DNA of 64,000 bases from an uncultured Ruminococcus sp. Its GTDB lineage: Bacteria; Bacillota; Clostridia; Oscillospirales; CAG-272. Numbering within the stretch: the stretch's first letter is position 1; the number at the start of each line of letters is the position of its first letter. Below are positions 1 through 64,000 of the stretch, piece after piece. Location: contig CAZVYZ010000005.1 in the NCBI GenBank assembly GCA_964630695.1, forward strand, positions 2,487-66,486. The letters run 5' to 3'. The notes under the pieces are model-generated. The model was not told where the DNA came from, did no database searches, and saw only the letters and a program-made list of their open reading frames with translations. A program made the position numbers and the translations under genes.

Positions 1-100
1 GGGGGATTCCCGCGTCGTCCAACATTTGTTTTGCAAGTTCGGCGCCGCGTGCTTCGGTCTCGGCGGTGCTTTGTGTTCTAACCGTCAACAGTTTTTCCAT
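1..100 (-). CDS. tsaE: tRNA threonylcarbamoyladenosine biosynthesis ATPase TsaE, 5' part only (runs off the window edge)
   Basis: Manual translation MEKLLTVRTQSTAETEARGAELAKQMLDDAGIP... with a GGAG RBS. Matches the typical TsaE N-terminus (T.S..ET...G..LA). The Walker A motif lies outside the window. Confidence 0.6.
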   Translation of the reverse strand, partial: MEKLLTVRTQSTAETEARGAELAKQMLDDAGIP

Positions 101-173
101 CGGTTCTCCATCCCCCCATATCATTCCAACCTATATTATAACACAAAAAAGCATGTTTGTAAAGGGGGCGCTC

Positions 174-413
174 TTATTTTTCTTCGTTTGCCTCAGGATT
201 TGTATCCTTTTTGCGGAATTCGTTCAGCGGCGTTCTGCTGCCGTCGGGGCGTTCCACCACGGTATGGTCAAGAATTCCCTGAAAATGCGCGCGGAATTCC
301 CGAATGTATTCCTCGCGCAGAGCCGCCTGCTCTTTCTTTTCCTCTTCCGAAAGTTCTGCCTCGTGCGATTTTTTTGCCAGATGGTTCAGGCGGTCCTTTT
401 TATGTTGTTCCAT
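174..413 (-). CDS. DUF896 (YnzC-like) small protein
   Basis: RLNHLAKKS...LSEEEKKEQAALREEYIREFR...L pattern typical of DUF896/UPF0291. Confidence 0.85.
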   Translation of the reverse strand: MEQHKKDRLNHLAKKSHEAELSEEEKKEQAALREEYIREFRAHFQGILDHTVVERPDGSRTPLNEFRKKDTNPEANEEK

Positions 414-1137
414 GTTTCGTTCCTCCGAATAAAAAAATGGTTCCGATGTCTGTCAACGGCGCTCCCTTGACGTCGCAGATTCGCAATCCGTGTGCCGTGA
501 TGGCGGCGGTCAATTTTGCGCCGTCCGGATAACGACCGAGGTCGCCGCAGAAAAAGACGGTGTCGCACCCGCCGTAGGGGGCAAAGGATGCCGCACCCCC
601 GATGAATCCCGTGTCGTAGCCGTCCAGTACGATGCCGCCTGCGGTCAGTCGTACCGTTTCCAAACCCTGTTTTTCCGCCGCGCGGAGAATGGATGGGTCT
701 GCACTCGCGAGTGCCGTGTTTCCGATGGGAAGTGTCGCGCATTTTGCGTAGCCCTGCTTCACCGCAACCGTCCGATAGGCGGGATGCGCGGTCAATTCGG
801 GCGCCGTGGCACATGGCAGACAGAACAAAAGCCCACCGATTGGCAGGGCATCCAACAGGACGTCCTGCGGGTAAACGCTCCCGACCTTTCCCGTAACGAT
901 TCGCAACGGGCGGTCGACGGCGTGGCAAATGCACGCCAACTCTTTTTGCGCGCAGTGCGCGTATTCCGCCGTTGTGCAGACCGCGTCGGGCGCAAAGAAG
1001 ACCGACAAATCGGGGTGCGCCGCCACGGGTGCGGGCAGATGCGACGCGCGGGGGAGACGGAGGACTGCATAGCCCTCCCGCCCGAGCATTCCGACAAGCG
1101 CTTCGGGCGCGGTTTCTCCGATAACAGCCAAGCGCAT
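400..1137 (-). CDS. DUF6873-like (GME-fold) protein
   Basis: AHPDL, VKQGYAKC and GYDTGFIGGA motifs typical of this clostridial family; GGAGG RBS. Confidence 0.7.
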   Translation of the reverse strand: MRLAVIGETAPEALVGMLGREGYAVLRLPRASHLPAPVAAHPDLSVFFAPDAVCTTAEYAHCAQKELACICHAVDRPLRIVTGKVGSVYPQDVLLDALPIGGLLFCLPCATAPELTAHPAYRTVAVKQGYAKCATLPIGNTALASADPSILRAAEKQGLETVRLTAGGIVLDGYDTGFIGGAASFAPYGGCDTVFFCGDLGRYPDGAKLTAAITAHGLRICDVKGAPLTDIGTIFLFGGTKHGTT

Positions 1138-1235
1138 GGCGGGATACCTCCTTTGTATGCCTTAAAAACAGAAAGGGCAGACACAGCGGTTGGTGTCTGC
1201 CATACTCTCTATTTGCCGAAATCGGACTGACGACC

Positions 1236-1406
1236 TCAGGCTTTCTTCATGGTGCGCAGGCAACGGGAACAAACGTTGATTGATTTGCTGCCTTCCAGTC
1301 TGATTTTACGGATATTGGGCTTCCAACTTCTGTTGGTCTTCCGATGCGAGTGCGAGACGTTCTGACCGAACACAACGCCCTTACCGCAGATACAGCATTT
1401 TGCCAT
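1236..1406 (-). CDS. rpmB: 50S ribosomal protein L28 (56 aa, absent from the ORF track)
   Basis: Manual translation MAKCCICGKGVVFGQNVSHSHRKTNRSWKPNIRKIRLEGSKSINVCSRCLRTMKKA; GGAGGTG RBS; upstream TTGCAA-N17-TATAAT. Confidence 0.95.
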   Translation of the reverse strand: MAKCCICGKGVVFGQNVSHSHRKTNRSWKPNIRKIRLEGSKSINVCSRCLRTMKKA

Positions 1407-1583
1407 TTTTGACACCTCCTACATTTAACGCTTCACCGTAGCAATACGGGGCAGAACCACTGTACAACAGCAACCATTATACCATATCTTTTCCCGAATT
1501 GCAAGTGTTTTTTGAAATTTTTTCTGTTTTTCTCAAGTTTTTTTGGCGGAACCCCCGAAAATCGGGGAAAAAGCGACTCGGAT

Positions 1584-3536
1584 TTACCGCGCGAGCGTTT
1601 CTGTATCGTGGAGGAACGATTCTCCAAGTCCGCCCGAAAGTGTGCGGGACGGGAAGTCCGTCACTGCCGGTGCGTTCTCTCCGAGTCGCAGGATAAGACC
1701 ACCGTTACCGGTCAGCATCCGCAGGGCAAACACGGTCTGCGGGTCCTGCGGGAGCGTGGCTTCGGGGCAGAGAATGAGGATGCGCGAAGTCAGAATCCTG
1801 CGCGAAATCGAACCGTTTCCGTCCCGCTCTGTCAGGACCTTGCAGTCTGCGCCAACCGCACACAGCGCCGCCGCGAGCGATACCGCCGCCGCGTCGTTGG
1901 GACGGGACAGCACGGTCATTTCATAGCGGTCGCTCCAGATATATTTTCCGACCCGTCCGGGGAGCGGAATCCGTTCTTCTTTGTTCCCTGCGTTCGGGAG
2001 CATGGTTTCCACGGTTCCCACGCGGGCATAGGGCAGAGCGGCGCCCTCCAGAAGCAATCCGACCGACAGCCGGTGTTCCGCCGCTTCCGTGTCCGCAAGA
2101 CGGCAGGTCAACCCGTTTCCCGCAGTCCGTGCAATGCAGTCCCCCAAGGTTTCGGCGACCGCAACCCGTGCGCTGAACAACTTCCCAATCTGCGCGTGCG
2201 TGCGGACCTCGGTCAGAAGTCTGCGCAGGAGCACAAAATCGGGAATGCCCGCTTCAGTCATCACGGGCGTCACGCACCAGATGCCGTTGCCCGCCGCACG
2301 ATAGGCGGGCGGGAGAACGCCTGCGCTTCCGGCAACTGCCCAGACCGTCAGTTCGGGAGCGGTCAGACTGTCGTCTGTCTCGGCAAACAGTGCCGCGGGA
2401 GCGGCAAACTCCATCTGTGCGCGATAAATTCCGAGCAGGATGGCGGCGAGTCCGTTCTCGGCTTCTTCGTCTTTCGAAGTCGGGAGCCGCAGACCGATTC
2501 CCAAACGGATGTCGGGATAGTCCGCACCTGCCGCCGCAAGCGAGAGCAGGGGCGCGAGGACCGTTGCCATTGCCGCGCGGAAGCCGTTTTTGCCAAGGGG
2601 GCGGACGGCGGAAGATACCGTTAAGCCGCATTGTGTCACGCGCTCGGACCGCGCAACGGGCGCATCCAGATAGGGGGAGGAATTCCCCGCAACGGGAACC
2701 CGCGTCATCGGGCAAGCGGCGGACGTCGCGACGGGAATCGAAATTGCCGCTTCCTTTTTCGCCCGATAGGCACGAAGTTCTGACGTCGGAACGCGCAGAA
2801 CGTCAGTAGCGGAATAGGCGAACGCAATCTCTTCCCGTTCGGTCAGGACCGCCGCGGAGGTCGCCGTAATTCCCGCCTCCTCGGAGAGCATCTTTCCGAT
2901 GCGCTCCGCGTCTTTTCCATCAACCAGAAGCAGACGCGCGTGTGTCAGCGGGACAAACAGCCGCCCGAGCGGTGTGGGCGCTTCGATGCCGTCCAAGCGT
3001 TCGAGCGCAAAGAGAATCCCGCCGAAACGCGGGAGCAGAGTCGGCAGAATGCCGTGTTCTCCGATTGTAACGGTCTGTTTGACTGCTGCACGGACCGCGC
3101 TCCGCCCGAATGCCGCCGAAAGAATCTCCGCATCTTCGGCGCGGACCAAAAGCAGAATATCTCCTGCGGCGGGCTGTTCGTTCTCCCGTTTTGCAACCGC
3201 GTTCAGAAACAGTGGAGAGCCGACCGCGCCGAAGTGCGTTCCCACTGCATCGGTTCCGACCGACAGGCGGGTCTGTCCGAGGGTCGGCTGTCTGCCGCTG
3301 CGTGCAAGGTATGCCGAGGCAAGCCCGAACAGTTCTCCGAGCGTCGGCGGCGTGAGTGCCTGCGGATGCAGTTCCCGCCGTTTTTCCAGCATATCGGCAT
3401 AGGTCTGCGCCACCTCTTTGTCATCGGTGGAAAGCCGGATCACCCGCGTGGCGGTCCATTCCGCCGAAAGATTCCGCAGGCTCCCGAGGAGTTCCCGTTC
3501 GGCGTCGGTCATGACCCGTTCCCGTTTTCTACCCAT
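1584..3536 (-). CDS. Degenerate PurL (FGAM synthase)-like protein, catalytic motifs lost
   Basis: Segments are colinear with clostridial large PurL as recalled (EQPAAGDILLL; LLLVDGKDAE...TATSAAVLTE; LAAAGADYPDIRL; LLGIYRAQMEF; start of a glutaminase-like domain). No HCRH, HNHP, DFGAGG, ESQERM or GICNG motifs. Confidence 0.6.
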   Translation of the reverse strand: MGRKRERVMTDAERELLGSLRNLSAEWTATRVIRLSTDDKEVAQTYADMLEKRRELHPQALTPPTLGELFGLASAYLARSGRQPTLGQTRLSVGTDAVGTHFGAVGSPLFLNAVAKRENEQPAAGDILLLVRAEDAEILSAAFGRSAVRAAVKQTVTIGEHGILPTLLPRFGGILFALERLDGIEAPTPLGRLFVPLTHARLLLVDGKDAERIGKMLSEEAGITATSAAVLTEREEIAFAYSATDVLRVPTSELRAYRAKKEAAISIPVATSAACPMTRVPVAGNSSPYLDAPVARSERVTQCGLTVSSAVRPLGKNGFRAAMATVLAPLLSLAAAGADYPDIRLGIGLRLPTSKDEEAENGLAAILLGIYRAQMEFAAPAALFAETDDSLTAPELTVWAVAGSAGVLPPAYRAAGNGIWCVTPVMTEAGIPDFVLLRRLLTEVRTHAQIGKLFSARVAVAETLGDCIARTAGNGLTCRLADTEAAEHRLSVGLLLEGAALPYARVGTVETMLPNAGNKEERIPLPGRVGKYIWSDRYEMTVLSRPNDAAAVSLAAALCAVGADCKVLTERDGNGSISRRILTSRILILCPEATLPQDPQTVFALRMLTGNGGLILRLGENAPAVTDFPSRTLSGGLGESFLHDTETLAR

Positions 3537-3539
3537 CGT

Positions 3540-5667
<2,128 letters not shown>

Positions 5668-5724
5668 GCCGACAATCATCAAAGGAGAGCGGGGAGACGG
5701 GTCGCGTCTCTCCGCGCTTTGTAT

Positions 5725-6687
5725 ATGAGAATTCTGAAAATCGGGAAAAATGACGCGGGACAGCGGCTTGACAAATTCCTTTCCAAGGCGGTGAAAGGAC
5801 TGCCGCAGTCTTTGATGTACAAGTACATCCGCACGAAAAAAATCAAGGTCAACCGCGCCAAAGCCGAGCAGAACCGAATGCTCTGCGAGGGGGACGAGGT
5901 GCAACTGTTTATCCGAGACGAATTTTTCGATTCGCCCGAAAAGGACAGCGGCGCCGCGGAACGGATTGTGCCGAAACTGGACATCGTTTATGAGGATGAA
6001 AACATCCTGCTGCTCAACAAGCGACCCGGGGTTCTGGTCCACGAGGACACCGCCGCAGGGGAGAACACGCTGATTCTGCACGTCAAGGCATACCTGACGC
6101 AAAAAGGGGAATACGACCCTGCCGCCGAGCAGTCCTTTGCACCCGCGCTCTGCAACCGCATTGACCGTAACACGGGCGGTATCGTGATTGCCGCGAAGAA
6201 CGCGGTCGCTCTGCGGGAAATGAACGAAAAAATCCGCAACGACGAGGTGCGGAAGTTCTATTATTGCGTGGTCCACGGGAAAATGCCGAAACAGGCGGAC
6301 ACCCTGCACGGGTATCTGCGCAAGGATGCCGCGAACAACACCGTAACGGTCAGCGACACGAAGCGGGCGGGGTACAAAGAAATCATCACCAAGTACCGCG
6401 TGGTGCGGGAGCGGGGAGACCTGACCCTGTTGGAGGTGGAACTGGTGACGGGGAGGACACACCAGATTCGCGCACACCTTTCGCACATCGGGCATCCGCT
6501 TCTGGGCGACGGAAAGTACGGCGTCAACCGTGCGGACCGTGCCAAGGGCTATAAATTTCAGGCACTTTACGCCTACCGGTTGCAGTTTCGTTTCCGCGAC
6601 GGGATGGGACCGCTCGGGTATCTTGACGGAAAGACCGTACAATTGGACCCCGCGAAGATATGGTTTCTGCGGGAGTTCGGAATGTAA
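5725..6687 (+). CDS. RluA-family (RluC/RluD-like) pseudouridine synthase with S4 domain
   Basis: GQRLDKF S4 domain, NRIDRNTGG catalytic Asp motif, TGRTHQIRAHL, HPLLGDGKYG. Confidence 0.92.
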   Translation: MRILKIGKNDAGQRLDKFLSKAVKGLPQSLMYKYIRTKKIKVNRAKAEQNRMLCEGDEVQLFIRDEFFDSPEKDSGAAERIVPKLDIVYEDENILLLNKRPGVLVHEDTAAGENTLILHVKAYLTQKGEYDPAAEQSFAPALCNRIDRNTGGIVIAAKNAVALREMNEKIRNDEVRKFYYCVVHGKMPKQADTLHGYLRKDAANNTVTVSDTKRAGYKEIITKYRVVRERGDLTLLEVELVTGRTHQIRAHLSHIGHPLLGDGKYGVNRADRAKGYKFQALYAYRLQFRFRDGMGPLGYLDGKTVQLDPAKIWFLREFGM

Positions 6688-6725
6688 AATGGACAAAAGA
6701 AACCAAAAAGAGGGGAGGACGGGAC

Positions 6726-8324
6726 ATGACAAAACGCGAGGCATGGATTCTGCGCGGGTTACTTGCGCTGGGAGCGGCGCTGACGGCGCTGACGCTGATT
6801 TTTCCGCAGGTCGGAATGCTTGAGTGGGTGACCATGGTCCCGATTGTGTTGGCGCTTTACCGTCTGACCGACCGCGGTGTGAGCCTGTGGCGGGCATATC
6901 GCTGCGGTTTCTTCACCGTGTTTGTCTTTTATTTCATTCTGTATCATTGGTTCGTTTATCTTTACCCTCTGGACTTTGTGGGACTCGGAAACGGGGCGTC
7001 GGTCGCGGTCGTTATCGCGGGATGGCTCGGACTGACCCTGTTGCAGGCGCTCCCCGGGGGACTGATGTTTCTCGGGTTCGCGGCACTTTGCCGAACGCAG
7101 GCGGTCAAACGGTATCCGATTGCGAAACCGTTTCTCTTTGCGGCGCTCTGGGTTGTCTTTGAGTGGTCCTCCACGCTGACATGGACGGGGGTCCCGTGGG
7201 GGCGGCTGTGCCTCGGGCAAATCAAACTGCTGACCCTGATGCAAAGCGCTTCGCTGTTCGGGTCTTACTTCATTACTTTTTTGTTGGTCGCATTCAATGC
7301 GTTGGCGGCGATGGCGATTCTGAACGAGCCGAAGCGCGTGCTGTGCGTAATGTTGGCGGTCGGACTGTTTGCCGCCAATCATCTGTTCGGGCTTTTGCGC
7401 CTGAATCTGCCGCGGAAGATTGGCGCGGCGGGGACCGATGTTGCCATCGTTCAGGGAAATATCAACTCACACGATAAATGGAATTCCGAAAGTTTTCAGA
7501 CGACTCTTGACATCTATGGCGGAATGACGCGGCAGGCGGCAGAAGAGGGCGCGGCGCTTGTGGTCTGGCCCGAAACGGCACTGCCTTATGACCTGAGCCG
7601 AAACCGCGCCCTGACCGACTGGCTTGAAGAACTTGTGCGGGACTGCAACGTGACGTTGATTGTCGGTGCGCTCCGGACCGATGAAGAGAGCCGCGAATAC
7701 AATTCCCTGTTCCTTATTACTCCGGAGGACGGTTTTTCCGCCGGGGCATGCTATGACAAACGCCATCTTGTGCCGTTCGGGGAATACGTTCCTTTGCGGA
7801 AGTTGATTACGACGCTGATTCCGCCGCTCTCGGAACTGTCGGCATTGGATGACGACCTGACGGCGGGGAGCGGCTCCGCGCTGTTTGAGACTTCGTGGGG
7901 CAAGGTCGGTTCGCTGATTTGCTTCGATTCCATCTATGAGGGGCTTGCGCTTGAGAGCGTGCGGGACGGTGCCGCTCTGATGGTCATCTCCAGTAACGAT
8001 TCGTGGTTCTATGATTCCGCGGCAGTCCGTCAGCACCTGTATCAGGCGCAGTTGCGGGCAATCGAAACCGGCAGGACCTACGTCCGTGCTGCGAATACGG
8101 GGATTTCCGACGTCATTACGCGCTATGGGCGCTCAACGGCACAGATTGGTGCTCTGGTGGATGGCTATGAGGTCCGCTCTGTGGAATTCCGTACCGACAA
8201 AACGCTGTACGACCATGTGGGGAATCTGTTCGTCTACCTTTGCCTTGCGTTTCTGCTGATTGCGCCGGCATCGGAATGGGTCCTGCGGAAAAAAAGAAAA
8301 GCACATGAAAAACAGGCTTCCTGA
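6726..8324 (+). CDS. lnt: Apolipoprotein N-acyltransferase
   Basis: Multi-TM N-terminus, GVPWG, VQGNI and nitrilase-fold triad motifs VWPE, YDKRHLVPFGEY, ICFD; SNDSWF; RAANTGIS. Confidence 0.9.
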   Translation: MTKREAWILRGLLALGAALTALTLIFPQVGMLEWVTMVPIVLALYRLTDRGVSLWRAYRCGFFTVFVFYFILYHWFVYLYPLDFVGLGNGASVAVVIAGWLGLTLLQALPGGLMFLGFAALCRTQAVKRYPIAKPFLFAALWVVFEWSSTLTWTGVPWGRLCLGQIKLLTLMQSASLFGSYFITFLLVAFNALAAMAILNEPKRVLCVMLAVGLFAANHLFGLLRLNLPRKIGAAGTDVAIVQGNINSHDKWNSESFQTTLDIYGGMTRQAAEEGAALVVWPETALPYDLSRNRALTDWLEELVRDCNVTLIVGALRTDEESREYNSLFLITPEDGFSAGACYDKRHLVPFGEYVPLRKLITTLIPPLSELSALDDDLTAGSGSALFETSWGKVGSLICFDSIYEGLALESVRDGAALMVISSNDSWFYDSAAVRQHLYQAQLRAIETGRTYVRAANTGISDVITRYGRSTAQIGALVDGYEVRSVEFRTDKTLYDHVGNLFVYLCLAFLLIAPASEWVLRKKRKAHEKQAS

Positions 8325-8338
8325 GAGAAGCCTGTTTC
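8310..8338. terminator. Bidirectional hairpin terminator between lnt and the convergent PG-binding gene
   Basis: aaacaggcttc-ctgaga-gaagcctgttt inverted repeat. Confidence 0.6.
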
Positions 8339-8341
8339 GTT

Positions 8342-8872
8342 TTACCGTGTTGTGATAAACAGGATATTATACTGGTGTGCCATCGAATCCCAGACGGCAT
8401 CGGTGACAACACCTGTCGGAGAGAACGCGTTGCAACGCTGAAATGCCTTGACCGCATCGGCGGTGGCAGGGGAGAATTCACCCGTTACCTCCACGGTCCC
8501 GATGGAGCCGTATTTCTCCTCCAAGCGGCTCAGCATGTGTTGGAGCGCCGCGACGGCAAAGCCGCGACTGCCGGTTTCCAGGATTCCTCCCGACGGTGCG
8601 CGCGGAAAAATGTCCATCCGCTCGCGCGGACCGTTTGCCGTGAGAGACGCGCGATAGGCATCGTAGAGCGCCTCCCATGTGGCTTGATCCGCCATGCCGG
8701 TTACAGGCAGATTGTGCGCCGCCTGAAATTCTTCAAGGGACCGTTGGGTTGCATAGCCGAAACTGCCGTTGACGGGCGGTTGCGTCATCCCGGGGGTATC
8801 GTAGGAAATCTGCCGCAGATAGGTTTGCAGGTTCAGGACTGCCGCAATCGGGGTGTTTTCGGTTGGTTCCAT
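8342..8872 (-). CDS. Peptidoglycan-binding protein (2 x PG_binding_1 repeats)
   Basis: LQTYL...NGSFGYAT..SLEEFQ..HNLPVTGMADQATW and LQHML...TGEFSPATADAVKAFQ...TGVV...W. Confidence 0.85.
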   Translation of the reverse strand: MEPTENTPIAAVLNLQTYLRQISYDTPGMTQPPVNGSFGYATQRSLEEFQAAHNLPVTGMADQATWEALYDAYRASLTANGPRERMDIFPRAPSGGILETGSRGFAVAALQHMLSRLEEKYGSIGTVEVTGEFSPATADAVKAFQRCNAFSPTGVVTDAVWDSMAHQYNILFITTR

Positions 8873-8884
8873 ACTCTGACCTCC

Positions 8885-10288
8885 TTATTGCCCGAGCGTG
8901 TAGCCCGGGTACTGTCCGTCATTCAGCCGCGCGCCGATATAGAGCGTGTTGTAAATGTCGGTCACGGCGTTCCAGACCGTTGCGTCCACCACGCCGCCGT
9001 TTGCATCGGGCAGACCGAATTCCCGCTTGAAAGCAATGACCGCTTCCTCGGTGCGCGGACCGAAATAACCCGTCGGATTGACGGTTGGGATGGATGGATA
9101 GGACTGCGCAATGTAGTTCAGGTATTCCTGCAACAGGCGCACGTAGTCCGAATCCGACCCCACGCGGAGCGGCGCGCCCGGATAGGGGACGGTCACGCCC
9201 TCGGTATACTGCGTCGGAATGGTGCGGATGATGCCGAGATAGGCGTCGTAAAGCGCGTTCCATGTCCGGACCCCGACAATGCCGTCTTCGGTAAGCCCAA
9301 ACGTCCGCTGAAGTGCCTTGACCGCCGCGAGCGTTTCGGGACCGAACACGCCGTCTATCGCAATCACGGGGATGGTGTCATAGTATTGCCCGACGTAATT
9401 GAGCAGGTATTGCAGATTGTAAACGTAGTTCCCGCTGTCGCCCTCTTTCAGTACTTCGGGGAAAATCGGCGTGACTTCTCCCTCCGGAATGCCCTCTGCG
9501 CTCAGGTCGGTCAACTTCTTGACCCCGATATAGACGTTCTGAATGGTGTACCACGTCGATTTGCCGACGATTCCGTCGGGGTCCAGGTTGAAGATTTCCT
9601 GAAAGCGGCGGACCGCCGCCTCGGTGTCCTCGCCGAACCTGCCGTCGGTGGCAAGAATTTTCGGAATGGAGGGGTAGTTGTTGGAGATGCGGTTCAGCCG
9701 GATTTGCACGGTCCGCACGTCGTCGTTGATCGCGCCGAGACGGAGCGGAACGGGCGGAACGCTCGGTCCGATACCTTCAACCGGCGCATCGCGCACCAAT
9801 TCGATGTCGTTGCCGTAGTAGTACTGCAGAATCTCGAACGGCGTCAGCCCGCGGTTTGCAAGCGTGACCGTACCCCACTGGGAAAGCCCGTTGCAGGTCA
9901 CGGTGGTCCCGTTGCAGTATTGCGCGAACAGCGGTGCCACACTGCCCTCGCGGCGGATATAGTCGTCGAACAACTCAGAGGCAATCCGACGGACATTTTC
10001 AAAGGTTTCCCGCCCGTTTACGAATGCTTGGTCGTAGGCGGTGTTGTTGGTAATGTCGAAATCGTAGCCGCGCGTGCGGTAGTATTCGGTCCAGATGCGG
10101 TTCAGCGCAAACGAGACCTGCGCGTAGATGTTGGCGCGGATGGCATTTTCGGGCCATGTGGGATAGATTTCACTGGAGGCGACGTTCGCGATGTAGTCAA
10201 GAAACGGGACCGTCACGTTTGCGGCGTCCGATTGCGGCGCGCCGAGGTGAACAGTGATGGTTTCGGGGATGGTTGGAACGGTCGGCAT
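8885..10288 (-). CDS. sleC: SleC-like spore cortex-lytic enzyme: SpoIID/LytB catalytic domain plus PG-binding repeats, lacking the N-terminal pre-pro region
   Basis: PETITVHLG.P, DYIANVASSEIYPTWP, FALNRIWTEYY, YDFDIT...AYDQAF, LSQWGT; repeated DGxFGxxTxxAVxxFQ motifs. Confidence 0.85.
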   Translation of the reverse strand: MPTVPTIPETITVHLGAPQSDAANVTVPFLDYIANVASSEIYPTWPENAIRANIYAQVSFALNRIWTEYYRTRGYDFDITNNTAYDQAFVNGRETFENVRRIASELFDDYIRREGSVAPLFAQYCNGTTVTCNGLSQWGTVTLANRGLTPFEILQYYYGNDIELVRDAPVEGIGPSVPPVPLRLGAINDDVRTVQIRLNRISNNYPSIPKILATDGRFGEDTEAAVRRFQEIFNLDPDGIVGKSTWYTIQNVYIGVKKLTDLSAEGIPEGEVTPIFPEVLKEGDSGNYVYNLQYLLNYVGQYYDTIPVIAIDGVFGPETLAAVKALQRTFGLTEDGIVGVRTWNALYDAYLGIIRTIPTQYTEGVTVPYPGAPLRVGSDSDYVRLLQEYLNYIAQSYPSIPTVNPTGYFGPRTEEAVIAFKREFGLPDANGGVVDATVWNAVTDIYNTLYIGARLNDGQYPGYTLGQ

Positions 10289-10306
10289 GGTCGCGGTCCT
10301 CCTTTC

Positions 10307-10819
10307 TCAAAGTTCGGGGTAGCCCGTTTCGGGGAAATATTGGGTGTCCTCGGGGATGGTCCCGCCCGAACCGTCCTCAGGAAGCGGAATCAGGACGGCG
10401 GATTGCAGAGAGGTGATACCGTCAAAAATCGGAATGCCGAGGTAACTTTGCCTGCGGTAGCCGTCAAGAAACACATCGGCAGAGTAGCGTGCGTAGGGTT
10501 GATTTGACCCGGGACTTTCGCTTGAAGCGGCGGGCGGCGTTGGAAGCGGGACGCGGACCGTACTGCCATCCCTGCCTGTAATCAGGGAGGCGACGATGTC
10601 TCCCCGTGAAGTCGGGTCACTGCCCTTTTCATCCTCGTATGTGCGGATGTCCACCCGCGCACCCTCCAGCGGAATTGCACCGCGCGCGGTGGTAACGCGA
10701 ACGATCAGGTATCCGACACCCGTTTCGGCGGGCATCTCTCTCTCCGGCATTGGGGTCGGGGTCGGCTCCGGCGCGGGGGTCGGCACCTCGGGGGTGTCTC
10801 GGTTCTGTCTTTCCTCCAT
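10307..10819 (-). CDS. Stand-alone SleC pre-pro-domain-like protein
   Basis: GYLIVRVTTARGAIPLEGARV, TGRDG.T..V.LPTPP...S..P..QPYARY, IPIFDGITSLQ resemble the N-terminal region of clostridial SleC; Pro-rich N-terminus. Confidence 0.7.
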   Translation of the reverse strand: MEERQNRDTPEVPTPAPEPTPTPMPEREMPAETGVGYLIVRVTTARGAIPLEGARVDIRTYEDEKGSDPTSRGDIVASLITGRDGSTVRVPLPTPPAASSESPGSNQPYARYSADVFLDGYRRQSYLGIPIFDGITSLQSAVLIPLPEDGSGGTIPEDTQYFPETGYPEL

Positions 10820-10871
10820 GTATTTTTCTCCTTTCGCGCGACAGGGGAAGAATCTGCCGCTGTATCGTTAT

Positions 10872-10900
10872 CACGGTATGCGGAAAAAGGAAAAATGGTG
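10872..10900 (-). promoter_or_regulatory. Putative sigma-K promoter of the sleC cluster
   Basis: Minus strand CACC-N16-CATACCGTG, resembling the sigma-K consensus (mACm-N16-CATA---Ta). Confidence 0.45.
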
Positions 10901-10909
10901 CGTAAAACC

Positions 10910-10938
10910 TTGACAAAGCCGCGCGGATGCGGTATAAT
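10910..10938 (+). promoter_or_regulatory. Sigma-A promoter of the DtxR/MntR-family gene
   Basis: Exact TTGACA-N17-TATAAT. Confidence 0.8.
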
Positions 10939-10969
10939 AGTAATAATATATAGGGAAAGAGGAAAATCC

Positions 10970-11350
10970 ATGAAAATACAGGAATCCGGAGAAATGTACC
11001 TTGAGACCATCCTGATTCTCTCACAGAAAAGTCCGTATGTGCGGTCGATTGACGTGGGAGAATATATGGGATTCAGCAAACCGAGCGTCAGCCACGCAAT
11101 GGGACTGTTGCGCGGCGGCGGATACGTCAATATGGATGAAAACGGCTATCTGACCCTGACCGAAGCAGGCGCGGAACTGGCGGGAAAAATTTACGAACGG
11201 CATCGGGTGCTGACACGCATTCTGACCCTGCTCGGCGTGGAGGAAAAGGTTGCCGCTGAGGATGCCTGCAAGATGGAACATGACATCAGCGACGAATCGT
11301 TTGAAGCCCTGAAACGGCATGTGGAGGAAATGGAACGCGAGAAGGCGTGA
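10970..11350 (+). CDS. DtxR/MntR-family metal-dependent transcriptional regulator
   Basis: ESGEMYLETI, VRSIDVGEYMGFSKPSVS, IYERHRVL, AEDACKMEHDIS. Confidence 0.92.
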   Translation: MKIQESGEMYLETILILSQKSPYVRSIDVGEYMGFSKPSVSHAMGLLRGGGYVNMDENGYLTLTEAGAELAGKIYERHRVLTRILTLLGVEEKVAAEDACKMEHDISDESFEALKRHVEEMEREKA

Positions 11351-11448
11351 CCTGTGGGCGTAGCGGCAGGAGGACACTATGCGCCCCGATTGCTTTCCTG
11401 ACCCTCCCTGCGGGCAGTGGAATATACTGCTCTCGGAGGTGATGACGG

Positions 11449-11880
11449 ATGGAAAACGGAACTGCGGTTCGTAGAATCACGGTGCGGGAGGGCTATGCCG
11501 TTCTTCTTACGGCGGAGTTATCCCTGTCGGTCCCGCAGGCGTATGCGCGGCTGACCGATTTTACCGAGCGGCGCGGCGGGATGCTGTTCCGGCGGCTGTC
11601 CCGCGAGGAGGGAGAGCGGGCAAGAGCGGAGTATCTTGCGGCGGAAAGCAATGCGGAGCGGGCGCGCAGACGGACCCGCAGATTGCGCGTCGCCGCGCGG
11701 GCGCAACCGACGGAATCTGCCCTTTGCCGCGTCCTTTTGACCGCGGAACTGGACGGGACGGTCTTGCGGACCGAGGAATGGGTCTGGAATCTGGTGGAGG
11801 AAACCCTGCTTCCGCCGAGGCAAATCAGGCGGTTGACCCGACAGACGGACAAAAAGCGCCGAACTTCGATAAAAAATTAA
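11449..11880 (+). CDS. Hypothetical Arg-rich protein
   Basis: 143-aa ORF with a GGAGG RBS between the regulator and the ATPase operon; no recognisable motif. Confidence 0.55.
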   Translation: MENGTAVRRITVREGYAVLLTAELSLSVPQAYARLTDFTERRGGMLFRRLSREEGERARAEYLAAESNAERARRRTRRLRVAARAQPTESALCRVLLTAELDGTVLRTEEWVWNLVEETLLPPRQIRRLTRQTDKKRRTSIKN

Positions 11881-11911
11881 CAAATTTCATGGACAGAGTG
11901 CCGCAAACCCC

Positions 11912-11940
11912 TTGAAAAGCGAGGGAAAATGTGGTATAAT
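11912..11940 (+). promoter_or_regulatory. Sigma-A promoter of the V-ATPase operon
   Basis: TTGAAA-N17-TATAAT with a TGTG element just upstream of the -10 box. Confidence 0.7.
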
Positions 11941-12036
11941 AACAGGGATGTCATCAGGAGATGGGAAAAACGCATTTTCTGATATGCGGAAATTCTCCGC
12001 ATCGAATGACAAACCGACTGATAGAGAGGGGAGTTT

Positions 12037-12357
12037 ATGTCAAAGGATACGTTGGAAAAAATCAGGAAAGCCGAACGGGATGCCGCACGGCTCGTTGCCG
12101 ACGCCGAAGAACAGGCAAAGGCGATGAAAGCGGATGCGGTCCGAGCGGGCGAGGAGCGCTGTCAGGCAACCGAGAAAACCGTTTCGGGCGAACTTGCGGG
12201 AATGCTGGAGCAGATTCGCGAGAAGATCGCCGAGATGACCGAACGGGTCATGGAGGAAACCAAAGCCGAAGCGGAGGAAGTTGCGACGAGGGCAAGACTG
12301 AACCGTAAAAGTGCGGAAAAAATTGTAATCGGAGGGTTGGACGCGAAATGTCGGTAA
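12037..12357 (+). CDS. ntpF: V/A-type ATPase peripheral stalk subunit G/H (NtpF-like)
   Basis: LEKIRKAERDA...A coiled coil; first gene of the operon. Confidence 0.75.
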   Translation: MSKDTLEKIRKAERDAARLVADAEEQAKAMKADAVRAGEERCQATEKTVSGELAGMLEQIREKIAEMTERVMEETKAEAEEVATRARLNRKSAEKIVIGGLDAKCR

Positions 12358-14390
12358 GCAATATGAAAAAGCTGACCGCTTTCGTTTTCCGAGATGACGC
12401 CGACCGATTGGTGCGAAGCCTGATGCGGTTGCGGTGCGTGCAGGTGCAGAGCCTTGACGCCGAACGAAGTGCGCAGAAACTTTCACGGGTGGATTGCGAC
12501 GCGGAGTTGACCGACGCACGCCGACGTGTGGCGGAAGTGGATGCGGTTCTGCCGGTCCTGTCCCGCTACAGCACACGCAAAATGCGCTTCCGCAGACGGG
12601 TCCATGCGGTGGACCAACAGGCGTTTGCGGAGAGCGGAGACGCAGCGCGCGCATGGGAAACCGTGAAAGCGGCGGAACGGTTGCAGGAGGAAATCCGGGC
12701 GGGGGAGAGCGAACATACCAAGTTGGCGGCTCTGTTTGAATCACTTCAACCGTGGCTGGATTATGACGCACCGCTGTCGGATACCGAAACGGCGAAAACG
12801 AAAACGTGGCTCGGTTCAATCCCGCTGACCGTTTCCGACGAACGCGTTACGGCGGCTCTGACAGAGGTCGGATGCGCAACGGAAGCGGTTTTTGAGGACG
12901 AAAAGTACGGTTATTGGGCGGTTACGTTCCTGAAAGAAAAGGAAACCGAAACCGGTGCGGCACTTGCGACCTGCGGCTTTGTGCGGCAGGAGTTTACAGG
13001 GGTCACGGGAACCGCCCTGACCGCTTCCCGTGATGCCGAGGCAAGGTTGGCGGAACTGGAAGAGGATGCGGTCAGAAAAGAAGAAAGCCTCTGCGACTGC
13101 GCGGAAGCGCTGGATGAAATCGAGATTCTTCACGATGTGGAAGCGACGGGACTGCGGGTCGCGGAACTGAAGCAGAAACTGGCGGCAACCGAATCCTGCG
13201 CGGTGCTTGAGGGATGGTTCCCCGAGCGCATGGAGGATGCGGTGACGGCGGTTCTCGGAAAATTCGAGTGTGCCTATGAAACGGACGAGCCGGAAGCGGG
13301 CGAAAACCCGCCGGTCCTGCTCCGCAACAACAAATTTGCGCAAAATTTCGAGTGGGTCATCGGCATGTATTCCTACCCGAAGTACGGCAAGTTCGACCCG
13401 ACTTTCATCATGTCAATCTTCTATTTCGTGATTTTCGGTATGATGTTCGCGGACGTGGGCTACGGACTGCTCCTGACGCTCGGCTGTATCGCAGGCATCA
13501 AACTGCTGAACCCGAAACCCGCCATGCGGCGGATGCTTTCCATGTTTGCGTGGTGCGGAATTTCCTGTACCATCCTCGGCGTGGTGTTCGGCGGTTGGTT
13601 CGGGGATTTGCCGGTTGCCATCATGAAGAACTTTATGGGCATTGAGAATCCCGAAAGCACGAAAATCGGTCACTTTTTCGCAAACGGTCTTCTGTTCAAT
13701 CCCGTGTCGTCGGCGGTATCCTTCCTGATTCTGTCGCTGGCGGTGGGAGAGGTCCATCTGGTCGCGGGTATGGCGGTCAATATGGTACAGACGTGGAAGA
13801 GCGGTCACCGCGCGGAGGCAATCTGCGGGACCGTTCCGTTCTGGGTGCTGTTCGCGGGGATTGATCTTGCGGCACCGAATATGTTCATCGGCATGAAGAT
13901 GATGGGAGAGGGCATGAGCGACGCGACCAAGGCGATGTTTGCCTCTCTTGCGGGAGTTGCAACCTATCTCATGATCGGCGGCGTGGTCGGTATCCTGCTC
14001 CTCAAAGGCGTGGGGCAGAAATCGTTTGGCGGGTGGCTTGTCAAAGGATTGGGCGGTCTTTATTCGCTCATCAGCTTTGCATCCGACCTCATGTCCTATT
14101 CCCGAATTCTGGCGCTCGGTCTGGTCGCGGGTGTCATCGGGCAGGTTATCAATATGATTACGGCGCTCGGGTCGTCGGGTGTCGGCGGCTTTGTCCTCAT
14201 GCTTCTGGTCCTGATTGTGGGGCATCTGTTCAACATTGCCATTAACCTGCTCGGAACTTTCGTCCACGCGGCACGACTCCAGTATATCGAATTCTTCGGC
14301 AAATTCTATGAGGACGGCGGCGATATCTTTGAGCCTGCCGAACCCTCGTCGGATTACACCGAGGACCCCGCAGAACCTGCGGAAACCTGA
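12348..14390 (+). CDS. ntpI: V/A-type ATPase subunit I (a)
   Basis: MKK N-terminus, PPVLLRN, FDPT..M.IFY..FGMMFADVGYG, SYSRILAL, HAARLQYIEFFGKFY. Confidence 0.95.
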   Translation: MSVSNMKKLTAFVFRDDADRLVRSLMRLRCVQVQSLDAERSAQKLSRVDCDAELTDARRRVAEVDAVLPVLSRYSTRKMRFRRRVHAVDQQAFAESGDAARAWETVKAAERLQEEIRAGESEHTKLAALFESLQPWLDYDAPLSDTETAKTKTWLGSIPLTVSDERVTAALTEVGCATEAVFEDEKYGYWAVTFLKEKETETGAALATCGFVRQEFTGVTGTALTASRDAEARLAELEEDAVRKEESLCDCAEALDEIEILHDVEATGLRVAELKQKLAATESCAVLEGWFPERMEDAVTAVLGKFECAYETDEPEAGENPPVLLRNNKFAQNFEWVIGMYSYPKYGKFDPTFIMSIFYFVIFGMMFADVGYGLLLTLGCIAGIKLLNPKPAMRRMLSMFAWCGISCTILGVVFGGWFGDLPVAIMKNFMGIENPESTKIGHFFANGLLFNPVSSAVSFLILSLAVGEVHLVAGMAVNMVQTWKSGHRAEAICGTVPFWVLFAGIDLAAPNMFIGMKMMGEGMSDATKAMFASLAGVATYLMIGGVVGILLLKGVGQKSFGGWLVKGLGGLYSLISFASDLMSYSRILALGLVAGVIGQVINMITALGSSGVGGFVLMLLVLIVGHLFNIAINLLGTFVHAARLQYIEFFGKFYEDGGDIFEPAEPSSDYTEDPAEPAET

Positions 14391-14445
14391 ATCGTTGTCC
14401 CAAAATTCAAAATAAAACAAAAAACAAAATAAGGAGACAAAAACC

Positions 14446-14928
14446 ATGTTCAAACTCATCGAAGAAATGTTCACAGGAACCAACCTTGCCATTCTCGGCG
14501 CCGTCCTTGCCACCGTTCTGCCCGGTATCGGCTCGGCACGAGGGGTCAACCTCGTTGCAAGAGCGACTGCAGGACTCATCAGCGAAGAACCCAACAAGTA
14601 CGGTAAATCCATGCTGCTCCAGGCGCTGCCGATGACGCAGGGCATTTACGGAATGGTCACCTCGTTCATGATTCTGGTTCAGTCCGGCATCATGGGGAAC
14701 AAGACGATTGAACTGACGGTCGGTCGCGGCGCATACTTCCTCGTTGCGGCTCTGCCGATTGCGTTCGGCGGTCTGTATTCCGCAATCCGTCAGGGTGAGG
14801 TTGCCGCGTCCGGTATCTCGGTGCTTGCAAAGAAGCCGGATGCCGTCGGTAAAGCGGTCATTTCCGCGTCGTTCGTCGAACTTTACGCGATTCTTGCCCT
14901 GCTGATTTCCCTGTTGATGATTCTGTAA
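14446..14928 (+). CDS. ntpK: V/A-type ATPase rotor subunit K (c), 4-TM
   Basis: GIGSARG, LPMTQGIYG, AIRQG, FVELYAIL. Confidence 0.95.
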   Translation: MFKLIEEMFTGTNLAILGAVLATVLPGIGSARGVNLVARATAGLISEEPNKYGKSMLLQALPMTQGIYGMVTSFMILVQSGIMGNKTIELTVGRGAYFLVAALPIAFGGLYSAIRQGEVAASGISVLAKKPDAVGKAVISASFVELYAILALLISLLMIL

Positions 14929-14973
14929 GCCGCAAGGCACGGTCAATCACCAAACAGAAAAGGAGACGGAACA

Positions 14974-15666
14974 GTGGCAACGAACGGAATCAATCGGATT
15001 ACCGATAAAATTCTTGCCGACGCGCAGGCGCGGGCAAACGGAATTCTTGCCGACGCACAGGCGGAATGCGACCGAATCAACGCCGATTACGACGCCCGCG
15101 TGCAGGAAATCCGAGACAAACTCTCGGAGGACGCGCAGGCAAAAGGCGCCGATATGATTGCACGGGCGAAAGCGGCGGCGGCAATGAAAAAACGGAACAT
15201 CCTGCAGGCGCAGGAAAGCCAACTCATCGACGGCGTTTTTGACGGCGCCAAGGAATGGGTATTGGGGCTTCCGAAAGAAAAGTATACCGACCTGCTTGCG
15301 GGATTGTTGTCGGCGGCGCTCATCGAGCAGGCGGACACCGAGGCGCAGAATCTGGCGACCTACGGGGAAGAGAGCGAGCCGATTGAGCAGTTTGAGGTCC
15401 TGATGAACAAACGGGACCGTGAAAGTTGCGGAAAAGACGTGTTGGAAAACGTGAAAAAGCGCTATGCCAACAGTTCGCGTCTGCCCGCGGGACGGATTGA
15501 AAAACTGGTCCTGTCAAAAAACACGCTCAACATTGACGGCGGTGTGGTTCTGCGCTACGGCGATGTGGAATCCAACTGCTCGCTCGAAATGCTGTTCGGG
15601 CAGTTGCATCGCGAGTTGGAGGCAGAGGTCGCACAGGCGCTGTTTGACGTCAGGACAACGATTTGA
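14974..15666 (+). CDS. ntpE: V/A-type ATPase subunit E
   Basis: GINRITDKILADA; IDGGVVLRYGDVESNCSLE. Confidence 0.9.
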   Translation: MATNGINRITDKILADAQARANGILADAQAECDRINADYDARVQEIRDKLSEDAQAKGADMIARAKAAAAMKKRNILQAQESQLIDGVFDGAKEWVLGLPKEKYTDLLAGLLSAALIEQADTEAQNLATYGEESEPIEQFEVLMNKRDRESCGKDVLENVKKRYANSSRLPAGRIEKLVLSKNTLNIDGGVVLRYGDVESNCSLEMLFGQLHRELEAEVAQALFDVRTTI

Positions 15667-15677
15667 GGAGGTCGGCA

Positions 15678-16676
15678 ATGGATAACAACTATCTGTATGC
15701 CGGTGCTCGAATCCGAACGCTGGAAAACGCGCTGGTGGGGCAGGAGCGACTGGAACGGTTGCTTGCTTGCGACAGCGTCGACGCCTGCGTGGCGTTTCTG
15801 GACGAATGGAATTTCGGAATTATCCGCAATCCGGAAACGGGGGCTTTTGACCGCGAAGCAACGCTGACGGCGCGGCTTTCGGAGGGCTACCGTGAGGTGC
15901 TGTCCTCGGCGGACGGTGCCGCATTTGCGAAGATATGGCTTTTGCCGTATGACTGCAACAACATCAAATCGGCAATCAAATGCCTGCGGCGCGGACTGGA
16001 CTGCGACCGGATGCTGATTCGCCTCTTTGGCGGAATTCCGACAGACACGGTACGCAAAGCGGTGGAAAAGCGGGAATTCGGGCTGTTGCCCGAACCGTTT
16101 GCGTCCGCCGCGCGCGATGCCTGCGGACAGTTGGAGCGGACGGGTGACCCGCGCGTGGTGGACAGCATTCTCGACCGCGCCTGCTATGCGGGGATGCTTG
16201 CGCTTGCGAAAGAGAGCGGCATTGCGTTGGCGGAAAAATTGGTTGTGCGGCGCATTGACCTGACCAACGTCATGATTGCACTCAGAGGGTGCAGAATGGG
16301 CGGCGAGGTCGGGCGGCGGACGCTCGGGGAGTTCTTCCTCTCGGGCGGCAGTATCAACGAGGCGGATTTGGCGGCGTGGAGCGCGGCAGGAGAGGAGACA
16401 CTTCTTTTCCGACTCTACCATACCGACTGTGCGCAGTTTGCGAAACAGGCGGCGGAAACCGACCGTACCATGGCGGCGCTTGAGCGCGTTGCGGACGATG
16501 AACTGATGGAAGTTGCGCGCGAGGCGAAGATGGTGCCGTTCGGCGCGGAAATCCTTGTCGGGTATCTCATCGGACGGGAGTATGAGGTCAAAAACCTGCG
16601 CATTCTTCTGGCAGGCAAAAGCGTAGGACTCGGAACCGATGCTCTGCGGGAAAGGATGCGGCGGAATTATGTATAA
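15678..16676 (+). CDS. ntpC: V/A-type ATPase subunit C (d)
   Basis: YLYAGARIRTLE, YDCNNIK, GYLIGREYEVKNLRILL. Confidence 0.9.
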   Translation: MDNNYLYAGARIRTLENALVGQERLERLLACDSVDACVAFLDEWNFGIIRNPETGAFDREATLTARLSEGYREVLSSADGAAFAKIWLLPYDCNNIKSAIKCLRRGLDCDRMLIRLFGGIPTDTVRKAVEKREFGLLPEPFASAARDACGQLERTGDPRVVDSILDRACYAGMLALAKESGIALAEKLVVRRIDLTNVMIALRGCRMGGEVGRRTLGEFFLSGGSINEADLAAWSAAGEETLLFRLYHTDCAQFAKQAAETDRTMAALERVADDELMEVAREAKMVPFGAEILVGYLIGREYEVKNLRILLAGKSVGLGTDALRERMRRNYV

Positions 16677-16995
16677 AATCGGAATTATCGGACGGCGGGA
16701 CGCGGTGCAGGGGTTTATGGCGCTCGGGTTCGCGGTACGGGAGGCGGAAAACGTCACCGACGCCGCGAAAGAACTGCATGCAATGGCGAAATCGCAGGAG
16801 TTCGGCGTGATTTTCATCACCGAGAATTTTGCGATGGAGTTGGAGGAAGAAATGGCAAAGTATCGCGATTTGCCGATTCCCGCAATCGTGTCAATCCCGG
16901 GGCAGGAAGGCTCAATGGGATACGGTATGAACAACCTGCGTCACGCAGTGGAACGGGCGGTCGGCGCGGACATTCTTTTCAAGGACTCCAATTAA
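16669..16995 (+). CDS. ntpG: V/A-type ATPase subunit F (NtpG in Enterococcus nomenclature)
   Basis: YKIGIIG.RD.V.GFMALG, PAIVSIP, VERAVGADI. Confidence 0.92.
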   Translation: MYKIGIIGRRDAVQGFMALGFAVREAENVTDAAKELHAMAKSQEFGVIFITENFAMELEEEMAKYRDLPIPAIVSIPGQEGSMGYGMNNLRHAVERAVGADILFKDSN

Positions 16996-17014
16996 CGGAA
17001 AGGAACTGTAACCA

Positions 17015-18790
17015 ATGGTAGAAGGAAAAATCAGAAAGGTATCGGGACCGTTGGTCATTGCCGAGGGAATGCGGGAAGCGGACCTGTTCGACGTGGTGCG
17101 TGTCGGTCCGAAGAAACTCATCGGCGAAATCATCGAAATGCACGGGGACCGCGCCTCGATTCAGGTTTATGAGGAAACGGCGGGACTCGGAAGAGGCGAC
17201 AAGGTGGTATCCACCGGCGCGCCGCTGTCCGTGGAACTCGGTCCGGGGCTTCTGACCAATATTTTTGACGGCATTCAGCGTCCGCTTGAAGCAATGCGGG
17301 AGAAAGTCGGCTCCAACCTCGTCAGAGGATTGGACGAACCTGCGCTGGACCGCGAAAAGGTCTGGCATTTTGAAGCCGCAAAGGGCTTTGGCGAAGAAGT
17401 CGGCGCGGGCGATATTCTCGGAACCGTGCAGGAAAATGACGTGATTCTGCATAAAATCATGGTCCCGCCGAAAATGAACGGAACACTGGTCGAATTGCGC
17501 ACGGGAGATTACCGCATCACCGACCGCATCGGGCGCATCAAACTTCCGAACGGCACAATGGAGGACCTGACGCTGATGCAGAAGTGGCCCGTCCGTGTGT
17601 CGAGACCCTATCAAAAGAAACTCCCGCCCGTTGACCCGATGATTACGGGTCAGCGCCCGATTGACGCGCTGTTCCCGATTGCAAAAGGCGGAACCGCGTG
17701 TGTCCCGGGACCGTTCGGTTCGGGCAAGACCGTTGTCCAGCATCAGTTGGCAAAGTGGAGCGACGTGGACCTTGTGGTCTATATCGGTTGCGGCGAACGC
17801 GGAAACGAAATGACCGACGTTCTGCGCGAATTCCCCGAATTGGTCGACCCCAAAACCGGGAAATCGCTGATGGAACGCACGGTGCTGATTGCGAACACCT
17901 CGGATATGCCGGTTGCGGCGCGCGAGGCGTCGATTTATACGGGAATCACGATTGCGGAATATTTCCGCGACATGGGGTACTCGGTTGCGGTCATTGCCGA
18001 CTCGACCTCCCGTTGGGCGGAGGCACTCCGCGAAATGTCGGGACGTCTGGAGGAGATGCCGGGTGAAGAGGGCTATCCCGCGTACCTGACTTCGCGTCTT
18101 GCGCAGTTCTACGAGCGCGCGGGCAAGGTGGTCTGTCTCGGTGACGACAACCGCGAGGGCGCGCTCTCGGCAATCGGTGCGGTGTCTCCGCAGGGCGGCG
18201 ATATTTCCGAGCCGGTCACGCAGGCGACCCTGCGTATCGTCAAGGTGTTCTGGGGGCTGGATTCGTCTCTGGCTTACCGTCGGCATTTCCCTGCAATCAA
18301 CTGGCTGAACTCCTATTCGCTTTACCGCGACCGTCTGTCCGACTGGTTCTCGGAGCATATCTCCAAGGACTGGAACAACCTGACGGGACGGTGTCTGAAG
18401 GTGTTGCAGGAGGAATCCGACCTGCAGGAGATTGTCAAACTGGTCGGTATGGACGCACTGTCGCCCGAGGACCGCATCAAGTTGGACGTGGCGCAGTCCA
18501 TCCGTGAGGATTTCCTGCAACAGAACGCGTTTCTGGACGTGGACAGTTACACCTCACTGGAAAAGCAGTATGCGATGATGCACCTGATTTTCCGCTACAA
18601 CGACGAGGCACTGCGGGCGGTCAGAGCGGGGGCGGACATCGAGGCAGTCTGCGAGATGCCCGTGCATGAGCGGATTGCAAGAGCCAAGACCGTTCCCGAA
18701 GCCGACTACAAACAGGAATTCGCGAAGATTGAGCAGGAAATCACCTCCGCGGTGAACACGCTCATCGAACAGGCGCGCGAGGAGGAGTAA
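17015..18790 (+). CDS. ntpA: V/A-type ATPase catalytic subunit A
   Basis: Walker [35 protein letters not shown]. Confidence 0.98.
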
Positions 18791-18793
18791 GTC

Positions 18794-20182
18794 ATGATTC
18801 GTGAATACAGAACCATTGAAGAGGTTGCGGGACCGCTGATGCTGGTGCGTCAGGTTGAGGGCGTGAAATACGACGAGTTGGGCGAGATTGAACTGCCCGA
18901 CGGAGAGGTCCGCCGTTGCCGCGTACTGGAAGTGGACGGAAAGAATGTTTTGGTCCAACTTTTTGAATCGGCGGCGGGTGTCAACCTTGCAAACAGTAAG
19001 GTCCGTTTTTCGGGACACAGCGTGGAACTGCCCGTGTCGAAGAATATGCTCGGTCGTATCTTCAACGGGATGGGCGAGCCGATTGACGGCGGCGCGCGTA
19101 TCATTCCCGAAAAGAGCCTTGATATTAACGGTACGCCGATTAACCCCGCGGCGCGGTACTATCCGTCCGAATTCATTCAGACGGGCGTTTCCAGTATCGA
19201 CGGACTGAACACGTTGGTCCGCGGTCAGAAACTGCCGATCTTCTCGGGGTCCGGACTTCCGCACGCAAATCTCGCCGCGCAGATTGCGCGTCAGGCAAAG
19301 GTGCGGGGGACAGACGAAAAGTTCGCAGTTGTGTTTGCCGCAATCGGTATCACCTTTGAGGAAGCCGACTTCTTCATCTCGGACTTCCGCAAGACCGGCG
19401 CGCTGGACCGCACGGTGCTGTTTATCAACCTTGCGTCCGACGCGGCAATCGAGCGTATCAATACCCCGCGTATGGCACTGACCGCCGCGGAATATCTGGC
19501 GTTCGACTGCAATATGCACGTTCTGGTCATTATGACCGATATTACCAACTATGCCGAGGCTCTGCGCGAGGTTTCCGCCGCGCGTAAGGAGGTCCCCGGG
19601 CGGCGCGGATACCCGGGCTACCTGTACACCGACCTTGCCACGCTTTATGAGCGTGCGGGGCGGAAGATGGGGTCCGAGGGGTCCATCACCATGATTCCGA
19701 TTCTGTCGATGCCGGAGGATGACAAGACCCACCCGATTCCCGACCTGACCGGTTATATCACCGAGGGACAGATTATTCTGTCGCGGGAACTCTACCGCAA
19801 GGGATGCCTGCCGCCTGTGGACGTTCTGCCGTCGCTTTCCCGTCTGAAAGACAAGGGAATCGGCGCGGGCAAGACGCGCGAGGACCATGCCGACACGATG
19901 AACCAGTTGTTCTCCGCCTATGCAAGAGGCAAGGAAGCGAGAGAGTTGATGGTGGTTCTCGGTGAGGCGGCACTTTCTCCCGTCGACCGTCTGTATGCAA
20001 AATTTGCGGACGCGTTTGAAGCGGAGTATATCAATCAGGGCTTCTATGAAAACCGCTCCATTGAGGAAACTCTGGACCTTGGTTGGAAATTGCTTTCCAT
20101 TCTGCCAAAGGGTGAGATGAAACGTATCAAGCCCGCACTGTTGGAAAAGTATTGGAAGAAGCAGGAAAAGTCCGAAAATTAA
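18794..20182 (+). CDS. ntpB: V/A-type ATPase subunit B
   Basis: [47 protein letters not shown]. Confidence 0.98.
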
Positions 20183-20200
20183 AGCGGGAGGAATAGCGGA

Positions 20201-20911
20201 ATGGCAGGCGTACAGGTCAACCCGACCAGAATGGAAATGAAGCGGTACCAAGCCCGCTATCAGACTGCCCGTCGGGGACACAAACTGCTCAAGGACAAGC
20301 GCGATGAACTGATGCGCCGTTTTATGGATGTCGTCAGAGAAGATAAGGCGTTGCGGGAAAAGGTGGAACAATCGCTTGCAACGGTTTACGGCGGCTTCAC
20401 GGTTGCGGGTGCGGTCAATCCGCCGCAAATGTTGGAGGAGGCGCTGATTTGTCCCAAAAAAGAGGGGACACTTGACGTGTCTTTCCACAACTGCATGAGC
20501 GTGGACGTTCCGGTCTTTCGGTTGCAGGTTTACGCCGAGGGAAACACCGACAGTTACAATTACGGCATGGCGTTTACCACGGGTGAACTGGATGCGTCGG
20601 TGCAGGCGCTGAACGGCATTCTGGAGGACCTGCTCCGAATGGCGGAATTGGAAAAGACCGCACAACTTCTCGCAGAAGAAATTGAGCGGACCCGCCGGCG
20701 GGTCAACGCGTTGGAGTATATTCTGATGCCGCAGTATCTGGAGGTCATTCGCACCATTCGGATGCGCCTTGACGAAAACGAGCGCGGAAATACCACGCGG
20801 TTGATGAAAGTCAAGGATATGATGATTGAAGCGCAGATTGCAAGACCCGACGATGACGACGAAGAAACGGACGGCGAGGAGCAGTCGGAACCCCCGACGG
20901 ACGTATCCTGA
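20201..20911 (+). CDS. ntpD: V/A-type ATPase subunit D
   Basis: VNPTRME, GHKLLKDKRDELM, EIERTRRRVNALEY; acidic C-terminal tail. Confidence 0.96.
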   Translation: MAGVQVNPTRMEMKRYQARYQTARRGHKLLKDKRDELMRRFMDVVREDKALREKVEQSLATVYGGFTVAGAVNPPQMLEEALICPKKEGTLDVSFHNCMSVDVPVFRLQVYAEGNTDSYNYGMAFTTGELDASVQALNGILEDLLRMAELEKTAQLLAEEIERTRRRVNALEYILMPQYLEVIRTIRMRLDENERGNTTRLMKVKDMMIEAQIARPDDDDEETDGEEQSEPPTDVS

Positions 20912-20939
20912 CGGGGACAAATGACAACCGAATCAGAAC

Positions 20940-20976
20940 AAAATCCCTTTTGCGAGGACCGCAAGAGGGATTTTTG
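20940..20976 (+). terminator. Intrinsic terminator of the V-ATPase operon
   Basis: aaaatcccttttgcg-aggac-cgcaagagggattttt hairpin with T-tract. Confidence 0.7.
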
Positions 20977-21092
20977 TGTGCAAACCGTAAAAAAATATAG
21001 AAAAATTGATATTGTGGTTCCCATTTTGGCAAAAAATATGGTATAATATATAAGAAAGATACCGAAAGATACGAGGAGAGGGGGATGTGACA

Positions 21093-21608
21093 ATGTTTGC
21101 GGTCGGCGAGTGTGTCTATTATGCTTCGGAGGGGGTCTGCCGTGTCGCGGACGTTTGCCGCGCGCCCCTGTGCGGTATGCCTGCGGACAGGCTGTACTAT
21201 GTGCTTCATCCGTTCCGCAACAACGGCGGTGTGCTGTATGTGCCGATTGACAGCGAAAGCGTTTTTCTGCGCCGTCTGCTGACAACCGAGGAGGCGAACC
21301 GCTTGCTGAACGAGATTCCCGAAATGGAGGCGTTTGAAGAGCCGAACGCCAAGGCACTGCTCTTGCGGTACACCGAAGCCATGCACACCCACGCACCGTC
21401 CGAATGGGTGCGGGTCATCAAAACCGTGCGGGAACGGGTCAGCCGTTTGCGGGGGAGTTCGAGGACGCAGCGTATCTCGGAAACCGAACGGGGATTTGCC
21501 GAGGATGCCAAGCGGTATCTGTATACCGAATTGTCGCTTGCGCTGGACGTTCCCGTTACCGAAATGGAGCAATATATCCAAAGGCACATTGAAACCCGTT
21601 TTGCATAA
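21093..21608 (+). CDS. carD: CarD-family transcriptional regulator
   Basis: FAVGECVYY...GVCRV, YYVLHP, LYVPID, ERGFAEDAKRYLYTELSLAL. Confidence 0.85.
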   Translation: MFAVGECVYYASEGVCRVADVCRAPLCGMPADRLYYVLHPFRNNGGVLYVPIDSESVFLRRLLTTEEANRLLNEIPEMEAFEEPNAKALLLRYTEAMHTHAPSEWVRVIKTVRERVSRLRGSSRTQRISETERGFAEDAKRYLYTELSLALDVPVTEMEQYIQRHIETRFA

Positions 21609-21610
21609 TG

Positions 21611-21640
21611 AAAAAAGCCCGCCGGCGCGGGCTTTTTTTT
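21611..21640 (+). terminator. Intrinsic terminator after carD
   Basis: aaaaaagcccg-ccggcg-cgggctttttttt. Confidence 0.75.
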
Positions 21641-21659
21641 GTGAAATTATCCAATCAGG

Positions 21660-21688
21660 TTGACAAAATGCTTCCGATATGCTATAAT
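21660..21688 (+). promoter_or_regulatory. Sigma-A promoter of the kinase/PqqD/peptidase cassette
   Basis: Exact TTGACA-N17-TATAAT. Confidence 0.8.
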
Positions 21689-21735
21689 AAATCTATCATA
21701 AAACAGAAACCAACAGAACGGAGCGAATAACGCCT

Positions 21736-22440
21736 ATGTTTATTATCCGCCTTGCCGAAATCCGTATCCGGATTGAGAACCGATACGGGTTTATCGAGCG
21801 GCAGTGCGCCGATTACATCTGTGAGGGAGACGAATATGCGTTTTCCGTGTCGGCGAGTGAGAAAGAACTGCGCGAGGAGCAGAAAAACGGGGATTTTTCC
21901 GCCGCTTATTGCGAAAGCATCTGTCTTTACCGCCATATCTGCGAAACTCTTCCGGATTATAATATCTTTCTGATGCACGCCTCGGTTGTCGAGGTGGACG
22001 GGAGTGCCTATGCCTTTACTGCCAAGAGCGGGGTCGGAAAATCCACGCATACGGCACTGTGGCTCAAAAATATCCCGCACGCGCGGGTCCTCAACGGGGA
22101 TAAACCGCTGTTCCGTGTGGAGCCGGATGGCTCGGTGACGGCATTCGGAACCCCTTGGAACGGAAAAGAGAACTGGGGCGAAAATATTTCCGCTCCGCTT
22201 CGCGCCATCTGCTTTATCGAACGCGGAGAGGTCAATTCCATCCGCCGCGCGGCGCAGGAGGATGCTATCGGGCGTCTGGTCCATCAACTTTACCTGCGCG
22301 GCACACGGTCCTCGGTTAACAAACAACTGATACTGATGGATGCTTTGGTGCGGGCGGTGCCGTTCTGGATTCTGTCCTGCACGATTTCCGATGAAGCGGC
22401 AAAAGTCGCTTACGAAGCCATGAAATATAACGGTCAGTGA
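21736..22440 (+). CDS. HPr-kinase-like P-loop protein
   Basis: HASVV, Walker A AKSGVGKST, NGDKP, GTPWNGKE motifs. Confidence 0.7.
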   Translation: MFIIRLAEIRIRIENRYGFIERQCADYICEGDEYAFSVSASEKELREEQKNGDFSAAYCESICLYRHICETLPDYNIFLMHASVVEVDGSAYAFTAKSGVGKSTHTALWLKNIPHARVLNGDKPLFRVEPDGSVTAFGTPWNGKENWGENISAPLRAICFIERGEVNSIRRAAQEDAIGRLVHQLYLRGTRSSVNKQLILMDALVRAVPFWILSCTISDEAAKVAYEAMKYNGQ

Positions 22441-22457
22441 CCGAAAAGGAGAAGCAT

Positions 22458-22724
22458 ATGCGAATCAAAAAGGATTTTACCATTCAGAAAGTCGGCGATT
22501 CCTACATTGCCGTGGCAGTTGGAGAGACGAGCAAAACCTTTCACGGAATGGTTCGGCTGAACGAAACGGGCGCGTTTTTGTGGAAGAAACTGAATGAAGC
22601 GGACGTTACGCTTGACGAATTGGTGGACGCCATGCTGGCGGAATACGACGTGGACCGCGAGACCGCCGCGCAGGATGCGGCACGTCTGGTGGAACAGTTC
22701 CGCACAAACGGAATTCTCGAATGA
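22458..22724 (+). CDS. PqqD-family (RiPP recognition element-like) protein
   Basis: 88 aa with LNETGAFLW..L, EYDV..ETA..D...LVEQF...GIL. Confidence 0.88.
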   Translation: MRIKKDFTIQKVGDSYIAVAVGETSKTFHGMVRLNETGAFLWKKLNEADVTLDELVDAMLAEYDVDRETAAQDAARLVEQFRTNGILE

Positions 22725-23191
22725 CGGAAACCGCAGAGCCGAACGGCAACATTGAGCGACAACTTGCCGAGCAGGGGTTTTATGTCAGCACCACGGTCGG
22801 GTGCAGTATGCGACCCATGCTCCGCAACCGACGGGACCGCGTGATTGTCCTGCCCGTCGGAGCCGAACGGCTGAAAAAATACGACCTGCCGCTCTACCGC
22901 CGCCCCGACGGAAAATATATCCTGCACCGTATTATCGGTGTGCGGGACGGGGAATATATCATCCGCGGGGATAACACCTACGTGAAAGAGCATGTTCCCG
23001 ACGCGTGGGTGCTGGGCTACGTTTCGGAGTTCTACCGAGGTCGACGGCACATCCTGTCAACCGCACGGTCCTACCGACTGTATGCGCGCGTGTGGAACCT
23101 GATTTATCCCGTGCGGCACCTTTTCCATATGGGACGAACCTTTGCCGCCCGCGTGTGGCATAAAATCAAACCCAAAAAGCAATCCGTATAA
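22721..23191 (+). CDS. S24/S26-family peptidase
   Basis: GCSMRPML (catalytic Ser), YILHRII, RGDN; ATGA overlap with the PqqD gene. Confidence 0.8.
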   Translation: MTETAEPNGNIERQLAEQGFYVSTTVGCSMRPMLRNRRDRVIVLPVGAERLKKYDLPLYRRPDGKYILHRIIGVRDGEYIIRGDNTYVKEHVPDAWVLGYVSEFYRGRRHILSTARSYRLYARVWNLIYPVRHLFHMGRTFAARVWHKIKPKKQSV

Positions 23192-23223
23192 AATTTGTAC
23201 TACCATAATGGCTACCTCAATAC

Positions 23224-23324
23224 CCCCTTGCTGAAAGTTCTTGAAAGTTCTTAGGAAACTTCTTTCAAGAAGTTTCCTAAGTGGGGTTCGGGGCAAAGCC
23301 CCGAGGTCTTAGCCCCGAGGTCTT
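23224..23324 (+). repeat. Dispersed palindromic repeat, copy A
   Basis: 14-bp perfect stem with a TTCA loop plus a GC hairpin. Near-identical to the reverse complement of 38888-38974. Ends in a 14-bp direct duplication (agccccgaggtctt x2). Confidence 0.85.
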
Positions 23325-23339
23325 AAAAAGGAGAAACAC

Positions 23340-24059
23340 ATGGCGGAACTGTATCCGACGGCGCATATCGCCGCAACCCCCGCAGACTTTGCACATACGG
23401 TCCTGATGCCGGGCGACCCCCTGCGGGCGCAGATGATTGCAAGGGAGTGGCTGGAGAATGCAAAACTTGTCAATAATATCAGAGGCGTGCAGGGCTATAC
23501 CGGAACCTACCACGGCAAACGCGTCTCGGTCATGGCGAGCGGGATGGGAATGCCGTCCATGGGCATCTATTCCTACGAGTTGTTCCGCGTGTTCGGTGTG
23601 GAGAATATCATCCGCATCGGGACCGCCGGTGCAATCAAGCCCGAGGTCCGTGTCCGTGACCTTGTGTTCGGCATGGGGGCATCGACCGATTCCAATTACG
23701 CGGCAAATTTCGGACTCCCCGGGACTTTCGCGCCGATTTGCAACTATCGCTTGCTTGCCGAGAGCGTCAGACAGGCGGAATTGGCGGGCGCGACCTACCA
23801 CGTCGGCAGTCTGCTTTCCACCGACGTGTTCTACGGCGACGACCCGACCGTCAACGACCGTTGGGCGAAAATGGGCGTGTTGGCAGTGGAGATGGAAGCG
23901 GCGGCACTCTATATGAACGCCGCAAGGCTGGGAAAGAATGCGTTGGCAATCTGCACCGTTTCCAATCATATCCTCACGGGCGAGGAGACAACCGCCGAGG
24001 AGCGGCAGAATGCTTTCGGCGAGATGATTCGGCTGGCACTTGAGATTGCTCCGGAGTAA
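23340..24059 (+). CDS. deoD: Purine nucleoside phosphorylase (DeoD type)
   Basis: TAHIAA, VLMPGDPLRA, GMGMPSMGIYSYEL, IIRIGTAG, VEMEAAALY. Confidence 0.96.
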   Translation: MAELYPTAHIAATPADFAHTVLMPGDPLRAQMIAREWLENAKLVNNIRGVQGYTGTYHGKRVSVMASGMGMPSMGIYSYELFRVFGVENIIRIGTAGAIKPEVRVRDLVFGMGASTDSNYAANFGLPGTFAPICNYRLLAESVRQAELAGATYHVGSLLSTDVFYGDDPTVNDRWAKMGVLAVEMEAAALYMNAARLGKNALAICTVSNHILTGEETTAEERQNAFGEMIRLALEIAPE

Positions 24060-24120
24060 AACGGCACGTGTCAGAAATCCTTGTCGCACCTGCCTTTTTG
24101 GCTCGATATGGTAAAAAAAC

Positions 24121-24173
24121 CAAAAACAACCCGAATTTACTGCGCGATATGGCGGTGTTCGGGTTGTTTTTTG
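24121..24173 (+). terminator. Terminator-like hairpin after deoD
   Basis: caaaaacaacccgaa...ttcgggttgttttttg inverted repeat. Confidence 0.55.
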
Positions 24174-24275
24174 CACAAAACGGTCGAATTGATGTAATCA
24201 AAAACAACAAAAGAGAATTAAAAAAATCGGAAAAATGAGTGTTTCGTGGATTTTATCGGGAAACGGGAAAAATGC

Positions 24276-24304
24276 TTGACAGAGGAGGAAACTTGTGCTA
24301 TAAT
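24276..24304 (+). promoter_or_regulatory. Sigma-A promoter upstream of the c-di-GMP riboswitch
   Basis: Exact TTGACA-N17-TATAAT. Confidence 0.85.
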
Positions 24305-24319
24305 AGCCTCAGCAAAAAC

Positions 24320-24457
24320 AAAAGTGAATATTTGGCAAAACCGTCGTGAGGCGGCGACGCAAAGCCTTGGGTCTTTTCTGATGGGAAAGTCAGCCCGGTT
24401 GCAATTTCTGAGGGATGGTATACGGATACCATCCTGCGGTTGCAATCGGTTTTTTTT
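24320..24457 (+). ncRNA. c-di-GMP-I (GEMM) riboswitch aptamer plus expression platform
   Basis: GGCAAAACCGUC-GUGA-GGCGGCGACGCAAAGC (P2 with GNRA loop) and GGGUCU...CAGCCCGGUUGC (P3) match the GEMM consensus; downstream hairpin and U8 tract. Confidence 0.9.
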
Positions 24458-24494
24458 ATCTTACAATTTCAAATGCGGTAGGGGAGGAATCGGA

Positions 24495-24692
24495 ATGGCA
24501 AGCAACAACCAAAACAATAGGGTCGGCTCTTTTGCCGCTGTCAACGGAGGGGTCATCGTGGGGTATTCTGCAAACGTAAAGTTGAGCGGATGCCCGAACG
24601 GCGCAGGCTTCGTGTTCGGAAACAGCGGCGTGGTGAAAAACTCCGTTTCTATGCGCGTAGGGCGCGGAAAGGGCGTCACGGGATTTCGATGA
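24495..24692 (+). pseudogene. 65-aa ORF, probable truncated N-terminus of a GLUG-like beta-repeat protein
   Basis: GGAGG RBS. GSFAAVNGGVI and AGFVFGNSGVVKNS resemble GLUG-type repeats; the ORF stops abruptly just before the next RBS. Confidence 0.45.
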
Positions 24693-24706
24693 AAGGAGGT
24701 GGGAAA

Positions 24707-26684
24707 ATGAAAACGAAATTCGGAAGACGGATTGCGGGCGCGATGGCGTTCTGCTTGGTATTGGCAACGGTGCTGACGGTTCCGTTCGGCTTTCTTCTTC
24801 CCGCCTCCGCCGCGGAAGCGGACTATACGTTTGATTCGGGTGCCGTGCTGATTACTTCCGAGCATAACGGCAAAAACATTCTGATTCAGAACGGTGTTTT
24901 CTCGGTCACGGTCAGCGGCGCAACAGGTGTCACGCTTCTGTTTGACAGTGTGAAGATGGACCGCAGATATTCGCAGGACAAGGACACGAAAAGCGGGAGT
25001 ACCGTTCGGGATTTGTATCGTGTTTCGACCACTCTCGGTTGGGGAACGAAAGCGCAGGTCTGTCCGCTTCTGATTACCGACAATTCGGAAGTCGAAGTGG
25101 CATTCCGCGGGACCAATACTTTTTACGCGGGTGTCAACAGCTGTACCGTCACTTCAGGCAACGTCTATGCAAGTTCGCAAAGCGGCGGCGGATTCGCGGG
25201 CATTCAGGTTGACCGCGGCTCAACCCTGACGATTCAGCAGAGCAACGGGTCTGTATTCGCCTATGGCGGTCATTACGTGGCGGCAGAGAATTCATCCAAC
25301 AATCCGAGCGACACTACCAATTTTCCGAAAGGCGGTGAAGACAAAGGTTATGGTTCGCCTGTCGGAACCACAACCAATCAACTTGCAGGTGGCGCGGGTA
25401 TTGGCGGCGGTGTAACCTACAATACCACGTCCTCTTACGGGCGGAGTTATACAACGGGACCCCCCGGGACCATTATCATCAACGGCGGTGAGATTCATGC
25501 CTTTGGCGGACATCAGGCGGCAGGCATCGGCGGCGGTCTGAACAGCGCCGCAACTGCAACCTCCATTACCATCAACGGCGGGAAAGTCAATGCCGAGGGC
25601 GGTCGTTGGGCGGCAGGCATCGGCGACGGGGACTCTTTGCAGGACCAATATACGGGGCAGTACAGCAACAGTTACTCCATCCATATCAACGGCGGAACCG
25701 TCACAGCGGTCGGAGGGGTTGCAAAATCGGGCATTGGCTGTGCGGACGGTTTATCCTCCGGTGTGAATACGACAACAACTTCGGGAATGAAAATCAACAT
25801 TACGGGCGGAATGGTTGATGCTCGGTCAGGTTACCCCGACCACTTCAATCCCTCTTCAACCACCGCTTACGAGGGGGCGGACGCTGCTGCGGCAATCGGT
25901 GCGGGAAACAAAACCCAAATGGTGGCACAGTCCATCTACATTTCGTCCGGTGTTACGATAATCGCCTCGGCGTTCGGACATTACGCCATTACCGAAAACG
26001 GTGTGGACCATGAGAGCGTTCCGCAGGTTTCCATTGAACAATGCAGAATGTACAACGGGCGGTTTCCGAACTTGGCATCAGCCCGGTTTATCCGTTGCCG
26101 GATGATATTACCGAGTGGCGGGCGAAGTTGTTGGAACTGTTTCAGGATAACAACATGACGCTCTACGCGGACAGCAGTTCGATTGAAATTTCCACTGTGA
26201 TTGCGCGGAAGCATTTCAAATCCATTGCGCTCACGTTACCGGACCCGACCGAACACGGCGGTCTTTACGCGTTGGAGATTCTGACCTCCCGGATTCTCAA
26301 TCCGCCGACGGGTATTGAACTTCCGGAGAATATCTATACAATGACAAGGATGATAACGGGAGCAATCCCTCGCACAATTATTTGCAGGTCACGCTGTCTT
26401 ACCGCGCGTTGCAGGAGAAAGATGGCGTTACCACCGACTCGATTGGCGTTACGGGGATTACCCCCGAATTGTATGGGAATGAATCTCTGAAAAATCTGAT
26501 TGAGACTATCGGCGAGAACGGCTCCGTGCTGTCGGTAGCGAAAGGCGAGCAGATTTCGGTCTGGCTGTCGCTGAAAGGGGAGCCGACTGCCAAGAATGGC
26601 GGCGCATTTACTTCCGTAAATCTCGTTCCCGTCGGAATGCTGACCATTGCGCTCGGTGGCTTCAGCCAAACAGGAGGAAACTGA
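24707..26684 (+). pseudogene. Secreted Gly/Ser/Thr-rich beta-helical surface protein, broken into three reading frames
   Basis: Signal peptide (MKTKFGRR...PASA/AE) and GGAGIGGG / AAGIGGG / AAGIGDG / AAAIGAG repeats. Frame changes near 26040 and 26320-26340 (ORFs 24707-26158, 26041-26490, ~26319-26684). Confidence 0.65.
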
Positions 26685-26685
26685 A

Positions 26686-27213
26686 ATGCACAGATACAGT
26701 ATGACCCAGATGAAAAAAGTTGTCCTCATCGGCATTGCCTGCGCGGTGCTGCTTGCTGCCGTGGTGGGGGGAATCGTGTTTGCCGCACTGCTGAAACCGG
26801 AGATTTACGATAAGCAGGCGCAGGACGGCGCACCGCAGAATCTCCCCGAACGGTTCGGCTACGTTTCCTACGAAAACGCGGCGGTCTGCAAGGTCGCGCT
26901 TGCCTGCACGCCCGATTTTGACGGGAGATACGCAAAAATCAACCTGACCAATCCGGAGCAAAACGCCGTTTTGCTCAAAGCCGTACTGTACTCGGTGAAA
27001 GAAGTCCCGAAAGAGGACGGAAGCACCGATTTCATTCCGGACAGGAAACTCGGGGAGACGGGTTTTCTTCGCCCGGGGACCTATGTGGAAAGCGTGAAAC
27101 TGAGTGGATTGACCGCGGGGAAAGAAATCCGCGTACTGGTCAAGATTGCCACCATGAATGAGGAGGACCGCACAAGCAACGGTTTCTTCTATATCAGGAC
27201 CAACCTGTCCTGA
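26686..27213 (+). CDS. Membrane-anchored Ig-like hypothetical protein of clostridial surface-fibre loci
   Basis: N-terminal TM helix; LTNPEQN.VLL, ETGFLRPG.YVE.V.L, NG motifs; GGAGG RBS. Confidence 0.6.
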   Translation: MHRYSMTQMKKVVLIGIACAVLLAAVVGGIVFAALLKPEIYDKQAQDGAPQNLPERFGYVSYENAAVCKVALACTPDFDGRYAKINLTNPEQNAVLLKAVLYSVKEVPKEDGSTDFIPDRKLGETGFLRPGTYVESVKLSGLTAGKEIRVLVKIATMNEEDRTSNGFFYIRTNLS

Positions 27214-27221
27214 TTTCGTCT

Positions 27222-27257
27222 GCCGACACACAACTTCTCCGTGTGTCGGCTTTTTTT
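27222..27257 (+). terminator. Intrinsic terminator of the riboswitch-controlled locus
   Basis: gccgacacac-aacttctcc-gtgtgtcggc followed by T7. Confidence 0.8.
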
Positions 27258-27358
27258 GCCTTTTTTTCGGCAAAACGCTTGAAGTGCGACGCATTTCATG
27301 GTATAATAATACAGTAGTGAAGTGATTGGACCGCTCTGCGCGGCTGTGGGAGGTTTCT

Positions 27359-29308
27359 ATGTTGGATTTTATTCGGGTTGCGGCGTGCGTGCCGCAGGTT
27401 ACGGTCGGAAATACGGTGCGGAACACCGAGGCGATTCTCGCAATGGCACGGGAAGCGGCGGAGAAAAAGCCGCAACTGACCGTGTTTCCTGAACTGTCGC
27501 TGACGGGGTATACCTGCGCCGATTTGTTTTTCCAATCTGCTCTGCTCGCGGGTGCGCGGGAGGGGCTTTATGAAATCGTCCGTTCCTCGGCGGCGCTTTC
27601 TTCCGTTCTGGCGGTCGGACTTCCCGTGACCGTCGGCGGTCGGCTCTATAACTGTGCCGCAATCGTTGCGGGCGGTCAACTTCTCGGTCTGGTCCCGAAA
27701 ACCTATATCCCGAACTATAACGAGTTTTACGAGAAACGGTGGTTTACGTCCGGCGCGGAGCGTACCGCAGATGAGGTGAGCGCCGCGGAATTGGGGCTTG
27801 CCGACTTGCAGGAGGGGACGGTTCCGTTCGGTACCGACCTGATTTTCGACACGGGCGCATTCCGTTTCGGCGCGGAGATTTGCGAGGACCTCTGGGCAAC
27901 CGTCCCGCCGAGCGCCTACCTTGCGTTGGGCGGCGCGGAGGTGATACTGAATCTGTCCGCAAGCAACGAGACGATTTCCAAGCGCCGCTACCGTCGCTCA
28001 CTTGTCGCGGCGCAGTCGGCGGCACAACTCGACGCATACGTCTATGTTTCCGCAGGCTGTACCGAATCCACCACCGACCTGATTTTCTCGGGTCACAGCA
28101 TGATTTGCGAGGCAGGCAGAATGATTGCCGAAAACCGCGAAACGATTGACGGCGACTATATGCTGTTCGGTGACGTCGACCTCGGGAAACTGCGGGTCGA
28201 CCGTCTGAAAATCAAAACCTTTGCGGACGGTGCGGAGCAGAATGCACACCGTTTCCGCACCGTAGCGGTCCCGTTGGAACCGGCGGAAAATGACCTTGAC
28301 TACTATCCTGTCAGTCGGCTTCCGTTCGTGCCGGACGCCAGAAACGACCGTACCGAGCGGTGCATGGACATCTTTGAGATGCAGGTCATGGGGTTGAAAA
28401 AACGCATGGAGGTCACGCACGGGCGCCCCGTCATCGGTGTTTCGGGCGGATTGGATTCCACCTTGGCGCTCCTGGTTGCAACCGAGGCGGCGCGGCGCAT
28501 GGGAAAGCCGACGACCGACGTGGTGGGTATCACCATGCCGTGTTTCGGCACGACCGACCGTACCTATCGCAACTCTCTGGAACTGATGCGAACGCTCGGA
28601 ATTACCGCGTTGGAAATTCCGATTGCCGCGGCTGTGGAACAGCATTTTCGCGACATCGGTCAGGACCGCAACACCCTTGACCTGACTTTTGAAAACGCGC
28701 AGGCGAGAGAGCGGACGCAGGTCCTGATGGATTACGCGGGCAGAATCGGCGGCTTTGTTGCGGGAACGGGGGATTTGAGCGAATTGGCGCTCGGATGGTG
28801 TACCTATAACGCCGACCACATGAGTATGTACGGCGTCAACTGCGGCGTGCCGAAAACCTTGGTCCGTTGGATGATTGACAGCATTCTGCAAAGCGACCGT
28901 TTTGCGGCGTCTGCCGCAGTCCTGCGGGATATTCTGGATACGCCCATCAGCCCCGAGTTGTTGCCGCCCGATGCGGAGGGGAAGATTGCACAACAGACCG
29001 AGGAGATTGTCGGTCCCTACGCCCTGCATGATTTCTTCCTTTACTATACGGTGCGTTTCGGTTTCCTGCCGGAAAAGGTGTTTGCATTGGCAGTCAAGGC
29101 GTTCCGCAACGATTTTGACCGCGCAACCATCAAAAAATGGCTCCTGGTCTTTTACCGCCGCTTCTTTACGCAACAGTTCAAGCGGAGTTGCCTGCCGGAC
29201 GGCGTGAAACTGGGAAGCATCTGCCTCTCGCCGCGCGGTGACTGGAGAATGCCGAGCGACGCTTCGGCAGAGGTATGGCTCGCACGGGCGGAACGAATTG
29301 AGATTTGA
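27359..29308 (+). CDS. nadE: Glutamine-dependent NAD+ synthetase
   Basis: Nitrilase domain (FPELSLTGY, PKTYIPNYNEFYEKRWF, EICEDLW) plus synthetase domain (GVSGGLDS, ENAQARERT, GTGDLSE, SPELLP). Confidence 0.96.
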   Translation: MLDFIRVAACVPQVTVGNTVRNTEAILAMAREAAEKKPQLTVFPELSLTGYTCADLFFQSALLAGAREGLYEIVRSSAALSSVLAVGLPVTVGGRLYNCAAIVAGGQLLGLVPKTYIPNYNEFYEKRWFTSGAERTADEVSAAELGLADLQEGTVPFGTDLIFDTGAFRFGAEICEDLWATVPPSAYLALGGAEVILNLSASNETISKRRYRRSLVAAQSAAQLDAYVYVSAGCTESTTDLIFSGHSMICEAGRMIAENRETIDGDYMLFGDVDLGKLRVDRLKIKTFADGAEQNAHRFRTVAVPLEPAENDLDYYPVSRLPFVPDARNDRTERCMDIFEMQVMGLKKRMEVTHGRPVIGVSGGLDSTLALLVATEAARRMGKPTTDVVGITMPCFGTTDRTYRNSLELMRTLGITALEIPIAAAVEQHFRDIGQDRNTLDLTFENAQARERTQVLMDYAGRIGGFVAGTGDLSELALGWCTYNADHMSMYGVNCGVPKTLVRWMIDSILQSDRFAASAAVLRDILDTPISPELLPPDAEGKIAQQTEEIVGPYALHDFFLYYTVRFGFLPEKVFALAVKAFRNDFDRATIKKWLLVFYRRFFTQQFKRSCLPDGVKLGSICLSPRGDWRMPSDASAEVWLARAERIEI

Positions 29309-29324
29309 TTCGGGAGATGACAAA

Positions 29325-30584
29325 ATGAATACAAAACAAATGACTCTGAAACGGAAGCAGCAGAATCTGATTGTGATTGCCTGTCTCGTGTACAGTTTTG
29401 CTTATACGGGGCGCTACAGTTACAACGCGAACATCGCGCCGATTATGGCGTTCTACAACGTTACGCGTGCGGAAGCGGGGCTGACGGGAACTTTTTTCTT
29501 CTTTGCCTACGGTGCGGGGCAACTGATTCACGCAATCTTCTGCAAATTCTATCCGAGAAAATATATCATTCCGAGCGTTCTTGCGGTGTCCGCGGTTTTC
29601 AATATCGTGATATTCTGCGGCGTGCCGTTCGGGGCAATCAAATACCTGTGGCTTCTCAACGGGATTTGCCAGTCGGTTCTCTGGCCCATGTTGGTTCTGG
29701 TCCTGAGCGACACCATGGATTCCGCGATGATGAAACGGGCGGTGTTTGCCATGAGCCTGACGGTCGTCATCGGGACCGTGATTTCCTACGGCGGGAGTGC
29801 GCTGTTCAATCTGTTTGACTTTTTCCGCGGCGCATTTCTGCTCGGCGCGGTTCTGATGCTCGCAATCGGAGTTGCGTGGCTGATTGGTTACGATACGCTG
29901 ACTGCCGAAAAAGCGGGATTGGCGGAGACGCAGGCGGCAAAGTCCGAGAGCGCGGGGGAAAACGGCGAAAAGCGGCGCGGTTCCGTGAGCGGCGCGTTGG
30001 TCGGTCTCATTGCGGCGTGCGGATTGTTTATTGCGGTGGATAACTTCGTCAAGGACGGGCTGAACACATGGACTCCCGTGATTCTGAAAGAGCGGTTCGG
30101 AGCGGGGGACAGTCTTTCCATCGTTCTGACCGTTGCCCTGCCGTTCTGCGGCGTTTTCGGCGCGATGCTGGCGCTCCGGATGAATCGGAAGATTCGGGAT
30201 TTCCGAGCGCTCAGCGGTTGCCTGCTCCTGTTGCTTTCGGTTTGCATTTGCGGAATTCTCCTTTGTATGAGGCTCGGTAGCATGGCGCTGACCGTTGCGT
30301 TCCTCGGCATTGTTTCCTGCTTTGCGCACGGGATCAACTCCATTATGACCAGTATCATGCCGTTTGCCCTGCGGGATAAAATCAACCCCGGATTCCTTGC
30401 CGGACTGATGAACAGCGCGGGCTACGTCGGCAGTACCGCCAGCGCCTACGGGCTTGGCGTGATTGCGGACCGGACCGATTGGAATACGGTGATGTACATC
30501 CTGTTGATTGCCTCGGTCGCCGCCACGGCGCTCGCGTGGGGAACAGTCCTTGTCGGGAACCTGCGGAAACGCACATCCGATTGA
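29325..30584 (+). CDS. MFS transporter (GlpT/UhpT-like)
   Basis: About 12 hydrophobic segments; YTGRYSY, FFFAYGAGQ, NGICQSVLWP. Confidence 0.85.
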   Translation: MNTKQMTLKRKQQNLIVIACLVYSFAYTGRYSYNANIAPIMAFYNVTRAEAGLTGTFFFFAYGAGQLIHAIFCKFYPRKYIIPSVLAVSAVFNIVIFCGVPFGAIKYLWLLNGICQSVLWPMLVLVLSDTMDSAMMKRAVFAMSLTVVIGTVISYGGSALFNLFDFFRGAFLLGAVLMLAIGVAWLIGYDTLTAEKAGLAETQAAKSESAGENGEKRRGSVSGALVGLIAACGLFIAVDNFVKDGLNTWTPVILKERFGAGDSLSIVLTVALPFCGVFGAMLALRMNRKIRDFRALSGCLLLLLSVCICGILLCMRLGSMALTVAFLGIVSCFAHGINSIMTSIMPFALRDKINPGFLAGLMNSAGYVGSTASAYGLGVIADRTDWNTVMYILLIASVAATALAWGTVLVGNLRKRTSD

Positions 30585-30596
30585 CCCGTATACAGC

Positions 30597-30631
30597 ATCC
30601 CGCCCCCGACTTTTGTCGGGGGCGGGATTTT
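30597..30631 (+). terminator. Terminator after the MFS gene
   Basis: atcccgcccccgac-tttt-gtcgggggcgggat followed by ttt. Confidence 0.75.
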
Positions 30632-30707
30632 GGGTTTGGGGCTTGTAAATTCGTCCGCTTTGTGCTATAATAAGAGTAGCAAATTTTCCGAAAAGGGGTA
30701 TTTGATA

Positions 30708-31235
30708 ATGGACGAAAAGGCAATTCTGGAGTGTATGGAGACCCGACGTTCGGTCCGCGCGTACCTGCCCGACGCAGTGCCGGAAGAAAAACTGGACCGC
30801 ATTCTCCGCGCGGGACTCTACGCGGCAAGCGGAATGGGGTGGCAAAGCGCGATGATTCTTTGCGTGACCGACAAGACTTTGCGTGACCGCCTGATGCGGA
30901 TGAATGCGGCAGTTATGGGCATTCCCGACAAGGACCCGTTCTACGGCGCGCCTTGCGTGTTGGTCGTGCTGGCGGACCGCAGTGTTCCCACGCATGTGTA
31001 TGACGGCAGTTTGGTTCTCGGAAACATGATGCTTGCCGCGCATGCGGAGGGTCTGGGGAGTTGTTGGATTCACCGCGCCCGCGAGGAGTTCGATTCGGAC
31101 GAGGGAAAAGCGATTCTGCGTGACCTCGGTATCGATGGGGACTATGAGGGAATCGGACACCTGATAATCGGTTATACGGACGGTGCGGAGCCGGAAGCGA
31201 AGCCGAGACGCGAGGGACGGGTATATCACATCTGA
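30708..31235 (+). CDS. Nitroreductase family protein
   Basis: ETRRSVRAY, YAASGMGWQ, PFYGAP, MMLAAHAEGLGSCWI. Confidence 0.92.
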   Translation: MDEKAILECMETRRSVRAYLPDAVPEEKLDRILRAGLYAASGMGWQSAMILCVTDKTLRDRLMRMNAAVMGIPDKDPFYGAPCVLVVLADRSVPTHVYDGSLVLGNMMLAAHAEGLGSCWIHRAREEFDSDEGKAILRDLGIDGDYEGIGHLIIGYTDGAEPEAKPRREGRVYHI

Positions 31236-31258
31236 TTTTTTACCGGAGAAACGCATAT

Positions 31259-31777
31259 ATGAAAGAGAATAAGAAGTTGATTGGAGAAATCGTCAAGGAT
31301 ATCCGGCATGACATGACCGACGAAGAGGTTCTGGCATTGCTTGCGGGAAGCCGCGTGGCGGTCAATACCGAAAAGGAAGCGAAGCGGTCATATTCCGTCG
31401 GACAGCGTGCGGCAGATGCGATTGCGAAATTTGCGGGAAGTTGGGCGTTTATCTTCTCCTTTGTCGGTGTGCTGGTCGGTTGGATGGTGCTGAATATCCT
31501 GCTTGCGGCGGGGGCATTTGACCCGTACCCGTTTATTCTGCTGAATCTGGTGCTTTCCTGCGTTGCCGCCATTCAGGCGCCGCTTATCATGATGAGCCAG
31601 AACAGGCAGGAGGAAAAGGACCGCCGCCGTGCGGAAAACGATTACAAGGTCAATCTCAAGACCGAAATTATGATTGAGGACCTGTACGATAAAGTGAACC
31701 GCATTCTTGCGCGGCAGGAGGAACTCTCAAAGTTGCTTGGCGAACAGGCAGAGGAAAAAAAGCATGAAGGCAAATGA
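31259..31777 (+). CDS. DUF1003 membrane protein
   Basis: GQRAADAIAKFAGSW, FDPYPFILLNL, QAPLIMMSQNRQ. Confidence 0.9.
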   Translation: MKENKKLIGEIVKDIRHDMTDEEVLALLAGSRVAVNTEKEAKRSYSVGQRAADAIAKFAGSWAFIFSFVGVLVGWMVLNILLAAGAFDPYPFILLNLVLSCVAAIQAPLIMMSQNRQEEKDRRRAENDYKVNLKTEIMIEDLYDKVNRILARQEELSKLLGEQAEEKKHEGK

Positions 31778-32840
31778 GACTGCACTCCTGTCAGGGGAGG
31801 CGGTGGAAGCCCTGCTTGCTTGGTATACCGCCAACCGACGGGACCTGCCGTGGCGCAGGACGAGCGACCCTTATCGCATCTGGGTTTCGGAAATTATGCT
31901 GCAACAGACCCGCGTGGAGGCGGTCAAGCGCTATTACGAGCGCTTTCTCGGGGCGTTCGGAGACGTCGCCGCGCTCGCGAATGCACCCGAGGAGCAACTT
32001 CTGAAACTCTGGGAGGGACTGGGATATTACAGCCGTGCGCGGAATCTGCAAAAAGCGGCAAAGGTCATTGTATCGGAGTACGGCGGCAGGATGCCGGCGG
32101 ATGTGGCTGCTCTGCGCGCGCTTCCCGGGATTGGGGACTACACGGCGGGGGCAATCGCCTCCATTGCGTTCGGGCTTCCCGAACCTGCCGTGGATGGGAA
32201 TCTGTTGCGGGTTCTCTCCCGCTTTGACGCTTGCACGGATGACATCACGCTTCCCGCAGTCAAAAAGGCGTGGGGGGAGCGGTTGCGTTCCTCGGTCCCG
32301 ACCGAACCGTCGCGCGCCGCCGCGTTTACACAGGCGATGATTGAACTGGGCGCAACGGTATGCGTTCCGAACGGTGTGGCACGGTGCGGAGATTGTCCGT
32401 TTGCGCCGTGGTGTCGCGCCAAAGCGGAGGATCTGACCGATGCATTGCCCGTCAAGGGGGAAAAGCGCCCCCGCAGAATCGAGGACAAGACCGTCCTGCT
32501 GATTCGCGACGGCGAGCGGACCGCTCTGCACAAGCGCCCCGATAAGGGGCTGTTGGCAGGGTTATATGAGTTGCCGAATGTCGCAGGGCATCTGGATGCG
32601 GACCGCGTGACCGAATTGGTCCGAAGTTACGGGTTTGAGCCGTTGCGCGTGACACGCGCCGAGGACGCAAAGCACATTTTCACGCATATTGAGTGGCATA
32701 TGATTGCGTATGACGTGCGGATTGCCGCCGAAGAGGAGGGTTTTCATAAAAAATCAGGGCTGACTTTGGTCGGACAGCGGGAACTGCACGAGCAGTACGC
32801 GATTCCATCAGCATTTTCCGCATATACGAAATATCTTTGA
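31764..32840 (+). CDS. mutY: A/G-specific adenine glycosylase
   Basis: RRDLPWR, WVSEIMLQQT, WEGLGYYSRARN, LPGIGDYTAGAI, VDGN, CxxxxxxCxxCxxxxxC Fe-S motif. Confidence 0.96.
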   Translation: MKANETALLSGEAVEALLAWYTANRRDLPWRRTSDPYRIWVSEIMLQQTRVEAVKRYYERFLGAFGDVAALANAPEEQLLKLWEGLGYYSRARNLQKAAKVIVSEYGGRMPADVAALRALPGIGDYTAGAIASIAFGLPEPAVDGNLLRVLSRFDACTDDITLPAVKKAWGERLRSSVPTEPSRAAAFTQAMIELGATVCVPNGVARCGDCPFAPWCRAKAEDLTDALPVKGEKRPRRIEDKTVLLIRDGERTALHKRPDKGLLAGLYELPNVAGHLDADRVTELVRSYGFEPLRVTRAEDAKHIFTHIEWHMIAYDVRIAAEEEGFHKKSGLTLVGQRELHEQYAIPSAFSAYTKYL

Positions 32841-32903
32841 GGGGTTGCAATTCGGCGCGTGTTGTGCTATAATAGATGTAGTTATGAAAACGGAGGCTTG
32901 CAG

Positions 32904-33869
32904 ATGAAGCATGTATTTATTCTGAATCCCGCGGCGGGACGCATCAACTCGTTCGAGACCATTGAGGCAGAGTTGAAGCAGGTCTATGCGGCGGGTGGAT
33001 TGGATTACCTGATTTATAAGACCAAAGCACCCGGGGATGCGACTGCCTACATCCGCGACTATTGCCGCGAGAACGCGGAGCCTGTTCGCTTCTATGCCTG
33101 CGGAGGAGACGGGACGCTGAACGAGGTCGTCAACGGTGCGGTCGGCTTTCCGCAGGCGTCGGTTGGGTGCTATCCCTGCGGCTCGGGAAATGATTTCGTC
33201 AAATACTACGGCGGGAAACAGCATTTTTTGAACTTGCAGGCGCAGATTGACGCAACCGAGCAGAGCATTGACCTGATTCGGGTCGGGAACCGATACGCAA
33301 TCAATGCGGCGCACTTCGGGTTTGACTCCTATGTGGCGAAAACCATGATGAATATCCGCCGAAAGAAGTTGATTGGCGGAAAGAACGCCTATACATCAAG
33401 CGTGATAGCCGCGCTTTTCAAGGGGATGAAGAACAAGTGCCGCGTGACGGTGGACGGAAAACTGCTCAATCCCTCGGATAAGATTCTGCTTTGCACGGTT
33501 GCAAACGGGCAGTATGTGGGCGGTTCTTTCCGTTGTGCGCCGCGTTCGGTGGACTGTGACGGGCTTTTGGAGGTCTGTCTGGTCCGTCCCGTTTCGCGTA
33601 TCAAATTCATGCAGTTGATTAAGGATTACACCAACGGAACGCATCTGGAGAATCCGAAATTCGACGGCATTCTGGAGTATTGTCGCGGACGGCGGGTTGA
33701 CGTGGAAGCGCCGGACGGTTTTATCTATTCCTTTGACGGCGAGTTGGTGACGCAGAGCCAATTCACCATTGAGGTTGCGCATCGTGTGATTCGGTTTGCG
33801 GTCCCGTGGGGGGCGAAGCCGATTGTTGACCCCAAATACATCACACCCGAAGAGCCGGTGGAGGTTTAA
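32904..33869 (+). CDS. Diacylglycerol/lipid kinase family protein (YegS-like)
   Basis: ILNPAAG, CGGDGTLNE, GSGNDF, NGQYVGG, DGE. Confidence 0.9.
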   Translation: MKHVFILNPAAGRINSFETIEAELKQVYAAGGLDYLIYKTKAPGDATAYIRDYCRENAEPVRFYACGGDGTLNEVVNGAVGFPQASVGCYPCGSGNDFVKYYGGKQHFLNLQAQIDATEQSIDLIRVGNRYAINAAHFGFDSYVAKTMMNIRRKKLIGGKNAYTSSVIAALFKGMKNKCRVTVDGKLLNPSDKILLCTVANGQYVGGSFRCAPRSVDCDGLLEVCLVRPVSRIKFMQLIKDYTNGTHLENPKFDGILEYCRGRRVDVEAPDGFIYSFDGELVTQSQFTIEVAHRVIRFAVPWGAKPIVDPKYITPEEPVEV

Positions 33870-33887
33870 GCCCTTCATTCCAAAGCA

Positions 33888-33928
33888 TACCAAAAGGGCG
33901 CGGAAAAATTCCGCGCCCTTTTGGTATT
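33888..33928. terminator. Bidirectional terminator between the lipid kinase and the permease
   Basis: ataccaaaagggcgcgga-aaaat-tccgcgcccttttggtat perfect inverted repeat. Confidence 0.8.
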
Positions 33929-33957
33929 TTTCAGATTTGCATTTTGTAACTGTTAAT

Positions 33958-35316
33958 TCAGTCTTTCTTCTCTTTTGCGAGAACGATGTTTGCCACGATG
34001 CCGAGAATCAGCGCACAGGCAACCTCAGTCAGGGTTACCTTGCCGAAAGTCAGCGTCATGCCGCCGATGCCCGCAATCAGGATGATGGAAGTCACGAACA
34101 GGTTGCGGTTCTTCTCAAGGTCGACTTTCTGAATCATTTTCAGACCCGAGACTGCGATGAATCCGTAGAGCGCAACGCACACACCGCCCATCACGCAGGC
34201 AGGAATGGAAGCGAGGAATGCAACGAACGGGGAGAAGAACGAGATGACGATGCAGAGGATTGCCGCAAGTCCGATGGTGCTGGTCGAAGCGTTGCCGGTG
34301 ATTGCCACGCAACCGACCGACTCACCGTAGGTGGTGTTCGGGCAACCGCCGAAGAATGCGCCTGCCATGGAGCCGACACCGTCACCGAGCAGGGTGCGAT
34401 GCAGACCGGGATTTTCAAGCAGGTCACTGCCGATGACCGAAGAAAGGTTCTTGTGATCGGCGAGGTGTTCCGCAAAGACCACGAACGCAACGGGGATGTA
34501 GGCAACCGCAACGGTGCCGATGTAACTCGGGTTGTCCGCAAGTGCCTTGAAGCCGCCGTCAAATGCGGTCAGGAACGTGAAATCGGGGAGTGCGATAAAG
34601 GTTTTGACGCTCACACCGCCTTTGGCAAGCTCTGTGAACGGTTCGAAGTTGATGATTTTCATGGCTTCCACGTCAGCCGCAATTCCAATCAGGGTCAGGA
34701 CCAGAGCCAGCGCGTAGCCGCAGAGGATACCGATGATGAACGGAATCAGTTTGAGTTGCTTGGAGCCGTAGGTGGAAACCAGCATGGTAACGAACAGGGT
34801 TACCAGACCGCAGAGAACCGCAAGGTAACTGACGGGGTTTTTCGCATCGGACGTATTGGTGGTCAACTGTGTGATTGCGTTACCCGCAAGCGACAGACCG
34901 ATGATTGCAACGGTAGGACCGATCACAACCGCAGGCATCAGTTTGGTAATCCACTTGACACCGACTTTTTTGACGACCAGTGCAATGACGACATACACAA
35001 GTCCCGCAAAGACCGCGCCGATAATCAGACCGAGGTAACCGAGCGCCATGGAAACGCCGCCCGCGAATGCTGCGGACATCGAGCCGATGAACGCGAACGA
35101 GGAGCCGAGGTACACGGGGCTTCTGAACTTGGTAAAGAGCAGGTATACGAGCGTTCCCACACCCGCGCCGAACATTGCCGCCGCGGCGGTCATGCCGTTT
35201 CCGACAATTGCCGGCACCGCGATGGTTGCCGCCATGATTGCCAACACCTGTTGGAACGCGTAGACGAGATTCTGCTTGAACTTCGGTCGTTCATTTACCT
35301 TGTAAATGAGCTGCAT
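33958..35316 (-). CDS. Uracil/xanthine permease (NCS2, UraA/PyrP-like)
   Basis: QQVLAI..ATI.VP, PVYLGSSFAFI, AEHLADH, LLGDG, PNTTYGES, LYGFIAVSG. Confidence 0.92.
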   Translation of the reverse strand: MQLIYKVNERPKFKQNLVYAFQQVLAIMAATIAVPAIVGNGMTAAAAMFGAGVGTLVYLLFTKFRSPVYLGSSFAFIGSMSAAFAGGVSMALGYLGLIIGAVFAGLVYVVIALVVKKVGVKWITKLMPAVVIGPTVAIIGLSLAGNAITQLTTNTSDAKNPVSYLAVLCGLVTLFVTMLVSTYGSKQLKLIPFIIGILCGYALALVLTLIGIAADVEAMKIINFEPFTELAKGGVSVKTFIALPDFTFLTAFDGGFKALADNPSYIGTVAVAYIPVAFVVFAEHLADHKNLSSVIGSDLLENPGLHRTLLGDGVGSMAGAFFGGCPNTTYGESVGCVAITGNASTSTIGLAAILCIVISFFSPFVAFLASIPACVMGGVCVALYGFIAVSGLKMIQKVDLEKNRNLFVTSIILIAGIGGMTLTFGKVTLTEVACALILGIVANIVLAKEKKD

Positions 35317-35497
35317 TGTTTGATCCTCCCGAATCATTTTATTTATCCGCACGGTCGGTGACCGCAAAGACCAAAAGAAAAAGCCGTCGGGGAACACGGA
35401 TGCCAAAAAGCATAGGTTCGCCGGCAGGCTACAGGTACAGCAACAAAGGGTATTCAGTTCTGTCACATACGCATCTGCCGTTTGTGTTCCGACCGTA

Positions 35498-35526
35498 AGT
35501 ATACCATATTTTCCGCCTTTTGTAAA
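35498..35526 (-). promoter_or_regulatory. Sigma-A promoter of the permease, giving a ~175-nt leader
   Basis: Minus strand TTTACA-N17-TATACT. Confidence 0.7.
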
Positions 35527-35693
35527 CCCCTTTTTCAAAAAAAAATCACATTCCCGTCAATTTATCCTTTTTTTACAATTGTCAGGTCGAAAAAGAGAAA
35601 AGAAACGGTGATTTCGACGGATACTGTCGGTACCGCTTGACTTTTGCCGCCGGGTGTGTTATAATGATAACTCGGAAAGAAAGCGGGTGTTTT

Positions 35694-36428
35694 ATGAAGT
35701 CTTCTGTATCGCCGTATCGGTATCGGGACGGTTTGCGCGATGGATTTTCCATCGCGCTCGGCTATTTTTCGGTTTCGTTCGGCTTCGGTATTTCCGCCGT
35801 CGGGCAGGGATTGCGGGCATTGGAAGCGGTTCTCATCTCCATGACCAATCTGACCTCGGCAGGGCAGGTCGCGGGTGTGGCGGTCATTGCCGCAGGCGGG
35901 ACCGTCATTGAAATGATGCTGACTCAACTGGTCATCAATCTGCGCTATGCGCTGATGGGAATTTCCCTGACTCAGCGACTTGACGACCGCGCAAGACCCG
36001 TTTGGCGGCGGATGTTGCTTTGCTGTGCGCTCACGGATGAGATATTTGCGGTCGCCATGACAAAACCCGATTCCGTCGGCCCGTCCTATATCCGCGGTGT
36101 GCTGACTCTGCCGTACATCGGTTGGACCTGCGGGACTCTGCTCGGTGCTGTGGTTGGCTCTGTCCTGCCCGAAAGACTGGAAGCGGCGCTCGGCATCATG
36201 ATTTACGCCATGTTTCTGGCAATCATTGTGCCGCCCATGCGTCGGGAACGCGGCATTTGTCTCGTGGTCGCGTTGGCGGCGTGCTTCCGTTGCATGATGA
36301 CCTATATTCCGCCGTTGTCGCGCGTCTCGGAGGGATTTGCCATCATTCTTTGTGCGGTTTCTGCGGCGCTGATTGTTTCGGCGTTCTGTCCTGCCGCGGG
36401 AGAGGAGGAAAACCGTGATTCCGACTGA
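35694..36428 (+). CDS. azlC: AzlC-family branched-chain amino acid exporter subunit
   Basis: GYFSVSFGFG, SAGQVAG, INLRYALM, LTDEIFAVA, YIGWTCGT. Confidence 0.9.
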   Translation: MKSSVSPYRYRDGLRDGFSIALGYFSVSFGFGISAVGQGLRALEAVLISMTNLTSAGQVAGVAVIAAGGTVIEMMLTQLVINLRYALMGISLTQRLDDRARPVWRRMLLCCALTDEIFAVAMTKPDSVGPSYIRGVLTLPYIGWTCGTLLGAVVGSVLPERLEAALGIMIYAMFLAIIVPPMRRERGICLVVALAACFRCMMTYIPPLSRVSEGFAIILCAVSAALIVSAFCPAAGEEENRDSD

Positions 36429-36726
36429 ACGTCTCCTGCTCGGTATTGTAATGGCGCTGACGACCTATCTGGTGCGGATGATTCCGATGACCCTGTTCCG
36501 CAAGGACATCCAATCACGCTTTGCGAAACGGTTCTTTCATTATATACCTTATGCGGTCCTTGCGGCAATGCTGATTCCCGCCGTGTTTTCGTCCACGGGG
36601 ACGCTTCTGACCGCAATCGCGGGCATCGCGGTCGGGCTTGTGCTGTCCTTTTGGGGACAGTCGCTCATCGTGGTTGCACTCGTTTCCGCGCTTGCCTCCT
36701 ATCTTGTCTCATTTCTGCTGTTCTAA
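36415..36726 (+). CDS. azlD: AzlD-family protein
   Basis: MALTTYLVRMIP, YIPYAVLAAMLIP; overlaps the end of azlC. Confidence 0.88.
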   Translation: MIPTERLLLGIVMALTTYLVRMIPMTLFRKDIQSRFAKRFFHYIPYAVLAAMLIPAVFSSTGTLLTAIAGIAVGLVLSFWGQSLIVVALVSALASYLVSFLLF

Positions 36727-36749
36727 AATCGGAAACCCTCCCATATACT
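36721..36749 (+). promoter_or_regulatory. Putative sigma-E promoter of spoIVA
   Basis: TTCTAAA-N14-CATATACT. Confidence 0.55.
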
Positions 36750-36784
36750 GTACCAACATCGGAACAGTTATGGGAGGTTTTTGT

Positions 36785-38263
36785 ATGCCTGATTATTCCA
36801 TCTACAAGGACATTGCCGAGCGGACAGGCGGCGACATTTACGTCGGCGTGGTTGGTCCGGTCCGCAGTGGGAAATCCACATTCATCAAGCGGTTCATGGA
36901 GGCGGTGGTCCTGCCGAATATCGGCACAGGCTACTCCCGTGACCGCGCAAGAGACGAACTCCCGCAGTCGGCGGCGGGGAAAACGGTTATGACGACCGAG
37001 CCGAAATTCATTCCCGAAGAGGCGGTTCCCGTCACGTTGGACGGAAATGCCGCTCTGCGCGTGCGGATGATTGACTGCGTGGGGTATCTGGTCCCCGAGG
37101 CGATGGGCGCTTTGGAGAACGGTCAGCCCCGCATGGTCCGTACACCGTGGCAGGAGGAGCCGATGCCATTTGCCGAAGCCGCCGAAATGGGAACAAAAAA
37201 GGTCATCACGGAGCATTCAACCATCGGAATGCTCGTCACAACCGACGGTACCATCGGCGAAATTCCGCGCGCTTCCTATGTGGAAGCGGAGGAGCGCATC
37301 GTGCGCGAACTGAAAGAAATCGGGAAACCGTTTGCGGTGGTTCTCAATTCCGCTGACCCTGCGGGCGAGGCGGCGCACGCTCTGGCGCACGAACTGGAGG
37401 AAAAATACGGTGTTCCCGTGGCGCTTGTCAACTGTCTGGAGTTGGACGCGGAGGACATCCGTCAGATTCTCGGGTTGGTGTTGGAGGAATTCCCCGTTTG
37501 TGAAGTGACGGTAAAGTTGCCGGAATGGACCACCGCGCTGAATGCCTCGCATCGCATCCGCACTTCTCTGACCGGCTCGCTCTGTGCCTGCGCGGGGAAT
37601 GTGACCCGCATGGGGGATGTCCGTGCGGCATACGAGGCACTGGCGGAAAACGAATATGTGGGGAGCGTTGCGGTCAATCGCTTGGATATGGGAACCGGCA
37701 AGGCGGAGATTTCCCTCGGACTGCGGGACGGACTGTACTATGAGGTCATCAGCGAGATGACGGGACTGACGATTGACGGCGAGTGCGCGCTGATTGAGCA
37801 ACTCCGCGAATTGGCGCAGACGAAGAAGCAATACGACCGTGTTGCCGAGGCGCTCCGTCAGGTCAACGATGGTGGGTACGGAATCGTCATGCCCGAGGTG
37901 GAGGACCTGCGTCTGGAGGAACCGAAGATTGTCAAGCAGGCGGGCGGCTACGGTGTGAAATTGCGTGCGGCGGCGCAGTCAATCCACATGATTCGTGCGA
38001 ACATCGAGACCGAAATCAGTCCGATGGTCGGGACCGAACAGCAATCCGAGGATATGGTCAAGTACCTGCTGAAAGAATTTGAGGAGGACCCGCGCAGCAT
38101 CTGGGGGTCGAATATGTTCGGAAAATCGCTGTATGAGTTGGTCAACGAGGGGCTGCACACCAAACTGGAGCATATGCCGGATGAGTCGCGCAAAAAACTC
38201 TCCGAAACACTGGAACGTATCATCAACGAGGGCAGCAACGGCTTAATCTGCATTCTGCTCTGA
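36785..38263 (+). CDS. spoIVA: Stage IV sporulation protein A
   Basis: DIAERTGGDIYVGVVGPVRSGKSTFIKRF, DELPQS, MTTEPKF, C-terminal IINEGSNGLICILL. Confidence 0.97.
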   Translation: MPDYSIYKDIAERTGGDIYVGVVGPVRSGKSTFIKRFMEAVVLPNIGTGYSRDRARDELPQSAAGKTVMTTEPKFIPEEAVPVTLDGNAALRVRMIDCVGYLVPEAMGALENGQPRMVRTPWQEEPMPFAEAAEMGTKKVITEHSTIGMLVTTDGTIGEIPRASYVEAEERIVRELKEIGKPFAVVLNSADPAGEAAHALAHELEEKYGVPVALVNCLELDAEDIRQILGLVLEEFPVCEVTVKLPEWTTALNASHRIRTSLTGSLCACAGNVTRMGDVRAAYEALAENEYVGSVAVNRLDMGTGKAEISLGLRDGLYYEVISEMTGLTIDGECALIEQLRELAQTKKQYDRVAEALRQVNDGGYGIVMPEVEDLRLEEPKIVKQAGGYGVKLRAAAQSIHMIRANIETEISPMVGTEQQSEDMVKYLLKEFEEDPRSIWGSNMFGKSLYELVNEGLHTKLEHMPDESRKKLSETLERIINEGSNGLICILL

Positions 38264-38353
38264 CCGATTCTCCCGCTGTGTTTCTCCCACACCTTGACAA
38301 AATCCGTCATTGGGTGTATAATAGGGAAGAAAACACAGCGGGAGATGATTTTT

Positions 38354-38881
38354 ATGGCACATCCGTTCCGACATTTCCGGACCATCACAAGGCACCGCCA
38401 CAAGGTGATTGCGCACTGCTTCCGTGCAGGCATCGGTTGGCAGGGGTTGTTTCACGACCTTTCCAAATATTCGCCGACCGAGTTTTGGGCGGGGGCAAAA
38501 TACTATCAAGGGACCCGCAGTCCGAACGAGCGGGAGCGCGAGGAAAAGGGCTATTCTGCGGCGTGGATGCACCACAAGGGGCGGAATCGGCACCATTTTG
38601 AGTATTGGACTGACCTGAACATGCAGACGAAGCGCTACGAGCCTGTGAAAATGCCCGTGCGATATGTCAAGGAGATGTTTTGCGACCGTGTTGCGGCGAG
38701 CAAGATTTATCAGGGCAAGAACTACACGGATGCGCACCCGTTGGAGTATTTTCTCCGCGGCAACGCGCGCCAAAAGATGCACCCCGAGACTGCCGACCTT
38801 TTGGAGGACTGGCTTCGTCTCCTCTCCGCCCGCGGTGGGCGCGAGGCATTTCGCCACATTCGTTCGGTGAAGGGGTATTAA
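38354..38881 (+). CDS. DUF5662-family (HD-like) protein
   Basis: HDLSKYSPTEF, AWMHHKGRNRHHFEYW, EMFCDRVAA; own TTGACA-N17-TATAAT promoter at 38294-38322. Confidence 0.85.
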   Translation: MAHPFRHFRTITRHRHKVIAHCFRAGIGWQGLFHDLSKYSPTEFWAGAKYYQGTRSPNEREREEKGYSAAWMHHKGRNRHHFEYWTDLNMQTKRYEPVKMPVRYVKEMFCDRVAASKIYQGKNYTDAHPLEYFLRGNARQKMHPETADLLEDWLRLLSARGGREAFRHIRSVKGY

Positions 38882-38887
38882 GGGTGG

Positions 38888-38974
38888 AAGACCTTGGGGC
38901 GCCGCCCCAAACCCTGCTTAGGAAACTTCTTGAAAGAAGTTTCCTAAGAACTTTCAAGAACTTTAAGCAAGGGG
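38888..38974 (-). repeat. Dispersed palindromic repeat, copy B
   Basis: Reverse complement is near-identical to 23224-23310. Confidence 0.85.
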
Positions 38975-39317
38975 ATTTTTGCTCCTTGCTTTTTGTTGTA
39001 CTGATTCTGATGTAGCCGTTTATGCGCTACGCATTCCGGCTGCTCCCAAGCAAAATCCCGTCAAGCGGGATTTTGACGGCTGTCGCCTCTCTCCCGCTAC
39101 CGGATAGAAAAAGTTCAGGTTAGTTGATGAACGGGGCGGAACGACCCATGTGTCGTTCCGCATCGATTTAATGTTACTTGTTGACTTACAATAGAATCCC
39201 TTACACGGGTGCCGAGATTCCGCCTGTGTAAGGCATACCTATGTAATGCGTCCCGCTCACCAATCGTGCGCGATAGCCGCACTCTGCAAAAACTCTCTAC
39301 CTCCTCAAAACGACAAA

Positions 39318-39397
39318 AACTTCCCCACAAGACCCCGCCACCACGTAAAGCAAACCGAATTTTTGCTCACGTAATGGCGGGGTCTTGTGGGGAAGTT
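39318..39397. repeat. 23-bp perfect inverted repeat
   Basis: aacttccccacaagaccccgcca (39318-39340) pairs with tggcggggtcttgtggggaagtt (39375-39397). Confidence 0.9.
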
Positions 39398-39416
39398 CTC
39401 GGAGGGTAGGGGAGGT

Positions 39417-39508
39417 TTGGAGGGGGAGGGACGCCTCTTTCAAGAGGCGTCCCTCCCCCTCCAAGGTCTTTCTGCGCCTCCAAGGTCTTCCTCCCCCTCC
39501 AAGGTCTT
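39417..39508 (+). repeat. 22-bp perfect stem with TTCA loop followed by a triplicated ccaaggtctt tail (copy D)
   Basis: ttggagggggagggacgcctct-ttca-agaggcgtccctccccctccaa, then cctccaaggtctt repeated. Confidence 0.85.
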
Positions 39509-39510
39509 CT

Positions 39511-41913
39511 TTATCCTCTCAAAACCAACCCCATTTTGAACTTGAGGTCGTTCAGCATCTTTTTGGAAACCTTGTCTGCTTCTTCAACCGTCAGCGTGCG
39601 GTCGGACGCGCGGAGCGTGACGCGAAGTGCAACCGACTTCTTGCCGGCACCAACCTGCGGACCGCGGTAAATGTCGAACAGTGTGATGTTTTCAACCAAC
39701 TTGCCGCCTGCCTTTGCCATCACACCCTCAATCGCGCCGACTTCCATGTCCTCATCGCAAACGAACGAGAAATCACGGGTCGTTGCGGGGTATTTCGGCA
39801 GAGGATGATAGTGCTTCTTCAACTCCGCATGCGCGAAAATTTCGTCGAATGCCAGTTCTGCCAAGAGAACGGACGCGTCAAATCCGTAATTTGAAGCGGT
39901 GCGGGGGTCTGCCTGACCGAAAATGCCAAGTTCCGTGCCGTCTGCCGCAGTCACTTTTGCACATCTGCCGCGGTGGTAGGCGGGATGGTCAATGCAAGCC
40001 GTGTAGTCACCCCGAATGCCGGCACTTGCGAGAATTGCCTCTACAACACCCTTGAGTGCGTAGAAATCGGTGTTTCCATAGGTGCCGAGCGTCAGAACCT
40101 TTTTCTCGGTCGGCAACTGTGTCTTGTCCGCGTTCGGCAGATAAACCGTTGCCAATTCAAACAGAGAGACGTTTTCGTTGCTCAGATTGTTGTTCCGCGC
40201 CAGAACTTCCAACATGGAGGGGAGCGCCGTGGTCCGCATCACGCTCGTATCCTCGCCGAGCGGGTTGGAAATCACGACCGAGCGACGGAGCGGGCTGTCG
40301 GCAGGCATCCGAATCTTGTCGTAGTATTTCGGACTGATGAATGAGAACGTGTGAATCTGCGAGAAGCCCATGTCTGCCAATCGGTCGGCGGTTGCGCACT
40401 CAAAATTTTGTTTCGGCGTCCTGCCGCCGAGCGTGGTTTTCGCGTTCATATAGGAGGCTTCGATTTTGTCGTACCCCCACATCCGCACAACCTCCTCGGC
40501 AACGTCGTTCATGCAGCCGAGGTCTGCGCGCCACGAGGGGACCAGAATCTTGCCATCCCGAATTTCACAGCCAAGCCCCGTCAGCGACTGCACCATATGT
40601 TCGCTTGGGATGTGCGTTCCAAGGAACGCGTTGTAACGCTCGGGTGTGAACGGCAGGATTGTCTGTTGCCATTTGTCGGGGTAAACGTCAATCACGCCGT
40701 CCACCACGTCGCCCGCACCAAGCAGTTCGACCAATTCGCAGGCGCGCTCTAAAGCGCCCGAGCAGTTTTCGCGGTCAAGTCCTTTTTCAAACCGCGCTGA
40801 GGATTCGGTGCGCATTCCGTTTTTCTTCGCCGTCACGCGTACCGACGCCCCCATGAAGCATGCCGATTCAAACACAACCGTCTGCGTGTCCGCCGTAATT
40901 TCGGAGTTTGCACCGCCCATAACGCCTGCCAACGCGCAGGCTTTTTTTCGGTCCGCGATGACGAGCATCGTGTCATCCAAGGTATGTTCGGTGTTGTCCA
41001 AGGCTTTGAACTGCTCGCCGGTTTTCGCACGGCGGACATTGATTGCGGCGCCGTCGAGACACCGATAGTCAAACGCGTGCATCGGCTGACCGTACTCCAG
41101 CATGACGTAGTTGGTAATATCGACGATGTTGTTGATGGGGCGCACACCCGACGCGCGCAGGCGCATCCGCATCCAGAGCGGGGAGGGGGCGATTTTTACG
41201 TTTTTGACCACCCGAGCGGTGTAGCGATAGCAAAGTTCGGGGGCGGAGATTGTGACGTTCAGGTAATTGTCCACCTTGTCGCCGTCGGGGGTCCCTTTGA
41301 CGGTCGGAGTCTTGACGGTCAAAGGTCTCCCGAATGAAACCGCCGCTTCCCGTGCCAGACCGATGACCGAGAGGCAGTCGGGGCGGTTGGAGGTGATTTC
41401 AAATTCTACCGTTGTGTCGCGGAGCATCAGAACGTCACGGATGTCGTCGCCGAGACGGTCCGCGCAGTCCTCATCCAGAATGAGAATCCCGTTTTCTTCT
41501 TTGCCGGGCATATCGTGTGCGGTCAGTTTCAGTTCTCCCATCGAGCAGAGCATTCCGTTTGACTCCACCCCGCGCAATCTTCCCGCTTTGATGGTCACGT
41601 CACCGGGCAGTTTTGCAACGGGAAGCGCGGCGGGGACCAATGCGCCGACAAAGACGTTCTGTGCGCCTGTGACAATCTGAATGTCGTGACCGAATTTCTC
41701 GCCCGCATCCAGACGGCAGACCCACAGATGGTCGGAATCGGGATGTTTTTCCATTTTGGTCACGCGCGCCACCACCACGTTTTCAATGTCGTCGCCAAGG
41801 ACCTCAAATCCCTCAACTTTGGAACCGGTAATGGTCATGCGGTCGCAGAAATCCTGATTGGTTATATCGTTTGTGTCCACAAAATCGGACAGCCAGTTTC
41901 TGGAAAGATTCAT
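39511..41913 (-). CDS. pheT: Phenylalanyl-tRNA synthetase beta subunit
   Basis: HPDSDHLWVC, QIVTGAQN, ITSNRPDCLS, INNIVDITNY, RTESSARFE, KYPATTRDF. Confidence 0.97.
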   Translation of the reverse strand: MNLSRNWLSDFVDTNDITNQDFCDRMTITGSKVEGFEVLGDDIENVVVARVTKMEKHPDSDHLWVCRLDAGEKFGHDIQIVTGAQNVFVGALVPAALPVAKLPGDVTIKAGRLRGVESNGMLCSMGELKLTAHDMPGKEENGILILDEDCADRLGDDIRDVLMLRDTTVEFEITSNRPDCLSVIGLAREAAVSFGRPLTVKTPTVKGTPDGDKVDNYLNVTISAPELCYRYTARVVKNVKIAPSPLWMRMRLRASGVRPINNIVDITNYVMLEYGQPMHAFDYRCLDGAAINVRRAKTGEQFKALDNTEHTLDDTMLVIADRKKACALAGVMGGANSEITADTQTVVFESACFMGASVRVTAKKNGMRTESSARFEKGLDRENCSGALERACELVELLGAGDVVDGVIDVYPDKWQQTILPFTPERYNAFLGTHIPSEHMVQSLTGLGCEIRDGKILVPSWRADLGCMNDVAEEVVRMWGYDKIEASYMNAKTTLGGRTPKQNFECATADRLADMGFSQIHTFSFISPKYYDKIRMPADSPLRRSVVISNPLGEDTSVMRTTALPSMLEVLARNNNLSNENVSLFELATVYLPNADKTQLPTEKKVLTLGTYGNTDFYALKGVVEAILASAGIRGDYTACIDHPAYHRGRCAKVTAADGTELGIFGQADPRTASNYGFDASVLLAELAFDEIFAHAELKKHYHPLPKYPATTRDFSFVCDEDMEVGAIEGVMAKAGGKLVENITLFDIYRGPQVGAGKKSVALRVTLRASDRTLTVEEADKVSKKMLNDLKFKMGLVLRG

Positions 41914-41931
41914 ATTTTTCTACCTCCTGTC

Positions 41932-42945
41932 TCAGAACTGCTTGAGGAAACGTTCGTCGTTTTCATAGAACAGCCGAATGTCGTCGATTCCGAGAGACGC
42001 CATGGCAATCCGTTCAATACCGAGTCCGAACGCAAAGCCCGTGTACTTTTCGGGGTCGATGTCGCAATTGGACAGCACGAACGGATGCACCATGCCCGCA
42101 CCAAGAATTTCAATCCATCCCTCGCCTTTGCAGAGTCGGCAACCTTTGCCACCGCAAACGAAGCAGGAAACGTCTACTTCGGCAGACGGTTCGGTGAACG
42201 GGAAGTGGTGCGGGCGGAAGCGGATGCGCGTATCCTCGCCGAACATCCGCTTCGCAAAGGTCGCAAGGGTTCCTTTGAGGTCGCCCATCGTGATGCCTTC
42301 GTCCACGACCAATCCCTCAAGTTGATGGAACAGCGGGGAGTGCGTTGCGTCAAGCGCGTCGGAACGGTAAACGCGACCGGGGGAAATGATGCGAATCGGC
42401 GGTTTCTGATGTTCCATCGTGCGGACCTGAACAGGGGAGGTCTGCGAGCGGAGCAGAATGTTGTCCGTGATATAGAACGTATCCTGTGTATCGCGCGCAG
42501 GGTGATTTTCGGGAATGTTCAGTGCTTGGAAGTTGTAGTAATCCAACTCCACTTCGGGTCCCTCGACAATTGAGAAGCCCATGCCGATGAAGATGTCCTC
42601 CAGTACGCGTTGCACTTTGGTCAGCGGGTGAATGTGACCGCAGGGCTGAGCGGTCCCGGGCATGGTGACGTCCAGTTTTTCGCTTTCCAATTTCTTTTCC
42701 AGTGCGCGCACCTGTGCGTCGCGGACCCGCCTTGCAATTGCTTCTTCAATGCTTGCGCGGACTTCATTCGCAAGTTGTCCGATTTGCGGACGTTCCTCGG
42801 CAGAGAGGGACCCCATGCCGCGCAGGACCGCCGTCAGTTCGCCCTTTTTTCCGAGATAGCGAATCTTAATCTGCTCGGGGTCTGCGTCATCGGCATTGAT
42901 TTGTGCCAATGCCGCCTCCCTGATTTTTACAAGTTTTTCTTTCAT
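41932..42945 (-). CDS. pheS: Phenylalanyl-tRNA synthetase alpha subunit
   Basis: [47 protein letters not shown]. Confidence 0.98.
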
Positions 42946-42964
42946 TTTTCCGTTTCCTTTCTCC

Positions 42965-43235
42965 ATCAAAAACAAAAACGCCCGTCCTGAAGAATTTCTT
43001 CTACAGGACGGGACGCAATCAACATCCCGCGGTACCACCCGCATTTCGGCACAAAGCCAACACTCTGTTGACGGTAACGGCGTCTGCCGAATCGGACTAC
43101 AGGCACGGAATCAAGGCGTTCATCCGATTTGCTCCGAAGCGAAATGCGGCTCCGCGCGTATATGTCGCTCCCAGCCGCGGCGACACTCTCTTGAATACGG
43201 CTATGCGGATTCGCTGACTTCTTCTCAGCATTTAG
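42965..43235 (-). ncRNA. T-box leader of pheST
   Basis: Minus strand AAUGCGGGUGGUACCGCG T-box (43027-43045), downstream terminator cccgtcctg...caggacggg plus U-tract, candidate UUC (Phe) specifier at 43141-43143. Confidence 0.9.
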
Positions 43236-43309
43236 GGGGGCAAATTTACCCTCAAACTATTATAACACAGTTTTTATGTTTTTGCAAGACTTTTTGCAAA
43301 ATTTCCGTA

Positions 43310-43344
43310 AAAAAGCCCGTCCCGCTTTTGGCGGGACGGGGGAA
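43310..43344 (-). terminator. Terminator of the OppA-like gene
   Basis: Minus strand cccgtcccgc-caaaa-gcgggacggg followed by ctttttt. Confidence 0.75.
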
Positions 43345-43400
43345 TGCGTCAAAGACGCAAAGCGATAAGGTACTGTTTCAACAGCGGAATTGCGTTTCCG

Positions 43401-45971
43401 TCAGCCGACCAATTTGTTCCAGTCAATGTCGGGAAAAGATTTGAAAATAGACTCGCCCTTTTCATCCACATAGGAATCCGCGTTTTTCAGTTTGGTTTTT
43501 TGGAAATCCGCCGTGCAGTAGTAAGACGAACCGACTTTGGAAAGCGCCTTGCTCTTCAGCGTCGCTTTTTGATTGTAAACGACCGGAATTACAGGCAAAT
43601 CGGTCAGAAGCATATCTTCCGCCTTATGGAGCAGTTTTGCGCGGAACTTCTCCTGCTTGGAGATCTTCACTTTGCAGTCGATTTCGTTGTCGGTATAAAT
43701 CTGCCGGATAGCATCTTTCAACGTAATCGAATTTGCGCTCTCCGCCACTGCCTTTGCGGCTTCTGCGGCAGTTTTTTCACTTGCAATTGCAGTCTGATAT
43801 GCGACAATGGCTTTCTTGCACTTGTCATAGTATTCCGTAATCTTCGTACCGTCGGTCGGCTTCACGCTACCCTGATCGGCGGTTTCTATTGCGGTTGTTG
43901 CCGCGGTAACGTCCGCAATCGCTTTCTGCAATGCCGTTTTTGCCGCTGTCTCTTTTTCGGAGGAGCCTTTTGCCGCCGTCAGATTGGAAGCAAGCGGAAG
44001 CAGGGCAGAGACAGTTCCGTTCAACTGACTCTTCATGATGTCAACGATTGCTTCATAAGCGCTTATCAGATTCTGGACGTCTTTGGAGTCATCGGGGTTC
44101 AGTGTTTCCAACTTTTTCAGGTTGTCACTGATTGCCTTTTCAGCGGAGGTTGCAACCGCATTCAGTTTGCGTTCTGTTGTGGTTGCCATTGCAACATAAG
44201 GCTGTGTTTCCAGATGTTTGACCAGATAGGAATCCTCCGCGCGATTGTCGATTGCGGCAAAGTAGGGGAGGTAATAAATGGCTTCCATTAAAATATTATA
44301 GGCAACGCTGTTATAACCTGTCACATGCGTGTTATACTCAAACACGCCGCCGGCATTATCGGCATACATACTGCCGGAGAAAGCATATGCGTAAGTGGAG
44401 AGCATGGAATATGCGTCGGCTGTGAACGAGCAGGCATCCAGAGCAATGACCTCAAATTTGCCCCTCTGAATGGCTTCCACCCAGATGTCATCGCAGATGT
44501 CCGAGGTCGGCTTGTTATCTTCATCCTCTTTGAGCATGTCGTTGTTCTGAATGGGCTGAATCTTATCGACGGTGACTTGGAATCCCAATTCGTTCCATGC
44601 TTCGGCAATTGCTTCCACTAGCGTCGTATGCACGTTGCTGTATGCTGCGACCTTGATGGAGAAACTGTACTTGGACGGGGTAATGCCCGCCTCGGAAAGA
44701 AGCCGCTTCGCCTCATCCGTTTGCGCGGTGGTGTTGAGTTTGATCGTGACGTCCTTGCTTTCACGGAATTCGCCGGAATTTCCCTTTTCAAACGTTCCAA
44801 ACGGGAGCAGACCGTCTGCCGCTTTCGCGTATACAACCGCTTTTGCGAGCGCTTCGCGGTCCAATGCAAGCGAGAGTGCCTGACGAACTGCCTCGTTTGC
44901 AAAGAGGTACTCACCGTTAATCAGCGCGTTTTCATTCAGATAGCAAACGAACGTGGAGAGCAGGCCCGTGACTTTCGCATCATCCTTTACCGTCTCATTT
45001 TCGCTCAGCGAGAACGGGATGTTGCCAATGTAGAACAGGCGACCGTTTTCGTACTCGGTCATCAGTTCCGCGTCGGTCTTGGTGCAGTCGACAAGGATAC
45101 GGAAAGGGGTAACCGTTGCGTTGACAGCGTCTCTCTTGAGGTCACGGTCAAAGTAACTGTTTCTCTCGAGAATGAAATACTGCAGTGTTTTAGTTGCCCA
45201 CTTGCGTTTGTTCAGCGTGTCGGAAATTGAGCCGTCCTTGCTCATTGCGTAGTCATCGGAAACCTTGATTTCACTGCCTTTTTCATCCGTGACACTCCGG
45301 TAGTTAATCTTACTGAGTTTGAACGGACCGCTGGTTGCGATGGAAGACGGCTTCTTTGCCCAGTCATAGGGGTTAGCGGAAACATAACGGCTCAAAAGCG
45401 GGGCGGTTGCCACGCTTGTCAGGTTCCGGATGAAGCGGTCGTAATCGGTGGGACCCTCAAACGTGACCCGGACAACCGACTGTTCCACCGCTTCGACCCC
45501 GAGGTTATCGATGGAGGCGTCACCTTCCTTGACTGCGCGGGCATTTTTGATGTCGTAAAGAAGAGTTGCTGCCTCATAGTTGTTCTTGGAGTTTACCAAC
45601 CGCTTCCATGCGAACACGACATCCTCAGCAGTCAGGGTATCTTTAACGCTCCAGTAAGTATCTTTGAGTTTCAACTCCATGTAGTATTCGTCTGCTTCCT
45701 CGTTTTCAACAATCTTATAACTTTTCACGAGGTAATTTTCCACCTTGCCTGAGTCGGTCAGACGGAAGAGGGTGGCATACATCAGACTCAGCACATCGGA
45801 AAGATTGCTGTTATAGTATGCGTTAGCAGGGTCAAAGTCATAGATTTCGTTGGTCAGGTACATCGTGATGTAACCGCCGGCATCTTTTTCAACGGTTTTG
45901 CTTTTGCACCCCGCAAGAGTACCCGCAAGCAAAATGACGCAAAGCACGATAGATAAAATCCGTTTTGCCAT
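43401..45971 (-). CDS. Orphan OppA-like (family 5) ABC solute-binding lipoprotein with a large helical insertion
   Basis: Lipobox LAGC; FDPA, WSVKDTLTAEDVVFAWKR, SGPFKL, VRQALSLALDRE, KAEDMLLTDLPVIPVVY; 856 aa; own TTGAAA-N17-TATAAT promoter at 46041-46069. Confidence 0.85.
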   Translation of the reverse strand: MAKRILSIVLCVILLAGTLAGCKSKTVEKDAGGYITMYLTNEIYDFDPANAYYNSNLSDVLSLMYATLFRLTDSGKVENYLVKSYKIVENEEADEYYMELKLKDTYWSVKDTLTAEDVVFAWKRLVNSKNNYEAATLLYDIKNARAVKEGDASIDNLGVEAVEQSVVRVTFEGPTDYDRFIRNLTSVATAPLLSRYVSANPYDWAKKPSSIATSGPFKLSKINYRSVTDEKGSEIKVSDDYAMSKDGSISDTLNKRKWATKTLQYFILERNSYFDRDLKRDAVNATVTPFRILVDCTKTDAELMTEYENGRLFYIGNIPFSLSENETVKDDAKVTGLLSTFVCYLNENALINGEYLFANEAVRQALSLALDREALAKAVVYAKAADGLLPFGTFEKGNSGEFRESKDVTIKLNTTAQTDEAKRLLSEAGITPSKYSFSIKVAAYSNVHTTLVEAIAEAWNELGFQVTVDKIQPIQNNDMLKEDEDNKPTSDICDDIWVEAIQRGKFEVIALDACSFTADAYSMLSTYAYAFSGSMYADNAGGVFEYNTHVTGYNSVAYNILMEAIYYLPYFAAIDNRAEDSYLVKHLETQPYVAMATTTERKLNAVATSAEKAISDNLKKLETLNPDDSKDVQNLISAYEAIVDIMKSQLNGTVSALLPLASNLTAAKGSSEKETAAKTALQKAIADVTAATTAIETADQGSVKPTDGTKITEYYDKCKKAIVAYQTAIASEKTAAEAAKAVAESANSITLKDAIRQIYTDNEIDCKVKISKQEKFRAKLLHKAEDMLLTDLPVIPVVYNQKATLKSKALSKVGSSYYCTADFQKTKLKNADSYVDEKGESIFKSFPDIDWNKLVG

Positions 45972-46090
45972 AGTGTGGAAAAAACCTCCTCATATAAAGA
46001 AAATCCTCCGCGGCGTAGCGAACGCCGGAATACTTCTAATATTATACCGCATTTTCTACCAATTTTCAATAGTTTCCTGAATTTTTTGAT

Positions 46091-46120
46091 GTATATTTTG
46101 TTAATTCTCTTGGCAGATTA
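46091..46120 (+). promoter_or_regulatory. Putative sigma-F/G promoter of gpr
   Basis: GTATA-N16-GGCAGATTA. Confidence 0.45.
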
Positions 46121-46163
46121 AAAAAGCGGGAAGCAGAACAAGGTGACAGAGGGAGGAAACGGA

Positions 46164-47063
46164 ATGACGGAGAATTATGCAAGAACCGATCTTGCGATGG
46201 AAAGTTGCTCGGCGGCAGGAGAGAAACTGCGCGGAGTCGAGCAGACCACGCGGCGCTGTGCGGGGTGTATCGTTCACCGCGTAAGTGTCACATCGTCCGA
46301 GGCGGCTGTGGTGCTTGGAAAACCGCTCGGGACCTATATTACGGTGGATTGCGGTCAGATTCATCGATTTGACCGCGAACGGGTCGGGGAAGTATCGCAT
46401 CTGCTCGCGGGAGAACTGCGCGGCATGACGGGGTCCCTGACCGGGCGGCTTCCGGGGTTTGGGTTGAGCGTTTTTGTCGCGGGACTCGGAAACGCAAAAC
46501 TGACTGCGGATGCGGTCGGTCCCGGGACGGTGGACCGGCTGACCGCAACCCGTCATTTGCAGGAGCATGAATCCGCGCTGTTTCGGGCGCTCGGCTGTTC
46601 CGCGCTGTCCGCGCTGTCTCCGGGGGTTCTCGGACAAACCGGAATCGAAACGCTGGAACTGCTTCGCGGTGCGGTGCGTTCGGTCCGTCCGGACCTTGTG
46701 GTCGTTGTGGATGCGTTGGCGGCAAGAAGTTGTTCGCGCCTTGCTTCCACCATTCAGATTTCGGATAGCGGGATTGTCCCGGGATCCGGTGTGGGAAATC
46801 AGAGGACTGCCATTACGTCCGAAACGCTTGGCGTTCCCGTGATTGCGCTCGGCGTTCCGACTGTGGTGAACTCCTCCACGCTGGTTTGGGACGCACTCAG
46901 AGAGGCGCACATTGAGGAGGTCAGCGACGAATTGCACGCGGTTTTGGAAAACGGAAAATCCTTTTTCGTATCTCCGAAAGAAAGCGACCTGATTTCCGAA
47001 GCGGTTTCCGACCTGCTTGCCGAGGCAATTTCGGAGGCTTTTGTCGGTGAAATGCTGTTCTGA
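46164..47063 (+). CDS. gpr: Germination protease GPR
   Basis: RTDLAME, GKPLGTYIT, GLGN..LTADAVGP, VLGQTGIET, VDALAAR, GSGVGN, GVPTVV. Confidence 0.95.
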   Translation: MTENYARTDLAMESCSAAGEKLRGVEQTTRRCAGCIVHRVSVTSSEAAVVLGKPLGTYITVDCGQIHRFDRERVGEVSHLLAGELRGMTGSLTGRLPGFGLSVFVAGLGNAKLTADAVGPGTVDRLTATRHLQEHESALFRALGCSALSALSPGVLGQTGIETLELLRGAVRSVRPDLVVVVDALAARSCSRLASTIQISDSGIVPGSGVGNQRTAITSETLGVPVIALGVPTVVNSSTLVWDALREAHIEEVSDELHAVLENGKSFFVSPKESDLISEAVSDLLAEAISEAFVGEMLF

Positions 47064-47066
47064 CGG

Positions 47067-47095
47067 TTCTGTTTTTTCGGGCTTTCGCATAGGCT
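47067..47095 (+). promoter_or_regulatory. Putative sigma-E promoter of spoIIP
   Basis: TTCTGTT-N14-CATAGGCT. Confidence 0.4.
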
Positions 47096-47125
47096 GTTGT
47101 GAAAGTCCGGAAAGGGGGACGCAAA

Positions 47126-48166
47126 ATGAAAGAAGAACGCAGACAAATACCGGCACCGCCATCGGACAGTGTCAGGTTGGAACCACCCATCGGCAGAGGA
47201 ACACGGGCGTTTTTGATTTTTCTGGTATGCTGTGCGGTATTGGTAGCGGGGTTTGCCGTCAGTCGGATTTGGTCGGCACGCCGCGAAAAAGGGAATGTAC
47301 CGCCCGAGGAAACGGAAAACGGCACGGCCTCGGGAGACGGCTCTCAGAGCGGTGCAACTACGGTGACGCCCGAAACCGAGCCGATTCCGTCGGGTGCAAC
47401 GGTGATTCGTTCTGCGGACCTGTCCGGAGGGGAGTTGCGGAACGAGACCTCGTATTCGGTGGATTTGACGGCGGTGCGCTCGCTTATTACGGGAGGAAAG
47501 CGCAGTTTTTGCGCCGACCAACCGGTTGTCCTCATTCTGCATACGCACGCACAGGAGGGCTATCGGGCGGATGACGCGCCGCCTTACTTCGCGGGAACGG
47601 TCGGAGATGCCGTCTATTCCGACAATCCCGCGCAAAGCGTGCTTGCCGCAGGAGAGGCGCTTGCGGGAGAACTGAACCGAAACGGCATTCCCGCAATCCA
47701 TTGCACTGCGATTCATGGTGAGGGCGGTACTCTGCGCGGTGCTTACCGAGCGGCGGCGGAGTGCATACAGGCATATCTGAAGCAGTATCCGTCTATCGAA
47801 TACGTGATTGATTTGCATCGGGACGGCATTCTGGATACGGACGGTGCCTGCTTGCGGACTGCCTCCGCCGAGGGGAAAGCGCAGGTCATGGCAGTGGTTG
47901 GGACCGACGGAAACGGAACCGCCTGTCCTTCGTGGCGTTCCAATCTCGGTCTGGCGCTCCGTCTGTTCGACCGCCTGAACGGAGAATCGTCCGGAAGTTG
48001 TCGCGCGGTCTCTTTGCGCAATGCGTCTTACAATCAGGAATTCGCACCGCATTCGCTGTTGCTTGAAATCGGTTCTGCGGGGAACAGCGTATCAGAGGCG
48101 GTCGAGACGGCAACCCGTGTCGGCAAGGCGCTTGCGTATCTGATTGGTTCCGATGTTGACCGCTGA
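47126..48166 (+). CDS. spoIIP: Stage II sporulation protein P
   Basis: N-terminal TM; ILHTHAQEGY, IDLHRDG, SYNQE...SLLLEIGSAGN; follows gpr. Confidence 0.9.
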   Translation: MKEERRQIPAPPSDSVRLEPPIGRGTRAFLIFLVCCAVLVAGFAVSRIWSARREKGNVPPEETENGTASGDGSQSGATTVTPETEPIPSGATVIRSADLSGGELRNETSYSVDLTAVRSLITGGKRSFCADQPVVLILHTHAQEGYRADDAPPYFAGTVGDAVYSDNPAQSVLAAGEALAGELNRNGIPAIHCTAIHGEGGTLRGAYRAAAECIQAYLKQYPSIEYVIDLHRDGILDTDGACLRTASAEGKAQVMAVVGTDGNGTACPSWRSNLGLALRLFDRLNGESSGSCRAVSLRNASYNQEFAPHSLLLEIGSAGNSVSEAVETATRVGKALAYLIGSDVDR

Positions 48167-48529
48167 ACGCTCGTCTTCCGATTTTTCTTCCGCAGATTTT
48201 TTGCGGCGCGCGGGCTTGATTGCGAGATAAACGATTGCGAGAAAGCCCGCCGCGAGAAGCAGAGCGGACACAGGAGCAAGCCGTCCCGTTTCCAATGCGC
48301 CTGCGACACCGACTGCTCCGAGCAGAGCAACCGTTGCACAACCGACCCGCAAAACACGGCGAACCCGAACGGAACACAGAAAAGCCGCTACGATGCGGAA
48401 AAGCCCCGCCAACCGTGCCCGAAGTCCGCAGATGTGACTTTGGCGCGGTTTTCTTGTTTCGGCAAAAAAGGCTTCATATATTCCGTTATTGGAATAGACT
48501 TCTGCGAATTCGGCACATTCTCTGTTCAT
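48092..48529 (-). CDS. Small hypothetical membrane protein (2 TM)
   Basis: Basic N-region then two hydrophobic helices; own exact TTGACA-N17-TATAAT promoter (48572-48600, minus strand). Confidence 0.65.
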   Translation of the reverse strand: MNRECAEFAEVYSNNGIYEAFFAETRKPRQSHICGLRARLAGLFRIVAAFLCSVRVRRVLRVGCATVALLGAVGVAGALETGRLAPVSALLLAAGFLAIVYLAIKPARRKKSAEEKSEDERSAVNIGTNQIRKRLADTGCRLDRL

Positions 48530-48700
48530 GAATCGGTCCTCCTGAATCCTGTTTTGGAATTCTGTGATGCTATTATAACACATCGTATGGCGCTTGTCAA
48601 GAGGTTTTTTCCAAAAAAAGAAAATATTTTTCCGAAACCCCTTTACAAACCGAATTTTATGTGGTATAATAGTATCGAAATCGGAATACGGAGGCGAATA

Positions 48701-49558
48701 ATGGAAACCTATATCGACCGAATCAAACTGATGAAAAATCAGAAAAAACTGACGAACGAGCGCCTGTCCGAGTTGTCCGGAGTTCCGCTCGGAACGCTCA
48801 GCAAACTGCTTGCGGGAATGAATGAATCCCCAAAACTATCCAATATTGTAGCGATATGCTCGGCACTTGACTGTTCGGTGGAATACATCGTTACGGGAGC
48901 GCCGGATAATACCAATAATTACACGTTGGAGCCGGAAGAAATTTCACTGGTGGAAATGTACCGTCGGTTGGACAGTTGGGGAAAATCCGTTGCAACCGTT
49001 GTGATTGCAAAGGAAAGGGAGCGCGTTCTCGGTACGGAATCCGTTCCCGTCGCTCCCGCTGTACCTGCTCCCGCTAAAATTCTGCGTCCGCAAATGCCGC
49101 AGGGGTCTGTCGGACGGTTTGCGGGAGAACGGATTGTCAAAGGGAAACGCTCAATTCGGCTGTATGAGTTGCCTGTTTCCGCAGGGGTCGGCGTATATCT
49201 TGACGACGCGAGAAGCGAGAAAATCAGCATCCCCGGGAACGAAAAAACGGCAGAGGCGGACTATGCACTCCGAATCAGCGGAAACAGCATGGAGCCGAAG
49301 TATCATGACGGAGATATTCTTCTGGTACAGAATGCGGACGGTGTGGAAATCGGGGAGATGGGGATTTTCCTGTTGGACGGGTCCGGCTTTTTCAAGGTGT
49401 TCGACGGCGACCGGCTTCTGTCCCTTAATCCCGAGTACGGTCCGATTCTGCTGAAAGATTTTTCCGATGTGCAGTGCCGCGGGCGCGTGGTCGGAAAGCT
49501 GAGGCGGAAGTCGAGCGCCAAAGCGGATTCCGGCGCTGAGGCGGACGGCAACGATTGA
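48701..49558 (+). CDS. XRE-HTH plus S24 peptidase repressor (CI/HdiR-like)
   Basis: LTNERLSELSGVPLGTLSKL HTH; VSAG.G, GNSMEP (Ser), FFK (Lys); promoter TTTACA-N17-TATAAT at 48642-48670. Confidence 0.9.
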   Translation: METYIDRIKLMKNQKKLTNERLSELSGVPLGTLSKLLAGMNESPKLSNIVAICSALDCSVEYIVTGAPDNTNNYTLEPEEISLVEMYRRLDSWGKSVATVVIAKERERVLGTESVPVAPAVPAPAKILRPQMPQGSVGRFAGERIVKGKRSIRLYELPVSAGVGVYLDDARSEKISIPGNEKTAEADYALRISGNSMEPKYHDGDILLVQNADGVEIGEMGIFLLDGSGFFKVFDGDRLLSLNPEYGPILLKDFSDVQCRGRVVGKLRRKSSAKADSGAEADGND

Positions 49559-49812
49559 ATCTCAAAAAGAAGGATTCTGAAAAAGATACCGAAAAAGGCG
49601 CGTTTTGCGCCTTTTTTGTGATTCGCCGGATTGACAGTATTTTTTCATCCGACAAATCTTGACACCCGGCACGGTTTGTGATATAATAATATATCATTCG
49701 GAAGCAATCAGATGTGACCTCGACAGGACGGTTGCGGTGGAGAATCCCCTGATTGTAACACCGAACAGTGTTGTCCGAAACAGGCTTATCCGAAGAAGAA
49801 ACGGGGGAAAAT

Positions 49813-50916
49813 ATGGCTGTCTATATCGTTTTGTATTGTTTGATTGCCTTGTTTGGCGTGTATACGTTTTATCACAGAAACCAACCCGAAAAGCGCCACG
49901 TATGGGGTATCATTCTGATGACACTTCTGTTTACGGCTCTCGTTGCTTTGCGCCATCCGAGTATGGGGATTGATTTACACTACGGGGAGTCAAGCGGTTA
50001 TCTGGCGTCCTATCATAAGTTTTCGGAGATGTCTTTCCGCGAGGTGATTGACATGGTTCAATCGAGCGGTTGGGCGAATTATGAATCGGGATATGTTGTT
50101 TTCAATAAGTTGCTTACCTATATTTCGGCGGATGACCAAGTTCTGCTGATTGGCTGTGCGATTCTGTCAATCGTTCCCATCGGACTTCTGATTGCGCTTT
50201 ACAGCAAAGACTATGATTTCTCCATGGTGGTTTATTTGGGATTGTCGTTGGGTCTGATTGTCTTTTCGGCACTGAGGCAGGCAATTGCGGTCGGTATCTG
50301 CACGCTGTCATTCCCGTTTATCCGCCGGAAACAATGGGCGCCGTTTCTGTTGCTTGTTTTTCTGGCGTGGTTGTTCCACAGTTCCGCCATTGCGTTCCTC
50401 GTTGCCTATCCGGCATACCATTTGAAACTGAAAAGGTGGCAAAGACTGTTGGGCATTCCTCTGCTTGTCGGAATCTTTCTGGGGCGGAATCAGATTTTCC
50501 GAATCGCAATGAAGTTGCTGGACAAGGACGCCGTTCCCGAGGATACCAATGCTTACAGACTGATGGTGGTATTCGGATTGGTGTATCTGTTTTGCGTGGT
50601 GTTCTGGGACAAAGAGGATGACACGAGCGGCGGGTTCCTGAATGTGTTTTATTTTGCCTGTGTATGCCAGTGTTTCAGCAGTATCAACGCCATTGCGGAA
50701 CGGCTTGGGTACTTTTTCATGGTCGGCTTGGTGATTGCACTGCCGAATATTGTGATGAACCTGAAAAACGTAAAAATCCGGATGCTCTTCAAATACGGCA
50801 TTTGCAGTGCGTTTGTTGCGTTCGGGCTGTATTCGTTCTATTCCTGTTATTGGTCGCAAACCTATCCGTACCATTTCTTCTGGGAGAACCTTTCCGCACC
50901 TGCCACGGGTGCTTGA
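49813..50916 (+). CDS. EpsG-family (Wzy-like) polysaccharide polymerase
   Basis: LRHPSMGIDL, ESGY, SALRQAIA, FHSSAI, ERLGYFF, PYHFFW; multi-TM; promoter TTGACA-N17-TATAAT at 49659-49687. Confidence 0.85.
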   Translation: MAVYIVLYCLIALFGVYTFYHRNQPEKRHVWGIILMTLLFTALVALRHPSMGIDLHYGESSGYLASYHKFSEMSFREVIDMVQSSGWANYESGYVVFNKLLTYISADDQVLLIGCAILSIVPIGLLIALYSKDYDFSMVVYLGLSLGLIVFSALRQAIAVGICTLSFPFIRRKQWAPFLLLVFLAWLFHSSAIAFLVAYPAYHLKLKRWQRLLGIPLLVGIFLGRNQIFRIAMKLLDKDAVPEDTNAYRLMVVFGLVYLFCVVFWDKEDDTSGGFLNVFYFACVCQCFSSINAIAERLGYFFMVGLVIALPNIVMNLKNVKIRMLFKYGICSAFVAFGLYSFYSCYWSQTYPYHFFWENLSAPATGA

Positions 50917-50934
50917 GACGTCGCATCCCTATAT

Positions 50935-51102
50935 TAAGGCAACACCGCGCAATTCGCAATCGGCGCACTCGCTCGCGCCTTTCCCGTCATACTTCACAAA
51001 AATCCTTGCCTGTAGCCGCGCTACAGCCTGCGAATTTTTGTATTGTCTGACGAAAAATCCGGCTTCGCGATTTCACCATCGGAATTGCGCGATATTGTCT
51101 TA
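50935..51102. mobile_element. MITE-like element, 168 bp, with 21-bp imperfect terminal inverted repeats
   Basis: taaggcaacaccgcgcaattc (50935-50955) versus the reverse complement of gaattgcgcgatattgtctta (51082-51102), 18/21 match; TA at both ends; no ORF. Confidence 0.6.
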
Positions 51103-51155
51103 AACCGAAAAGCCTCGCGGAAGAGCGATTCCGCGGGGCTTTTTGCGTTTCGGCA

Positions 51156-51773
51156 TTATTTCTTGTTGATGATGGTCACGCCTGTGGGGGCGATACCGGT
51201 CTGGGCGTATACAATCTCGTTGATTTGCGCAATCTGCGCGGGCTGTAATTCCTCTGCCTTGACTACGATTTGTACTTTTTCGCCCGAGAGGACCGCCACG
51301 CACTGCTCAAAGCCCTTTGCGGTAATCAGGGACTCGATATTTGCTTCCTTTTGAATTTCATCCGCAATCGCGGCGATGCCGGCAAGCGCTTCTGTTTTTA
51401 CCGTTTCGCTCGATTCCTTGTTGTCGACAACCGATTGCAGAACCTCAAGCGCTTCGTCTCTGGCTCTCTGACGGCTGACCTGCGTTGCGGAGAAGTAAGT
51501 TCCGGTCTGGTCGGTCGGAGTGTTGTCGTTCTTCTGCTCTTCCTGGCTGTCGTTGGGTTTGTCGTAACCCTTGTAGCCGTCCTTACCTGTCTTGGCGCCC
51601 GAGAAGAGGACCCAGTTCAGAAGAACCGCAACGCCGATGAGAAGGACCGACGCGGTGATGATGAGGTTCCGCTTGCCGATTTTCATGATGAACAGGTGGA
51701 ACTTGCCCTCTTTTTTGCGTGGGACGGAAGCGCTTTCTGCGGTGGGGCTGAGTGCGTAATTTTTGTTTTTCAT
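51156..51773 (-). CDS. spoIIIAH: Stage III sporulation protein AH
   Basis: IGVAVLLNW TM, YFSATQVSRQRARDE, IESLITAKGFEQCVA, AQIAQINEIV; candidate sigma-E site GCATATT-N14-CATAGAAT upstream. Confidence 0.88.
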   Translation of the reverse strand: MKNKNYALSPTAESASVPRKKEGKFHLFIMKIGKRNLIITASVLLIGVAVLLNWVLFSGAKTGKDGYKGYDKPNDSQEEQKNDNTPTDQTGTYFSATQVSRQRARDEALEVLQSVVDNKESSETVKTEALAGIAAIADEIQKEANIESLITAKGFEQCVAVLSGEKVQIVVKAEELQPAQIAQINEIVYAQTGIAPTGVTIINKK

Positions 51774-51847
51774 TTCGATTTCCTCCTCGAAAATGTTTTT
51801 CAATTCATTCTATGCGGTGAAGATACAGAATATGCGGCGGGCAGGCA

Positions 51848-52378
51848 TTATGTGCCTGTTTTTTTCGCTTCCGTAATATAAATCCGATTGGACGGAACGT
51901 GATATGCCGCGGAAAGAAGCGAGGTCAGTTCCTGACGGACTGCGGAATTCATGCCGCCGCGGCAAACGATTCCGATTCCGACGATTTCGGGCGCGTTGCG
52001 GGAAAGCCGCAGCGCCGAGGCATTCGAGCCGCTGCCGACGATGACGTACTGTTCGCCGCCGTTCCGTGCCGCCTCGGTCGCGTAAACGTCGGAGAAGCCG
52101 CCCGAGAGCGTCAGCGCGACCGTGACGTTGCCCACGCCGTCCACCGATTCACAGAGGGTGCGGATGTCCCGCTCCAATGCCTTGCGGTAATCGGCTAGTT
52201 CTTCTTCCGCGTTGACCGTTTCCGCGGGGGTGTCGGTCGCTTGTTTTTTGCTTCCGAGTCCGCTTCCGAATACCAACAGAAGAATTCCGCACAGCGCGCC
52301 GACGGGAATCAGCCAGACCCGCCACGCGGAGCCTTTTCCGCCCTCTCCGTTCTCACCGTTTTTTCCAAAACCGAACAT
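51848..52378 (-). CDS. spoIIIAG: Stage III sporulation protein AG
   Basis: GILLLVFG, LERDIRTLCESVDGVGNVTVALT, PEIVGIGIVCRGG, YHVPSNRIYI. Confidence 0.88.
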   Translation of the reverse strand: MFGFGKNGENGEGGKGSAWRVWLIPVGALCGILLLVFGSGLGSKKQATDTPAETVNAEEELADYRKALERDIRTLCESVDGVGNVTVALTLSGGFSDVYATEAARNGGEQYVIVGSGSNASALRLSRNAPEIVGIGIVCRGGMNSAVRQELTSLLSAAYHVPSNRIYITEAKKTGT

Positions 52379-52387
52379 CACACCCTC

Positions 52388-52852
52388 CTATTCAATCGCT
52401 GTGACGCATTCACAGTCAATCAGGTCTTTGACAAATTGCTCAATCTTCTCGGGGTCGCGCCAGATTGCGGAGCCGGACAGGATGACCGTGATTTTTTTCG
52501 GCACGGTTCCGTTGTCTGCCTCCCATTCGATTTCGCACCGAGCCGAACCGTCCGCAAGCGCGAATTGCTCCGTAATCAGTTCGGTCAGTGTCTTTGCAAA
52601 ATAGGTACGGGAGGCAGATTCCATTGCCTGTTTCATTTTCTGCGTATATTCTTCGCGCGCGTCCTGCATTGTGTCGGGAAGCGTGTAGTCGCGGACCGCG
52701 CGAAATGCACGGGGAAGCGGCGCGGAAAGCACGCAAAGCAGAAAGAGTGCCGAAATGAGCCGCACGGTCTTTCTGCCGCGCTCGGGGACCAAGAGGTCGA
52801 CCAATGCCACGGCGAGCGCAGAGCCGAACAGGGTCAGCAGATAAGCCGTCAT
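52388..52852 (-). CDS. spoIIIAF: Stage III sporulation protein AF
   Basis: Two N-terminal TM helices (LVDLLVP...VRLISALFLL..LSAP); position in the operon. Confidence 0.75.
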   Translation of the reverse strand: MTAYLLTLFGSALAVALVDLLVPERGRKTVRLISALFLLCVLSAPLPRAFRAVRDYTLPDTMQDAREEYTQKMKQAMESASRTYFAKTLTELITEQFALADGSARCEIEWEADNGTVPKKITVILSGSAIWRDPEKIEQFVKDLIDCECVTAIE

Positions 52853-52863
52853 AACAGCGCCTC

Positions 52864-53985
52864 CTATCCGATTGCCGAGGCGCAGTGTGCCAAAAGCGTC
52901 AGCGCCAGTATAAAGACCGATGAGCAGATGCTGACTGCCGCCGCAAGATAACCGCAAAGAGACGCGATTTCGTCGAGCAGTTTTTTTTCGGACGGGCATC
53001 CGACAAGGTCGGCAACCGATGCACCGAGTTGCCAGACCAACCGATAAAGAAGCAGTTCCGCAAGCACGGGCAGGAGCGTGAGCAACAGCAGAAGAACGCC
53101 GGATATGCCGACCGTCCCGCGCAGGTATCCCACGCCCGCACTGACCGTCCGGAGCAGTTCCGAAACCGAACCGCCGACGACGGGGATGAGATTCCCCGCC
53201 GCGAATTTTGCACCTCTCATGGCAAGCGTGTCGGCGCGCGCGCCGAGCGTGGTCTGCGCGCCGAGCATGGCAAGCAAGAGGGTCATGAGAAAGGCGAGCA
53301 GAGTGGTATATTGCTTTTTGACCGTTGCCGCGAGCGTTCCGAGCCGCATATTGGAATCAACCGCCTCCATCGCCGCAAATGCAAGGCAGATGCCCGCAAA
53401 CGGCACGATGGTTTTTCCGACCAATTCTTCGGTCAGGGTCAGATAGACTGTCAGCCCTGCGGCGCCCGACGCGGCGGCGGTAACGTTTCCGCCCATTGCG
53501 TAGAGCGTGGCGAGCAGGGGAATGGCGGCGGAGGTCATTTTTCCGAGCGTGGAGAAATAATCCACCGCAACCCGCACGGTCGTGTATCCGCCCGAGAGAA
53601 GCGCCATGAGAATTGCGAGCGTGGAGCAAAAGGAGAATGCCCGCCCGACCGATTCGCTCCGCATGGAGTCCCGCAGAGCCGATGCGACCGCCGAGAGGAG
53701 CAGAAGCCCCGTAATCTGCGCCAGCAGACGCAGGCAGTCCCCAAGGCGCAACCCGACGGCGCGCAGAACCGTCTCCAAAAGGTAGGAAAAATCGCTCAGT
53801 TTCCCCGTGCCGTCGGCAAGCGTTCCGCTGTCGGAGGAAAACAGTTCCTCGGGCAGATACCCGCGGATGTCCTCGGGAATTGCGTCCAGAAAATCCCCGT
53901 ATTCCGACGGTACGCGGTCGCCGATGCTGCTCTCGGATTCGGGGTCCTCGGCGGAAACGGGAAGCAGAAACAGGAGCAGAAGCAT
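52864..53985 (-). CDS. spoIIIAE: Stage III sporulation protein AE
   Basis: AAIPLLATLYAMGG, KFAAGNLIPVVGGSVSE, KLLDEIA; ATG overlaps the spoIIIAD stop codon. Confidence 0.88.
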   Translation of the reverse strand: MLLLLFLLPVSAEDPESESSIGDRVPSEYGDFLDAIPEDIRGYLPEELFSSDSGTLADGTGKLSDFSYLLETVLRAVGLRLGDCLRLLAQITGLLLLSAVASALRDSMRSESVGRAFSFCSTLAILMALLSGGYTTVRVAVDYFSTLGKMTSAAIPLLATLYAMGGNVTAAASGAAGLTVYLTLTEELVGKTIVPFAGICLAFAAMEAVDSNMRLGTLAATVKKQYTTLLAFLMTLLLAMLGAQTTLGARADTLAMRGAKFAAGNLIPVVGGSVSELLRTVSAGVGYLRGTVGISGVLLLLLTLLPVLAELLLYRLVWQLGASVADLVGCPSEKKLLDEIASLCGYLAAAVSICSSVFILALTLLAHCASAIG

Positions 53986-54377
53986 TAGGACGCAAGCGAA
54001 AGCAATTCGCGCGCGGTGGAAAGGATTTCGGCAATCAGCGGGAGCGCCAGAAGCAGAATTTCGACCTTTCCCGCCAGTTCCACGCCGTTTGCCACGCCGC
54101 TCTCGCCGCTTTCGCGGCAGAGTTCCGCGCAACACTGGGTCAGCACCGTGATTCCGAGCGCCTTGAGCAGAAATTCCGCATATCCCGGGACCCCCGCTTC
54201 CTCGGTCAATGTTTTGATGTAGGAAACAAGAGGCGCGGACATCGCAATCACCGTGCCTGCAAACACCACGGTAAGTGCCAACCGCAGGAGCGGAACAAAT
54301 TCGCCCCGCCATTGCCGCAACAGAATCGCGAGCGTTACGCCCGCCACGGCGAACAGGCAGATTCGGACCGTATCCAT
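53985..54377 (-). CDS. spoIIIAD: Stage III sporulation protein AD
   Basis: LLKALGITVLTQCCAELCRESGESGVANGVELAGKVEILLLALP. Confidence 0.92.
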   Translation of the reverse strand: MDTVRICLFAVAGVTLAILLRQWRGEFVPLLRLALTVVFAGTVIAMSAPLVSYIKTLTEEAGVPGYAEFLLKALGITVLTQCCAELCRESGESGVANGVELAGKVEILLLALPLIAEILSTARELLSLAS

Positions 54378-54383
54378 GCGGCG

Positions 54384-54578
54384 TCATACCCCGAATACCG
54401 AGCGAACCAAGTCGAACAGTTCGCGAATCTGACTCACCAGAAGCATCAGAACCACAATCATTCCCGCAATGGTGACGAACATCGCCTGCTCATCCCGTCC
54501 GGTCTTGCTTAAAATCTGGGAGGCGATTGCCGCGAGAATCCCGACGCCCGCAACCTTGATAATGAGGGAAATATCCAT
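54384..54578 (-). CDS. spoIIIAC: Stage III sporulation protein AC
   Basis: MDISLIIKVAGVGIL...QILSKTGRDEQA...LFDLVRSVF. Confidence 0.95.
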   Translation of the reverse strand: MDISLIIKVAGVGILAAIASQILSKTGRDEQAMFVTIAGMIVVLMLLVSQIRELFDLVRSVFGV

Positions 54579-54595
54579 GCTTTTCGCATTCCTTT

Positions 54596-55066
54596 CTACC
54601 ATAACAGAATCGCCGCGCCGAGCGCCGCCGTCAGGCAAAGTGCAACCCGTACCCGTATCCTTGCAGGGAGCGCCTCTGCCTGCTTTTTTCGGATTTCACG
54701 CAACGCGTCGATATAGTAATCGCACGCGCGCACCTGTTCCTCCCGATACCCGCTGCCGATTCCGTCCGCAAAGGCGCCGATTTGCCGCCGGCTTTCCGGA
54801 GTGAGATACTTTACTGCCTCACGGGCAAGGGCGGAGAAATCGGTGCAGGGGAAGGTCCCCCCGCAACGCAGAATCAGCCCGCGGTCACAGGAGGCGAGAA
54901 TGGCGTCCTGCGGCATCAGGAAGCAGTCAATGCGCGAACGGACATAAGCAATCAGGTCAATCCAAGCGTCCAGAACCTCCAATCGCCTCCGTTCGGTCCG
55001 AACAGACAGCACCGCCGCGCCGCTGCCCGCCGCGAGAATCAGGAGACAGCCGATGAATTTAAGCAT
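54596..55066 (-). CDS. spoIIIAB: Stage III sporulation protein AB
   Basis: MLKFIGCLLIL, GIGSGYREEQVRAC, LCLTAALGAAILLW. Confidence 0.85.
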   Translation of the reverse strand: MLKFIGCLLILAAGSGAAVLSVRTERRRLEVLDAWIDLIAYVRSRIDCFLMPQDAILASCDRGLILRCGGTFPCTDFSALAREAVKYLTPESRRQIGAFADGIGSGYREEQVRACDYYIDALREIRKKQAEALPARIRVRVALCLTAALGAAILLW

Positions 55067-55967
55067 TGTTTTCGGGAACCTCCTCCCGCATCGTGATACG
55101 GTAGGAGAATCCGCTTCCGTGCGCGCGCGTGATTCCGACATAAGCGCCGAATACCCCCGCGCGGTGGAGCGTGCGGATGTCTGCGCGACGCAATAGCCCC
55201 GTAACCGAATCGGCGTGCGCCGTTGCAATCAGCGGGACTCCGTGATTGGCGGCGGAAAGAACCGCGCGGGCATCCCGGGCACCGCCGATTTCATCGCAGA
55301 CTGCAACCTGAGCAGCCATACACCGCACCGCAATCTCCAGTCCCACGTCGCGCGGGTAGCCTGACAGGATGTCGAGCCGCAAATCGCCCCCGTCAAGATT
55401 CGGCGCAAGTTCGCCGCGGGTATCCACCGCAACCGTCCGCCATTCCCGTGCCGCTTCGCGTGTTACTGCACGCAAAAGGGTGGTTTTACCGACCCCGGGC
55501 GGAGCGTAAATGAGAATTCCGTCAAGCAGTTTTCCGTGGCGCAACAGGTCGATAACGGGGGTGGCGTTGACCCGTATCCTGTGCGGCAGACGGAACATCA
55601 GCCCGGTAACCTCGGACACGCCGATGACCTGTCCGTTCTCAACCGCCGCGCTTCCCACCACACCGACACGCACGCCGTCCGGCATGGCAACGTAGCCTTG
55701 GCTGATGGTGTCGCGGTAGGCATAAAGCGAACCGCCGCAGACCCGCAGAAGCAGATTCTGCATGTCGTCACGGGTCAGCGTCACGCCTGTGGAGAGATTC
55801 CGTCCCGCGCTCGTGACGGTCGCTTCCCGCTCCGCGTGCAGGCGCAATTCCTCAGGCGTATCGGCAAGGGAAAGACGTCTTAACGCTTCCGTCAGCGCGG
55901 GCGGCAGGACAGCCGTAACCGCCGACGGGAGCGGGTTGCGTCGGGTCTCCGACTGAATAATCTGCAT
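55059..55967 (-). CDS. spoIIIAA: Stage III sporulation protein AA (ATPase)
   Basis: EELRL, GGSLYAYRDTISQGYV, APPGVGKTTLLR, VDTRGE, VCDEIG, ATAHA. Confidence 0.93.
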   Translation of the reverse strand: MQIIQSETRRNPLPSAVTAVLPPALTEALRRLSLADTPEELRLHAEREATVTSAGRNLSTGVTLTRDDMQNLLLRVCGGSLYAYRDTISQGYVAMPDGVRVGVVGSAAVENGQVIGVSEVTGLMFRLPHRIRVNATPVIDLLRHGKLLDGILIYAPPGVGKTTLLRAVTREAAREWRTVAVDTRGELAPNLDGGDLRLDILSGYPRDVGLEIAVRCMAAQVAVCDEIGGARDARAVLSAANHGVPLIATAHADSVTGLLRRADIRTLHRAGVFGAYVGITRAHGSGFSYRITMREEVPENNA

Positions 55968-55991
55968 CCGTCCACCCCCTTTTCCTACTGC

Positions 55992-56020
55992 AATATATGA
56001 GATGGAAAAAAAGATTAGAA
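55992..56020 (-). promoter_or_regulatory. Putative sigma-E promoter of the spoIIIA operon
   Basis: Minus strand TTCTAAT-N14-CATATATT, nearly identical to the spoIVA site. Confidence 0.55.
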
Positions 56021-56084
56021 CCAAGCGGCGGTCTTTGCATATTCTGATAACAAAATATGGAAAAAACCGAAAGGAGAGGGGCAA

Positions 56085-57173
56085 ATGGCGGAAAAGGAGC
56101 AGATTCGTTCGGACGGAGAGGATGCGTATTTCGTGGCATCCAACAGCGCGGGCGGCTTCTGGAGCCGGTATTCGGAGACTTTTGACGACCGCAGGATTGG
56201 TCGCCTGTATGCAATCAAAGGAGGTCCCGGGACCGGAAAGAGCCGTTTCATGCGGGATGTGGCAAACGCGGGTACGGCGCACGGCTGGAGGGCGGAGATG
56301 ATTTACTGCTCGTCGGACTCCGATTCGTTGGACGGAATCATTCTGACGAAAGAGGGGGAGGAGGGCATTGCGGTTCTGGATGCGACCGCACCGCACGTTT
56401 ACGAGCCGCGCCGCCCGGGGTATCGGGAGGAGATCGTGAATCTCGGTGAATTCTGGTCGGCGGAAGCATTACGCGGAGAGCGGGACGAACTGGACCGCCT
56501 GAATCGGGAAAAGGCGGAGGCATATCGCAGAGCCTACCGCTATCTTGCGGGATACGGCGGGATGACGGAATCCCTTGAAGAACTGACTGCGCCGTTTCTG
56601 CGCGAGCGGGCAATCCTGCGCTTTGCCGCTCGGCTGACGCGCGACCTGCCAAACGGAAGCGAATTCAGACCGCGGACCGCTCTGATGCGCGGCATCGGAA
56701 TGCGCGGGCGGGTGGTGTTCGATACCTTTTTCGCGCAGGCGGAGAAAATCTGCCTGATTGAGGACTGCCACGGGAGCGCGTATCTCCTGATGCGGGAAAT
56801 CTATCGGCAGGCGGCAGAAAAACGGCTTGCGGTGCGGGTATCGCGCAATCCGATTCTGCCCGAGCGGACTGACGCACTGTTCTTTGCGGACAGCGGGGTG
56901 GTCTTTGCGGTTTTGCCGGAGGAGACGTGCAGGTTCCCGCACAGAAGCGTTTCCATGCGGCGGTTTGTCGACACGGGCGGAATGAGACGGGTGCGGGAAT
57001 CGGTCAATTATGCGGAACGGGTCCGTCGCGTGATGCTGACGGGCGCGGTAGAGGAATTGGAACGCGCGGCAAATCTGCATTTCAGAATCGAAGCAATTTA
57101 CGAGCGTGCCATGGATTTCTCTGCCAAGGAAGCGTACACGGCGGCATTCTGCCGGCGGCTGTTCGGCAATTAA
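56085..57173 (+). CDS. Clostridial P-loop ATPase (PRK06851-like)
   Basis: YFVASNSAGGF.S, IKGGPGTGKS, YCSSDSDSLDG, LDATAPH, EEIVNLG. Confidence 0.8.
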   Translation: MAEKEQIRSDGEDAYFVASNSAGGFWSRYSETFDDRRIGRLYAIKGGPGTGKSRFMRDVANAGTAHGWRAEMIYCSSDSDSLDGIILTKEGEEGIAVLDATAPHVYEPRRPGYREEIVNLGEFWSAEALRGERDELDRLNREKAEAYRRAYRYLAGYGGMTESLEELTAPFLRERAILRFAARLTRDLPNGSEFRPRTALMRGIGMRGRVVFDTFFAQAEKICLIEDCHGSAYLLMREIYRQAAEKRLAVRVSRNPILPERTDALFFADSGVVFAVLPEETCRFPHRSVSMRRFVDTGGMRRVRESVNYAERVRRVMLTGAVEELERAANLHFRIEAIYERAMDFSAKEAYTAAFCRRLFGN

Positions 57174-57194
57174 CGGATTGTCACACAAACGCAG

Positions 57195-57231
57195 CGCGTC
57201 AGCGCCCCCGCAACAACGGGGGCGCTGACGC
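57195..57231 (+). terminator. Hairpin after the ATPase gene
   Basis: gcgtcagcgcccccg-caacaa-cgggggcgctgacgc, 15-bp stem. Confidence 0.6.
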
Positions 57232-57329
57232 GCTACTCTTCGGACGATTATCAGAAAATAATATGAAAACTTTTCCCGAAAGGGATTGCAAACGGTCGGA
57301 AAATATGGTAAAATAAAAAGAATATTTTT

Positions 57330-57379
57330 TAAGGCAACACCGCGCAGTTCCGACGGAGCAATCGTGCGGGATTGTCTTG
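57330..57379. mobile_element. Internally deleted copy of the 50935-51102 MITE-like element
   Basis: taaggcaacaccgcgcagttc is 20/21 identical to the left TIR; attgtctt right-end remnant; lies just downstream of a TTGCAA-N17-TAAAAT promoter. Confidence 0.55.
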
Positions 57380-57426
57380 ATGCGTTGGGGCTGAGGCGAA
57401 CGGCTCCGAACGGAAAGGACGAAACG

Positions 57427-58755
57427 ATGAACGAAACCAATCAAGAATCGGTCAAGGGACTTCTGGAGTTTATCCGCAAGAGTCCGACTGCTTTTCACGC
57501 GGTCGCAACCGCAGCGGCACAATTGGAACAGGCGGGATTCCACTGCCTGCACGAGGGAGAAAACTGGAGCCTGACGGCAGGGGGAAAATACTACCTGACG
57601 CGGAATCAGTCTACCATTCTCGCATTTTCTCTGCCCGCAGGGGAGGCGGAGCAACTGTTGCTCTCGGCAAGTCATACCGATTCCCCGATGTTCAAACTGA
57701 AAAACAACTACGAGGCGCCCGCGTTCGGCACCTACGGTCGGCTTAACACCGAGGTCTACGGCGGCACGATCCTCTCAAGTTGGATGGACCGTCCGCTCTC
57801 CTTGGCAGGGCGTGCCGTGGTGCGGGACGGCAACACCTATCGCGCCGATTTGTTTTCCTTTGACCGCGACCTGATGGTGATTCCGAATGTTGCCATCCAC
57901 ATGAACCGAACCGTCAATTCGGGATATGCGTTCAATCCTGCGGTCGATATGCTCCCGCTCTACTCGATTTCGGACGGCAGTCCCACACTCTCCGACCTGC
58001 TTGCCAAGCAACTCGGGTGCGAAAAGGAGAATCTTGTCGGGCTTGACGCTTTCGTCTATAACCGCATGGCGGGGAGCATCTGGGGGGCGGCGGACGAATT
58101 CTTCTCCGCACCGCGCATCGACAACCTCATGTGCCTGTACGGAACGCTCTGCGGATTCCTCGCCGCAAAACCGCAGTCCGGTTCGCTGAATCTTTGGTTC
58201 AGCGCCGACAACGAGGAAACGGGAAGCGCGACCAAGCAGGGAGCAGGTTCCGCTCTGCTTTCGGACACCCTTGACCGCCTTTGCGAGACATTCGGATGGG
58301 ACAAGCGGGTCCTGCTTGCGAACGGATTCATGGTGTCGGCGGACAACGGTCATGCAAGACATCCGAACCACCCCGAACTGAGCGACGCGCAGAATGCGCC
58401 GCGCCTCGGCGGCGGTGTGGTCATCAAAACCAACGCCGCACAACACTATACCACCGACGGTCCCTCCGCTGCGATGTTCTCGGAAATCTGCCGCAGGGCG
58501 GGCGTTCCGATTCAGCAGTTCGCCAATCGGAGCGACCAGCCGGGCGGTTCGACCTTGGGGAGCATCTCCAATACCAAAGTACCGCTTCTCACGGTTGACA
58601 TCGGCATGGCACAACTTGCCATGCACTCGGCGTATGAGACCGCCGCATGTGCCGATTGCGACCATCTTTCGCGCGCAATGACGGCGTTTTACGGAATCGG
58701 ATTTCAATCAAAGCGGGACGGACAGTGGACCGTGAAGGAGAATCACGCGCAATGA
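57427..58755 (+). CDS. M18-family (aspartyl) aminopeptidase
   Basis: SPTAFHAV, SHTDSP, EVYGG, IPNVAIH, RIDNL, DNEETGS, SADNGHA.HPN, GGSTLG, LAMHS. Confidence 0.93.
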   Translation: MNETNQESVKGLLEFIRKSPTAFHAVATAAAQLEQAGFHCLHEGENWSLTAGGKYYLTRNQSTILAFSLPAGEAEQLLLSASHTDSPMFKLKNNYEAPAFGTYGRLNTEVYGGTILSSWMDRPLSLAGRAVVRDGNTYRADLFSFDRDLMVIPNVAIHMNRTVNSGYAFNPAVDMLPLYSISDGSPTLSDLLAKQLGCEKENLVGLDAFVYNRMAGSIWGAADEFFSAPRIDNLMCLYGTLCGFLAAKPQSGSLNLWFSADNEETGSATKQGAGSALLSDTLDRLCETFGWDKRVLLANGFMVSADNGHARHPNHPELSDAQNAPRLGGGVVIKTNAAQHYTTDGPSAAMFSEICRRAGVPIQQFANRSDQPGGSTLGSISNTKVPLLTVDIGMAQLAMHSAYETAACADCDHLSRAMTAFYGIGFQSKRDGQWTVKENHAQ

Positions 58756-60116
58756 AACAAAAACTGACCATCAAAGAGTATATTTATGTAGCGTCCATGC
58801 TGTTCGGACTGTTTTTCGGCGCGGGAAACCTGATTTTTCCGGTTCGGATGGGACAAATGGCAGGGGCGAATGTCCTGCCTGCTATCCTCGGATTCCTGAT
58901 TACGGGCGTCGGTTTGCCGTTGCTCGGCGTAGCGGCGCTCGGAATCAGCCGAAGCGCCGGATTGTATGAACTTTCCGGTAAAGTCGACCGCCGCTACGGG
59001 TTGGTTTTTACCTGTCTTCTGTATCTGACCATCGGTCCGTTTTTTGCCATTCCGCGTTGCGCGACCACCTCGTTTACCGTCGGAATCGAATCCATACTTC
59101 CGGATGGGACAAACCTGCGCCTGTGGCTGTTCCTCTTCTCGGCTTTGTTTTTCGGCGCGGCACTCCTGTTTTCGCTCTTTCCCGGGAAGATTCTGACGTG
59201 GGTCGGTAAGATTCTGAACCCGCTGTTCCTGATTTTTCTCGGTGTGCTGGTCATTGTGGCGCTGACTTCCGCAACTGCGGGAATCTCCACGGTTGCACCC
59301 GAGGGGAACTATGCGCTTCATCCGTTCCCGACCGGCTTTCTGGAGGGATACAACACAATGGACGCGTTGGCAAGTCTTGCGTTCGGTATTGTAGTGGTGC
59401 AGGCAATCCGCAATCTCGGCGTGACCGACGCGGGGGCGGTTGCAGGCTCCACCGTGCGCGCGGGCGTGTTCAGTTGCCTGTTTATGGCGCTGATTTATAT
59501 TGCGGTGACGTTGATTGGTGCGCTGAGTCGCAGTGTGTTCCCGACCGCGGAAAACGGGGGAATTGCATTGGCACAACTTGCGGAATATCACCTCGGGAAA
59601 GCGGGGCTGTTGATTCTCGCAGCCACCGTGACGCTTGCCTGCCTGAAAACTTCGGTCGGGCTGATTACAAGTTGTTCGGAAACGTTTGCGGAACTCTTTC
59701 CGCACGGTCCGAAGTACCGCGTCTGGGCTGTGATTTTCAGTCTTGCTTCATTTCTGTTTGCCAATCTCGGATTGGACCGGATTATTTCCTATTCGGTTCC
59801 GGTGCTGATGTTCCTGTATCCGCTTGCCATTACGCTGATTGTGTTGGCGCTGTTCGGACGTCGGTTCGGAAATGACCGTGAGGTTTATCTGTGGGTTACG
59901 GGACTGACGCTGATTGGCGCGCTGTACGATTTACTTTGCGCCCTGCCGCAGGGAATTCGGTCTTCCCTGCATCTGGACGGCTTTCTCAGCGCGGTGGCGG
60001 ACGTGGTCCCGCTTGCGTCCTTGGGGCTTGCATGGCTGTGTCCGGCATTGATTGGACTGGTAATCGGAATCTGTCGACATTTGATTAAAAAAAGCGCCGA
60101 ACGCACGACGTTGTAA
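58752..60116 (+). CDS. brnQ: Branched-chain amino acid transport system II carrier
   Basis: MLFGLFFGAGNLIFP, IGPFFAIPR, GYNTMDALASLAFG, PVLMFLYP. Confidence 0.95.
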   Translation: MKQKLTIKEYIYVASMLFGLFFGAGNLIFPVRMGQMAGANVLPAILGFLITGVGLPLLGVAALGISRSAGLYELSGKVDRRYGLVFTCLLYLTIGPFFAIPRCATTSFTVGIESILPDGTNLRLWLFLFSALFFGAALLFSLFPGKILTWVGKILNPLFLIFLGVLVIVALTSATAGISTVAPEGNYALHPFPTGFLEGYNTMDALASLAFGIVVVQAIRNLGVTDAGAVAGSTVRAGVFSCLFMALIYIAVTLIGALSRSVFPTAENGGIALAQLAEYHLGKAGLLILAATVTLACLKTSVGLITSCSETFAELFPHGPKYRVWAVIFSLASFLFANLGLDRIISYSVPVLMFLYPLAITLIVLALFGRRFGNDREVYLWVTGLTLIGALYDLLCALPQGIRSSLHLDGFLSAVADVVPLASLGLAWLCPALIGLVIGICRHLIKKSAERTTL

Positions 60117-60133
60117 AAAGAAAGGACAAGCGT

Positions 60134-61627
60134 ATGTACAAACAGGGATTTGATAACGATCTTTATATTTCCACGCAGTCACAGCATATCCGTGAGCGCA
60201 TCGGGCAGTTCGGCGGAAAGTTGTATTTGGAGTTCGGCGGCAAACTGTTCGACGATTTCCATGCGTCCCGCGTTCTTCCGGGGTTTGCACCCGACAGTAA
60301 AATCCGCATGCTGATTCAACTGAAAGAGCAGGCGGAGATTGTAATCGTCATCAACGCAAACGACATCGAAAAAAACAAGGTCCGCGGAGACCTCGGAATC
60401 ACCTATGATTTGGATGTGCTTCGTCTCATTGACGCATTCCGCAATTTCGGGCTGTACGTCGGCAGTGTGGTCCTGACCCGTTGGCAGGAGCAACCCGCCG
60501 CAGAGAAGTTCCGCCGCAGACTGCAATCGCTCGGTGTGAAAGTCTACCGCCACTATACAATCCCGGGGTATCCCTCGGATTTGTCGCGGATTGTCAGCGA
60601 TGAAGGGTTTGGGAAAAACGATTATATCGAAACAGACCGTTCGCTCGTGGTGGTCACCGCCCCCGGCCCCGGGAGCGGAAAAATGGCAACCTGCCTCAGC
60701 CAACTTTACCACGACCATAAGCGCGGGATTCAGGCGGGATATGCCAAATTCGAGACTTTTCCGATTTGGAATCTGCCGCTCAAACATCCCGTCAACCTTG
60801 CCTACGAGGCGGCAACGGCGGACCTGAACGACTTGAACATGATTGACTATTTCCATCTGGAAGCATACGGGACGCCTGCGGTCAATTACAACCGCGACTT
60901 GGAAATTTTCCCTGTTCTGAATGCCATTCTGACGCGAATCAACGGGACCTCGCCCTACAAATCGCCTACCGATATGGGAGTGAACATGGCGGGAACCTGC
61001 ATTTACGACGACGAAGCCGTGCGTGCGGCGGCGAATATGGAAATCATCCGCCGCTACTACAACGCGCTTTGCGAGAACCGCAAGAGCGGGGAAACCAAGC
61101 CGTCGCATGATGTGGAGAAACTCAAACTCATTATGCAGAACGCGGGACTGGACGTGACCGACCGCGCTGTTGCCGTTGAGGCGAACCGCAAGGCAGAGGT
61201 AACGGGTAAGCCCGCAGCGGCAATTGAACTGCCCGACGGCAGAACCGTGACGGGAAAGACCTCCCGTCTGCTCGGCGCGGCGTCGGCGGCGCTTCTGAAC
61301 GCGCTGAAAGTGATGGCAGGAATCGATGACCGGATTGATTTGATTTCCCCCGAGATTCTCGGACCGATTACCGATTTGAAAGTCCACGTTCTCGGTAGCA
61401 AGAATCCGCGCCTGCACACGAATGAGTTGCTGATTGCGCTTTCGGTTTGCGCTGAAAACGACCCGATTGCCGCAAAGGCGCGCGAACAGTTGAAGAATCT
61501 GCGGCATTGCGAGATGCACGCATCGGTCATTCTTGCACAGATTGACGTACATACGCTGAAAAAACTGGGCATCAATCTGACCTGTGAGCCGCTGTACGAA
61601 AGCAAGCGTTTGTATCACGGGTGTTGA
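60134..61627 (+). CDS. DUF1846 (UPF0371) protein
   Basis: KLYLEFGGKLFDDFHASRVLPGF, TAPGPGSGK, YAKFETFP, TDMGVNMAG. Confidence 0.9.
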   Translation: MYKQGFDNDLYISTQSQHIRERIGQFGGKLYLEFGGKLFDDFHASRVLPGFAPDSKIRMLIQLKEQAEIVIVINANDIEKNKVRGDLGITYDLDVLRLIDAFRNFGLYVGSVVLTRWQEQPAAEKFRRRLQSLGVKVYRHYTIPGYPSDLSRIVSDEGFGKNDYIETDRSLVVVTAPGPGSGKMATCLSQLYHDHKRGIQAGYAKFETFPIWNLPLKHPVNLAYEAATADLNDLNMIDYFHLEAYGTPAVNYNRDLEIFPVLNAILTRINGTSPYKSPTDMGVNMAGTCIYDDEAVRAAANMEIIRRYYNALCENRKSGETKPSHDVEKLKLIMQNAGLDVTDRAVAVEANRKAEVTGKPAAAIELPDGRTVTGKTSRLLGAASAALLNALKVMAGIDDRIDLISPEILGPITDLKVHVLGSKNPRLHTNELLIALSVCAENDPIAAKAREQLKNLRHCEMHASVILAQIDVHTLKKLGINLTCEPLYESKRLYHGC

Positions 61628-61648
61628 GTTCCAAAGGAGGAAAACGGT

Positions 61649-62767
61649 ATGGGGACTCTGTTTGATTATGTTGCGTGGCGCGGGGACCTGTCCTTTGAGA
61701 CGGACCCGCTCAACGAGGTGGACAATCTAATTTTTTCACTGATTTCCTATGTGGATTTTGATGGAATCGTCTCGCCGAAACATTCTGCCGACCCCGTCTC
61801 CCTGCAAGCGGCGGCAAACGCGTTTTTCGCGCGGAACCCTGATCTGCGCAAGGTGTCTATCGGGCTGATTATCCCGAAGGACATTATCAAGCTGTTCCGT
61901 GCTCTGCGGGATTGCCGCAGGTTCCGGAGCGTTCGCATGAAAGCCTATACGAACCTGATTGATTTGCAAAAAGAAATGCAGTTCTGTGCGGTCACGTTCT
62001 GTCTGCCGACGGGGGAGACCGTGGTGGCGTATCGCGGAACCGATGACACCATCATCGGCTGGAAGGAGAATTTTAACCTCAGCTTCATGGATGTGATTCC
62101 GTCCCAAAAGGCGGCGGTGCTTTATCTGGATATGGCGGCGAAGTATTCCGAGGGACCGATTTACGTCACGGGACACAGCAAGGGCGGGAACCTTTCGGTT
62201 TACGGTGCGACCTACTGCGGGGATGCGGCAAAATCACGAATCGTTCGGGTCTGGAGCAATGATGGTCCCGGGTTTGCCAACGGGCTTCCCGAAAGTGAGG
62301 CGTACCTCAACATGAAGCCGCGCATCCGGACGCTGATTCCGCAATCCTCGGTGGTTGGGATGCTTCTGGAGCACGACAAGAATCACACGGTTGTCAAAAG
62401 CCGTCAGGCAGGGGTGCTTCAGCACAACGGTCTGACGTGGGAGGTACAGGGGAATCATTTCGTTCACATGAAGAATGTTTCGGGTGAGTGCGTCCGCACC
62501 GACCGCAATCTGCAGGAGTGGATTCGCGGCATGAGCCCCGAACAGCGCGAGCAGTTCAGCGAGGCTATCTATCAGATTCTGTCTGCCGACCACGCGCTGA
62601 CCCTGACGCAACTGATGTCTCCCAAAAACCGTTGGCTTCTCCAGAGCCTGAAACTTGACCCCGAGGTCCGCAAAACCATTCACCGGACTTTGCGCGAACT
62701 CCTCGGCATCAACGCCAAAAACCTCCTCGTCGGACTCGCTCCGAAAGAGGGTAAATCCGAAGAATAA
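61649..62767 (+). CDS. DUF2974 (Mbeg1-like) alpha/beta-hydrolase
   Basis: LFDYVAWRGD, AYRGTDDTIIGWKENF, GHSKGG nucleophile elbow, DGPGF, SVVGMLL. Confidence 0.88.
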   Translation: MGTLFDYVAWRGDLSFETDPLNEVDNLIFSLISYVDFDGIVSPKHSADPVSLQAAANAFFARNPDLRKVSIGLIIPKDIIKLFRALRDCRRFRSVRMKAYTNLIDLQKEMQFCAVTFCLPTGETVVAYRGTDDTIIGWKENFNLSFMDVIPSQKAAVLYLDMAAKYSEGPIYVTGHSKGGNLSVYGATYCGDAAKSRIVRVWSNDGPGFANGLPESEAYLNMKPRIRTLIPQSSVVGMLLEHDKNHTVVKSRQAGVLQHNGLTWEVQGNHFVHMKNVSGECVRTDRNLQEWIRGMSPEQREQFSEAIYQILSADHALTLTQLMSPKNRWLLQSLKLDPEVRKTIHRTLRELLGINAKNLLVGLAPKEGKSEE

Positions 62768-62985
62768 GGTCGCAGGGCGTTGCCCCGCACCCCACTTAAG
62801 AAGCTCCTTAAGCTTCGCTACCGACAGTTGCCTTACAACTGTCATCCCTAAGAACCTTCAAGAATTTCACCACAGGGCGGGATTCCCTACAGAATCCCGC
62901 CCTGTGGTGAAAGTTTTTGGGGTGCATATCAGTTCTCATGGGGCTTCTTTCAAGAAGCCTCCTGAGTGGGGTCCGGACAACGCCT
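62768..62985. repeat. Composite palindromic repeat, copy C
   Basis: Contains oppositely oriented partial matches to copies A/B (cctaagaaccttcaagaa; cttctttcaagaag...gagtgggg) around a 21-bp perfect stem (62865-62885 / 62892-62912). Confidence 0.7.
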
Positions 62986-63003
62986 AATGCCTTTCTCCCA
63001 CTT

Positions 63004-63630
63004 TTAGGCAAGTGCGGCAAGGGTTTGAACGGCGGCAGAGGAGCAAATCAGGTTGCCGTGTTCGCGAAACCAGACACGCAGGTGTGCGGGGTTCATGACC
63101 TCGCCGTATTCGGAGAGAAAGGCGAACTCGCCGGATGCGGAAAAGGGGGACGCGGATACCATGAGCAGAAGCAGATAGTACCTGCCGCAGTCGTCGCGGT
63201 ATGCAGTGCTTTCTCCGATGTAACCTGCGTCGGAAAGTCGGCGGCAGGCGCGCAGCAGATTGTCAAGCCGCTCAAAGCGATACGCACCGTCGCGGCGAAA
63301 AACGGGTACCGTCTGTCGGCCGGCACGAACGGTCAGCGCGCCGCCGTCGCGAGGAGCAGACAGTTTTTTTCGTCCCTCCGTACAGACAGGGATTGTGCTG
63401 ACAAACATTTCGCATCCTCCGCCGCGGGAGGGGAAATACTGAACCGTCAGGTGGCGGTTGTCGGTGTCAAAAGCAATCTGTCTGCGAATATCGGCAAGCA
63501 GCAGACGGAAAGCGTGACCGGTCTGCGCGGTATTGTCGCTTATGGTATCGGGGTCAAAGTCGTATGCGGTCATATCCTCGGCGGTCAGCATGATTTTGAG
63601 TTTCCGGTCGCTGATCCGAATCAGTTCCAT
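63004..63630 (-). CDS. mecA: MecA-family ClpC adaptor protein
   Basis: MELIRISDRKLKIMLT..D, YFPSRGGGCEMFV, YRFERLDNL, FLSEYG. Confidence 0.8.
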   Translation of the reverse strand: MELIRISDRKLKIMLTAEDMTAYDFDPDTISDNTAQTGHAFRLLLADIRRQIAFDTDNRHLTVQYFPSRGGGCEMFVSTIPVCTEGRKKLSAPRDGGALTVRAGRQTVPVFRRDGAYRFERLDNLLRACRRLSDAGYIGESTAYRDDCGRYYLLLLMVSASPFSASGEFAFLSEYGEVMNPAHLRVWFREHGNLICSSAAVQTLAALA

Positions 63631-63794
63631 TTGAATCTCTCCTTTCGGATTCTCTGTACTATCATTATAGCGATTTTACGCCGAAATGGAACCCCTAAAA
63701 ATATGGTAATTTCCGATTTCGGGTGCGGCGGCTTGACAAATCATCGCGCGAATGGTATAATATATGACAGAAACGGGAAAAGGCGGGCGGAAAA

Positions 63795-64000
63795 ATGGAG
63801 AAAAACGAAACAACGCGGGTTATCATGGTGCGGCACGGGGAAAGCCTCGGAAACGCGGAGGGATTTTTTGCCGGACAGACCGACATTCCGCTGACTCCGC
63901 TCGGGCATCTTCAGGCAAAGCGGACGGCGGAATATCTGCGGGACAGAAAAATCGACCGCGTCTATTCCAGCGACCTGATTCGCTCCATGCAGACCGCCGA
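63795..64000 (+). CDS. Histidine phosphatase family protein, 5' part (runs off the window edge)
   Basis: MEKNETTRVIMVRHGES...GQTDIPLTPLG..QA...VYSSDLIRS; promoter TTGACA-N17-TATAAT at 63733-63761. Confidence 0.85.
   Translation, partial: MEKNETTRVIMVRHGESLGNAEGFFAGQTDIPLTPLGHLQAKRTAEYLRDRKIDRVYSSDLIRSMQTA

Follow-up and report, generated by a model that had tools for sequence, protein, structure and literature searches.

The window analysed here, a 64-kb stretch of DNA, raises the question of what is encoded by the 650-codon open reading frame directly behind the tRNA methylthiotransferase gene mtaB, and whether its product has anything to do with MtaB. The initial annotation had described a frame with its own ribosome-binding site and no familiar enzyme motif, and had read its product as an apparently catalytically dead derivative of PurL that is kept open by selection, possibly a non-catalytic scaffold or a nucleotide/Gln-sensing protein. 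We refer to this 650-aa PurL-derived protein as X (Table 1). At the junction of the two genes, the mtaB stop codon TGA (3542-3540) is followed by three nucleotides (ACG) and then by the ATG of X (3536-3534), with the AAGGAG site lying upstream of this start. The real start of mtaB is probably the ATG at 4874, which gives a protein of 444 aa as in relatives, where the gene is called at 438-455 aa; a promoter scan places a promoter-like site (4938-4910, minus strand) in the 5'-terminal part of the longest mtaB ORF. At the other end, the weak hairpin that overlaps the X stop codon possibly marks where the mtaB-X transcript ends. The rpmB gene has a promoter-like site of its own in the same scan (1504-1476, minus strand), and its counterpart in relatives is a 56-aa gene at the same position that matches PF00830. 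An Rfam scan of the whole 64-kb window returned one riboswitch only, far from the X locus, and ARAGORN found no tRNA genes in the window.

Table 1. Features of the mtaB-X locus and domain parts of X, in window coordinates.
Feature	Coordinates	Strand	Description and evidence
X gene	1584..3536	-	650 aa, ATG start, stop codon 1584-1586 included; 22 full-length homologue clusters, hhalign, Foldseek, dN/dS
X ribosome-binding site AAGGAG	3546..3551	-	lies in the mtaB 3' end, with the ATG following after 9 nt; sequence reading
mtaB, tRNA ms2t6A methylthiotransferase	3540..4919	-	TIGR01579 at 436 bits (cutoff 357); Pfam UPF0004 and Radical_SAM
Terminator-like hairpin, weak, with T-run	1573..1590	-	overlaps the X stop codon; consensus scan only
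rpmB, ribosomal protein L28	1236..1415	-	ORF translation; usual gene downstream of X
X residues 1-125, remnant of PurL linker and A1 subdomain	3162..3536	-	alone matches PurL 167-298, 99.1%, E 1e-18 (hhalign)
X residues 126-262, B1 subdomain (AIRS_C-like)	2751..3161	-	alone matches PurL 442-613, 97.3%, E 3e-11 (hhalign)
X residues 263-300, linker joining the two halves, weakly conserved and modelled with low confidence	2637..2750	-	pLDDT <50 at 282-295; without PurL signal
X residues 301-425, A2 subdomain	2262..2636	-	alone matches PurL 713-833, 97.2% (hhalign); TIGR01857 match
X residues 426-525, B2 subdomain (GIPDFVLLRRLL.., GKLFSARVAV)	1962..2261	-	alone matches PurL 828-935, 83.7%, E 8e-6 (hhalign)
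X residues 526-650, flavodoxin-like alpha/beta C-terminal domain	1587..1961	-	falls where PurL has the first half of its glutaminase

The length of the X frame proves nothing by itself, since antisense ORFs on the plus strand, 370 and 555 aa long, overlap this high-GC region. Long spurious ORFs of this kind are common in the window, and X evolves at two to three times the rate of its neighbour MtaB; either observation could be expected if the frame were a pseudogene in decay or had arisen by chance in GC-rich DNA. What validates the frame are 22 clusters of homologous proteins spanning its full length and a dN/dS of about 0.2. Estimates range from 0.17 to 0.27 at dS 0.03-0.75 (0.02-0.15 for mtaB) and remain at 0.17-0.27 even among copies that are 98-99% identical, with purifying selection acting along the whole length of the protein. 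Every orthologue examined has the frame open over its full length and without frameshifts, so that the interrupted copies and the dN/dS near 1 that mark neutral decay are not what these orthologues display. Clustered at 50% identity, the family comprises 438 representatives, the full-length ones among those listed being mostly 640-720 aa, and the AF2 model of X is confident (pLDDT 78). Selection, open orthologues, family size and model together refute the pseudogene or chance-frame reading, to which we give almost no credence, and bear out the earlier proposal that selection keeps the frame open. Neither Pfam nor NCBIfam has a model that matches the family, no description of it was found in the literature searched, and it apparently belongs to a single clade of Oscillospirales-like gut Clostridia.

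We then asked what X derives from. In agreement with the reported lack of a familiar enzyme motif, no Pfam family matches X even at E<=1. Pfam hits are likewise lacking in 19 close homologues, so that the thresholds of AIRS (PF00586) and AIRS_C (PF02769) are not reached; the match of one distant family member to AIRS_C (E 0.037) also stays short of the cutoff. The sole NCBIfam match of X is the PurL model TIGR01857 (22.2 bits, E 2e-5, query 316-487 to profile 708-887). Among 20 close homologues, 10 match this model at E<=1, and distant family members do so at E 1e-17 to 1e-18 (best 1.5e-18); the whole-protein cutoff of the model, 1057 bits, lies above the scores of both X and the best family member (65.8 bits). 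The matches fall into two stretches that keep the same order in query and profile, namely query ~6-130 to profile 165-291 and query ~370-565 to profile 708-911.

Comparison of the X family with an alignment of clostridial PurLs by hhalign gives a probability of 99.9% (E 2e-35) over 681 columns. The alignment is colinear, with family columns 24-704 falling on PurL columns 167-1100 in the same domain order, and its first PurL column is 167 in 700-aa members and about 211 in X. Each core segment of X is also significant against PurL when aligned alone (Table 1). The clostridial PurLs were fished with a bait sequence and the alignment was built from the real database proteins retrieved (80% identical to the bait); the conclusions rest on these proteins and not on the bait. 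Two of the PurL loci (L017 and L018) are frameshifted long-read assemblies, and the N- and C-halves of the PurL alignment come from separate hit sets. Against the PDB, a phmmer search with the single X sequence found nothing relevant and a 20-sequence profile gave chance antibody matches only; with a 113-sequence family profile, the top 18 matches are PurL. An hhalign run of the X family against the lone E. coli PurL sequence was too weak to be informative (probability 7%). Taken together, we regard the origin of X from PurL as practically certain.

The profile-profile alignment also reproduces nearly all of the correspondences that the initial annotation had drawn by eye against the clostridial large PurL. 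Residues 1-125 hold the most conserved block of the family, TDD..VAQTYADMLEKRREL..PPTLGELFGLASAYLARSG. The stretch TDAERELL..YADMLEKRREL..PPTLGELFGLASAYLARSG, which had been assigned to the region around the HCRH motif, aligns to PurL 211-293, and AAGDILLL, the proposed counterpart of PAPGDVVILL, aligns to pGDiiILL. The HCRH, ETHNHP, GGAIRD and GNQIGLATG segments are deleted from A1, where about 140 PurL columns (299-436) have shrunk to about 30 residues. In B1, QTVTIGEHGI pairs with rCNDFGAGGV, so that VTIGEHG occupies the place of NDFGAGG; PLTHARL stands in place of ESQERM, LLLVDGKD..AAVLTE pairs with the segment that follows it, and GGRTGRDG..EVQKGN is deleted. The PDB profile matches to Thermus and Thermotoga PurL fall on this subdomain. 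As suggested, LAAAGADY..IRL, LLGIYRAQMEF and IPDF pair with the second PurM-like half; A2 holds LAAAGADYPDIRL and LLGIYRAQMEF, the latter including R372, and has lost the equivalent of GGKDSMSG. The placement of TVLSRPN..GADC..GGLILRLGEN at the start of the glutaminase domain fared less well. It stands in the full alignment, where the C-terminal domain falls on PurL 986-1100 within the first half of the glutaminase, but the domain taken alone is a weak match (E 0.02).

Structural comparison to PurL and PurM gives a consistent picture. The top 26 PDB matches of the X model in Foldseek are all PurL (E 3e-16 to 2e-12), the next being ThiL, PurM, SelD and HypE (E 3e-8 to 3e-6), and the model contains the two-domain A/B fold of the PurM superfamily. 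The best matches (E 3e-16 to 1e-14) are the small PurLs of T. maritima and T. thermophilus (2hs0, 1vk3, 3viu) and the large PurL of Salmonella (1t3t, 4lgy), which also account for all significant matches of the PDB profile search (B1 domain, E 6e-4). X differs from these structures in its strongly reduced A1 and the absence of active-site residues, and the TM-scores are only 0.35-0.41 at 11-14% identity. PurM, ThiL, SelD and HypE share the A/B two-domain fold with X but are single-repeat homodimers with intact ATP sites, whereas X is a fused double repeat without ATP-site motifs. A separate AF2 model of the C-terminal domain (pLDDT 83) matches generic flavodoxin-like folds only (TIR, receiver, SIS), with GATase not among them in Foldseek, and this domain is absent in some lineages (P0022/L011 and P0163/L016).

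Does X retain the activity of its ancestor? The five signature motifs HCRH (H216), ETHNHP (H296), GGxIRD, G[IV]CNG (C1135) and GGKDS are found in 0 of 168 family representatives, compared with 120 of 120 true PurLs, counted over those covering each region (residue numbering according to E. coli/Salmonella, checked on E. coli PurL). The PurS-like N-terminal domain, the HNHP block and the distal glutaminase region, which had been listed as missing, are visible as deletions in the PurL alignment, and the reported replacement of GICNG is likewise seen. LRLGEN of X stands at the GICNG position without an aligned nucleophile Cys, and X ends at PurL column 1100, before the H1260/E1262 region, leaving the His/Glu half of the glutaminase absent. 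The PurL segment holding the superfamily signature DX4GAXP, located at the GGAIRD Asp according to the Thermotoga PurL literature, is deleted in the alignment. Judged from sequence, PurL and glutaminase chemistry have very probably been lost in X.

The clostridial-type large PurL (TIGR01857, ~1250 aa) stands out as the direct source of X. Both proteins have the order linker-A1-B1-A2-B2-glutaminase start and the conserved blocks RDP..E, TY..Y...R.EL, pGD..LL, G.Y.AQ and P.LT/V.FA. Compared with the large PurL, X is half as long and lacks the PurS-like N-domain, the equivalents of His216 and His296, the Mg/ATP ligands, the Cys-His-Glu triad of the glutaminase and the auxiliary ADP-site motif, and its genomic context is mtaB rather than pur genes.

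X could nevertheless still be an enzyme, neofunctionalised with a new active site that acts on t6A/ms2t6A-tRNA or a related substrate. As far as is known, every PurM-superfamily enzyme activates a carbonyl oxygen at the expense of ATP, and X could therefore catalyse, for example, a dehydration or cyclisation; a sulfur relay via Cys590 is another conceivable activity. The family has invariant or nearly invariant polar residues without PurL counterpart, with D48 and R372 at 100% (R372 across 113 sequences) and K52, E376 and R438 at 98-99%, and a new active site may be built from these positions. C590, which closes a beta-strand of the C-terminal domain, is kept in 84% of members, and the purifying selection over the whole length of X would also fit a working enzyme. 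Conversely, the known nucleotide- and Mg-binding elements have all been deleted or replaced (the Glu/His of ETHNHP, the Asp of GGAIRD, the Asp of NDFGAGG and the auxiliary-site GGKDS), the family has no conserved histidine, C590 is not invariant, and the C-terminal domain that carries it is dispensable in some lineages (L011, L016). We consider a catalytic X unlikely on balance. A ct6A-type cyclase was considered separately and ranked low because every element of the ATP site is gone.

The genomic neighbourhood bears on what X does instead. The mtaB gene lies immediately upstream of X on the same strand in every informative locus, so that the linkage noted in the window is conserved in relatives (adjacency in the window, L001-L004, L006-L016, L019, L021-L023, L025 and L027). 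Most loci have a spacing of -4 to +17 nt, and the two genes overlap by 4 nt in L014. This overlap, together with the 3-nt gap and the ribosome-binding site inside mtaB, points to co-translation, and the coupling of the two genes is tight, conserved and looks operon-like. It is kept in L015 and L016 even though the downstream gene there is htpG or tyrS instead of rpmB. The tsaE and tsaB genes are located 1-2 kb downstream in four loci (L001, L003, L012, L014). A upp-rluD-lnt block, divergently transcribed beside mtaB, is conserved in nearly all loci, so that some of the mtaB-X linkage may reflect gene order inherited in a single clade.

That this block is as conserved as the mtaB-X adjacency would also suit a reading in which X is unrelated to MtaB and has a role in the purine pathway, the adjacency being inherited gene order. 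X might for example bind intact PurL, as vGAT binds PFAS, or sense FGAR, glutamine or a nucleotide. The gammaherpesvirus vGAT/vFGARAT proteins (ORF75, BNRF1) are derived from PurL/PFAS, have no catalytic triad and do not sustain purine synthesis (PMC7605207). These viral proteins, the only known PurL-derived pseudoenzymes, recruit active PFAS (PMC7605207). They resemble X in being PurL/PFAS-derived pseudoenzymes with a new role; unlike X, they are viral, of eukaryotic-type PFAS origin and roughly full length, and they serve immune evasion by recruiting host PFAS. True TIGR01857-type PurLs are present in MAGs of Oscillospiraceae, Acutalibacteraceae and Ruminococcaceae, so a partner would be available for X. 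No intact purL was found in the 64-kb window or in any fetched locus. What speaks against the purine role is that no pur gene was seen at loci with annotated neighbours, that the genes are spaced by 3 nt with the ribosome-binding site inside mtaB and overlap in L014, and that the adjacency outlasts downstream rearrangement in L015 and L016. We find a purine-pathway role rather improbable.

We therefore favour, with a probability of about 60%, the reading that X is a PurL-derived pseudoenzyme co-translated with MtaB, its likeliest role being that of a non-catalytic accessory partner. A duplicated clostridial-type large PurL (FGAM synthase of the TIGR01857 type) would have shed the PurS-like N-domain and both catalytic centres, and would have retained the double PurM-like core (reduced A1, B1, A2 and B2) together with a flavodoxin-like C-terminal domain. 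Since both ancestral active sites are gone, we infer that X makes no FGAM, hydrolyses no glutamine and acts through binding; its role is probably a new one, distinct from that of PurL. The tie to MtaB itself is more tentative, at slightly less than even odds, and draws on gene arrangement. Co-translation with MtaB in every lineage that has X, along with the usual tsaE/tsaB gene string, suggests that X could be an accessory partner of MtaB in the formation of ms2t6A at tRNA position 37. In that role it might keep MtaB stable, bring the tRNA to it or tie its activity to the binding of a small molecule, although the acidic pI of the family (median 5.9) argues against direct tRNA binding by X. The faster evolution of X relative to MtaB also counts against a partnership, being unusual for an obligate subunit.

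A stronger version would make X an obligate new subunit of MtaB, in which the recycled PurL shell alters ms2t6A formation, for instance through sulfur delivery via Cys590, through a former FGAR pocket that now recognises the threonylcarbamoyl group, or by leading to a further, previously undescribed t6A derivative. We hold this view to be doubtful. An analogy with a RimO-YcaO-style accessory system was dropped, as a recent report appears to assign E. coli YcaO to uL16 thioamidation (PMC13063428).

An accessory partner of MtaB that arose from PurL would be of interest in several respects. In the literature that we searched, X would be the first bacterial PurL-derived pseudoenzyme, the herpesvirus vGATs being the only others there. 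It defines a sizeable family in human and animal gut Clostridia that shows stepwise domain erosion under selection, with the N-domain gone, A1 gutted, the glutaminase halved and the C-terminal domain lost in some lineages. To our knowledge, the sulfur supply and the partner proteins of radical-SAM methylthiotransferases are open questions, and the coupling of X to mtaB provides a lead to a possible accessory factor of such an enzyme.

The initial annotation had read the gene directly behind mtaB, which encodes the tRNA ms2t6A methylthiotransferase, as colinear with the clostridial large PurL. Several independent tests bear this out, and the 650-aa product, here called X, is PurL-like. Pfam gave no match to X even at E≤1, and its sole meaningful NCBIfam match is TIGR01857, the clostridial-type large PurL (E 2e-5, query 316-487 on profile 708-887 of 1239), which recurs in 10 of 20 close homologues (at E≤1). 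An exhaustive profile search (E≤1e-3, 50%-identity cluster level) recovered 438 family representatives; among those listed, full-length members mostly have 640-720 aa. All 10 distant members scanned match TIGR01857, almost always without another match (best E 1.5e-18), in colinear stretches placing the N-terminus on profile 165-291 and the centre on 708-911. When the PDB was searched with a 113-sequence family profile, the top 18 matches were PurL (best E 6e-4, B1 domain).

The profile and structure comparisons against PurL and PurM that had been proposed agree with this descent. The AlphaFold2 model of X (pLDDT 78, pTM 0.64) matches PurL at ranks 1-26 (E 3e-16 to 2e-12), followed by the other PurM-superfamily enzymes ThiL, PurM, SelD and HypE; the H296A mutant entry 6lyo is among the structure matches. 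We compared the family with an alignment of 131 real clostridial-type PurL sequences; one retrieval used a bait sequence, and the alignment was built on the retrieved database proteins themselves. Using hhalign, X family columns 24-704 align colinearly with PurL 167-1100 (probability 99.9%, E 2e-35, 681 columns), and the segments match separately (N-terminal block 99.1%, B1 97.3%, A2 97.2%, B2 83.7%). The X protein also found a true purL by tblastn (locus L017, E 2e-4).

A residue-level map of X to PurL shows what has been lost (table). As initially described, the PurS-like N-terminal part, the HNHP block and the distal glutaminase region are missing and GICNG is replaced. Catalytic motifs were placed on E. 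coli PurL at H216, H296, C1135, H1260 and E1262, in agreement with the numbering of the Salmonella PurL literature. HCRH, H[NS]HP, GGx[IV]RD, G[IV]CNG and GGKDS each occur in 0/168 X-family sequences and in 120/120 true PurLs covering each region, and the family has no conserved histidine. Both ancestral catalytic centres were therefore lost long ago and across the whole family. Functionally, X is not a PurL family member, since it lacks all of the defining catalytic features tested.

Features of the window, and PurL elements with their state in X
Feature	Position	Strand	Description or state in X
DUF6873 gene	400-1137	minus	3' of rpmB; PF21778, E 3e-38
X gene	1584..3536	minus	650-codon ORF
Antisense ORF	1512-2624	plus	370 aa
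Antisense ORF	2940-4607	plus	555 aa
Longest mtaB ORF	3540-4919	minus	459 aa, GTG start
Alternative mtaB start	4874		ATG (MSQPDF...)
Promoter-like site	4938-4910		
Two adjacent ORFs	8342-10288	minus	resemble peptidoglycan-binding-repeat proteins
c-di-GMP-I riboswitch aptamer	24324-24406	plus	RF01051, 51.4 bits (gathering score 35)
ORF	24590-26158		522 aa
PurS-like N-domain	PurL columns 1-166		absent
DTYWSDHCRHTTF			replaced
SeEINAC..FKNETHNHPTEIEPFGGAATClGGAIRD..GNQIGLATG..RMEIGAV	~140 PurL columns		~30 unconserved residues
GGrTGRDG..CGAEVQKGNaP			deleted
NDFGAGG			VTIGEHG
ESQERM			PLTHARL
GGKDSMSG, auxiliary site			ALFAETDD
LGICNGFQ			LRLGENAP
All beyond, incl. triad His/Glu	beyond PurL column 1100		absent

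The C-terminal domain may correspond to the start of the glutaminase, as initially assigned. Its last 120 residues fall in the expected place, PurL 986-1099, with hhalign alone giving only E 0.02, and patterns correspond (V.L.RP.D to VFIPV.PGTN, GAD to AGA, ILILC to IIMFPGG, GGLIL to DGLALG). A separate model (pLDDT 83) predicts a five-stranded alpha/beta flavodoxin-like fold. With this model Foldseek returned generic matches only (best E 4.5e-4: SARM1 TIR, FleQ and CheY receivers, SIS domains), none of them a glutamine amidotransferase. Putative glutaminase ancestry is thus the parsimonious reading from alignment position and pattern correspondence.

The openness of the frame is weak evidence by itself, since long plus-strand antisense ORFs overlap the same GC-rich region; these are probably spurious frames typical of GC-rich coding DNA, and homologues and substitution patterns show the true gene to be the one on the minus strand. 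The selection proposed to keep it open is evident. Pairwise Nei-Gojobori dN/dS is 0.17-0.27 (unsaturated pairs, dS 0.03-0.75, including the 98-99% identical copies at loci L019 and L020), and the 22 close clusters (46-99% identity) are almost all full length. These values refute a pseudogene: X is under purifying selection and not in decay. It does evolve faster than the adjoining mtaB (dN/dS 0.02-0.15), with X versus MtaB identities per pair of 76 vs 91%, 50 vs 74%, 34 vs 70% and 24 vs 55%. D48 and R372 are 100% conserved, K52, E376, R438, Y371, T45 and Y46 at least 95%, and Cys590 84%; these invariant or near-invariant polar residues are partly common to PurL and partly family-specific. In some lineages the C-terminal domain is gone (~510-570 aa; P0022 at L011, 8001-9500, and P0163 at L016, 6001-7707) and 812-818 aa forms carry insertions; the variants at L011, L016 and L015 (6001-8457) all lie directly behind mtaB.

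The upstream ORF is MtaB by TIGR01579 (436 bits, cutoff 357) and by Pfam UPF0004 and Radical_SAM. Its TGA stop lies 3 nt 5' of the X ATG, and AAGGAG, 9 nt 5' of that ATG, lies within the 3' end of mtaB. The longest mtaB ORF is probably over-extended: relatives are called at 438-455 aa, a promoter-like site overlaps its extra 5' codons, and the downstream ATG is the likelier start. The mtaB linkage is conserved in relatives, with mtaB directly 5' of X on the same strand in all loci with upstream sequence (L001-L004, L006-L016, L019, L021-L023, L025, L027). Most gaps measure -4 to +17 nt; the one in L015 is 160 nt. Adjacency persists at X identities down to 24% (MtaB 50-55%) and without rpmB downstream (htpG in L015, tyrS in L016).

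The usual order is lnt, rluD-like and upp, then divergently mtaB, X, rpmB, (DUF6873), DUF896, tsaE, tsaB, rpiB, ispD, ispF and rpe, thus holding the t6A-making genes tsaE and tsaB and the ms2t6A-converting mtaB in one string, which is suggestive of a t6A/ms2t6A theme. In L001, L003, L012 and L014, tsaE and tsaB follow mtaB-X-rpmB codirectionally, ~1.5-3 kb 3' of X; their expected place here is just past the left edge of the window. As a caveat, the upp-rluD-lnt block shows roughly the same degree of conservation as the adjacency of mtaB and X; part of the pattern therefore comes from synteny inherited within a single clade. The DUF6873 gene is found at the corresponding place in L001 and L003 and is absent from L012 and L014, and thus lies outside the conserved mtaB-X unit. 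The L001 genes syntenic with the two adjacent ORFs have the same lengths (467 and 176 aa), match PG_binding_1 and are kept beside lnt in close relatives. The riboswitch, the sole Rfam match in the window, lies ~180 nt 5' of the 522-aa ORF.

Named genome matches are uncultured gut Clostridiales (UBA6330, UMGS1014, Eubacterium sp. CAG:180). The window holds no intact purL; since true TIGR01857-type PurLs are on record from Oscillospiraceae, Acutalibacteraceae and Ruminococcaceae MAGs, the lineage probably retains a working one. True purL in two long-read metagenome contigs (L017, 5001-8745; L018, 5001-8694) is split into two ORFs each by apparent frameshifts, with fragmented genes beside it in L018 as well. 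Assembly indel errors rather than biology are the likely cause, and they may also lie behind many of the PurL entries marked 'partial' in the protein collection.

Neither Pfam nor NCBIfam has a model for the family, whose only name in the source databases is 'hypothetical protein' for one member, and full-text literature searches turned up no account of a pseudoenzyme derived from PurL in bacteria, or of a PurL-like gene linked to mtaB. X is a PurM-superfamily protein of PurL origin whose active site is degenerate. A purine-metabolism-related partner or sensor, by analogy to the herpesvirus PurL-derived vGAT that recruits PFAS (PMC7605207), may be considered and ranks lower, as does neofunctionalisation into an enzyme that uses a new site. 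The data show PurL descent, the disappearance of the two catalytic centres, purifying selection and tight, conserved coupling to mtaB. The reading that we favour is that X is a PurL-derived pseudoenzyme, translated together with MtaB, for which it would serve as a non-catalytic accessory partner. The coupling would reflect a physical or functional partnership with MtaB, in which the retained PurL shell may act by binding, without catalysis.

Follow-up and report, generated by a model that had tools for sequence, protein, structure and literature searches.

A lone kinase–RRE–peptidase cassette from a pig-gut Clostridium probably represents a Clostridial branch of the LPP maturation family

Results

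A three-gene cassette with its own promoter

The window analyzed here is a 64-kb stretch of DNA from a pig-gut Clostridium, which carries three closely packed genes, termed K, Q, and P, all on its + strand. The cassette and its flanks contain the following features.

21087/21093–21608: gene upstream of the cassette with a CarD_TRCF_RID domain (Pfam E 7e-9)
21610–21641, + strand: intrinsic terminator of the CarD-domain gene, with a GCCCGC/GCGGGC stem, an extension of A/U pairs, and then a U-run
21660–21688, + strand: sigma-70/SigA-type promoter, TTGACA-17-TATAAT with a TG-extended −10 (12/12 consensus match)
21736–22440, + strand: K, HprK-like/ScmC-family P-loop kinase (lppK-like), 234 aa
22458–22724, + strand: Q, discrete PqqD-type RRE (lppB-like), 88 aa
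22721–23191, + strand: P, anchor-less SipW/archaeal-type S26 serine peptidase (lppS-like), 156 aa
23222–23287, + strand: strong hairpin 3′ of P with inverted repeats I1 and I2 (dG −37.6 kcal/mol, z −4.1)

An earlier note on this DNA had placed an exact sigma-A promoter ahead of the three packed genes, and this was confirmed; the promoter lies 48 nt 5′ of the K start and is not a chance occurrence, because its exact pattern was found seven times in the window versus 0 times in 100 shuffles. The pattern is common in the host genome. The further claim that a carD terminator insulates the cassette held for the terminator, as a hairpin with a U-run (dG −21 kcal/mol, z −4.8 versus shuffles) separates the cassette from the upstream gene, but the name carD corresponds to a weak CarD-domain match only. 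Q most likely starts at the ATG at 22458, which has an AAGGAG ribosome-binding site 7 nt 5′ of it; a GTG at 22437 gives the longest ORF. The P start codon overlaps the Q stop codon (ATGA), translationally coupling the two genes. The hairpin 3′ of P has a perfect 15-bp stem (23250–23281) without a U-tract and is possibly a terminator or a repeated element. This element also recurs, at higher depth, in several unrelated short contigs.

Properties of the three proteins

K contains the motifs MHAS (H81), SGVGKST (98–104), NGDKP (120–124), and GTPW (138–141), all of them invariant in 26 homologues, in agreement with the HprK-like P-loop protein described in the earlier note; H81, S98-G-x-G-K-x-T104, N120-x-DKP, and P140-W141 were retained in close and distant homologues alike. 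Precomputed annotation assigned K to PF27840 (“ScmC”), NCBIfam gave weak matches to TIGR04249 and TIGR04352, and Pfam gave no Hpr_kinase_N or Hpr_kinase_C match at E ≤ 0.1. The K and P sequences had no match in the PDB at E ≤ 10, and similarity was seen by fold search instead. With the AF2 model of K (pLDDT 92), the best Foldseek matches were HprK/P and PEPCK (E about 2e-6).

The middle gene product, Q, is a PqqD-family protein as proposed (PF05402, E 5e-19). Its best NCBIfam matches were lasso PqqD chaperones, with scores below the cut-off, and its PDB matches were TbiB1 (6e-4), TfuB1 (5e-3), and LppB (9x8z_B, 0.11).

P carries the GCSM (S29), HR (H69-R70), and GDN (83–85) motifs and E90, which were invariant in 25 homologues, and no N-terminal hydrophobic segment was seen in its sequence or AF2 model, consistent with the ATGA-coupled, anchor-less S24/S26 peptidase originally suggested. 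The model (pLDDT 82) consists of a short helix (10–18), a β core, and a long basic C-terminal helix (116–149), and its best Foldseek matches were signal peptidases and LexA (SipA, SEC11A, SpsB, and LexA). TIGR02228 was the best NCBIfam match (E 1.1e-5, 25.4 bits versus a cut-off of 51.85), and NF046067 SipW scored 12.7 versus 190. P shares with the SipW and archaeal/ER-type signal peptidases (TIGR02228; Sec11) the S26 fold, the GxSM/HR Ser-His pair, and the GDN box, but it differs from them in having no transmembrane anchor, in its predicted cytoplasmic location, in scoring below the family cut-off, and in its coupling to an RRE instead of to secretion; it has neither the anchor nor the above-cut-off score of a housekeeping type I signal peptidase. 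Both K and P are predicted to be cytoplasmic, since K depends on ATP and P lacks an anchor.

Gene content of the window

We called the window genes by codon usage and scanned them with Pfam, except for a few genes near both window ends; among the genes scanned, no lasso cyclase, B2 protein, RiPP radical SAM enzyme, or SPASM radical SAM protein (ScmE/F) was detected. The sole radical SAM protein found (3540–4874) was a MiaB-type UPF0004 methylthiotransferase. The whole window contained no homologue of the MsbA-like exporter of relatives (phmmer, E ≤ 1e-3) and no NTP_transf_5 match at E ≤ 10, and neither a leader HMM nor regular expressions nor a scan of intergenic ORFs revealed a precursor in the 64 kb. 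The earlier statement that no cyclase, radical SAM enzyme, transporter, or precursor is nearby therefore stands for the lasso, RiPP, and MsbA types among the window genes scanned. Scanning the window for the motif [FYW]G[EPSD]hh yielded chance matches inside housekeeping genes only (e.g., SpoIIIAE).

Conservation of the trio across relatives

At E ≤ 1e-10, clustering at 50% identity leaves 1241 representatives of the P family; relatives of P occur in 283 species genomes, and the family also extends to Bifidobacterium, Olsenella/Slackia, and Paludibacteraceae. The window P falls in a monophyletic clade of 51 P sequences, of which 50 loci were fetched as a close set; together with 30 distant loci, they make up 80 P-anchored loci. 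K and Q were both present and collinear with P in 49 of the 50 close loci, and the flanking genes differed among those relatives whose flanks were compared, showing that the three genes do co-occur in other genomes. Q adjoined P in 76/80 loci, and the most conserved unit was the Q–P pair rather than K–Q.

No close locus had an exporter within 5 kb (0/50; 8/30 distant loci have one) or an NTP transferase (0/50; NTP_transf_5 in 9/30 distant loci), and a precursor was absent from all close loci except L016 (49/50). The window clade nests among deeper-branching relatives that carry an MsbA-like exporter, NTP_transf_5, and precursors. All three ORFs were intact across the 50 species-level loci, with dN/dS values of about 0.03–0.15 in the least saturated comparisons (0.04–0.06 for K versus L007–L012). 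In addition, short contigs of a pig-gut metatranscriptome matched K and Q at 95–99.5% (depth 2–3; DNA carry-over possible). A conserved, selected three-gene form therefore exists without a precursor, exporter, or transferase nearby.

Clustering of the small ORFs around the close triads revealed no shared precursor, the clusters being mostly out-of-frame shadows of neighboring genes; clusters from greedy longest-ORF gene calling were left out as antisense artefacts in high-GC loci. The K–Q gaps of 200–360 nt in L004, L019, L060, L072, and L082 likewise contained no conserved peptide ORF. An ORF of about 57 aa, DUF3006-like by eye, lies 3′ of P in one sub-clade only.

A precursor family linked to the cassette in relatives

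Relatives of the cassette encode an unannotated family of precursors with the pattern MKKxFxEPExEVxKF..EDIITTS followed by an acidic core. No NCBIfam model matched this family, and the protein collection lists its members under no name other than “hypothetical protein.” The precursors adjoin P, K, or Q in P-anchored loci, including that of the close relative L016, in which the precursor gene lies about 500 nt 5′ of K and the sequence begins MKKVYSMPQVSMTYVGEEDMITTSG... In the reverse direction, a precursor-anchored metagenome scan, counting the 37 distinct precursors with at least 1.5 kb of downstream sequence, found P, K, or Q within 6 kb of 24. Orphan precursors also occurred (6/15 among those flanked on each side by 5 kb or more).

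Similarity to the LPP pathway

The linear polyphosphorylated peptide (LPP) pathway was first described in 2026 (Popov et al., Nat Commun 2026, PMC13381572), with lppA-K-B-S-D-N of Paenibacillus alginolyticus DSM5050 as the model cluster and others in Bacilli. In this pathway, which has no cyclase, LppK polyphosphorylates Ser3 of the core, the discrete RRE LppB presents the precursor and is needed for LppS, and LppS, a SipW-like SpI, removes the leader; deletions, MS, and cleavage assays in vitro established these roles (PMC13381572). About 200 sequences, mostly from Bacilli, formed the basis of the definition, TIGR02228 marked all 126 SpIs of that study, and the Clostridial branch appeared as minor network clusters only, with precursors given as “ND” (PMC13381572).

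The trio resembles the LPP core in having an HprK-like kinase, an adjoining discrete PqqD-type RRE, and an anchor-less SipW/archaeal-type SpI in the order K-B-S, and it shares the LPP hallmark of an RRE gene translationally coupled to an SpI-like peptidase gene. Homology was measured for P and Q, and K was likened to LppK by fold, P-loop, and gene order. The P profile aligned with LppS (WP_029196374.1; hhalign 91.7%, E 7.8e-7) such that S29 and H69 matched the catalytic S29 and H68 of LppS, while LppS D93 fell near the invariant E90 of P and not on any Asp. P was also 37% identical to SCH01704.1, a sequence in the LPP dataset (PMC13381572), and Q matched LppB in BLASTP (E 3e-6). Like LPP clusters, relatives of the trio contain the MsbA-like exporter and NTP_transf_5, sometimes within capsule loci, and no cyclase, and the Clostridial and LPP leaders both have a [Y/F]xxP RRE-binding motif and a Thr/Ser-rich junction.

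There are also clear differences. P and Q are just 24–25% identical to LppS and LppB, and the window clade, unlike LPP clusters, has no lppA, lppD, or lppN nearby, the window itself containing no LppD exporter, LppN transferase, or leader-bearing precursor close to the trio. The Clostridial leader reads [YF]xxPExEVxxF..D[IV]ITTS versus YxxPxVLxHQxIxFETxxS in LPP, the Clostridial cores are short and acidic whereas two Bacilli LPP cores that we read are Gly/Asn/Pro/Lys-rich, and the Clostridial precursor genes, unlike those of LPP, usually stand behind a large secreted-protein gene.

We consider it probable (about 0.75) that K, Q, and P make up a maturation module of the lppK-lppB-lppS type, that is, a lone variant within a Clostridial branch of the LPP family. 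Homology, gene order, catalytic residues, conservation, and the precursor family with its linkage in relatives were observed directly. Counting against this reading are the better PDB score of Q with the lasso RRE TbiB1 than with LppB, the low identity to the characterized LppS and LppB, and the fact that no substrate was seen in the window clade outside L016 and no exporter nearby. The minimal module of RRE-guided phosphorylation and Ser-peptidase cleavage without a cyclase, as proposed in the earlier note, is supported by the LPP-like core content and order and by the homology of P and Q.

Discussion

Is the substrate a short precursor or a larger protein?

The substrate of the trio might not be a short RiPP precursor but a protein, such as a large secreted or an acidic low-complexity protein. 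Of 43 distinct precursors, 35 lie within 250 nt of a preceding ORF that is 500 aa or longer, and the large partner proteins that were inspected bear signal peptides along with F5/8 type C, NPCBM, Big_2, or Flg_new domains; membrane-anchored acidic low-complexity proteins have the same terminal motif as the core of the local precursor, and precursors in LPP clusters are reported to reach 200 aa (PMC13381572). However, an HMM search found the leader motif in neither the large partners nor the acidic low-complexity proteins, tblastn found no homologue of the large partners in the window, and these candidates are exported, whereas K and P are predicted to be cytoplasmic. Maturation of a protein is therefore unlikely. 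The acidic membrane-anchored proteins were demoted as candidate substrates after the leader-bearing short peptides had turned up.

Relationship to lasso and SynChlorMet systems

Firmicutes lasso clusters typically encode an HprK-like kinase and a discrete PqqD RRE (PMC7533575), and in Bacilli roughly a third of the SpI loci adjoin lasso genes (PMC13381572). Clusters of the paeninodin/pseudomycoidin type encode the PadeK kinase, a B1 RRE, a B2 protease, a C cyclase, the PsmN nucleotidyltransferase, and a D exporter; they share with the cassette an HprK-like kinase for a precursor Ser and a discrete PqqD RRE for a [Y/W]xxP leader, roles that are predicted in the cassette, and their accessory NTP transferase and ABC exporter also occur in relatives of the cassette (PMC7533575, PMC13381572). 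K and Q, and perhaps P, could accordingly be displaced accessory genes of such a cluster elsewhere in the genome, and lasso B1 proteins were indeed the best NCBIfam and PDB matches of Q. Against this, no Asn-synthase-like cyclase or Transglut_core3 B2 protein was found in the Pfam-annotated contexts, the scanned large neighbors, or the scanned window genes, Q is coupled to an SpI-like peptidase in the LPP manner and is more constantly paired with P than with K, and LPP and lasso RREs discriminate between their own precursors (PMC13381572). These observations make a lasso origin very unlikely. The cassette differs from lasso clusters in having no macrolactam cyclase and no transglutaminase-like B2, the leader presumably being cut by a Ser/His S26-type peptidase, and its product is expected to be linear.

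The SynChlorMet ScmC/ScmD and HPr-rel-A families also place an HprK-like P-loop protein beside a PqqD-family protein, and the PF27840 assignment of K points in the same direction. The matches to these families (TIGR04249, TIGR04352, TIGR04353, and TIGR04248) were weak and all far below the cut-offs (TIGR04249, 19 bits versus 125; TIGR04248, 15 versus 100), and the cassette differs from them in having no radical SAM/SPASM partners and no second kinase, with an S26 peptidase instead.

An active module or a remnant

The window and the close loci lack three of the six core LPP genes, save for the precursor in L016 (1/50), as would be expected if the cassette were an inactive remnant of a once-complete LPP cluster that had lost its precursor, exporter, and NTP transferase. 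This view is already disfavored, and we regard it as highly improbable: the K, Q, and P ORFs are intact throughout the close set with invariant catalytic residues and low dN/dS values, the cassette has its own consensus promoter, and K and Q are matched by metatranscriptome contigs.

The reading of K as a conventional HPr kinase/phosphorylase, with HPr as its substrate and with unrelated neighbors, can be practically dismissed in spite of the P-loop and HprK/P-like fold of K, because conventional enzymes have about 310 aa and Hpr_kinase_N and Hpr_kinase_C domains, whereas K has 234 aa with a different N-terminal domain, matches neither Pfam domain, belongs to PF27840 ScmC, reaches Foldseek TM-scores of just 0.36–0.53 to HprK/P, and is strictly syntenic with Q–P.

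Possible mode of action in trans

By analogy with LppK, LppB, and LppS, an LPP-type cassette could act as follows. A short ribosomal precursor would dock onto Q through its [Y/F]xxP-type leader, which would add a β-strand, and K, as an HprK-like enzyme, would use ATP to phosphorylate a Ser near the leader/core junction, the candidate residue being the Ser that is invariant within ..D[IV]ITTS.. of the Clostridial precursors. Q would then present the junction to P, the putative cytoplasmic Ser/His peptidase, and the leader would be removed. Since the window lineage has kept just K-Q-P, we infer that the precursor, along with any exporter or further tailoring enzyme, is encoded elsewhere in the host genome, so that the module presumably acts in trans; the occurrence of orphan precursors in relatives lends support to an unlinked substrate.

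A tentative extension is that K-B-S may serve as a trans-acting hub for scattered acidic precursors that are paired with large secreted carbohydrate-binding proteins, giving phosphopeptides for surface or capsule biology. If so, these phosphopeptides would be, for example, anchors, tags, or signals rather than stand-alone antibiotics, and the window lineage would stand at the extreme, with all of its substrates unlinked.

An RRE–kinase–SpI core like that of LPP clusters is widespread in uncultured gut Clostridia, and its lone three-gene form points to trans-acting RiPP maturation that cluster-based genome mining would miss. Cultured carriers should make the product and its function testable: Coprococcus phoceensis has a full cluster in the order A-P-x-K-Q-D-N, and [Ruminococcus] torques ATCC 27756 has two loci.

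Organization of the kinase–RRE–peptidase cassette

The HprK-like kinase, PqqD-type RRE, and S26 (SipW/archaeal-type) peptidase genes, designated K, Q, and P, form a compact cassette.

Features in and around the cassette (window positions)
~21610–21641: terminator of the CarD-domain gene upstream of the cassette (hairpin/U-run, dG −21 kcal/mol, z −4.8)
21660–21688: exact promoter TTGACA-17-TATAAT with a TG-extended −10
21736–22440, same strand as Q and P: K
22458–22724, same strand as K and P: Q, with ATG 22458 behind AAGGAG; longest ORF from GTG 22437
22721–23191, same strand as K and Q: P, its start ATG overlapping the TGA of Q
23222–23287: strong hairpin 3′ of P, without a U-tract
23340–24059: purine-nucleoside-phosphorylase (PNP) gene, the downstream boundary
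24276–24304: second perfect TTGACA-17-TATAAT promoter, directly 5′ of the riboswitch
24324–24406: c-di-GMP-I riboswitch (RF01051, 51.4 bits, E 4e-7)

The promoter and CarD-gene terminator described in the earlier note were both found in place, as were all motifs it had listed for the three proteins. The exact promoter pattern occurred seven times in the window versus none in 100 shuffles. A 15-bp perfect hairpin 3′ of P (23250–23281; arms CTTAGGAAACTTCTT/AAGAAGTTTCCTAAG), flanked by two small tandem duplications (23232–23251 and 23297–23324), was also detected, at 5–20× local depth, in a number of unrelated short contigs from a single run, a recurrence suggesting that it is a dispersed repeat.

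Properties of the three proteins

Q was identified as a PqqD-family RRE (PF05402, E 5e-19); in NCBIfam and the PDB, its closest relatives were lasso B1 chaperones. K had no match in the local Pfam copy and is annotated as PF27840 ‘ScmC’ in a precomputed annotation; its AF2 model (pLDDT 92) matched HprK/P and PEP carboxykinase in Foldseek (E ~2e-6). Residues H81, the P-loop S98-G-x-G-K-x-T104, N120-x-D-K-P, and P140-W141 were kept in close and distant homologues. The possibility that K is a conventional HprK acting on HPr, named beforehand as fatal to the proposed module, was excluded by its domain content. Four K cysteines (C24, C59, C63, and C69; CESIC-x5-C plus C24) were 96–100% conserved among 50 close homologues and mostly missing from 13 distant ones; this clade-specific cluster, located in the N-terminal domain, may bind a metal.

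P did not match Pfam and matched the archaeal-type signal peptidase model TIGR02228 only below threshold. Its AF2 model (pLDDT 82) gave SipA, SEC11A, SpsB, and LexA/UmuD as the best structural matches, and S29 (GxSM), H69-R70, and G83-D84-N85 were invariant. P has no N-terminal anchor and ends in a long basic helix (116–149). At 48701–49558, 25 kb from P, lies the gene of a canonical LexA-type repressor (HTH_3 + Peptidase_S24); therefore, P, which is clearly distinct from this repressor, is not the cell's only S24/S26-clan protein.

Relationship to the LPP pathway

Starting from a SipW-like signal peptidase (SpI) in Bacilli, Popov et al. (Nat Commun 2026;17:6633; PMC13381572) defined ‘linear polyphosphorylated peptides’ (LPPs), with a conserved set comprising the SpI LppS, discrete RRE LppB, HprK-like kinase LppK, NTP transferase LppN, and MsbA-like exporter LppD, and precursors with the leader YxxPxVLxHQxIxFETxxS. 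In B. subtilis, LppK phosphorylates core Ser3 as many as four times and the leader is cleaved off by LppS, which cuts the unphosphorylated precursor poorly; in vitro, LppS requires LppB, and S29A, H68A, or D93A abolishes cleavage (PMC13381572). The final product and its role are still unknown in the characterised system (PMC13381572).

The window P profile aligned with LppS (91.7%, E 7.8e-7), pairing P S29 with LppS S29 and P H69 with LppS H68, and Q aligned with LppB (E 3e-6). P also shared 37% identity with SCH01704.1, an SpI from Oscillospiraceae listed by that study with its RRE in a minor network cluster, precursor ‘ND’ (not determined) (PMC13381572); the study's dataset dates from February 2019 and comprises 199 analysed sequences. 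The cassette is best read as homologous to lppK-lppB-lppS and as part of a divergent branch in Clostridia.

Conservation of the triad

With the P alignment as query, a scan that took a single genome from each species revealed P relatives in 283 genomes, and 80 loci were fetched; the P family now numbers 3341 representatives (50%-identity clusters) at E≤1e-3, of which 1241 pass E≤1e-10. Co-occurrence elsewhere, whose absence the earlier note had specified as refuting, was evident: K and Q were collinear with P in 49 of the 50 loci closest to the window. Among these 50, none carried the exporter or NTP_transf_5 and one had a precursor. They were monophyletic in a neighbour-joining tree of P, in which the window clade was embedded in a set of relatives that have larger clusters, with Bacilli LppS branching outside. 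Flanking genes differed in the relatives checked. A dead remnant is contradicted by the invariant catalytic residues and by purifying selection on all three genes (dN/dS 0.03–0.15 versus near relatives). Short contigs from pig-gut metatranscriptomes matched K and Q at 95–99.5% identity, weak evidence that both are expressed.

One sub-clade (L037, L041, L043, L044, L046, and L048–L050) has a conserved ~57-aa ORF (MEPKNY.VTRIEGEYAYL...) at or just after the P stop that resembles DUF3006 by eye. Some P homologues (P0442, P0483, P0488, and P0476) are fused into 365–571-aa proteins, and in Paludibacter the SpI is fused to an MsbA-like exporter (747 aa; SSN cluster 8 of PMC13381572), which argues that cleavage and export are physically connected in some lineages.

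A precursor family in larger relatives

Deeper-branching loci (Lachnospiraceae, two in [Ruminococcus] torques ATCC 27756, Bifidobacterium, Olsenella, Slackia, Eggerthellaceae, and Paludibacteraceae) carry NTP_transf_5 and an ABC_membrane+ABC_tran exporter as well, and some lie beside LCP/Wzz/CpsD capsule genes. Adjoining them are short ORFs (36–50 aa) in which an acidic core comes after a shared leader, MKKx[YF]xxPExE[IV]xxF..D[IV]ITTS. Profile searching retrieved 165 of these peptides at E≤10, annotated no further than ‘hypothetical protein’, and no NCBIfam model matched the precursors. In the reverse test, a metagenome scan anchored on the leader motif alone yielded 80 loci, counted as 52 distinct peptides: P, K, or Q lay within 6 kb in 24 of 37 distinct precursors with at least 1.5 kb downstream, P lay within 1 kb of 13, and among the 15 flanked by at least 5 kb each way, 6 were orphans, with none of the three nearby.

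The full array in Coprococcus phoceensis reads large surface protein, precursor, P, x, K, Q, exporter, NTP_transf_5. In L016, a close relative of the window cassette (P 70% identical), a gene for a 922-aa secreted protein is followed by a precursor (MKKVYSMPQVSMTYVGEEDMITTSG...); next come a terminator and a promoter, then K-Q-P. Such pairing of precursor and large protein was seen nearly always: 35 of 43 Clostridial LPP-like precursors followed a same-strand ORF of at least 500 aa within 250 nt (e.g., L016 1442–4405; L059 7212–9818; L063 2462–5137; L066; L085; L091; L093; L095–L174). The partners checked carry signal peptides and conserved C-terminal domains, together with F5/8 type C, NPCBM, Big_2, or Flg_new domains. 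In the cultured R. torques ATCC 27756 (L059 and L063), one locus reads surface protein, precursor, P, K, Q and the other surface protein, precursor, P alone; this strain would be a convenient experimental system.

Acidic low-complexity proteins of 130–220 aa, membrane-anchored or lipoprotein-like, also adjoin K/Q/P (L064 1274–1795; L069 9227–9664; L082 7906–8556; L084 3503–3907; L085 7915–8439; L086 8458–8904; L066 3405–4073). They share a short C-terminal motif with the local precursor core (e.g., L086, ..NSIELPVIPIG versus ..DPIELPVIPID; L085, ..NRFGPIIDG versus ..GGGFGPIIG).

A reduced cassette and its possible substrate

Among the window genes scanned (a few near both ends lay outside the Pfam scan), the search turned up no cyclase, B2 (the lasso transglutaminase-like protease), MsbA-like exporter, NTP_transf_5, or radical SAM enzyme of the SPASM type, the single radical SAM gene (3540–4874) being MiaB-like. 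HMM, regular-expression, and intergenic scans of the window detected no leader-bearing ORF, in agreement with the earlier note's claim that the cassette comes without a cyclase, radical SAM enzyme, transporter, or short precursor ORF; the large partner proteins likewise had no homologue in the window. The cassette has been reduced to a recognition, phosphorylation, and cleavage core, and homology to LppS and LppB supports the module first proposed, RRE-guided phosphorylation with Ser-peptidase cleavage. By homology with the characterised pathway, Q would bind the [Y/F]xxP leader, K would phosphorylate a Ser at the junction (candidate, the invariant Ser of ITTS), and P, aided by Q, would remove the leader.

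With neither a precursor nor an exporter close by, the most economical reading is that the cassette acts on precursor genes unlinked to it; the orphan precursors of relatives are consistent with this. A protein substrate, namely the large secreted or acidic membrane proteins, is possible, but these have no leader and are exported. Displaced lasso accessory genes are a further rival, against which stand the coupling of Q to an SpI and the absence of a cyclase or B2 from every annotated context. The kind of system is now known (LPP), and the window cassette is a reduced, orphan, phylogenetically distinct variant; what stands out is its proposed action in trans, a precursor family in Clostridia that carries no annotation, and the unexplained link between those precursors and genes for large surface proteins.

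Genomic surroundings

The window consists of housekeeping DNA from a spore-forming Clostridium that occurs in the pig gut. A V-ATPase operon and the CarD-like gene lie upstream of the cassette, and PNP, a variable surface-protein block, nadE, and an MFS transporter downstream, followed by SpoIVA, pheST, gpr, spoIIP, a LexA-like repressor, EpsG, and the spoIIIA operon. The second promoter and riboswitch (24276–24406) lie upstream of the surface-protein block. The PNP–nadE block (~24500–27300) differed between strains (compared with L087 12767–20422 and L088 12765–14491): the window and L088 retain a 65-aa remnant (MASNNQNN...TGFR) of a 506-aa protein intact in L087 and a shortened beta-helix-like secreted protein, where L087 carries a 1158-aa gene and, after it, four small secreted proteins.
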